From NCBI GenBank assembly GCA_033442325.1, contig JAWQFM010000035.1:591096-655095 (forward strand): a stretch of DNA of 64,000 nucleotides, in the 5' to 3' direction. This document shows positions 1 to 64,000 of the stretch, piece by piece. The translations under genes were made by a program, and so were the position numbers. Numbering within the stretch: the stretch's first letter is position 1; each line of letters opens with the position of its first letter. Under the pieces are notes generated by a model. That model was not told the origin of the DNA and did no database searches. It saw only the letters and a list, made by a program, of their open reading frames with translations. This DNA is from Salpingoeca rosetta. Its lineage: Eukaryota; Protista; Choanoflagellata.

Positions 1-389
1 GGCAAGCGCAGCCAGCACCAAATCAAATGCCCCATAAACGCATTCACACTTATCTGAAGGCTCATTCGCTCTTGCGTTGGTTGATTGTCACCATAACTTC
101 GATTGCTGTTGTTGTTGTTGCTGCTGCTGCTGCTGTTTGTTGATTGATTGATTGATTGACTTGCATGCAGAATGTTGTTGTTGTATGGATTGAACACCAA
201 AGCAAAACATAACGTGGTGCAGTGGCAGGAAAATGAAATGAATTGGACGACACAAAGCCACACACATCCACAGTAGAGGCACATGCAACGAATGCCAAAC
301 ATAACAGCAAGGAACAAAGGGCACATGGGGGACGAAAGAAAGGACGGTGGTTATCGCGCTTGCTTGTTTGTGTGAAGCAGCCATATGGG

Positions 390-544
<155 letters not shown>

Positions 545-599
545 CGCGCGTGTGTATGTGAGCACGAGTAGCACGGGGCATTGCGGACGTTGGACGGGT

Positions 600-3500
600 T
601 TAGCCGGCAATGTCTGTTGCCTCTGTGGCGAGGGAGCCGTTGACAACCTTCGTCTTGTACTGCTCGGGCACAGGCATCTCTTTCTGTTGGCATGCAAAGC
701 CACAAGCATGTACAGTGGTGGGCGTGAGGTGTGTGAAACCAGGCATGCGGGGCCAGCAAGAAAACGCACACCAACACACAATTGAGCCACCAACACCAAC
801 ACGCACACACGCGCGCGCGCTTGTCCTCATTCTCCACCCTGCAACAACAGCAGCTCCTGTCCCATTTCCCCCCGCTCTCCTCCGCGCAAAATTGCATGAC
901 TGACGTAGTCGCCGTTGTCGCCCTCTGGGATGAGAACGTTCATCTCGGACGACTTGGCAGACACAATCTCCGTGTCCAGGCTCGTGGCGCTCAGGTACAC
1001 CTGGCACCCGTCCGTCTTGTCAATCGACACCGTCGGCACCTGGCAGGGCAGAGAGAAGAGGTGGTGGAGTGTGAGGAGAGGTGATACGATGGGCAAGTGA
1101 GAACATTTCAGGGACGGGCATCAGACATGCGTGCACACACACACACACACATACAGAAAGTACCTATTTCACCCACCACATAGACGCACACGCAACGCAT
1201 GGTACATGCTGCCACTGCATATTTTCGTACCTTCTCGACAACTTGGACCTGCACGCTCTTGCAGTTGACGACATCAAAGACGCCAACAGCGCTGTCAAAG
1301 ACAACGCCGACCTTCTTGCAGTTGTCCAGCGTGATGCTGTTCACCTTGCCGCTGATCTTGATCGTCGTCTTCTCGCACCTGCAGTGAACACGCAGACATG
1401 GGGTTTGGATGGTGGCGTTGATTGGACACAGAAGCATGGGGGTGGGAGGAGGTGTGGAGTGTGTGAGGTGTGCGACGCAAGATGCCACAGCACGCACATG
1501 CACTAGACAGACAGACAGACAGACAGACAGACACACACACACACACATACACAGACACACACACACACACGCACGACACAGGACACAGCTGGTGCGTACT
1601 TGTAGATGTAGACGGACTGCTTGATGTTGCCCTCGATGACAATGTCGTGGTTGTCCACCTGATACTCGACAGTCCACTTCTTGCCCACGAGCTCAAAGAC
1701 GGGGTCCTTCTTCTGCTTGCGACAGAAGCGGTGGATGGGAGGGAGTCGAGAGAAGGGTGGAAGTCATGGATGGATGGATGGATGGATGGATGGATGGATG
1801 GATGGATGGATGTGTGGAAGTGAGGGGGGGGGATGCACACTTGCATGGCTGAACGTGATATGGCCCACAATCAAAGAAACAGCGCAGCGAGCAAGCAAAG
1901 CAGCGTTTGCGTGTGCGCACAAGGTTTTGCACAAGGTTTTGCTTGGCGCGTGCACTGACCACGGCTGCGGCGGGCTTGGCAGCAGGCTTGGCAGCGGTAG
2001 GCTTGGCGGCAGATGCAGACACCACCTGTGGTGGGATGTGGTGAGGTGGAGTGTTGGTCGATCGTGGGTACGATGCAACATGAGGAGAGTGGTGAACAAG
2101 GAGCAGCAACGGGTTGATGAAGCGGGTGAACTACACAGTAAAGCGCAAAACACACAGCAAGCAGTCACGCACAGCACCAACAACGCCATCGCTGCAATCA
2201 CTGCCGCGTTGGTGCTGACGTACAGAGGTTGCGCGGAGGGCTGGGTTCTTGTGGGTCATCTGGCTCTTCTCAACCTTCTTCAGGCCAGCAGTCACACCGC
2301 CGCCCTGACCATGCACAGACACAGACACACACACAGACACAGACACACACCACGGCATTAACAGTCAAGGGTGTAGGGGGATGAAAGTCGTGAGTGTACA
2401 ACAGTGTGCTGTGATTGGAGGAGGGGTGGCGGAATGAATGCAACACAGAAAGGCAGACACACAGGCAGGAAAAAAAAAACAACAACAACAACAACAACAG
2501 AAAGGAGAAGGCGAACAGCCAGAGACGGGGACAGAGACAGAGGCAACAGTCGAGAAGACCGCCCAAACAGATACACATGCCATCATGGCGCTGATGTGTA
2601 CAGCCACGCCCCATCCATCCCCTTTGCGACTGCCACACCTTGTTCAGCGCGGCGAAGAGGCTGGCGCGGGTATCACTGCCCTCAGACTTGGACGGCACGG
2701 CGGCCGGCTTCGGGGCAGCGGGCTTGGGAGCCGCAGCTGATGATGGTGGCAGTGTGGTTGGGGGGGGGATAGTTGTGTGAGATTGTGGTGGTGGTAACAA
2801 TGAAAGGTGTACATGGTGGTTGGTGGTTGGTGGAGGGGGAGGTTGTGGATGAGATGGGTGATGGGGGTGCGAGAATTATTGTCGGTGTGTAAGAGCGGCA
2901 ATTGTGTTGGGGATCATGAACGATAACTCACGAGCAGCGGTGCCAACGAAAGTGCTGGCATCAACGCCATCGCGGTTGTTCCACACGAGGCCTGGCAGCA
3001 CGAGCAAACAATTGAGAGCACGTGGTGGTGGTGGTTGAGGTGGATGGGTGAGGGACGAGTGGACGGAGAAGCATGGGGTGGTGCATTGGGAACCAGACGT
3101 GCATGCATGTACACCGAGCAGAACGAAGACACAAACAGACAAACAGGCAAGCCATCCACCCACACCCACCCACACCCACCCACACCCACCCACACCCACC
3201 CGCAAACAACACAACACAACACAACACAACACAACACAACACAACACAACACAACACAACACAACACAACAACCATGACCAGCAGCACGATCACGGCAAC
3301 TGTACCGGTGGTGTGGATGTCCTTGATGTAGTCGTAAAGGCCATCGAGGACGGCGACCCAGGACTTGGCCCAGTCCACTTGGCTGTCGGCACCATAGCGG
3401 TGGTGGTAATGCGCGGGGGGGGGTGGATGCAGTGATTGGAGAACCGGTGAGAGGAGCAGCACAGGAGATGGGTGCACAGGCGCACGCGCGCGCGCGTGTG

Positions 3501-4964
3501 TGTGTGTGTGATGAAAGCTCAGGAGCACACGCATTCACACAAGAGAGCGCGCGCATATTCCACCACGCAATGTGCACACCTTTGGTCCTTGTCCTTGAAC
3601 TCCATGAGGACCCGCTATCAGTGGAACGAGGGAGGGGAGAACAAGTGCCGTGGGGTAAGGTGAGTGTGGTCGTTGCGCACTGCACACTGACGGGCAAATC
3701 CCCTTGGTTCACACAGACACATACACACGAACAGGCACACAAACGAGCGCACGTTGGTGTAGAACTGGGCGGCGTCCTTCATCTCGCGGACGTATGGGGC
3801 GGGCTTGGGGGCAATGGTGACCCAGCCAAGGCATGGGATGCCCTCGCTCACAGCGCTCAGGTGGTTGAACTGCCATCAAACACCAAAGACAGCGGCGTAA
3901 GTGCTGTAAAGCACAAGGTGCGATTGCCGCGCAGCGAAAGTACGCGCAATCAGCTGCAAAGAGCGTGCGACAGCGCAGAGGAGTCAAGGTAGACACAGAC
4001 ACACACCTGGTTGCTGCGGCGGTTGCTCTCACGGAAAGACTGGACCTCGGCGAGGGCAGAGGAGGTGTTGTGGAGCAGCTTCATGAGCACATCCTGGGAT
4101 GGCTGCTTGGCCTTGCTGGCGACGACGATGAACTCGCGCTGAGCGTGGAAGGCACGCTCGACAATATCGAGCTGCGTGGCAAGGTCGCCGCCGAGAGCAC
4201 GGCCCTTGGCCAGGAAGTCGGCAAAGGGGCCGCTGAGGAGCTGCACACGCACACGTTGTAACGATTGCACACGGGGTGAGTTGTAGTTGTTCGCATCCAA
4301 AAAAAAAAAAAGTTTAGCAGGAGTTGAAAGGGGGACGCCGAATGCAGAGAGGAAGAGCATAACCCACAAGCATTCACAAAAAGAACACACAGCCGAGCAA
4401 AAAGGGCAACGCAGCCAAGCACGCAAAGCGTGCGCAGTCATCCCACACCCACACCCATACCCACACACCTCGTCGTAGCCGCTGACGCTGGCAGAGTCGT
4501 CTGCGGCGCCACCAGCGGGGGCGGCCTGGGCAGGGGCGGGCGCAGAGCCACCGCGGGAGGCAGCGCCCTCAAGGCGCACAGCAACCTGTTTCAAACAAAC
4601 CCAAACAAGAGGCCAAGCAGCGAATGAGCGAGTGTGAGATAGTGTTGTTGTTGATGCTGCCATCAGTTGTTCAGTTGCTTGTCATCGCATTGAAGCAGAA
4701 AGAGTGTGTGCGTGTGTGTGTGCGCGCATGCATGTACCACAACCCGCCCACACAGGCACAGACACAGACACAGACACAGACAGACACACTCACACACACA
4801 GACACACACACAGACACACACACACAGACAGACACACTCACACACACAGACACACACACACACAGACACAGAAACACAGATACACAGACACACACAGACA
4901 CGCACACACAGACACACGGCCTCACCTTCTCCAGGCGCTGAACGAGGGACTCGAGGTTGGACAT
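600..4964 (-). CDS. CAP: Adenylyl cyclase-associated protein (CAP/Srv2), about 14 exons
   Basis: Exon 1 [13 protein letters not shown] (4964-4926) joins VAVRLE (N-terminal RLE coiled-coil motifs). Helical domain [43 protein letters not shown]; WH2-like [28 protein letters not shown]; CARP domain [52 protein letters not shown]; last exon [26 protein letters not shown] then TAA at 600-602. Confidence 0.95.
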
Positions 4965-5478
4965 GGTTCTGGATTGGTTGGTAGTCGGTCAAGTCAGTGG
5001 TGCTGGGTTGTATCGATCGTCGTTTGTGGCTGGCGTCAGCGGTTGGTGTGTGTTTGGATTCTTGTCTGTCTGTTTCTGGATGAAATGGATTCCTATCCAC
5101 CATAAGAGTAAAATGTGCGCATAGTGCGCATTCAACCAATGCATGTTTCGTGTAAACACAGTTTTATGGTGTCGGGAAAGAAGGACTGCAGTGCAAGAGC
5201 CGCCAAGAATTTGAACCGGAGGCAAGCTGTGTGTGAAGGCGAGCGACTTCTTCACAGACAGACACACACAGGCACACACACACACACACATACACACACA
5301 CACACGTGTCAATCAACATTAGGGAGGGGAGGACCGTGAACGGTAACGGTAACAAAGAGCGAGGAGCAGGCAGGCAAACAGGCAGGTGATCTCTTCTGCA
5401 ATGTGCTGGCTCCATCGTGTGTTCTTGTTGTTAAGTTGTTGTTGCTTCGGTTCTTCGGTTGGGTTTCCTTTTCAATGC

Positions 5479-7427
5479 TCAGATTTGCTCGTCAAACTCG
5501 AGGCTGGATGCCTCGACGCTGGTCGCGCGCTGTTGCTCCTGCCGCTTGCGGGAGCGGACACTGCAAAAACATGACATGCAACATGCAACATGTGAGCGTA
5601 TGTGCGTGAGATGGCCGGTGTGCGCGTGAGTGTGGAGGGGAAGGGCGCGGCGATGCGGCGTGAGTGTGAGACAACTGGTAGAGAGGCTGCGCGCAACACA
5701 CAGCGTGCAGCTCAAACGAGCGTTGCATGCTGCGACAACACCACTCGAGCCAAAGCCGCGACGCATCAGGAACCAGGGAAAAAAAAAAAAGGCTGAACGC
5801 ACAATGCAAAGGCTGCGATGACGACGATGATGGCAAAGACGCTGAGGGCCACGGCAGCAATCACCGCAGGGCCGGCAGCAGAGGAAGAGGACGAAGAGGA
5901 GGAAGACGAGCCGCCGGAGCCTGTCAGAGGTGGAGGAAGGCATCGGATAACGAGGCAGGACAGTGGGTTGTGAATAGGAAGAGGGAGCTACAAGTGACAT
6001 TGTGTGCACACGCACCGCGTGCATGCGCACACCTACACAATAATCATCCCCAGCACACACACACACACACACGCACACACACACACATGCACACACACAT
6101 ACACACATACGCACATGCACACACATACACACGGTACCTTCGTTGCCGACGACGAAAGCGGCAAGGGTGGAGAGGTTCTCGGGAACGCAGTGGCCGTAGT
6201 TGGTGCCTTGGTTAACAGGCATGTAGCCATCGGGGCACGAGTCAAAGCAACCGCCATCAAAGTTGACAAGGCCAGCCTGCAAAGCAAGTCAGAGAGGCAG
6301 CAATTTTGAGCATGGTCAGATGGTGGGACGAGGAAGACGAAGACGAAGAGGAAGAGGAAGAAGAAGAGGTGCTGGTACGCCCTGTTCCCCGACCACACAC
6401 ACACGCACACACACCTGGCAGAGGTGGCAGGTGCCTGGGACGTTGTCGGTGTAGTCGCACTCCGTGCAGCCCGAGGGGCACGCGCAGGCGTAATAGTTAC
6501 CGAGGACTTGCAGAATATTGTTAGTGCACACGCGGGGTACCTGTGTTTGGCAAGGAAATACGAAACGCAAGATAAAAACACAACGTGAGCAGAGCTTGAA
6601 CTTGCAACCAGTCAGTCAGCCAGTCAGCCAGTCAGTCAGTCACAAACAAACAAACAAACACAAACACACACACACATACACACATATGAAACATACGTTC
6701 ACCTCCGCCCCTCCCCCGCCCCTCACGCACATACAAGAACACATCATGTCACGGCACGGACCTGGCAGGTGCAGGTGGCGCAGCCGATGGCGTCGAATGT
6801 GTATGTGGCAATCTCGCCGTCACTGCAGTTACAATTGCCACCAGTGCCAGTGCCAGTGCCACCATCACGGCGCTTTCGCGGGTTGCGTGGGGGATCGGTT
6901 GGCGTGGTGGTGTGCGTCGTGCTGTCACGTGCCCAGCTGGTGCTGGTTGTGCTCACCGTCGTCTCCGGGCGCAGGAGCACCTCGCGCACAACGTGTGCAA
7001 CGCCGTTGGCACCCTCAATGTCAAAGTTTGCAACCTGCACGTTGTTGACGTACACTTGGGTGCCGTCGCTCTGGATGTGCCAGGGCCGGCCATTGGCAGC
7101 GGTGAGCGTCTCGCCATCCATGCCACGGAGGTCATCTCCAGTGAAGACGCCAAAGGAGAAGTGGCTGAAGAGGGTGCGCACGTGCAGGGCAAAAGCCTCT
7201 TCGGAGGGGAAACGACGATCAACAACGTCGTTGGTGGGCACGAACACGGTGACGCGACGAACGGATGTGAGGAAGGGGGCGAGGCCGGCACTGCGGATTG
7301 CACCCACGAAGCGGGAAAAGTCGGCATATTGCTCAAGCACCTGTGGTCATCGGTGGTGTGGTGGGAATGGAGTGTGAGGAAAAGGGCATCGCGCGGAGGG
7401 CATTGCATGTACAAACACAAGCTAGCA

Positions 7428-7506
<79 letters not shown>

Positions 7507-9835
7507 ACACAAAAGCAAACAAACAGCAACGCCCCCCCCCCCCCCCCACACACACATGCCTGGAACTGACCTCGAGGATGTTGCCCTCAATGTAGAAGAA
7601 CGGCGTTGGGTGCAACACGCCACCAAGGGTGTGGATGAGGCCGTTGCTTGCAGGCAAATCAAAGTTGGTGACAAGGACATTGTCGACGGTGACTATGTTG
7701 CCAGACACGCCCACGGTGAGCGGGTTATGGAAAAGGAAGGTGCGGATGTCATCACCGTCACGCGTGAGCAGCTCCTGGTAGTCGATGATGTCGCCAACAA
7801 TGTAGCTAAGGAGGATGCCACGAAGCAGCAACGGCCGCTCAAGCAAGCGCTCCAGCTGTTCCTGCCCAACGTCCCGCAGAAGGGCAGCGTTGGTGGGCAC
7901 AAACACGGTGATGGTGTGGGCGGTGCTGAGGAGGTGCGCCAGCCCCGTGTGCTCAAGCGCTTGCACGAACAGACTGTAGTCTGCGTGTGCGCGCAGTACG
8001 TCAATGACGGTGGGCCCAGCGGGGGCTGTGCTGGTGCTCTCGTACTCTGTGGACGAGCTCATCTCCGTGCTGGGCAAGGGGCTGGTGGCAGTGGTTTCAC
8101 CAGAGGTTGTCTCCGTGGATGTCGACGACGATGTGGAGCATTCGAAACACGTGGTCACTGTCCTCGTCTCGGTTGAGCTGCTACTGGACGTGGATGTCTC
8201 GGTGGTGGTGTCGGTCGAGCTGCTGCTGGACGTGGATGTGGAGGAACTGCTTGTGGTTGGGTAAGACATGTCGGGCACCAGCACGCCGTCCAGCGTGTGC
8301 AGGAAGCCGTTGGAGCCCTGCAGGTCGAAGTTGGTGATGCGAATGCCATTGGCAGAGATGAGGTTGCCGTACGTGTCAATAAACACGGGGTCCGAGGGAG
8401 AGAACGTGTCGACGAGCTGGCCCGAGAGATCCACAAGGCCCGCCCGGTCAAGCGACATGGTGAGGATGTGGCGGTACACGCCCATGCGCAGGTGCTCCGG
8501 GTGGGCGAAGAGGCTGTTGAGGTCGTCCGTGTCAAACTCGCGGTGGATGGCGGCGTTGGTGGGCGCGAGGAGGGTGATCCCTGGGGTGCTGGCAACAAAG
8601 TCACGCAGGCCCGCAGCGCGCACGGCCTGCGCAAACAGGGCAAAGTCTGCGTAGCTCTCCAACACGTCCATGAGGTTTGGCCCCGTGGTGGTGGTGGTCG
8701 TTGTTGTTGTTGTGGTGGTAGTTGTTGTTGTTGTGGTAGTGGTTGTGGTGGAGGTGGTGAACACGGCGGAGAAGATGTGCGCGATGCCGTTGACTGCGTC
8801 GAGCTGGCTGTTCGTCACAAGGTAGCCGTCCGCAAACACCTGGTTGCCAACGACGTTGATGCGGATGGTGGTGCCAGCCAGCGTCGCCAGGGACTGCCCG
8901 TCGGCGGCGACGAGGTCTGCGTACGTATACCTGCCGATGATGGTGTGGCGCTGCATGAGGCGTGCAACGCGCTCGGGCTGGCCGTAGAAGCGGAGCACGG
9001 CCTCCCAGGTGAGCACGCGGGCGAGGACGCTGTTGCTTGGCAGGAGCACGGTGACGTCGGACAACGCAGCAAGGTCGCCCAGGAGGTTGTCGCGTTGCAG
9101 GATCATGAAGATTTGGCTCAGGTCCGCGTACGACCCAATCACATCGGCAAGGTTGCTGCAGTTAGGGCGGGAGGATTTGGATTGGGGGGGGGGGGGGTTG
9201 AATGAGGTTGAGGAGGTGAGGAGAGGTGGGGTGAGGAAGGGGGCTGAGAGGGGAACATGGTGCATGCAAGCACAACAGTACGAACACTGGTCGCTAAAAC
9301 ACGCATGGAGAAACACCCCAACAAAACTAACAAACACAAGCTTGTTCGCACGCACACACCCAGACACACACACCCACACACCCAGACACACAAAACAATC
9401 ACGCACATACACACATACACGCACAATCACACACGCACGCACACCCACACACCCACACGCACACGCACACACGCACACGCACACACACACACACACACAC
9501 AAAATCAAACACCAAATCACAGACACATACACCCTCTCCCTTTCCGTGACTCACGGTCTGCCGGCGAGACAGTAGTCGTGTTGGATGGGGGTGCAGACGG
9601 AGCCGAGGGCCGAGTCCGTGCATTCAAAACCAGGCTCAATGGTGCAGATGCCAGAGCAGCCGTCGTGGTCGAAGCGGTTTCCGTCGTCGCACTCCTCGCC
9701 GGGGTCGACGCGCCCGTTGCCGCAGTACTCCGTGACGTCGCCATTTGCGGTTGCCGTGGCCGGAAGCATGGTGACTGCCGCCAGGGCGCACAGCAGCGCT
9801 GCTGCCAGCATGGCTTGTGTGGATTGCCGTGCCAT
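5479..9835 (-). CDS. Type I membrane protein: signal peptide, myxobacterial-type Cys repeat, 4 FAS1 (fasciclin) domains, antistasin-like and furin-like Cys repeats, TM, short tail
   Basis: ATG 9835 MARQSTQAMLAAALLCALAAV; CGNGRVDPGEECDDGNRFDHDGCSGICTIE; four FAS1 units with H1 (TVLLPSN, TLLAPTN, TVFVPTN x2) and H2 (NGIAHIF, NGFLHTLDGVL, NGLIHTLGGVL, NGVAHVVREVL) at about 9160-8760, 8680-8270, 8010-7610 and 7590-6970; S/T linkers; CACPSGCTECDY..CHLCQ/GGCFDSCPDGY; TM AVIAAVALSVFAIIVVIAAFAF (about 5803-5870); last exon VRSRKRQEQQRATSVEASSLEFDEQI*. Confidence 0.88.
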
Positions 9836-11003
9836 CTTTTCACAAAAAACGCGGTGAGCTTGCGTGTGCGTAGATGTGAGGACCAAGTTGTGCCTTCTTG
9901 ATCGATGAGATGTGTGTGCGTGTGTGTGTGTGTGTAACCGCGGCCTGCCTGAAAAGATGTATCTTCCTTTTGCCTGTGTGTCAGTCTTGTCTGTCAGCTG
10001 CGGAGAAAGGGAGGGTGTGAAAATGAACATGGCGATGAGAAAGACAAGGAGAAGACGGTGTGCGTGTGCGTATGTGCGTGCGTGTGTGTGTGTGTGTCTG
10101 TGTGTGCTTGCGTGAGATGTGTGATGATGGGCACTGCGCTTGCTCTTGCAGTGGTGGCGGAGAAGTAAGTTTTTCTGTGCAGTGAGTTTTTTTTCCCCTT
10201 GTTCGTGTGTGTGAGCTGTGCTTTGTGCTTGCTTCACCACCCAGCCAGCATCGTCATCATCAGCATCAGTGAACCAATCACGATAGGCGCATAATGTGTT
10301 CTGCTATCGTGGCGAAGCAAGAGCGCATCAGGCACACACACACACACACAAGAAGGCAAAGGTTGCTTGCTTGCTTGCTGGCTGGGTGGCTAGAGTGGTT
10401 GGTGACGACAGGCGACGAACGCACACGCAACACAAGCTCACCTCGGTGCTGGACAGCTAGCTGCTGCTCACGTTACGATGTGACGGCAAAGAAGCAAGGC
10501 CTTGGTGAAGCAAGGCAAAATGAGGGAGCGCAACTGATAGGGTGGTGAATGATGACATGATGACATGGTGACAGCCTCTCTCTCCACTGCTGCACACCTG
10601 CTTGCTTGCCGTGCCTGCTTACTGTGACGCAGTGACATGTGAGTGCGTGTGACAGCGTTCCCGCCATCATCGCGTTGTGTTTTGCAGCAGTGGCCAGCCC
10701 AGTTTTTTTGTGCTTGTGCGTTGCGTCGTCGCTTGCCGAAGCAAGATGAAGCGGGCACGAAGTCGTGCGCGTTGCTGTGCCGTGGGACACGGAGGTGGCG
10801 AATCACCGTGCACCGTGCACAAAACGGTGGCTGCATCGGACTTTGCATCCATTCGCAACGATGCGGTTGCATCGAATAGTAGCATAGTCGAAAAATAGCT
10901 GAAAACATCACAAAAACTACTGTACACGCTTTATGATGTCGTTTGTACTCAACAGCGAACTTTCGTTCGCACCAAAACGGGATAGCGAATAGTAGCGTTC
11001 GAT

Positions 11004-11057
11004 GCGAACGTGGCGAAGGGTAAGCGAACGTGGCGAATGGTTAGCGAACGTGGCGAA
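11004..11057. repeat. Three direct copies of GCGAACGTGGCGAA with 20-bp period, near the middle of the divergent intergenic region
   Basis: Copies start at 11004, 11024 and 11044. A related hairpin GCGAAC-TTTC-GTTCGC is at 10955-10970, and CGAATAGTAGC occurs at 10873 and 10986. Confidence 0.85.
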
Positions 11058-12362
11058 GGCAGGCATCTGTGACACGCACCACACAACACACGACACCACC
11101 AACCACAATCCACAACAACAACAACAACGCACGGTATCTGCGCGATGCGGGTGGTTGACTGGCAGCGATGCGGCCGCAGCACGGCGACGAGCACGGTCGG
11201 CTGGGGAGCTCAATGGAATGGTGGGAGCCGGAGCGGCGTTGTCGTGGTGGTGGTGCGTTTCGGCTCTCTTCGCGAGCGCGAAGTAACATAACTCGCGTGT
11301 CAAGCGAGACGACCACGCTACTGAACAGCGACAGCAGTAAGTTGCGAACATGGCAAGCCCAGCCCAGTTTGCTTGGAGGCGCTTGCGTGTGTGGGCATGA
11401 GTGTGCTTGCGTGTGTGTGTGTGTATGTGTGCTCTCGCGCGTCCTGTCATGTCCTTGTTGCTTTCTTTCTTTTTTGTTCATCTTTCGTCGTTGGGCGTCA
11501 TTCCATTTGTCGAGCTAACCTTTTCTTCGCACCGCCAACTACTGGTTGCCCCTGACAACTTCACTGGCAAAGGGACACGCACGCTGAGCCGTCTCCAGGC
11601 ATTCACCGCCATCACCCTGCCAAGGTACCGAGCCCGGTCAACCACGCTCCCTTTGCCGCGCTTGCTGCAGTGTGTTTTGGCCTCCCTCCCTGCATTGCTT
11701 GAGTCTCCTCTTTTCGTGCCAAGCTCGGCCAAAGCAAGCCACTCAACCACACACACACACACGGCCACTGCCACATAATCAATCGCTCGCGTGCTTTTCC
11801 CGACGCAACCCTTTCATGGCCATTTTCCATCCACCCCCGCGCCAATCAGGTTTGTCGTGTGCGTGTATGTAGTCGCTGTGGGCGATGATCGTGAGAGGCG
11901 GTGATGATGGTGATGATGATGCCTTATGGAGCAGACGTTGGGGGGGGGGGGGAGTCAAAGCAACATTGCTTCATCTTTCGTTGTGCACTGCACCTGGTGT
12001 TCTGTGTACGATGGTTTATTCGTGGTGGTGTGTGTTTGGTTTGGAGTGGTTCATTTATTTCGCCATCCTCCACTATCCAAGAACAGCAGCACCAGAGAGA
12101 CTCGACAAAGCACAAGACCACACAGGCACAATACACGTACACAAGACCACACAGACACCACACGCAGTTTGCATTGACTGACGCACAAACCAAACTCCCG
12201 TCCTCTCAACGCAGGTTCTCTCTACTGCCCGAGCAAGTAGTCTCAAGCACCTGATACCAAGCCCTTTTGCTGTGACACCCGGCTCAAGTTCCAATAACCC
12301 ACCTTTCCTTCCATACCAAGCAAGCCACCTTTTCGGCTCTTTCGTCACTCAAATTCAAGGCC

Positions 12363-16993
<4,631 letters not shown>

Positions 16994-17334
16994 ACGACCC
17001 AACACGTGCACACGTGCACACTACCGTTTCCAGCTTATCAACACACCTCCATCCCCATATCAAGTATCCTTCTGAAACCGCCAATGGCTCTGCCATCCAT
17101 CCATTCATCCATCCATTCCCTGATTGACTTCCAATTGCAATCGCTGGATCACCTTCTCCTTTCGCCTGCACCTGTGGCGTTGGGCCATATCTCTTGTCAC
17201 CTCTTCACTGATAGTCATCGCTGCAACCTCAACTTGTAGCCGATGGTTCATTGTTATCTTCTTTTCTGGTCGGGTGTAGGCGTGCTCCTTCCACATCTTG
17301 TTCAAACCGTGCCGCTGTCACTTGTCGTTGTTGG

Positions 17335-17380
<46 letters not shown>

Positions 17381-17967
17381 GCCTTAGTTGAGCACTGACG
17401 AGAAGGACACCTGCCCCGTCCCTTACGTTTTACGTGTGGCTCTTGTGATTTTGTCTCTTGATTCATGAGCGCGTGTTGTTTGTTGCTTGGGCTGCTGTTG
17501 TGTCAGTGGCTGAGGTGGATGGGCGCGAAGACTTACCTGCATGCATCTGTGAAGGGAGTGCAGCAGCTGCTGCAACCCACGTCGCACATGTGGGTGTGGC
17601 ACTGCTGTCTCGCTTTTGGTAATGGGCATTTGGTACTGTCTTTCCGCGACCACCATCATCTTCCTCTTGTGAGTGGCATGCCCCACAACAGCAATACAAA
17701 AACAGAAAACTTAACAGCAACGGAAAGAAGATATGGGAGCGCGTACTTGCGTGCGCGTGTGCGTGCGTGTGTGCGTGCGTGTGTGCATGCGAGTGTTGGT
17801 GGCAAGTTGAGTGTGAAGCAGCTGTTTATGTGCGCGCATGCAGGACAGCGGGGAAAGAAATCATGTAGCGTGAATCAAGCAAGCAAGCAGCCTATGTGAT
17901 GCGGGAATATGAACAAGGAGAGGGATAGCGAGGAAAAGGCAAATGGGAAACAACAAAAGGGCAAACA

Positions 17968-18012
<45 letters not shown>

Positions 18013-18218
18013 AACACACACACGCACGCACAAACAACATAATATTGCATGGAGTGCGCGGAGATGAAAGATAACTGGAGCAAGCGAGAAGGTAATGGAA
18101 GCACACAAGGGACAAAGAATGGTCGTTGCAGACCAATACGGCAACACCGCCATGCCTGCAAGCATTTCCAGCAGTGTACGTGATGGCTGCGCGTGATGCG
18201 TTGGGATCATTTGGCCAT

Positions 18219-31553
<13,335 letters not shown>

Positions 31554-31876
31554 CTTCGTGGGTTCCTTTCGCCAGCTCTGTGTGCTCCACAAGCTGTGTC
31601 AGCAACTCACACACACACACGCCTACACACAGCACAACACGTCAGTGCGCGCTGTGCCTGTGTGCTGCTGTCTGCTGTATGCTGGTTGGTCTGTGTCCGT
31701 GTGCACGATGAGCGTGCACCCACCCACTGCTTCCGAGCACAGCAAAGGCTTTTCTTCCTGCTGTTGTCGCGTCGTGCTGGGCTGGACTCCAGTCCTGAAG
31801 ATTTGTGAATGTTTCACACGAATTCTCGACACTCGTCATTCGCTCCCTCGATGTTGTGTGCCTGTCCGACTGTTGT

Positions 31877-31922
<46 letters not shown>

Positions 31923-32535
31923 CCATCAGCCAGGCCAAGCACCAACCAGAGCTCTCACGCCACAAACAATCACATCCATTGATTGACTGGCAACAAGTCG
32001 ACAGGACGCAAGCAGTCGACCCAAGCATCGCCAAGCACGGGTATGGGGTGTGCGTGCGTCGATATGCATGGTTGCGTGGCCTTTTGCCTTGACTTGATTG
32101 TCAGGTGGACGCTTTTGAGACGCGATACGGTTGTGTTTAGGGAAGAACTTTTGTTCTGTTGGCGGGTTCGTGGCGCGTTGTTGGTTGTCATCATCATCGA
32201 GCCGTGTTGTTGCTTTGCTTCGTGGCTTGTTGTTTCGTCCTGCCGCTTCCGGCAGTTTTTGCTCGTCCTCGCGTTTACTCCACACCAACAACGCAACGCT
32301 CATCCCATCCACCCACATCATCCACCCACATCTTCACGACTGCCTGAATCTCTTGCACGGTGGGTGGATGCTCTTCTCTCTTTTCCTCTTCCGTCTTCTC
32401 CTTGTTCATGTCCATTTCAATCACACCAAGTTTAGAACTCACCCCGACGCATTCGCACGCAAACATTCGACATACAACACACAATTGCACACCCACACAC
32501 ACACACACACACACACAACACACACACACACAATT

Positions 32536-32573
<38 letters not shown>

Positions 32574-32969
32574 CACACACACACACCACACACACAATTG
32601 CACAACACAACACAACACACACATGCGCCACCTTTGCTCTGCAGTTTTGTCAGGCACATACTAGCTTCATCCATCCGTCCACGGAACCGGTTCAGAGACA
32701 CGAACGACCCACGTCTCACGCAGCCACAACCCCACAAGCATAATCTATCGTCCCTCATCAATCCTCGCCCATCTGCACGTCTGCACCAACGCTCACACAC
32801 GACAACGACAACAACAACAACCACGGCACCGCCACCTTCTACAACGGCGAGGGCAGGTGCAGCTGCGTGCGTTCATTCCCGTGGCCGCCGGCACCAGCCA
32901 TTGAGTGCCAATGGCTGTGTCCGACATTACATACATACGCACGTACCCGATGACAGCAGCGCACTCATC

Positions 32970-33596
32970 ATGCCATCCAAGCAACGCAAACAGCGAGTGC
33001 AGCAGCAGCAACAGAACAAGCCGTGCGCTGCTTCTTGTCGCGTAAGGCGCCAACCACCATCAATACCACCACGCCAACAATCACGGAGTGGTGGTCGCAT
33101 TCACATGGCTGTTGTGGCGGTGGCAGTTCTGGCGCTGTTCGCACTGCTGGCCATCACAGCAACCACAGCCGCCGCCACAACACCACCATCAACACAGGTG
33201 GGCCGCGTGCAATGGAGAGTGGTCACCCGAGCATACAACGACTCCCACTTCACCCTCGCCCTCGTTCCCAACAACATCAGCACTACCAGCAACAGCAGCA
33301 GCAGCATCAGCAACAGCAGCATCAACATCAACATAAGCAGCGTGGTGGGTGAAGATGGACCACCGCCACAGAGCCCGTTCGCCATTCTTCCCGCCATCAC
33401 GGTGCTTGACTCTCCACATGTGGTTGGTATGACCGCTGGTGGTGGTGCGTCGAGCGACGATGACTATGACACCGAGGACGACGCATTCTACCCACCGGCA
33501 TCGTGGGTTCTGGCCACCAACAACACCGTCGTGCTTACTCTCCGGCCCAACGTCGAAGTGAAGGCACGGAACACGGTGGCAACACCAGCATCATCG

Positions 33597-33644
<48 letters not shown>

Positions 33645-36600
33645 CGGCCACTGCCCATCTTCCAGTTCACATCATCGCCAGACCACGTGCAAGAGGCGCT
33701 ACAGCTCTTTCGCGTGCACGTCTTCCTCTCACCAACCACAACAGTATCCACCACCAATGCAACCACCAACAACAACACCACCAATACCACCAATACCACC
33801 ACCACGACTGCTGGCGTTGCTGTGCTGCTGCCGTATTGCAAGCGCGTGTATTCCCCGCGCTGCTTTGCGCCGGACCGCCCGTATGTGCTCGAGTGGGCGA
33901 CGGCGTTTGGCGCCGTGCCTGCGCTCGCCCCCGATGCGGCTGCAGCAACTCCAACACCTGCTGCCAACAGTAACAACAGTAACAACAACAGCAGCAGCAG
34001 CAGTGCATTTGATGCTGACGTTGGCGGTTACATGGCCACCCCGCTTGTCCTTGTCGACAGCAGCAGCAGTGCAATGGACATTGACACACCGCCAGGCGAA
34101 GACATCAACAATACCAACAACACTACTACCACCAGCAATGCCACCACCAACAACACTACTACCACCAGCAACACCACCAGCACCAGCGCAGCGGATGCGT
34201 TGTTTGCGAGTGCAGAGGTGGTGCTCACGACACCGTCCCCGCGTGTCCCCGTCGTGTCGTTTGAGACGATGGCTGTCGGGAGCACGTGGGCGGCGTGTCG
34301 CATCGTCCTCAATCGCTCCGACATCACCGTTGTTGCTGCGCTGTACATCGACCGTTTGGGCAACGCCGAGTTTGACTTTGACCCCAACAACCTCGACACG
34401 CCCATTCTGGACGCAGGTGTCATTGACGTTGTCATGGACGGGCTAAACGCGTTTACCGTCGCCCTGTACAACCTGCATCCGTTTACCCACTACCGCCTCG
34501 CCCTCTCGCTGCACACGCCCACGGGCGCCTATGCCCGCGAGCAACTGACGTTCACGACGCTTGTGGACAGTCCAACCACGCCCCTTGTTGACATGCGCGT
34601 GCAGACGTGGTCTGTGTTTGAGACGTCGTTCCTGGCGCGTGCAGACCCGATACAGCCTGCCACGGGCATTGTGCATCTGATCGAGACGGAGATTCGCGAC
34701 ACGCTCACCAACGAGGTGAGCACGTACGAGCACAGCTGGGGCATCAACGCAGGCTACTGCGCCAACCCCTCGGAGAGCAAACCCTCGTTCAGTTGGTTTG
34801 TTGGCGGCGTGCTGCCCAACACGCGCTATGAGCTGCGGTCACGCGCAATCCTCTATCCGCAGCACACCTCTGACCTGATTCGCACGTTTGGGTCCGTTGT
34901 TGTGCTCGATCCAACCTTCCAAGCAGCACCAGCACCGGAGACCCTGCACCAAGCTCGCGCTGGTGCTGATGCTGTTGTGAACGGTGACACGGTTGATGCT
35001 GTTGTGAATGGTGATGGTGGTGATGATGCTGTTGTGAATGGTGATGGTGCTGGTGCTGGTCGTCGTCGCCGCTATGCTGCCACGGATGGCATTGATGCCG
35101 TAGAGGCGATGGATGATGCTGCTGTTGGTGGTGATGGCAGCATGCACGCTGCCCTGCTCGACGACAGCGCTGCCACCGCTGCTGGTGGGACTGTGATTGG
35201 ACGGCGGGTGAGGCGCGTCACACCACCACCACCAGCAGCAGCAGCAGCAGCAGCCGCCGCTGACGACAGCGATGAAGGTGGACGGAACGTGGACGGGACA
35301 GCGGCGCCACCCTCAGATGTTCAGCTCGAGTCGCCGTGGACGGAGTGGGTCACGGTGACCACCAAGCAGGCAACGCAGCCAGCGCTGATACTGGAGGTGC
35401 AGTCGCTCAACGCCACGCACTTTGTGGTGATGTGGCAGGACCAGCGGCCCTTTGCGCCGCTTGTTCGCGTCGACTACTTTGTGTATGATGCAAGCAACGA
35501 CACCGTCCTGAACGGAACGCAACCGGACACAACCGCCACCAGCATCATCCTCAGCCACGCCCACCTGTACCCGATGGGCGCCCGTGCCGTGACTGCTGTT
35601 GTTGTGAATGCCATTGGGGCAAGCCCACGCAGCAACAGGGTGCAGGTGCCCGCGTACACGCCACCACCACCACCATCTGACAACAGCGGCAGCACGGGCG
35701 GTGTTGCGCTGCCTGGGTATGCACTGGGCATCATCATTGCCGTCGTCGTCATCGTTCCACTTGTCGCGTGCTACGGTGCGGCGCTTGGAGAACAGGGGTG
35801 GCGGGTGGGGGACGTGTTGGGACTCGGGGTGGTGATTGGTGTTGCTGTGGATGTGTGTGTGTGTGTGTGATGGGGGGATTGGCTTGACAGCTTTCACGAT
35901 GACATCTTCCTGCTTGTATTATTGTGAATGCCCGTCTTGCTCACACCTTAACGCCTGCTCTGATGTTCATCACACACGCACACGCACACGCACACGCACG
36001 CGCGCGCACACACACATGTTCACGACTGCAGTGATTTGGCGGTACCGGGTGAATGTTCTGTTCCAGTTCCCCGAGGAGGACGAGTGGGAGCTGAAGCGCT
36101 CTGCTGTGACGCTCGGTCGCGAGATTGGGCGCGGCGAGTTTGGTGTCGTCAGGAAGGGCGTCTTCAACGACCAGGTGCACACACACACACACATGTATAC
36201 ACACGCACACACACACACACATGCACACACAAAAACACACACACGCATGCACACACAAACACACACACACCCACGCACGCACGCACGCACGCACGCACAT
36301 CCATGTATGTGGTGTTTCTTGTATGCATACTGCCTGGTTGATAATGTATGAATGTGCTTGTGATGCGATAGTCAATTATCTCACTCTGTTTGACTCTTTT
36401 CCGTCTCATGCATCACATTCATCCCACTCATCACTGCCCGTGTCCCTCCAATCCATTATTGCTGCGGTCAGGTTGTTGCTGTGAAGATGTTGCGTGCAGG
36501 CACGGGCCTCGAGCAAGCGCGCGCATTCATTGACGAAGCGAACGTCATGAAACAACTTTGCCAAGCAGGTACATATCCTGTGTGTATGTGTGTATGTGTT

Positions 36601-38513
36601 TGGCTCAGTTGCACTCCTTTCAGTTCGATCTCCACCCCTGGTTGCCTTTGAGTGTGTGACTTGCTTTGTGAAGGACATCTCACCCACTCCACTCCACGCA
36701 TCACACGTGCTCCTTCCTTCCTTCCTTCCTTCCTTCCTTCCTTTCTTCGTTTTGCGGTTGCTTGTGCCAGAAAACCACCCCAACATTGTGCAACTGCAGG
36801 GCGTCATGATGCAAGCGCATCCGCTTGCTGTTGTCATTGAATTCCTCAGCAACGGCTCCCTTCGCTCCCTTCTTCTCGACACACGCGCGAGGCACCCGTA
36901 AGTTGCGGCACTCGGTGCTTGCTTGCGTGCTTGTTTGTGTGTATACGTGTGTGTGTGTGTGTGCGGTGTGCGTGTGTTGGACATGTGATCCTTGTGTGAC
37001 ACGTATGTGTGTGTGTGTGTGTTTGAAATGACTTCATGTACACTCATTAGTTGCTCGCCCCACCCCACCCCCTCCTCTCCCCATTCCCAGCGTGTTTCTT
37101 GATCTGCACCAGCTGCTGCTGTTTACACTGGACATTGTTGAGGGCATGTGCTTCGTCACCAGCAAAGGCGTCATCCACCGTGACCTCGCAGGTGTGTGAT
37201 ATCTGTGAGTGTGTGTGAGTGTGTGTGTGCGAGAGAGAGAGTGTGTGTGTGTGTGTGTGCGTGTGTGTGCGCGTGTGTGTGCGCGTGTGTGTGCGCGAGA
37301 GAGAGAGAGTGTGTGTGTGTGTGTGTGTGTGTGTCTGTGTGTGTGTGTGAGTGTGTGTGAGTGTGTGCAATGGGCGGGGGCGTTGGTTGTTCGCTGTTTT
37401 TTATTTGTAGGATGGCACTGTGGTCACTGAATGGTTGATACCAGCCATCACTTCTTCCGCATCGCGTGTGATTCTCTCCACAACTCAACATCCGCTCACA
37501 CACACGCACAACGCACACAACACATATACACCCCCCTCCCAAACACCGTGCAGCGCGCAACTGTCTGGTGACCACGGACTGGACGGTGAAGATTGCAGAC
37601 TTTGGGTTTGCGCGTGCGCCCTTGCTCGAACGCAACTACCAGGCCATGTACACGAAGCGCGGTGATGTTGTGCTGCCGCTGCGATGGGTTGCGCCGGAGG
37701 TGTTCACGGACGGCCGATTCTGCGAACTGTCAGACGTGTGGTCGTTTGGCGTCACCATGTGGGAAATCTTCGCAAAGGGAGAGGTGAGCAGCTGTCGGGT
37801 TAGAGAGAGAGAGAGAGAGCGTGTGTGTGTGTGTGTGCGTGTGTGTGTGTACATGTGTGTGAATATGCGAGTGTGTGTGTGTGTGTTTGTATTTTGTGTG
37901 TGTTAGTGTGTTAGTGTGTTTGTATTTTGTGTGTGTTAGTGTGTTAGTGTGTTTGTGTTTTGTGTGTGTGTGTGTGAGCGTGTTTGTGTTTTGTGTGTGT
38001 GTGTGTGTGTGCTCGCGTCTGTCTTCACTTGTTTTGCAAGCACTTGACTTCCGCTGCTCACCTCGCCATTTACATTCACGAACAACAACAACCCCCCCTG
38101 TCACCTACGACACCTCTCCCCCTCTTCCCTTTCTTCCCCCACATCAGCTGCCGTATGCAGACATTCCTCAGGAGAAGCTCGTCTCGCAGATATTGTCTGG
38201 TCGCCGCCTGCACCAGCCCGACGACTGCCCGCGCCTCCTCTACATGCTCATGCAGCGCTGCTGGGAACGGTAAGCACGCCACGGTGCTGTGGTGTGGTGT
38301 GGTTGTGTTGCATTGTTGTTGCTGTTGTGTTGCATTGTAATCGTGTTGCTTCTTGGTTTCTTGGTGTAAGCCATGATGCGCGTCGCTTCTTGGTTTCTTG
38401 CGTCCCACATCCTCTGCTGTTCATCTCTCTTGCTCTCCCGTCCCTTTCACCCACCGCCCAACGGTTTCTCATCACCCACGCTCTTGCTGTCGCCCACTCA
38501 CCATGCCCCGCCC

Positions 38514-38608
<95 letters not shown>

Positions 38609-39203
38609 AACAACAACAAAAACAACAATAACAACAAAAACAACAACGACGACGACGACGACGACGACCACCACCACCACCACCACAGGGACCGCCCAAG
38701 CTTCAGCGCCATCAGAACGTTTATCCTGAAGGCGATTGCCAAGTTTGGCCTGTCGACGATGGAAGGGGAACGAACACACCCTGAATCGCGCATGGGTATT
38801 GCCCGCACGCCCCACGGCAGCCACGCCCACACGAGTGGCGGCAGCACCGACAGCGGCACGACGGCCGGTGGCGTCATTACAACACGCCATCGCGGCAGTG
38901 CCAAGGAGGATGGATGTGGTGGTGGCGGTTATGACGATGCTGTGACGAGCACCACCGCTCTCACGCTGGCGTCGCTGCTGCCAGCCACCACCACAACGAC
39001 AACAACAGCACCAGAAGCACCACTGTCGATGACAAGGATTGGCAGGTGTGGCGATGGGGCTCGGGACAAGGGCATGTCGGTTGGAAGCATCACCCCTGGC
39101 AGCGACACCGCACTTGGGTCGAGTCTCGATGCAGAATTGGCCGAGTGGACAGATATGCTGCTGGACAACGGCATTGATGGCACCTGCCGCACAAGCAGCG
39201 ACC

Positions 39204-39292
<89 letters not shown>

Positions 39293-39379
39293 CGCGGGGA
39301 GGTGCTTGTGCTGTTTAATGAACGCACCGGACAGCAACCCCAACACAAGTCCAACGTCATTGGCAGTAGTGTGGTGTAG
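32970..39379 (+). CDS. Receptor tyrosine kinase with FN3-like ectodomain and low-complexity/polyQ C-tail
   Basis: Start at ATG 32970 or 33105 ([24 protein letters not shown], signal peptide). FN3 signatures [47 protein letters not shown]; [19 protein letters not shown]|VIWRYR; kinase exons [45 protein letters not shown]|[55 protein letters not shown]|DRPSF; ends GSSVV* at 39379. Confidence 0.92.
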
Positions 39380-39939
39380 CATCGCGCTTGTGTGTATGTG
39401 TGCTTGTGGTTTCCGACTGAATCCCTTTGTGGAATGGCGTGGTTCCAGTGCAACGTGGTGTTTTTCGTGTGCGTGTGTAGCGTGTTGCCATGATTATCAC
39501 TATCATAATTAGCGGTTTCTGGTCTGTCTGCAAGCACCCTTGCTTGCGTCAACACTTGCCATTGCTTGTGTTATTTACGTTACATTGTGGTTTTAGTGAC
39601 ACCGTGCCCCTGCGCGTGCATTGACGCGTGTTGTGCACTGTAGAGTTACAGCTTATTCTCTTTCTAGTCATTGCTGTTCACGTCCCTGCTTGCGTTTGTG
39701 TTTTGATTTCACTCACAGTCAAACCCATCACGAGCACAAAAGCAAATGCAACACCAGAAGAAAGCGAAGACAAAGAGAGGGAAACTTTGAAGAGACACAC
39801 AGCCACACTCCCACCCACACACCCACACCCACCCACACGCGCGCGCGCACACACCCACACCCACCCACACGCGCGCGCGCGCACACACACACACACACAC
39901 ACGCACGCACACCCACACGCACACACACACACACACACC

Positions 39940-42900
39940 TCAGCAAGCGTCTGGGCAGTTCTTTGTGGTGACACCAGAACCAACAGCTACGCATGAGCCA
40001 AGACCTTTGCAGTTAAGACGAGTGATGGCAGTGCCAGTTGCGTAAATCTTCTCCTCAATCGACGTGATGGATGCAAAGTCAATGTTACTCAGCGATGTGC
40101 ACGACTGCAGAAGGAGAGAGCCTTTGATCTCCGTGAGGTCACCAAAGTCAAGGTTGGTGAGAGATGGGTTGTTACTCAGGGCAACAAAGCCGCCAACACT
40201 TGTGATGCTTCCGAAGTCAATGCTGGTGAGTTGCTCGTTTTCCTGAAAGTACATGCCGCCACCCACTTGCGTCATGTTCGGGAAGCTCAGGCTGGTGATG
40301 TGGTCGTTGTGCTGGAGGAAAATGTAATCGCCCACGCTGCTGATCATGCTAAAGTCAACCTGGGTCAGCGTTGGAATAGTGAGATCGAGCTTGCCGCCGA
40401 CGCTGCGAAGACGAGCAAACGTGACACTCTGCAGGTTGTTGTCGCTCAGGTCCAGGTCACCACGCACATGCTCGATGAGACCCAAGTCGAGCGTGGTGAT
40501 GCCGACGTTGGCGTGGACACGAAGATCGCCACCCACATGCGTTATCAGGCCAAAGTCAATACTGGTCAGGACGTTGTCGCTGACATCGAGGAAGCCACCG
40601 ATGTAGGTGAGTTTGCTGCCAAACAGGATGGAGGAGAGTTGGTTGACGCTCAAGTCAAGGTCACCGCCAATCAGGGTCAGGTCACGGAAGTTGATGGTGT
40701 GAAGATCAAAGTTGTTTCCAAGATCGAGGCGGCCACCAACATGTGTCACATTGGCGAGGTCGAAGCTGGTGATGCTGTTGTCGTTCAGGACCAGGTCACC
40801 CGTGACAACCGATAGCGCGCCAAGGTCGATGGAGGTATAGCTATTGCCTGCAAGCAGCAGGCTGCCGTTGACATGTGTGAGACGGCCGAAGGAAATGTGC
40901 TCTTGGTTGTTGTCGGGGATGATGCGCAGCGTTGCCCGTGAAGTCACTGGCTGGATATTCTCAAACACAGTCTGGGCAATCGTCAGCACACCAGCAACAG
41001 TGGGCATGCTTGCAAAGTCAACGCTGACCAGCGCTGGGTTGTTGCTGAGGTCAAGGTCGCCAGCCACGAAGGACAGCTTGCCAAAGCGGATGCTGGTGAG
41101 GGCGGGGTTATTGCTGAGGTCAACGCTGCCACCAATGTCAACCACGTTGGCAAAGTCGATGCTGGTCAGGCCGGGGTTGCTGCTGACGTCAACGTTCCGG
41201 CCAATTGAGGTAATGTTACCACAGTGGAGGCTGGTCAGGGCGTTGCTGTTGAGATCGAGGTGGTCTGTCACGGCTGTAAGGCTGCCAAAGTCCACACGCG
41301 TGAGCGCGTTCTGCTGCAGATAGAGGGAAGACACGCTCGTGAGAGCACCCAAGGACAAATTAGTGACGGCGTTGTTGTTCAGGCGAAGATAACCCAAAAC
41401 GCTTGTCAGGGCGGGTATCAGCACGCTTGTGAGCATCGGGTTGTTCTGGAACAGAAAGCTGCCGGTGCGGGTGAGGGAGCGGAGGTCAATGCTCGTGACC
41501 CTGGGATTGTTCCGCAGGAAGATGGTACTGCATGTGCCGAGTGAAGGGAAGCTGACGATGGTAAGCCCAGAGTTGTTGTCAAACTGCAGCTGAGCGGCGC
41601 TGGTGACGTTGCCAAAGCGGATGAACCTGACGCCACTGTAGGCAATCTGCAAATTATCAAGGAGCGCACCGTCCTTGAGGGAGACGCGGTTGGTCCCGAG
41701 TGACAGCCGACCTTGCACGTGTGAGAGCGCTCCAAAGTCAAGCCACTGCATGTTGCCGATGCCCACGTCCCCGCCAACAGTGGCCAGCGCACCAAACCGG
41801 ATGTGGTTGATGGGGTTTCCAGAGAAGTACATGCGGCCCCCCAGGCTTGTGATGGACCCAAAGTCGATGCTAGTGAGCGCTGTGTTGAATTCAAAGTACG
41901 CAATCCCGTCCACACGGGTGAGGTTGCTGCCGGAGAAGTCAAGGCTGGTGAGGGCTCTGTTTGAGACAAAGTACAGCATCCCGCCAACAGTTGACAGGCG
42001 GCTGAAGTTGATGCTTGTCAGGCCCGGGTTGGAATGGATGAGCAGGTCACTCCCAATAGTCTGGATGTTACCAAGGGTGAGCGTGTTGAGGCTGTTCACT
42101 GCGTTGATGCTCACCACCCCGCCCACCGTCGTGAGGAGGCCAAAGTCGATGCTGGTGAGGGAGGGGTTGGACCCAACATTCAGGTCAGCGCCAACACTGC
42201 GCACGGAGGAAAGGTCGAGGACACGCAGGTCGTTGCCGTTCAAGTTGACACCCAGACCCACGTGCGTCAGCGCGCCAAAGTCAATCTCGGTGATGACGTT
42301 GTTGGAGAGGTCGATGCTGGAGGAGACGCTGCGAACACGCTCAAACTGCACAGAGGCCAGCTGGCCGCCCTGTGCCGTGCCGCCCTGCGCCGCGACTGAC
42401 CCGACGGTGGTCACATTTCCAAATGAAAGCGCCTCTGTGGCAGGCGAGACATCCACGACGCCAATGTGCTGCAGACGGGCTGCCTCATCGCAGCAGCAGT
42501 TGTGCACTGTCGTCGCTTCACAGTAGTTGGCGCCGGAGAACCAGCCAACGACGGTGGCGTTGCTACAGTCAAGTGCAAACGGCGCAACGCACGTGGTGGT
42601 GGTGGTCGTTGTGGTGATGGTCGTGCTGGTGGTTGTCGTCGTTGTCTTCGTTGTTGCTGTGGGAGTCGTTATGGTGGTGGTCGTGGTGGTGGCAGTCTTC
42701 GTTGTTGCTGTGGGAGTCGTCGTGGCGCCACCACCGGTACTGCTGCTTGCGCTGATTGCGGGAACAGCAACAAGGGCGACAGGGACGGCGACAGCCGCGG
42801 CCACGAGAGCCGCAACCGCCACGAGCAGCAGCAGTCGGCTGCACGGCCAGCAGCGGCTGCGCTTGACAGCCACATCACTGTCCGCAACTTCAGAGTCGAG

Positions 42901-44315
42901 CAAGCGAAGGTCCTGCAGCATCGGGTTCATGACAAACGACGGCAGACCCTTTGACACGCGGTCGTTGTCCTTGGACGCGTTGCGCTTGGGTGGGGCCGGG
43001 GGTAGGGGCAGGTGTGGGTGGTTCCGGCTGCGTTCGTGCAAGAAGAGGAGACCGGCGTCTGGATCCGAGTACAGAGCCTCTTCTTCTTCCTCTTCCCCAT
43101 CGCTCTGGTGGCTGTTTTCGACGTTGTCGTACAGGGTGGTCTGTGCAAGCGGCACCGCGGGCTGCATATACCCCTCTTCGTGCTGCTGATGCTGCTGCTG
43201 TGGCATGTCGGTGAAGACATTTGCGCTGTTGCCTTCGACGTTGTCGTACAGGGCATTCTGTGCAAGCGGCATCGCGGGCTGCATGTGCTGCTCCTCGTGC
43301 TGCTGCTGATGCTGCTGTGGCATGTCGGTGATGGCGCTTGCCCTGCTGTTGTTGCCGATGTTGTCGCCATCAACGCATGTTTCAGCAACACTTCCGCCTG
43401 TGTCCTTCACCAGCAGAAAGGGCTTTGGCTGCTCGTACACGCGAAATGTGTCGTCGTCACTCTCATCCGCACGCCCAAGATCATACACGTCGTTGCCTTC
43501 CATGTCGACGGTTTCCATCTGCACGGGGCTCTCTCGAATGGCCTACACATGTGTTGTGTTGTGCATGTGATCATGTGTGTATGTGTGGGTGCATGGGTGC
43601 GTGTGCATTAGTATGCGTGTGCATGTGTGCGTGTGTGTGCGTGTGTGTGCATGGGTGCTTGCAGGTGTGCATGGGTACATGGGTGTGTGTGTGCACACAC
43701 TGCATACAATTGATTGGGTGTGCGAGCTTTTGCATGTGTGGATGCGTGGCGGTGTTGTTGAGCAGGGAGAAGCAGACGAAGGACAGATGAGCAGAAAGAA
43801 CAAGCATGCTTGGATTCAAGAATGAACCAGACAATCCACGGTGGCCTCTCTCCTCGCGTTGTCCCTGCCCTCTCGCACTGCTGTGCTCTCACCTCAAGCG
43901 CATCGGCAATCTGCTGCAGGAGCGTGTTCGGGACGCGGATGTCCCTGCCGTCGTCCTCGTCTGGGAACCAGCGGCAGTGGACAGTGTCCTTGGTGAAGTG
44001 GGCCTTTGCACTCGGCACAAGGAGCTTCGTGCACATCTTGATGAGGAAGAACGGCTTGCTTTGCTGGACCATCTGAGACAGTTCGACGCTGGTGTTCCAG
44101 GTACTGGCCGGGTCATCTTGGCCATACATGCTCGTGCCCATGGCGACAACCAAACAGCACTCGCTGAGCGCGGTCTTTGCACTCTCCTTCAGGGCGCCCA
44201 CCGCTCCGCTGGGCCCAAGGAACACGCTCAGGGCACGTCGCTCGAGAGCTGCCTTCAAAGCATGCGCAGCATTGTTGGCCTCGTCCCCTCGGAACGACAC
44301 GTACACATCGAACAT
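39940..44315 (-). CDS. Type II transmembrane receptor: N-terminal TIR-like domain, Tyr motifs and PxxP, TM, Thr stalk, about 35 LRR/receptor-L-like 22-23 aa repeats (2 exons, about 1341 aa)
   Basis: Exon 1 44315-43893 (gccATG; 141 codons; FDVYVSFRGDE..LKAALERRALSVFL..ALSECCLVVAMGTSMYG..WNTSVELSQMVQQSKPFFLI; donor GAG|gtgaga, phase 0). Exon 2 starts at 43542 (tgtag|GCC ATT CGA) in frame with the 1194-aa ORF. TM LLLLVAVAALVAAAVAVPVALVAVPAI 42834-42754, preceded by KRSR. Repeat consensus LTSIDFGxLTxVGGxLxLSNN; many N-glycosylation sequons C-terminal to the TM. Confidence 0.8.
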
Positions 44316-44573
44316 GGCAGTCACGCCGATGCTGGATTCGAGGGCCGTCAATGACAGGCCAACAAGCGCGTGCCGAGGCAACAATGGAAGTGTGGATGAA
44401 GGATGGACAGCAGGCGCCGTGTCGTCGAGTCTGTCACGCGCAACTGTCCAACTGTCGCTTGTTGTTTGTTGGGTGGGCGTGGCTGATTTTGATTTGAGCA
44501 AAATCCGGAAAATACATGCATATCGTCACGAATCGTCGTACGATCAAGTGTGTGTTGTGCATGGTGTGTGCAT

Positions 44574-44656
<83 letters not shown>

Positions 44657-44876
44657 AGACTCACGGCGTTTGGGTTGAAAAAGTTATCAAATACCGCATG
44701 CATGCATGCATGCCACTTTTTCATTTATGGCATGTCGCCAGCACGGCTGGCAGAGTTTTGACATGCGTGTTGTGTTGTGTTGTGTTGTGTTGTGTTGTGT
44801 TGTGTTGTGTTGTGTTGTGTTGTGTTGTGTTGTGTTGTGTTGTGTTGTGTTGTGTTGTGTTGTGTTGTGTTGTGTT

Positions 44877-45279
44877 NNNNNNNNNNNNNNNNNNNNNNNN
44901 NNNNNNNNNNNNNNNNNNNNNNNNNNNNNNNNNNNNNNNNNNNNNNNNNNNNNNNNNNNNNNNNNNNNNNNNNNNNNNNNNNNNNNNNNNNNNNNNNNNN
45001 NNNNNNNNNNNNNNNNNNNNNNNNNNNNNNNNNNNNNNNNNNNNNNNNNNNNNNNNNNNNNNNNNNNNNNNNNNNNNNNNNNNNNNNNNNNNNNNNNNNN
45101 NNNNNNNNNNNNNNNNNNNNNNNNNNNNNNNNNNNNNNNNNNNNNNNNNNNNNNNNNNNNNNNNNNNNNNNNNNNNNNNNNNNNNNNNNNNNNNNNNNNN
45201 NNNNNNNNNNNNNNNNNNNNNNNNNNNNNNNNNNNNNNNNNNNNNNNNNNNNNNNNNNNNNNNNNNNNNNNNNNNNNNN
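44877..45279. other. Assembly gap (N run) flanked by (TTGTG)n
   Basis: Run of n. Other gaps are at 60065-60164 and 62453-62552, inside P450 introns. Confidence 0.99.
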
Positions 45280-45345
45280 CTGTAGGTGGATGGGGTTTAT
45301 TTTGTGAGCCTGTGCTTTTTCCCCCCGGTTCCTCTTTTCTCAAGC

Positions 45346-45413
45346 TTAACTTCTCCCCCTTTTCATCACTTTAGACGCGCTCTTTTCTGTCTGTTATTCT
45401 TGTCTGTGTGTTC

Positions 45414-45454
<41 letters not shown>

Positions 45455-45873
45455 TTGGCGTGAGACGATGTGGGGGGTTGCGGGTGTCGGCAGTGGGAGT
45501 CACACGCGGACATGGCACAAAGGACAATGCAGCACAACAGAAAAAGCACGCAATGAACCTGCAGCAATGAATAACAGCATCATAGCGCCTCCACAGTGTG
45601 TGTGTGCGCGCGCGCGCGTGTGTGTGTCCAGGCGTGCGTGCATGTGTGTGTGCATGTGTGTGCGCGTGTGCGTGCGTGCATATGCGTGCGTGCATGCATG
45701 TGTGTGTGTGTGCATGTGTGTGTGTGTGTGTGCATGTGTGTGTGTGTGCGTGCGTGAGTGTGTGTGTGTCTGTACCGAAAGCGTCGATGACTTCGGAGAG
45801 GGCGATTCTCTTTTTTGATGGGGACGGGTTGAGGCCGCCGTTGTTTGCGCGCCGGAACTTGTCGGGATCAAAC

Positions 45874-45965
<92 letters not shown>

Positions 45966-47289
45966 GCAGTGGTGATATGTGTGTGTGTGGTAGTAGGAGT
46001 CATGGTTGGTAGTGTCGGTGTGTCGTGGATGGACACGGGCGGGAGAAGGGAGTTGTGCTGTCACATCACTTTTGTTTCCCGCCACCGAGCGGCGACGCAA
46101 GGCAAAGCAAACCCGTGCATATGTGTGTGTGTGTGCATGAAACGATACCTGAACTTGCGGCTTGCGGTGCTGAAGGGCGTGTTCGGATTCCTCGTTGATG
46201 TTCTGGTGAGAAACAACAAACCAACATACAAACACACACATACACACATACACGCATACACATGTACATACACACCCCCGTGGCGTGAGTGAGTGCATAC
46301 GTGACTGAAGACGCATGGCAGCACCAGCGCGCGCGATTGTGTGTGTGTGTGTGTGTGAACATGTCACACTGTCACAGCTGCAGCAGCCACGAAACACGTC
46401 GCCTGTCGTGGGAACACTATCACATTATCACAGCAACACGTGTTGCCGTGTACAACTGCACAACAGCACACCTCTTCGTCAGCACCTCGCATGGTCTCGC
46501 CACATATCACATCACATAACACCACACGTTGCATCAATCCAACAATCAGCGTTTGCACCACCGTGAACCACCGTGAACCACCGACCGCCTGCAACTTACA
46601 GCAAGGGACGATCCAATCTCGTTCATGGCATCATCGATATCGCGAACATTCACGCTGATGCCGGCCCTGTTCGCCGGCGCCAGACCATCAATGCCAGGGG
46701 GCGGGCCTACGGTGCCATTGGTGGTGGTGGTGGTGGTGGTGGTGGTGGTGGTGTGGGAAGGTGTGGGTAGGTGTGAGGGAAATGCAAAGGGTTGAGACTG
46801 CAGTGGACGAGACAAGAGAGCACACGCACACGCACACGTACATAGACACAGACAGAAACACCACAAGCAGACAAGCACACGTACACACACACACACACAA
46901 CACACAAGCACAGGCACACACATACAGACACAGACAGGCACACACAGGCACGCACACACACTAACAACACAGACACAGAGTCACACATCAGGACGATGGT
47001 GTGTGTACCAACCTGGTGGCTGTGGCACGTCTGGTTTTGCCTTGGCCTCCACTTTCCTGTCTATGGCTTCGAGCAAGAGTTGCTCTTCCGTCTTTGGTCT
47101 GTTGATGATTCCAGCACAGTACGAAAGGAGGGAGGGGGCAATGACTTGTTAGTTGAGGTGCAACGAAGGTGTAGTGCAAGTGGAGCTGCAAGCCAAACTG
47201 ACACACACGCGACAGAGATTGGTGCAAGCGCACGAGGACTGGTGCAAGCACGCAAATAAAGATCAAGACAAACCCTCGCACACATAGAT

Positions 47290-47333
<44 letters not shown>

Positions 47334-47897
47334 CAGCTCACACACACACGCACACACAAAGCTCACACAACACACGCACACAAGCAAACATTCGCATATG
47401 CATACACACGTCACTCACTGCTCAGTGCCAGGGAAGTGGGCCTTGGCATCGCCGTGCTCTTGGGTGTGAGGTGGGACGAGCGAAGCCTTTGATGAGCGCT
47501 GGCTCACTTTTGATTCAGGTCCTATGCTCGATGGCACAGAGCTCTGCCGATCAAGTGGAGCAAGCGGAGCACTGATGCCGGCTGGGGATGCCACATCGCT
47601 GATGCCGTGGTAGTGTAAGTCTGCTGCTGCTGCCGTTGTTGTTGTGACTGTGGGCGTAGGATCGTCACGATGCATGTTCTTCTGTATGCTGGGGCTGAGC
47701 CGGTCATTGTCGCTGTTGGTGGCAGTCTTGTTCTTTGCAACCTTGATGTGGTCCTTGTCCTTGCTTAAGGACGAAGGTGCGGAAGTGGAAGGGTTGTCAC
47801 TGGGCGCAATCTTGCTCACCACAACTACATCGTCGTCGTCTGCCTCTGACGATGGCACTGTCTGCACCTTGGTGCTTTTTGAAGCACCAGACCCCAT
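45346..47897 (-). CDS. Uncharacterised, largely disordered protein with N-myristoylation signal; 3' end uncertain
   Basis: ATG 47897 MGSGASKSTK (G2, S6, K7). Five exons with compatible phases: 47897-47419, QPKTEEQLLLEAIDRKVEAK (about 47098-47012), GPPPGIDG..DIDDAMNEIGSSL (about 46706-46600), NINEESEH..VQ (about 46203-46149), FDPDKFRRAN..EVIDAF (about 45872-45776). Last exon tentatively EKSASKVMKRGRS* near 45386-45346. Confidence 0.6.
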
Positions 47898-48041
47898 GAT
47901 GGCCTGGTGTAGAAGTTGTGCTTGCGTGTGTGTGTGTGTGTGCGTGCGTTGGAGCGTTGATAACGCCACTTGCACAACAGGAGAAAGCGGCCAGAGAGGG
48001 AGACAGAGAGAGAGAGTGTGTGTGTGTGTGACAGAGAGAGA

Positions 48042-48158
<117 letters not shown>

Positions 48159-48365
48159 ACCTTCCTTCCAACAACCTTCGTCCTGTTTGATTTTGTGGTT
48201 GTCAGGCGCACAAAGCTTTTCTGCGACTGAATTCAGTCTCAACTCCCAATCGCTGACAAACAGCAACAGCAGCAGCAAGACCAGCCAGCCACTCGCCTCA
48301 TTTCTCATCACCCGCCCGTCCACTGAGCGAGCAAGCGACAAAGCAAGACAGCAAGCGGAGCAAAG

Positions 48366-52445
<4,080 letters not shown>

Positions 52446-53016
52446 TCCTGGCACAGATTGGAACCAATCCCGCATGATGCAATGCATGCTTTCCTTCTCA
52501 ACCCCCTTACATGCGCCCACAGCACCCCTGGTTTTTTTATGTTTTCTTTCCACACAATTGCGTTCAGTGCGCCCCTCTTACGTCCGTCCGTATCTCATCC
52601 TCTCATCGTGCTGTTGGTTTATTCCATTGCGTGCAACGCAATCCATACAAGCAAGACACACTTGATGTTGATCCAACGAAGACACGTGTGTGTGTGTGTT
52701 GCAAGTCATTGAGTGAGGACGTACACACACACACACGCACACGCCTGTGCACACACAGCTTGTCAAAGTCATCAGAAAGCACATTGTACACAATGCAAAG
52801 CAAACAACCCACACGTATGTACACACTCAATGTCACTGCGTCAACGCACATTCCTTACTCACACGATCCACACAAACACGCACACCCACACACCCACACA
52901 TGGACACGCGTCAATACACACACCCACCCACCCACCCACACACACACACACACACAAAATGATTCGTTCAAACACGCAACGCAAGCATGTGTACATACAC
53001 AACATGTTCCCTTGCG

Positions 53017-53431
53017 TCATCTTGGCTCAAACACGGCTGCCTTAGCGGAAGCAATGTCCGCCTGTGTTGCATCAGGCCGCGGCACAAACGCCAGCAGCCG
53101 CTGTGGCCATCCAGCGACGTCCGCGTTGGCCAATGTCCGCATGACACCGACTAGTGTGCCGTCGTTGGAGAAGTAGAGACGCGAGTTGATGCGCAATTGC
53201 CCATCCACGACCTTGAGCAGGTGGTGAGTTGGCTTGCCACGGTACATGAGCGCAAGCACATCGCAGTCTTTCTTCTCCATTCTGTAGACGAAGAAGAGGC
53301 CGTTGTCTGCGCCCTCATGGCTCCGTATCACCACATCCGCCTCGACCCGCGACATTGTGCCATGATGGAACACGGGCTGATGTTGCTGATGTTGCTGATG
53401 TTGCTGCTGCTGATGCTGCTGCTGCTGCTGC

Positions 53432-53492
<61 letters not shown>

Positions 53493-56400
53493 GCGTGTCC
53501 ACTCTGCTTGCATTGTGGTCCTCTTCCTCTGCGATTGGAGCTAGCAGCGATGCCGAGGCACCTGATGAACACACACGCATGCACATGAACAACCGTTCGT
53601 GAGCAGGGCCACAAGCATGATCCCACAAGCAAGCATCATCATGTTCACACATACAGTACAAAGGACACACATTCAAAGCACAGGCATACCCACACATACA
53701 AAGCACACACATACACATAGAGCGCGCATTCACCCCCCCCAAACACAATTACATGTGCCATGCTCACCTTGCATGGTGCCTGGCTCACTAATGGCGCTGT
53801 CGTCCGCTTCAGCATGACCGCTGCCAACACCACCACTGCCTTTCGCTCTGCTGCCCTTGCTGGTGGGCTGGTGCTTGCGAGGCGTGCTTGTGCTCACTAA
53901 TGACGGTGATGTTGACACGGGTAGCCCGTCAACCACCCCGTTCCCAGCATCATGGTGACCGGCACCATCATCAATGACGCTGCCACCACCATACACACCG
54001 GCACCATCAGCCACGGCGTCATTACCGTCCTCTCCAACATCGCCTTCCTCCTCCATGATTGGGCTGTGCATTGGCAGTGGCTCCACAGCGGGCAGGTTGT
54101 CTTCGTCCAGGTCCACGTCCCGCGCCATGGACATGCGTCGTCGCGATGTGTTGAGATCTGCCGCCAGCACAAACTCGGACGTCCGCTGCGGTGACACGGG
54201 CATCAGCGCAATTGGGTTGTCTGCAAACGACCCACGTGTCTGAAGCAAGCTGGCGCCATCGCCTGCACCATCAGCCTGCATCAGTACCTGGAACGTGGCC
54301 TCCGCTGTTGCTGCAATGCCCATTGCGGATGCAAGCGCCTCCTGCAGCTGGCTCTCCTCCGCGCTGCCAGGAGTGGACAGTTTCGTCAGCACGTCAATGT
54401 GCAGCCGCAGTGACACGAGCACATGCACGGCGGCAGACACGCCCGATGTCACCGTGAACCGTGATCCTTGCTCCCGCTTGACAGTGCTCAGCTTCGCGTC
54501 TGCCTCCACATTTTCCGTGAGGAAGCGACCGAGTGCGGGCAGGGCACCCCCTGCGTTGCCGCAAAAGTTGGTGAATGCATCACTGCCAATGTGCATGATG
54601 TGGCGCAATGGTGCGCCAACGTTGATGGCAAGGGTTGCGTCCCTGCGTTGCACGTCCTTCAGAATCTGGATGGCCTGGCGACAGCTGACGATGCATGCGG
54701 CAACATCGCCAAAGCACTGGGCAAGCAGGTCTGGTGGCATCATGCGCTCCACCGCCAAGCCGCACACCTCCAAGTACTGCAGCACGTCTAGTAGATGTTC
54801 AAACTCAGACAGCAGCAACTCAAACCGCTGTGCCCGCTCCTCCAGGCTCTTGGGCAGCACCTGACCTGGCGCCTGCGAGGCGGATGATGGCGTGCGTGAC
54901 AACCCATGCTGTTGTTGCTGCTGTGTGTCTGCGAGCACGGTGCCGCCAGGTGCTGCTGCTGTTACTGCCATGTTGGATGCGCTTGTATGAGACTGCGATC
55001 GTGAAAGCGAGCGGGACATTGCTTCGCCTGACAGGGGGCGAGACGAGTGACGTGAGACCGTGCTACCGGCACCGCGACCAATGCTGCCGTCTTGACTTCC
55101 ACCGAGCACGCCGGTGGCGGTAGCATCATCGACCACGCTGCTGTTGTTGTCGTGCGAGGTGCTCAGGCGCATGCTGGCGTGCTGTGAGGACAGCGAGCGA
55201 TGCAGTCGGGTTGATCCCGCCATGCCCATGGAGCCACGCGATATGGTGGACTGTGGACGCGTCGTGCGTGCAGATGCAGTTGATGCTGTTGGGGACAACG
55301 ACGGTGGGGGCGATGATGTTGCTGGTCGAGCACACGCCTCGTCCACATGTGTTGTGACGCTACGCACGGAGGCATCGCGCGTGAGAGCACCCGTGGGCAC
55401 GACGGACGCCATGGACGCCCTGTTGGACGCATACACGCCAACGAAGGTGCACTGCACGCTGGGGTCGGCCTGAAACGCGCCGGCGGCCTTGGTGTCGCCG
55501 CTGCCACGACCACCTGCCTGCCGCCGCTTCATGAGCTCTTGTTTCTTCCTGCGCACGCTCGTCCACTCGCGCTCCTTGGAGAACACACGCCACGTGCCGG
55601 TCACGTTACCTGAGGAATCACAGGTGTTGGGGGGTGGGGACAACCATTGAGTGCGTGCGTGTGCGTGTGCGTGTGCGTGTCATGTGTATGTTATTATGTG
55701 TGCATGTGTGTGTGTGTGTGTCATGTGTATGCAATATTTGTGCATGCGTGTATCCGTGCCCCTTGTTGTGTAATAACAGCTCACAACCCCTCTTCACCAT
55801 CACCACCCCCAAACCCCCTCACCAGCTTGCTCGGCATGGTCGTCTGCGAATGCATAGGGGGCGCTGCTGTCGATGCTGTCTGCAATGATCCATGCGCCCC
55901 TCGCCTCGTGGAAGAACAGCACGACACCGCGTCCGCGCAGTCGGTACACGGGCCGGTCTGCACACACCTGCCCGCTGTACACGTACTTGCCGTTGATCTG
56001 TGGACGTGCAAGGGTGGGTTGGACGGTGGTGAGTGTGGTGGCGGTGAAAGAGGGTGGTGGGACGCAGGATGAGTGTGACGAGGGTGGAGGTGAAGGCAAG
56101 GCAAGCCAGTGCAGTGTAATGCAGTGTTGTGTGTCAGCTCTCATGTGTGGATACGCGGAAGTGTGTCGGATGCAAACTACAAGCGCCCAGAGGTGGGTGG
56201 CACATGTGCAACAAAACGCGGTGGACATGAACGATGGACTCGGCATGCATTCCGACAACAAACATGCGACACGCAACACAATAATGACACGACACGACCA
56301 TCACCCCCGTGCACCCAAATTTGATTCCACTTACAAAGGCGTTTGGAGAACTCTCGTGCCTGCCTGAGACGACAACGTCTGGAAAGTGCCCAGCCTGCGC

Positions 56401-57837
56401 CTGAACCAGCTCATGGCTGACGGGCTGATATTGGGTCAGGCCTTGCTTCATCGGCAGCACCCAGTACCATTTCTTGTCAAGTGTGATTGTGATTGAGGCG
56501 GAGGGGGGAGGAGGGGAGGAGGTGAGAAGGTGGTAGTTTGTGTTGTCTGGTGGTGTCATGGTCTTCTTGGGGTGTTGCAATACTTCAGTCACGCAGCGGG
56601 GGCACAAGACATGGTCTGTCACTGAAGAGGTGGTGACGCAGTGGTTCAGGTCACAACAGCAATAGCAAGACAGGATGTTCAATGGGAAAGGCAGATCCTT
56701 GCAACTGTGCACACACCGGCATGTGGCTGCTCTTCATCAGCACTTCGGCGAGCGAAAAGGTCACGCACCCGTGATACCTGACGCCTGTATTGTGAAAGTG
56801 GGCGTCAGTGTGAGATGTTAGTGTGAAATGCGATGCGAAATGTGTGCGCATGTGCCCTTGTACGACTCTGCACTGTGCGTGGCGTTTTGTGGTTGTGGGA
56901 TTGTGTGGGGGTGTTGAGGGAAGAAGGGACTGTTGCCAGACAGTGAATCTTCATTCGTCATGTGCACATAGAGACGAAGAAGGTCAGAAGATCGGCATCG
57001 AAACACAGATTGGTCTTGCCACCAGCAACAACAGTGCAAGAGCTTGAGTTGCTCTCCTTCATAGCCCATGGAGAAAGGGGCTTAAAGGATGGAAAAGGGT
57101 GGCGTTGGCACGTAAGAGCAAGGCAGGACCACAAGGGGGTGTGTGTGCACCGTGGTTTGTTTGATGTGTATTGTGTAACGTGCATTGTGTTGGTGGCGTG
57201 TGAGCCATGCAACTGATGTGTGCGTGCGTGTGTGTTGTGTTGTGGTGTGTGTGTGTGTGTGTGTGTGTGTGTTGTAGTGTCTGCATTCACAACGCAGCAC
57301 CTGTGTTGATGTCCTCGCCGACGATGCACACGTAAATGTTCAGCTTTGTTGCCTTGCTGTGGAGCTTGGCAATGGGAAAGAAGATGTCCTGCAAGCGGCG
57401 TATACGAGAAGAAGGTGTGATCACTGTGAACCTTTTTGTGATGGTTTGACAGGTGGAACATACATCTGCGACATCCTGAACCACACTTCGGCACACACAC
57501 ACACACAGAGAGACACACACACACACAGAGACACACAGAGACACACAGACACACACAGGCACACACACCTCGTCGAAGGTGGGGTTGTTGGTCGCATAGT
57601 GCTTTGCACTGAACTGCTTGAAAGGGGAAGAGCGGAGCTTCGGGCGTTTGGCCTGCAGGGCTTTCTCCACCTTGTACGGCTCCGCGGGAAGAAGAAAGAC
57701 GCGCGCCTGTATGATGCCGCCCTCCGACAACCTGTTGTTGAAGAGCTGCTGGCTCTGCAGCAAGGAAACGCACAAGGTGGACCCGCGGTGCAGCACTTGG
57801 AACACCACCGCCACCCGCCCTTGTTGGTCGGGCCTCT
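53017..57837 (-). CDS. Multidomain signalling protein: C2, small beta-rich module, disordered linker, degenerate DH (RhoGEF-like), polyQ, C-terminal SH2; start codon not located
   Basis: C2-like exons STLCVSLLQSQQL..QARVFLLP..TNNPTFDE|DIFFPIAK..LNIYVC|YHGCVTFSLAEVL|KWYWVLP; INGKYVYSG..RPVYR..WII; DH-like RFELLLSEFEHLLDVL..CFGDVAACI..VGAPL..AFTNFCGN..LTKLSTPGSAEESQLQEAL (about 54840-54300); SH2-like FHHGTMSRVEADVVI..NGLFFVYR..VLALMYRGKPTHHLL; stop 53017. Confidence 0.72.
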
Positions 57838-57887
57838 GAATCGTTCGAAACCGAGACGTCAGCATGATGTATGTATGTGTGTGTGTA

Positions 57888-57941
<54 letters not shown>

Positions 57942-58252
57942 GCTGTCGGCAACACGGCTCACTGGCGCAAGGGGATGTGCTGGGAGAAGGCACTGCCAAC
58001 TCACAAACAAGTGTACTAGCCCTCTCGCTCTGTGTCAAAGAGGGGGAACAACAACGAGGCCCAAAATGCGGCGTTGACTCATTTGGAAAGTTTACGGGCG
58101 TCATTAACAAGATGTGACACAACGGTAACGCCCACAATAAAGGAAGGACTGTATGACGGATGCGACAGAGCTATGCATGCGTGAACGTGTGTGCATCTTG
58201 GGCAGTAATGTAAAGGTGGCATACGTTCCGTTGCAAGGGAGGTGGCATTCAT

Positions 58253-62880
<4,628 letters not shown>

Positions 62881-62974
62881 CGCTGCTGTTGTTGGCGATC
62901 GAGGAAGGAAGGACAGCAGAAGCAGTGGAAAATCATCGCGAGTCATCCAAAATCATCACACGCAAAACGCAAAC

Positions 62975-63030
<56 letters not shown>

Positions 63031-63499
63031 CGTCACAATGCCGTGCCACACCACGCATCACACGTCGCGTCTTTCACATCACTCGCATCGCAACCCTTTT
63101 GTTGAGTGGCGGTTGTTGTTTATGGTGTGTGTGCGTGTGTGTGTTGAGCGAGAAAGGGGTTAGGAAGGGCTAAAGAGGTGATGTGCAGGCGACACAAGGC
63201 AACGAAACCAAAACGGGGAGAGGAGGGGGGGACCTTAAGCTACGGAAAACGCAAGCGAGGGGGGTGCTGTGAAGGAAGGGTGATGGCAAGAAACGGGGTG
63301 GAAGCAACAGAAGCCAACGAAAGAGATGGAGTGGTGGTGGGCGGAGTTGGGTAGAGGTGGGAAAGGAGAGAGGAAAGCCTTGTTTGTTTGCTGGCTTGTT
63401 GAGATCTAAGCTGAATGGTGCATATGGCGTTGCTCTGTGTGTGTGTGTGTGCACGTAGGAGAGGGCATTGTGGGACGGGGAATGTTGCGCCACATCCGC

Positions 63500-64000
63500 C
63501 TAGTTGTCTTCGTGCAGTTTCTGCAAACAACACAAAAGGATGTCAGAAATGAGCCGAAGCAACGTGGGGACACGGGCACGAGTGCAACACGCACACGTCG
63601 GCAGCAGCTGGGAGATGGTTCAACCGGGTCCCGTACGTGTGCATGTGTGCATGTGTGCCTGCATGTGTGCATGTGTGTCTGCATGTGTGTTCGTGTGTCT
63701 GCATGTGTGCATGTGTGTGTGTCTGCATGTGCACAACATGCGTGCGTGCAACATGCGTGCATCGCTGACCTGTATCCGGACTTTCACGCCGTTCTGGCTG
63801 CGCAGCACAAGCACAGACTCAAGGAGGGGCTCGTACTGGTGTAGCGAGACGCGCGCGGGTGGGGAGGGTTGATGATATGTGTGTGTGTGGGGGGGGGGGG
63901 AAGGGAGGGGGGTGAGGTGGAGCAAGGGTGAGGGATACATGTGGAGGGACAGGAAAACCGTGGTGGTGGTGGTGGTGTACAGGACGCAGCCAGCCAGATG
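63500..64000 (-). CDS. Last two exons of a tandem cytochrome P450 paralog (rest lies beyond the window)
   Basis: Exon 63835-63770 YEPLLESVLVLRSQNGVKVRIQ and exon 63520-63500 KLHEDN* match the final exons of the 58253-62880 P450 in sequence, penultimate-exon length and intron position. Confidence 0.8.

Follow-up and report, generated by a model that had tools for sequence, protein, structure and literature searches.

A two-exon gene of the choanoflagellate Salpingoeca rosetta that carries Toll-like receptor parts in the opposite order, with a predicted cytoplasmic TIR domain and a predicted LRR ectodomain

The Toll-like receptors of animals and choanoflagellates are type I proteins in which a signal peptide and an LRR ectodomain precede a single transmembrane (TM) helix and a cytoplasmic TIR domain follows it. 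Choanoflagellate proteins of this LRR-TM-TIR order and 'Kinase TLRs', not proteins of a TIR-TM-LRR order, were described by Richter et al. 2018, and combinations of TIR with SH2 were regarded as intracellular and lacking a membrane helix (PMC6040629). In plant TIR-NB-LRR proteins (Roq1, RPS4, RUN1 and L6), the TIR lies at the N terminus and the LRR at the C terminus, as in the protein described here; however, they are soluble and possess an NB-ARC switch between the two, whereas in our protein a membrane helix separates the TIR from an LRR that is predicted to be extracellular. The TIR NADase SARM1 is likewise soluble and forms an octamer of ARM-SAM-TIR subunits, and neither an ARM nor a SAM domain was found in our protein. 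N-in/C-out sensors are represented by the type II C-type lectin receptors Dectin-1 and CLEC-2, which are known only from vertebrates and have a cytoplasmic hemITAM in a short N-terminal tail, whose acidic tyrosine motifs are read by SH2 proteins; however, their ectodomain fold is unrelated and they contain no TIR. Our literature searches, whose coverage was incomplete, returned no paper describing a TIR-TM-LRR architecture, which is weak evidence of novelty, and equally none on choanoflagellate proteins combining an N-terminal TIR with a transmembrane segment or on SH2 with TIR in Monosiga brevicollis.

The window analysed here is a stretch of 64,000 nucleotides from the S. rosetta contig JAWQFM010000035.1 (assembly GCA_033442325.1). 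A first-pass annotation of its letters had proposed that a CA-rich GT-AG intron of phase 0 (43892-43543) joins a TIR-like open reading frame (ORF) to an LRR ORF. The gene has two exons and lies on the minus strand (44315-39940); its joined ORF encodes 1341 aa with no internal stop (Table 1). Raw reads from three stranded RNA-seq runs were used, and joints were listed when at least three reads supported them. There was a single joint, 43541/43892, which skips 350 nucleotides and has the ends CT..AC, that is, with the cut at +1, GT..AG on the minus strand. It was supported by 6, 17 and 6 reads in the three runs (29 in all, from 3, 12 and 6 start positions), confirming in every run the proposed junction of 43893 with 43542. 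The depth in the intron interior (43620-43774) was essentially zero in all three runs, and nearly all first mates lay on the plus strand, as expected for minus-strand RNA in dUTP-type libraries. The composition was also as proposed, with CA and AC dinucleotides accounting for 34% of the intron vs. 19% of exon 2. The first-pass annotation had noted an alternative acceptor at 43518 as well; the site (CAG before the cut, ATG after it) is present in the sequence and in frame, but no joint to it reached the three-read listing threshold in the three runs, and its use was rejected at the RNA-seq depth reached. Reads extend 5' of the ATG to at least 44520 with no further joint there. No in-frame ATG upstream of 44315 was found in this covered stretch, and the ATGs at 44521 and 44517 lead only to a short uORF.

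Since a raw six-frame view shows two separate ORFs, they might be read as two genes, one for a small TIR-only protein and the other for an LRR membrane protein. This reading is already refuted at the transcript level by the junction reads and the nearly empty intron interior. In addition, read starts did not cluster at the 5' end of exon 2, the depth gradient is biased towards the 3' end in keeping with a single polyadenylated mRNA, and the paralogs described below show this order within single ORFs or within annotated proteins. The probability of two genes is negligible, and exons 1 and 2 are transcribed as one spliced mRNA.

Table 1. Positions in the window of the features of the S. rosetta gene and its product
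Feature	Positions	Strand	Evidence
5' untranslated region	44316..44520 (minimum extent)	-	RNA-seq depth 1.3-8.1 at 44395-44520; fragment-end cluster at 44429
Exon 1, coding part (residues 1-141; TIR domain with E78)	43893..44315	-	423 nt, 141 codons, starts with ATG
Intron, 350 nt, GT-AG (GTGAGA...TGTGTAG), phase 0, CA-rich	43543..43892	-	29 spliced reads; composition
Exon 2, including TGA stop, 1200 codons	43542-39940	-	In frame with exon 1
Predicted cytoplasmic linker (residues 142-375): Q-rich and acidic, with six tyrosines in motif contexts and the basic juxtamembrane sequence VAVKRSRCWPC at its end	42841..43542	-	Composition, Tyr contexts
Tandem duplication of a 39-residue unit (residues 213-291), LYDNVE in each copy	43093..43329	-	Read from translation
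Predicted single transmembrane helix (residues 378-404), family motif AVAVPV	42754..42834	-	Kyte-Doolittle
Thr-rich stalk (residues 405-458), 65% Thr over 54 residues	42592..42753	-	Composition
N-terminal cysteine knot, 6 Cys (residues 459-492), ending NCCC-DE	42490..42591	-	Cys positions
Repeat solenoid (residues ~540-1310), ~33 repeats of 22-23 residues, consensus like LTSIDFGxLTxVGGxL	40036..42348	-	Pfam, periodicity
C-terminal cysteine cap LNCKGLGSC...NCPDAC (Cys 1319, 1325, 1337, 1341)	39943..40035	-	Cys positions
Stop codon TGA	39940..39942	-	RNA coverage runs on to at least 39900

That exon 1 encodes a TIR domain had been proposed from its translation. On its own, exon 1 matched neither Pfam (at E≤1) nor PDB sequences. 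A profile built from exon 1 and 63 relatives matched the Roq1 TIR in the PDB (1.7e-4), followed by RPV1, RUN1 and SARM1, and relatives reach Pfam TIR_2/TIR, with one of them (P0009) passing both cut-offs and others falling just under. A single-sequence AF2 model was unusable (pLDDT 37.8) and was replaced by one based on the alignment of 64 sequences, which gave a pLDDT of 87.8 and a pTM of 0.84. When this model was compared with the PDB by Foldseek, the top 41 matches were all TIR domains (E from 5.7e-5, probability 1.00, TMq 0.55-0.71), including those of SARM1, RPS4, RPV1, RUN1, L6 and TLR1. The proposal is borne out: in the predicted structure, the N-terminal domain has the flavodoxin-like alternating beta-alpha fold of the TIR superfamily, superposable on solved TIRs, and it belongs to a distinct TIR subfamily, which, among the matches whose source was traced, occurs mainly in choanoflagellates. 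The best sequence-profile matches were plant TIR-NB-LRR proteins, with the catalytic glutamate aligned, while the best structural matches were to SARM1 (TMq up to 0.71), which shares the conserved glutamate.

This glutamate, E78, is shared by at least 90% of the 64 family members, sits in a predicted helix (75-84) and aligns in the profile alignment with Roq1 residue 86, which we take to be the catalytic glutamate. The alignment and the predicted helix thus place E78 where enzymatic TIRs carry their catalytic glutamate, on helix alpha-C. The TIR of this gene also keeps the invariant residues S7, E12, L24, Y64, G65 and W116 and the near-invariant residues R9, F32, T75, P88, L91, K93, M94 and C95 as well as E78 itself, and differs from the family at the near-invariant positions 5, 39 and 68. 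In a quick tree of 30 S. rosetta copies, it forms a long branch of 1.83 changes per column, the longest among the TM-linked TIRs. Because of this branch and the missing Pfam TIR match at E≤1, the domain could be a degenerate, non-catalytic copy. As a decayed pseudo-enzyme, it would leave signalling to phosphotyrosine motifs only, or the protein would serve as a decoy or co-receptor for SH2-bearing paralogs; the three departures point the same way, as does the lack of the SH2 domain that four paralogs possess, in place of which this gene has the duplicated YDNV unit. We consider this distinctly unlikely, since the invariant and near-invariant residues, including E78, are kept and the AF2 model has high confidence throughout the domain. 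A prediction of self-association with two copies of the TIR scored 0.28 against a mark of 0.32, which speaks neither for nor against it. A passage of a preprint (10.64898/2026.04.20.719644) states that an S. rosetta TIR, in a protein it does not name, produces cADPR, and that in the animal TIRs assayed the activity depended on the catalytic glutamate.

A single transmembrane segment without a signal peptide had also been claimed, with basic residues and CWPC on its N side and a Thr stalk and many sequons on its C side. Our analysis agreed on every point. First, the N terminus is not hydrophobic, and all of the top 15 Kyte-Doolittle windows of 19 residues (means 2.2-2.9) fall in one region at approximately residues 378-404. 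Second, the 15-residue flanks of the helix contain three K/R on the N side, together with the CWPC motif, vs. none on the C side. Third, 11 of the 14 N-x-S/T sequons are C-terminal to the helix, on the side of the Thr-rich stalk. The protein thus shows the sequence features of a type II protein, in that it lacks a cleavable signal peptide and has one internal helix with a more positive N-flank. Neither an SH2 nor any other Pfam domain was found in the linker, whose motifs VYDLGRADE and YSDPDAG recur in the paralogs PTSG_02597 and C10; the juxtamembrane V-K-[RH]-x-x-x-W motif recurs in paralogs, and Thr-type stalks likewise follow the helix in PTSG_03080 and C10. SH2 domains are strictly cytoplasmic, and their position on the TIR side of the helix in paralogs supports a cytoplasmic TIR side. 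The N-in/C-out assignment rests on sequence rules, and one might suppose instead that the LRR solenoid is cytoplasmic or that the hydrophobic segment does not span the membrane. This is very improbable, as the positive-inside rule, the stalk, the paired Cys caps and the sequons on the C side all argue against it, as do the TIR (and, in paralogs, SH2) on the N side and the 27-residue length of the hydrophobic core. A type II N-in/C-out topology, in which the TIR and linker would lie inside and the stalk and solenoid outside, is therefore a well-supported prediction.

The claimed C-terminal LRR ectodomain also stood. The solenoid passed the gathering scores of Pfam LRR_5 (1.5e-14, 54.4 bits vs. 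a cut-off of 27.7) and Recep_L_domain (1.3e-11, 45 bits vs. 21.8); LRR_4 was borderline and below its cut-off (25.1 vs. 27), and no Pfam match to LRR_1, LRR_8, LRRNT or LRRCT was listed for it. The repeat autocorrelation peaks at 23 and 22. The ectodomain contains 13 Cys in terminal clusters and 11 sequons, and it gave no match to PDB sequences. Its knot motif (NCCCDE/NCCCEE) and its cap (LxCxGxGxC...NCP) are common to PTSG_02597, PTSG_03080 and Microstomoeca roanoka P0173. By its Pfam matches and repeat periodicity, the ectodomain is a solenoid of the LRR_5/Receptor-L type, and it is framed by cysteine caps. With Toll-like receptors, the protein shares an LRR ectodomain, a TIR fold predicted to be cytoplasmic and a single helix between the two (378-404). 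However, the order and topology are reversed, with the TIR at residues 1-141 and the repeats after the helix, and there is no signal peptide; the solenoid is not of the LRR_1/4/8 families, the Cys caps are its own, and the TIR is of another subfamily. No Pkinase match was found in either exon product, so that the kinase domain of a 'Kinase TLR' or 'Kinase TIR' was not detected.

Relatives of the ectodomain carry Recep_L, LRR_5 and PF23952 (named LRR_EndoS in the Atlas). Among the matches scored, the closest were bacterial surface proteins of the BspA-type LRR/Receptor-L kind, which share the same Pfam families and 25-33% identity over up to 87% of the ectodomain; however, they carry Big_2, PKD or Por/T9SS sorting domains (the last by precomputed Pfam domain) and possess no TIR, helix, Thr stalk or choanoflagellate Cys caps. 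This bacterial likeness says nothing about the ligand of the ectodomain. It does bear on another reading of the same architecture, in which the protein is a surface molecule for adhesion, prey capture or self-recognition and its TIR is a protein-protein scaffold only. Solenoids of the LRR_5/BspA or Receptor-L type that carry mucin-like stalks are a typical feature of adhesins and surface proteins, several of the bacterial relatives have a C-terminal Por/T9SS sorting domain, and many genes with LRR_5-type ectodomains are present in the S. rosetta genome. We regard this reading as rather unlikely, because the retained E78, the conserved cytoplasmic tyrosine motifs and the SH2 domains of paralogs point to signalling beyond anchoring, although adhesion and signalling are not mutually exclusive.

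To place the gene in its family, we defined a cassette consisting of a TIR of the ISLRF...YG...FSTxxEL...KPFFLVKMC subfamily, then V-K-[RH]-x-x-x-W and then an AVAVP helix. The S. rosetta genome contains 38 TIRs of this subfamily, and the motif and helix were found within 1.5 kb downstream at seven of these loci, namely this gene (locus L030) and six others, where the cassette precedes predicted extracellular domains; as the census covered only that distance, seven is a lower bound. At C8, C9, C10, C30 and this gene, LRR matches follow downstream on the same strand. The same TIR subfamily also occurs in fusions with ARM, Roc-COR, WD40, MORN and helicase modules. Two paralogs, PTSG_03080 (XP_004995670, 860 aa) and PTSG_02597 (XP_004996095, 728 aa), are public as 'uncharacterized' proteins. 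Their N-terminal TIRs are of the same subfamily and 36-37% identical to that of this gene, and they share with it V-K-[RH]-x-x-x-W, the AVAVP helix, the NCCC-[DE]E knot, LTSIDFG-type repeats and the LxCxGxGxC...NCP cap. However, they carry an SH2 between the TIR and the helix and far shorter solenoids, while this gene lacks an SH2 and has a duplicated YDNV unit and approximately 33 repeats. Protein homology searches with exon 2, the ectodomain and the cytoplasmic part of PTSG_03080, in which the 8000 candidates sharing most words were scored, returned neither this protein nor the known paralogs and allow no inference on annotation or orthologs. By these sequence features, the gene belongs to a family of paralogs that comprises seven or more S. 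rosetta genes. The first-pass annotation had called the receptor independently assembled. As a singular invention this does not hold, given the seven or more loci and the two paralogs already public; independent assembly itself appears reasonable, because the TIR is of a distinct subfamily with other fusions and the repeats are of the LRR_5/Receptor-L type and not of the common LRR families. The quick tree was mostly unresolved, with this copy on a long branch, and favours neither one origin of the membrane-linked TIRs nor several.

The architecture first proposed, TIR-TM-LRR in one protein, was upheld by the single mRNA, the TIR fold, the positive-inside helix, the stalk, the sequons and the LRR/L-domain solenoid with its Cys caps. 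Our favoured explanation, to which we assign a probability of roughly 0.6, is that the gene encodes a 1341-residue type II single-pass receptor whose TIR and tyrosine-bearing linker signal from the cytoplasm upon binding of an extracellular ligand. In this scenario, a bacterial, prey, matrix or conspecific ligand would bind the ectodomain and cluster the receptor, bringing the TIR domains together; once assembled, these might serve as a scaffold or as enzymes that cleave NAD+ and yield a signalling nucleotide, for example cADPR. Phosphorylation of the linker tyrosines (in YDNV, which is present twice, and in YEQP, YSDP and VYDLGRADE), whose motifs we putatively assign to SH2 classes from published specificities, could recruit SH2 proteins, possibly including the SH2-bearing paralogs. 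A role as a pattern-recognition receptor or bacterial-cue sensor is conjecture.

This gene is built from the parts of a Toll-like receptor arranged in reverse. It is possible, if doubtful, that its family comprises ligand-gated transmembrane TIR enzymes, in which an extracellular LRR solenoid, in type II orientation, would control across the membrane a cytoplasmic TIR that makes an NAD+-derived messenger and is also wired to phosphotyrosine/SH2 signalling; such a family would represent a solution to Toll-like sensing reached in parallel and independently in a close relative of animals, and a set of candidate bacterial-cue receptors of S. rosetta. A transcribed family of several genes with an enzyme-type TIR and phosphotyrosine modules at the cytoplasmic N terminus of a type II LRR receptor would mean that the idea of a TIR-plus-LRR sensor was assembled more than once in this lineage; TIR signalling would be linked to tyrosine-kinase signalling, and the genes, being accessible to CRISPR, would offer concrete candidates for receptors of cues or pathogens. 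Should the TIR be catalytic, NAD+-derived signalling would be gated directly by an extracellular domain.

In the six-frame view, the studied minus-strand gene (44315-39940, within C35:591096-655095) appears as two separate ORFs of 297 aa (containing MFDVYVSFRGDE) and 1194 aa, which the first-pass annotation had proposed to be joined in frame by a CA-rich GT-AG intron at 43892-43543. The genomic reading across this intron is ...GCGCTTGAG|GTGAGAGC...TGTGTAG|GCCATTCGA..., and joining 43893 to 43542 produces a 4026-nt ORF in which 1341 codons precede the stop. Raw reads from three stranded RNA-seq runs were aligned to 39900-44520, and the sole RNA-supported joint in this region was 43541/43892, which skips 350 nt; its ends are CT..AC, and a cut shifted by one gives GT..AG on the minus strand. 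The joint was carried by 6, 17 and 6 reads per run (3, 12 and 6 start positions), the intron interior (43620-43774) had essentially zero depth in all three runs, and CA/AC dinucleotides accounted for 34% of the intron vs 19% of exon 2. The proposed intron was thus borne out by 29 spliced reads, an empty interior and an open frame. The alternative acceptor at 43518 is indeed in frame, but no joint in the three runs supported it. First mates fell almost entirely on the + strand, consistent with a minus-strand transcript sequenced from a dUTP-type library, and depth climbed from exon 1 towards the 3' end, the gradient that one polyadenylated mRNA should show. Coverage reached at least 44520 upstream of the ATG with neither a further splice joint nor an in-frame ATG up to that position; therefore, the TIR starts at residue 2 and no signal peptide precedes it, as had been claimed. 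These results showed a real gene that is expressed and spliced correctly.

Some further features of the region were observed. Immediately 5' of the gene, the sequence contains a long (CA)n microsatellite, a tandem repeat of 15 bp (in one frame, repeated CCVVL) and an assembly gap, so that the promoter region is incomplete in this assembly; other N gaps occur at 60065-60164 and 62453-62552. Four reads of RNA-seq run X23 contained a joint going back 75 inside the repeat encoding the Thr stalk (42597-42671), and contigs of run X1 broke around 42590-43320, which suggests repeat-length variation or mis-alignment in Thr/Gln-coding repeats. Sequencing errors, strain variants or paralog cross-mapping may account for low-frequency differences seen in single runs with 3-4 reads each (40667, 40882, 41059, 41655 and 42490) and for a 1-base deletion at 41968 in X23. 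Downstream of the 3' end, a + strand ORF (38294-39379, 361 aa) contains long poly-Asn, poly-His/Asp, poly-Thr and poly-Gln runs and may be either a genuine gene of low complexity or codon-repeat DNA.

Features of the studied protein and gene, and loci of its S. rosetta paralogs
Feature	Location	Details
Linker	residues 142-375	acidic (18% D+E), Q-rich, no Pfam domain
Y161	linker	VYDLGRADE
Y177	linker	YEQP
Y240, Y279	linker, inside tandemly duplicated 39-residue unit	YDNV twice
Y266	linker	YMQP
Y299	linker	YSDPDAG
Juxtamembrane motif	before residue 378	VAVKRSRCWPC; 3 K/R in the 15 residues ahead of the helix
Hydrophobic core	residues 378-404	contains AVAVPV
C-side flank of helix	after residue 404	0 K/R in next 15 residues
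Stalk	residues 405-458	65% Thr
Six-Cys knot	residues 459-492	ends NCCC-DE
Repeat region	residues about 540-1310	period 22-23
Four-Cys cap	residues 1311-1341	LNCKGLGSC...NCPDAC
Repeat stretches upstream of 5' end	window 44560-44650 and about 44770-44876	
N gap just upstream of 5' end	window 44877-45279	403 bases
PTSG_02597, cassette locus	C4:552880	cassette from its protein sequence; TIR, SH2, helix, NCCCDE knot, LTSIDFG repeats, Cys cap
PTSG_03080, cassette locus	C8	TIR, SH2, helix, NCCCDE knot, LTSIDFG repeats, Cys cap, Thr stalk
PTSG_02868, cassette locus	C4:1718153	TIR, helix, then beta-propeller-like DUF5074 ectodomain
Cassette locus	C9:1044877	
Cassette locus	C30:546081	
Cassette locus	C10:914040	
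Cassette locus	studied gene	

The exon 1 product alone had no Pfam match at E<=1 and retrieved nothing relevant among PDB sequences; its single-sequence AF2 model was poor (pLDDT 37.8) and was set aside. When 1.84 billion representatives were searched exhaustively with HMMER, 270 relatives scored E<=0.001; the best reached 6.8e-18, and identity was at most 42%. All ten relatives scanned against Pfam carried TIR_2 and/or TIR on the homologous stretch, mostly just below the cut-offs, and one of them, P0009, exceeded both (30.9 vs 28 and 22.4 vs 21.3). In an alignment of 64 sequences of this family, S7, E12, L24, Y64, G65 and W116 were invariant, and the near-invariant positions included E78 and the KPFFLVKMC strand. 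The alignment profile matched the TIR domains of Roq1 (1.7e-4), RPV1, RUN1 and SARM1, and it aligned E78 with the second E in the CLEEL of Roq1 (residue 86), where plant TIRs have their catalytic glutamate. With the alignment as input, AF2 returned a model of alternating strands and helices (pLDDT 87.8, pTM 0.84), and its first 41 Foldseek matches in the PDB were TIR domains only (E from 5.7e-5, TMq 0.55-0.71), including SARM1, RPS4/RRS1, RPV1, RUN1, L6, L7, TIR-STING and TLR1. As far as prediction can establish it, exon 1 encodes the TIR fold that had been claimed for it, and the conserved E78 suggests catalytic competence. According to a 2026 preprint, a TIR from S. rosetta produced cADPR, and the activity of the animal TIRs examined in the same work depended on the catalytic glutamate (10.64898/2026.04.20.719644).

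Both the basic residues and CWPC motif described on the N-side of the single membrane helix and the Thr stalk and many sequons described on its C-side were recovered, with 11 of 14 sequons in the C-terminal part. The protein has no signal peptide, its charges follow the positive-inside rule, and it carries a mucin-like stalk and cysteine caps; from these four sequence features, we infer a type II (N-in/C-out) topology. In the paralogs, the SH2 domain sits on the TIR side. The linker carries six tyrosines. The repeats matched LRR_5 (1.5e-14) and Recep_L_domain (1.3e-11), both above the Pfam cut-offs. Beyond choanoflagellates, the ectodomain finds its relatives chiefly among bacterial surface proteins (25-33% identity) that carry Recep_L, LRR_5 and PF23952 (LRR_EndoS) domains; several of them also have Big_2, PKD or a Por/T9SS C-terminal sorting domain. 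These relatives reveal the class of the repeats, but neither ligand nor origin.

Three public S. rosetta proteins, all annotated as 'uncharacterized', were among the TIR relatives (PTSG_02597, PTSG_03080 and PTSG_02868), and the protein encoded at the C8 locus is 100% identical to PTSG_03080, which identifies the source of the assembly as S. rosetta. A profile search of the 55.4-Mb, 68-contig S. rosetta assembly identified 38 TIRs of the exon 1 subfamily. At seven loci, the 1.5 kb that follow the TIR encode a cassette of basic V-K-[RH]-x-x-x-W and then a helix with AVAVP[VIL]; seven is a lower bound, the census having covered this distance at each TIR. LRR_5-type matches followed on the same strand at C8, C9, C10, C30 and the studied gene. 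The reversed TIR-helix-LRR architecture is well supported. An SH2 domain follows the TIR at C4:552880, C8, C9 and C14:1321125, unlike in the studied gene, where none was found after the TIR. The tyrosine motifs VYD[LV]GRADE and Y[SA][DC]PDA are common to the studied gene and PTSG_02597, and the C10 gene has a corresponding YDTPDPG. In a quick TIR tree, four membrane-linked copies and the C14 TIR-SH2 gene grouped with support of 96; the studied TIR formed a long branch whose placement lacked resolution. The studied gene, which has no SH2 and a divergent TIR, belongs to an S. rosetta family with at least seven members. Two giant paralogs were also observed: C10:905918-915917 (L033) includes a single open frame of 2367 aa with a TIR, a helix, a Thr/Ser stalk, many LRR_5 repeats and a linker with Y[DE]x..GDFxVYG three times, and C9:1036764-1046763 (L026) combines TIR-SH2-helix with a 1813-aa LRR open frame.

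In the sister species Microstomoeca roanoka, P0173 (EP00043_P017059) has the order SH2, helix, NCCCDE knot, LRR and Cys cap, and its assembled transcript ORF, marked complete, contains no TIR; that species therefore has the scaffold of the type II LRR receptor combined with SH2 only. The TIR subfamily is also present in Choanoeca flexa and Hartaetosiga gracilis. Its fusion partners elsewhere are ARM, Roc-COR, Ras, WD40, MORN, NHL and SecA-like helicase modules. Such fusions in S. rosetta involve a SecA/DEAD-like helicase (PTSG_06287) and LRR_6-Roc-COR (PTSG_12838). In P0064, a public metagenome protein, the TIR lies at the C-terminus after NHL, Laminin_G_3 and ephrin-receptor-like domains, an order opposite to that of the N-terminal TIR studied here.

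Toll-like receptors are defined by an order and topology that the studied gene does not share, and its repeats, like its TIR, come from other subfamilies; by analogy, it would be TLR-like in concept, but it is not a TLR member. Its nearest functional analogues are plant TNLs, which combine an enzymatic N-terminal TIR with a C-terminal LRR but are soluble, SARM1, which is the best structural match to the TIR, and type II C-type lectin receptors with their N-terminal tyrosine motifs. According to Richter et al. (2018), LRR-TM-TIR is found only in choanozoans, Kinase TLRs and Kinase TIRs are specific to choanoflagellates, and SH2 is one of the domains linked to intracellular TIR proteins without a membrane helix; the TIR-helix-LRR order is absent from that study (PMC6040629), and full-text literature searches found no description of it.

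The established parts are one mRNA, a TIR fold with a conserved glutamate, one helix, an LRR_5/L-domain solenoid and paralogs with a conserved cytoplasmic cassette. In the mechanism that we propose, the protein would be oriented N-in/C-out, and ligand-induced clustering of the ectodomain would bring the TIR domains together, whose output might be NAD+-derived nucleotides or TIR scaffolding. In parallel, phosphorylated linker tyrosines could engage SH2 proteins; the YxNx and YxxP patterns are similar to SH2 motifs published as Grb2-type and Crk-type. Since the studied gene lacks the SH2 of four paralogs, one may speculate that those paralogs have its product as a substrate or partner. For this S. 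rosetta gene, an immune or cue-sensing function would be a candidate role only.

Follow-up and report, generated by a model that had tools for sequence, protein, structure and literature searches.

Gene structure and protein architecture

The window analysed here, a 64,000-nucleotide stretch of the Salpingoeca rosetta genome (contig JAWQFM010000035.1), carries on its minus strand a gene whose first exon codes for a TIR domain and whose second exon codes for the remainder of a predicted membrane receptor (Table 1). Exon 1 is a frame of 141 codons that starts with the ATG at 44315, ends at 43893 and is directly adjoined by a GT donor (GTGAG). Its peptide begins with MFDVYVSFRGDE, and the internal stretches STWNTSVELSQM and DDPASTWNTSVELSQMVQQSKPFFLIKMC were both found in the translation. 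The limits of the exon (43893-44315) and the GAA codon of Glu78 (44084-44082) agreed to the nucleotide with those of the initial annotation. Translation combined with an ATG scan found no in-frame ATG between Met1 and the nearest upstream in-frame stop, and two out-of-frame upstream ATGs, at 44521 and 44517, lie where the longest contig ends.

Table 1. Features of the TIR-LRR gene, with positions counted along the window.
Feature	Position	Strand	Basis
5' leader under RNA-like contigs	44316..44523	minus	Contig ends, ATG scan
Exon 1, whole TIR domain, residues 1-141 from the initiator ATG	43893..44315	minus	ORF and sequence, family matches, AF2 model, fold matches to SARM1 and RUN1 TIRs
BB-loop region, residues 34-40, GPSGAVG, diverged	44196..44216	minus	Column counts
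Helix αC, residues 75-84, TSVELSQMVQ, with E-L-x-x-[IM] pattern	44064..44093	minus	DSSP on AF2 model; pLDDT of block 71-80 = 92
Glu78 codon GAA, candidate catalytic glutamate	44082..44084	minus	Sequence, family conservation, hhalign
Intron, 350 nt, GT..AG, phase 0	43543..43892	minus	Spliced transcript contigs
Predicted cytoplasmic linker, residues 142-377, start of exon 2; acidic, Q/H-rich, with duplicated YDNVE segments and a PxxP stretch	42835..43542	minus	Spliced-model translation
Single predicted transmembrane helix, about residues 378-404	42754..42834	minus	Kyte-Doolittle
Thr-rich stalk and 934-aa BspA-type LRR / receptor-L-like ectodomain; stop codon 39940-39942	39940..42753	minus	Pfam

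Exon 1 is part of an expressed, spliced gene. The joint 43541/43892 was present in one 4.2-kb contig from each of the RNA-like runs X17, X18 and X19, which come from two studies, and in these runs the depth inside the intron was about 0-2 as compared to 41-635 in the exons. In the DNA-like run X3 the intron interval was retained with even depth. Across the phase-0 joint the product reads ...ADALE followed immediately by AIRESPVQMETVDM..., and exon 2, of 3.6 kb, codes for the linker, the single membrane helix and the ectodomain of BspA-type LRRs. An exact-product look-up of the exon-2 ORF returned no record, and a word search with exon 2 found distant LRR proteins only and no orthologue.

The spliced product has 1341 residues, with the TIR domain, the linker, the membrane helix and the BspA-type LRR ectodomain in that order. 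The membrane helix (378-404) is the sole segment of the protein with a Kyte-Doolittle mean above 1.8, and it is preceded by KRSRCWPCSR, which places basic residues on its N-terminal side. Hydropathy of the spliced model revealed no N-terminal hydrophobic segment or signal peptide in the 1341-aa product. Because of this lack of a signal peptide and the basic residues N-terminal of the helix, a type II topology is predicted, with the TIR domain inside the cell. The ectodomain matched the Pfam families LRR_5 (1.4e-14) and Recep_L_domain (1.6e-11), and its region contains 11 N-x-S/T sequons and 13 Cys.

Identification of exon 1 as a TIR domain

Searches with the exon alone found no TIR. Pfam gave the window copy no TIR match even at E<=10, phmmer against the PDB returned chance matches only (titin and Cas5/6 were among the chance matches of the exon-alone searches), PADLOC produced one spurious match and no TIR, and a word-index protein search with the 141-aa exon, whose length filter omits long relatives, came back blank. 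A look-up with a protein language model gave TIR_2 clusters (0.93-0.94) and was treated as a lead only. Additionally, a degenerate DNA pattern for KYDVFISY searched in viral contigs gave four chance matches and no TIRs.

The relatives of the domain were more informative. A phmmer search of 1.8 billion proteins gave at least 270 relatives at E<=1e-3, 53 of them at E<=1e-10, the best with 41% identity and an E of 6.8e-18. Among 51 aligned family domains, 49 matched Pfam TIR_2 (best 9.6e-10), 31 the TIR-like DUF4062 and 21 TIR. When full-length relatives were scanned, TIR_2 was found in five of eight, all at 20-27 bits and therefore below its gathering score of 28 bits; since these scores lie under the Pfam cut-off, the subfamily is poorly annotated. 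The family profile matched solved TIRs in the PDB with E values from 2e-4 to 4e-3 (Roq1 at 2e-4, RPV1 at 1e-3, with RUN1 and SARM1 among the matches), over βA-βC only. When residues 53-141, the C-terminal half, were searched as a profile against the PDB, chance matches alone came back (designed repeat proteins, CRASP-2, 14-3-3), this half of the domain having no sequence similarity to solved TIRs detectable by profile. Furthermore, hhalign comparison of the family alignment, A2, with three canonical bacterial TIR alignments reached probabilities of 97-99% and E values of 1e-10 to 1.7e-16. The family resemblance is far above chance, because the best phmmer value given above is accompanied by an hhalign E of 1e-15 to canonical TIRs.

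An AF2 model built with A2, which holds 106 family sequences, had a pLDDT of 93.5 and a pTM of 0.88 and showed the full βA-αA...βE-αE order; a single-sequence AF2 run (pLDDT 37.8) was unusable. DSSP assigned βA to residues 4-7, αA to 10-26, βB to 31-33, αB to 41-52 and βC to 55-60 in the N-terminal half, and αC to 75-84, βD to 89-93, αD to 101-106, βE to 113-115 and αE to 130-140 in the C-terminal half. The model thus has the flavodoxin-like five-stranded α/β fold of the TIR superfamily, and its lowest-confidence part is the BB-loop block 31-40 (pLDDT 82). The best 20 Foldseek matches were all SARM1 or plant TIRs, with TM up to 0.71. The fold search also scored Hydra TRR-2 (14.0), IL-1RAcPb (13.2) and MyD88 (12.4), and non-enzymatic TIRs score only slightly lower in such searches, so that fold scores by themselves cannot tell enzymatic from scaffolding TIRs. 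Taken together, the family, profile and modelled-fold evidence places the predicted fold of exon 1 among the TIRs beyond reasonable doubt.

A TIR subfamily of choanoflagellates

The named members of the family are the S. rosetta proteins PTSG_02868, 02597, 03080, 06287 and 12838 and a Choanoeca flexa transcript, the remaining members deriving from environmental assemblies, and the 20 members that were looked up were all choanoflagellate or environmental sequences. The closest named matches of the window copy are S. rosetta paralogues. The family consensus is DIFISLRFxEA...FSTxEEL...KPFFLVKMC. Its invariant motifs K93-M94-C95 and W116 are family-specific, without counterpart in canonical TIR alignments. 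Family TIRs form the N-terminal domain of one LRR-Roc-COR and one SecA/helicase-like protein and the C-terminal domain of three others, namely a NACHT-like (NPHP3_N) protein with WD40 repeats, an ankyrin-repeat protein and a large NHL, LamG, ephrin-receptor-like protein; they are also found in proteins named SH2-containing by UniProt. Judging from its sequence, the window domain has evolved fast within a TIR subfamily in which every named member comes from a choanoflagellate.

The initial annotation had described the domain as being of the plant/bacterial type and had considered a bacterial origin by horizontal transfer. The likeness of its N-terminus to the plant TIR start is real, Roq1 and RPV1 reading YDVFLSFRGEDTR. 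However, the plant-like Gly10, which gives SFRG, and Trp73 occur in the window copy alone among the 106 members, so the type label is not apt for a domain whose named relatives are all choanoflagellate, and the plant look does not appear to be ancestral to the family. A search for the signature [KI][PN][FYI][FY]L[VI]KMC in 185,579 bacterial and archaeal species, one genome each, gave 33 pattern matches, of which none was confirmed as a relative by tblastn. Because no bacterial or archaeal relatives were found with this single motif, a recent bacterial transfer is not supported, an ancient or distant relationship being compatible with the same result.

The window copy is the most diverged of the 106 family members. 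A family HMM built without it scored it at 115.7 bits, as compared to 186 +/- 15 (minimum 140) for the other 105 members, which are the training set of that HMM and whose scores are flattered accordingly. In a FastTree phylogeny of the 106 domains it also has the longest terminal branch (1.31 substitutions per site versus 0.50 +/- 0.27). Its losses are graded by conservation: of the 13 positions with a family conservation of 95% or more it keeps 12 (F5Y is the exception), and it keeps 10 of the 15 conserved at 85-95%, 12 of the 22 at 70-85% and six of the 24 at 50-70%. The near-invariant positions that it keeps are S7, R9, E12, L24, Y64, G65, T75, E78, K93, M94, C95 and W116, and, as read from the DSSP string, most of the polar or aromatic ones would lie at or just past the C-terminal ends of βA, βC, βD and βE or at the start of αC. 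The C-terminal strand ends and the start of αC are where this fold class binds ligands. Retention graded in this way fits purifying selection on the pocket.

Other conserved positions have changed. The family BB-loop Gly39, present in 99 of the 106 members, is Val in the window copy, which so lacks the conserved glycine of the intact, flexible BB loop that the composite active site of catalytic TIRs needs, and the family Cys34 is Gly; since glycines remain at 37 and 40, a shifted BB loop is possible. In the loop before αC, T63 is replaced by Met, T69 by Pro and S74 by Asn, and one residue (D68) is inserted. In SARM1, activity is lost with the BB-loop mutation G601P, and a structure of this mutant stands among the fold-search matches. 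As the window copy is the most diverged member of its family and has lost the BB-loop Gly, the activity of the protein is uncertain.

Glu78 as the candidate catalytic glutamate

NAD-processing TIRs are defined by a Glu on αC that points into the pocket, and the structural criterion used in a recent survey asks for a Glu Cα within 3 Å of ThsB E85 with the side chain toward the pocket (Hurieva et al. 2026, bioRxiv 10.64898/2026.04.20.719644). In the AF2 model of the window domain, Glu78 lies inside αC as assigned by DSSP (75-84) and is the sole acidic residue of that helix. Position 78 is Glu in 105 of the 106 family members and Gln in one, and E78-L79-x-x-[I/M]82 corresponds to the canonical E-L-x-x-I pattern of TIRs. 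The neighbouring position 77 was considered as the catalytic equivalent and rejected, because it is Val here and Glu in only 53 of 106 members, while E78 is conserved together with the E-L-x-x-I pattern.

Because the PDB alignments end before αC, the helix was aligned by hhalign with canonical bacterial TIRs. A degenerate YDVFISY pattern retrieved about 100 of these from metagenome contigs, and they were arranged in three template sets (7 SARM1-like sequences, 31 with SxWxxxE and all 98). In each of six runs (three sets, global and local) E78 fell on the column of the catalytic Glu, with a posterior of ~0.6-0.8. One of the SARM1-like bacterial templates, L016, matched the human SARM1 TIR at 2e-31, with the Glu of DWVKNEI opposite the Glu of DWVHKEIV, and the chain numbering puts the latter at E642, the residue mutated in PDB 7CM7 'Sarm1 E642A'.

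The initial annotation had aligned this region with the SxWCxxEL helix of plant TIRs. The comparison holds at the Glu according to hhalign and is imperfect upstream of it, where one extra residue stands between Trp and Glu: the spacing is five residues here (W73 to E78) versus four in canonical TIRs (e.g. SEWCMAEL, SPWCLAEW), which hhalign accommodates by a one-residue insertion at N74 or a shifted W, E78 still being placed on the canonical Glu. The proposal that the putative catalytic glutamate is kept was borne out by its location in αC, its presence in 105 of 106 family members and its placement on the Glu column of the three canonical TIR profiles. All these data indicate that Glu78 is very probably homologous to the glutamate used for catalysis by SARM1 (E642) and by plant and bacterial TIRs.

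Relation to known TIR systems

With SARM1 and TIR-1, the NAD+ hydrolases of PDB 6ZFX, 7ANW, 6O0U and 8P2M, the window domain shares the S-x-R motif after βA, the alignment of E78 to E642 through the SARM1-like bacterial TIR and, from E78 through αC into βD, a gapless stretch of equal length (ELSQMVQQSKPFFLIKM against EIVTALSCGKNIVPII-). However, identity to SARM1 is 16-17% only, the BB-loop glycine at the position of G601 is Val, the loop before αC is two residues shorter, and SARM1 lacks the family motifs KMC and W116. The window protein also lacks ARM and SAM domains, and is a predicted membrane receptor as opposed to a cytosolic octamer. The plant TNL and TIR-only proteins (RUN1, RPV1, Roq1, L6, RPS4) share the N-terminal DVxxSFRGxD/E and the αC pattern E-L-x-x-I, and the PDB profile matches to Roq1 and RPV1 extend over βA-βC, but sequence similarity ends before αC, the loop between Tyr and Glu is five residues longer than in Roq1 (14 from Y64 to E78 versus 9) and there is no NB-ARC module in the window protein. 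Bacterial TIR_2 domains (AbTir, ThsB-type and the SARM1-like clade) have the Glu column in common with it, at hhalign probabilities of 97-99% and E down to 1.7e-16, whereas identity to them is about 15% and the gene has no defence-island context.

The predicted receptor consists of the same three parts as animal Toll-like receptors, namely an LRR-type ectodomain, one membrane helix and a TIR domain. Toll-like receptors, however, have a type I order in which the TIR follows the membrane helix, and here the order is reversed, with an N-terminal TIR, a C-terminal ectodomain, no signal peptide and a predicted type II topology. In addition, the ectodomain is of the BspA-type LRR_5 / receptor-L-like kind, and the TIR belongs to a different subfamily.

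Choanoflagellates have diverse TIR proteins, and the catalytic Glu has been noted in choanoflagellate SARM1 (Richter et al. 2018, PMC6040629); a TIR atlas also contains several wholly eukaryotic, uncharacterised clades (PMC13142454). According to structural alignment, the Glu is retained in most eukaryotic TIRs that do not belong to the TLR/IL-1R clades (Hurieva et al. 2026, bioRxiv 10.64898/2026.04.20.719644), and the apparent retention of Glu78 fits this trend. The same study reported that the TIR of S. rosetta F2UB80 makes cADPR and that mutation of the catalytic Glu abolishes this activity. F2UB80 (1352 aa) is likewise a choanoflagellate protein with a Glu at the catalytic position of its TIR, but this TIR belongs to a different clade outside the family of the window copy, and is a 223-aa domain with long inserts and the start KYDAFISYRQ, internal to a large multidomain protein (residues 1034-1255). 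Furthermore, the TIRs of TLR4 and of invertebrate TLRs make cADPR, a precedent for Glu-dependent catalysis in a surface receptor, whereas TLR2, IL-1R9 and IL-1R10 keep the Glu and were inactive in vitro, with the Glu facing away from the pocket (bioRxiv 10.64898/2026.04.20.719644).

Possible functions of the TIR domain

The LRR protein is predicted to cross the membrane once and to have its TIR in the cytoplasm, and this arrangement makes clustering a plausible way of activation. Binding of a ligand to the ectodomain would bring the receptor tails together, the TIR domains would assemble, and their composite active site would cleave or cyclise NAD+ via Glu78, with ADPR or a cADPR isomer as the proposed products; homotypic TIR contacts with cytosolic paralogues may take part. 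That the window TIR is an active NAD+-processing enzyme using Glu78 has, in our estimation, slightly less than an even chance. The full proposal, in which a Toll-like receptor of reversed order would be a ligand-gated NAD+-processing enzyme whose clustered N-terminal TIRs make a cADPR-type messenger without an adaptor, is possible but rather unlikely.

Glu78 could also have been inherited by a domain that has lost NAD+ turnover and now serves as a scaffold, the TIR being a homotypic assembly module that recruits cytosolic proteins of the same subfamily. We regard this as a distinct possibility, somewhat doubtful on the present evidence. The window copy is the most diverged of its family, the BB-loop Gly39 is lost and residues in the loop before αC have changed, the many cytosolic architectures of the subfamily offer possible partners (the LRR-Roc-COR, SH2-containing and helicase-containing paralogues are the candidates), and inactive TIRs that contain the Glu are documented (Hurieva et al. 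2026, bioRxiv 10.64898/2026.04.20.719644). However, the keeping of 12 of 13 near-invariant positions amid such rapid divergence would be unexpected if pocket function had been lost, and the near-universal conservation of E78 in the family also speaks against it. Nor is the exon likely to be a decaying or accidental one, a TIR-like remnant without function in the mature protein. Its lack of a Pfam match and the longest branch in the family tree are what such a remnant might show, but the frame of 141 codons is unbroken, no in-frame ATG precedes Met1, the phase-0 splice to exon 2 is precise in three runs, the AF2 model is confident and retention is graded by conservation, so that this explanation is largely refuted and highly improbable.

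The pocket around Glu78 might instead act on a different nucleotide or on nucleic acid. Plant TIRs provide precedents with their 2',3'-cNMP synthetase or nuclease activity, and DNPH1 and the nucleoside 2-deoxyribosyltransferases, which carry out N-glycosidase chemistry, share the fold. K93-M94-C95 and W116, without canonical counterpart, hint at a modified pocket. An enzyme with another substrate is nevertheless improbable, because the best fold matches are NAD+-using TIRs and the experimentally characterised Glu-bearing eukaryotic TIRs of the 2026 survey processed NAD+.

Implications

By itself the finding is incremental, since non-TLR eukaryotic TIRs are now known to keep the catalytic Glu as a rule, and both TLR4 and a different S. 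rosetta TIR have been shown to produce cADPR. To this trend the window TIR adds what appears from its sequence to be an unusually diverged new member, carried on a receptor of reversed order. The practical gain lies in the annotation of a TIR subfamily: as this subfamily scores at or below the Pfam cut-off and the window copy is invisible to Pfam, such receptors are under-counted. If the TIR is active, it would give added weight to the 2026 proposal that catalysis, and not scaffolding, is the ancestral TIR function, and if the ligand-gated enzyme proposed here exists, receptor-coupled TIR catalysis would predate animal TLR-MyD88 signalling. An active domain would also mean that, in a unicellular organism closely related to animals, a surface receptor turns an outside signal directly into NAD+-derived chemistry.

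Structure of the receptor gene

Two further joints (contig junctions over a missing interval) were seen in the linker-coding part of exon 2 in all four public runs, including the DNA-like run X3. Both have sides of just 21 nt and end non-canonically. Neither looks like splicing; contigs of Q/H-rich and Thr-rich coding repeats, paralogous or repeated, seem to have cross-matched here.

In the 5' leader, the more distal of two upstream ATGs opens a reading frame that ends 30 nt 5' of the main ATG. Transcription may truly begin downstream of both ATGs, because only the longest RNA-like contig, from run X19, covers them. Furthermore, an assembly gap just upstream of the gene leaves its promoter region incomplete. 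Most of the intron and of the upstream intergenic sequence is CA/TG microsatellite-like.

Features in and around the TIR receptor gene (window positions)
Feature	Position	Strand	Remarks
Joints 42692/43294 and 43203/43298	42692-43298	-	linker-coding part, exon 2
Intron	43543-43892	-	
5' leader	44316-44523	-	upstream ATGs at 44521 and 44517, both out-of-frame
Upstream ORF	44521-44348	-	57 codons, from ATG 44521
Upstream intergenic sequence	44560-44880		
Assembly gap	44877-45279		403 N

Detection, architectures and relatives of the TIR subfamily

Within full-length proteins, members of the subfamily scored 20-27 bits against Pfam TIR_2, compared with a gathering cut-off of 28 bits, and domain censuses at Pfam thresholds will under-count it. 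Many members also matched DUF4062 (Pfam scans, family alignment A2). A TIR of the same subfamily forms the C-terminus of P0142 (ENA, 1512 aa), an NPHP3_N (NACHT-like)-WD40 protein whose architecture is NLR-like, and of the large protein P0064 (JGI, 1427 aa), which also contains teneurin-NHL, LamG, PT-repeat and ephrin-receptor-like domains and may be a receptor in conventional order.

Additionally, the bacterial TIRs at seven metagenome loci (L016, L021, L036, L044, L059, L100 and L108) were strikingly SARM1-like, with L016 matching the human SARM1 TIR at E 2e-31 and carrying the motifs SPGALDRC...DWVKNEI...GKNIIP...GFEWP. A bacterial origin of SARM1's TIR has been proposed, and these seven TIRs are consistent with it.
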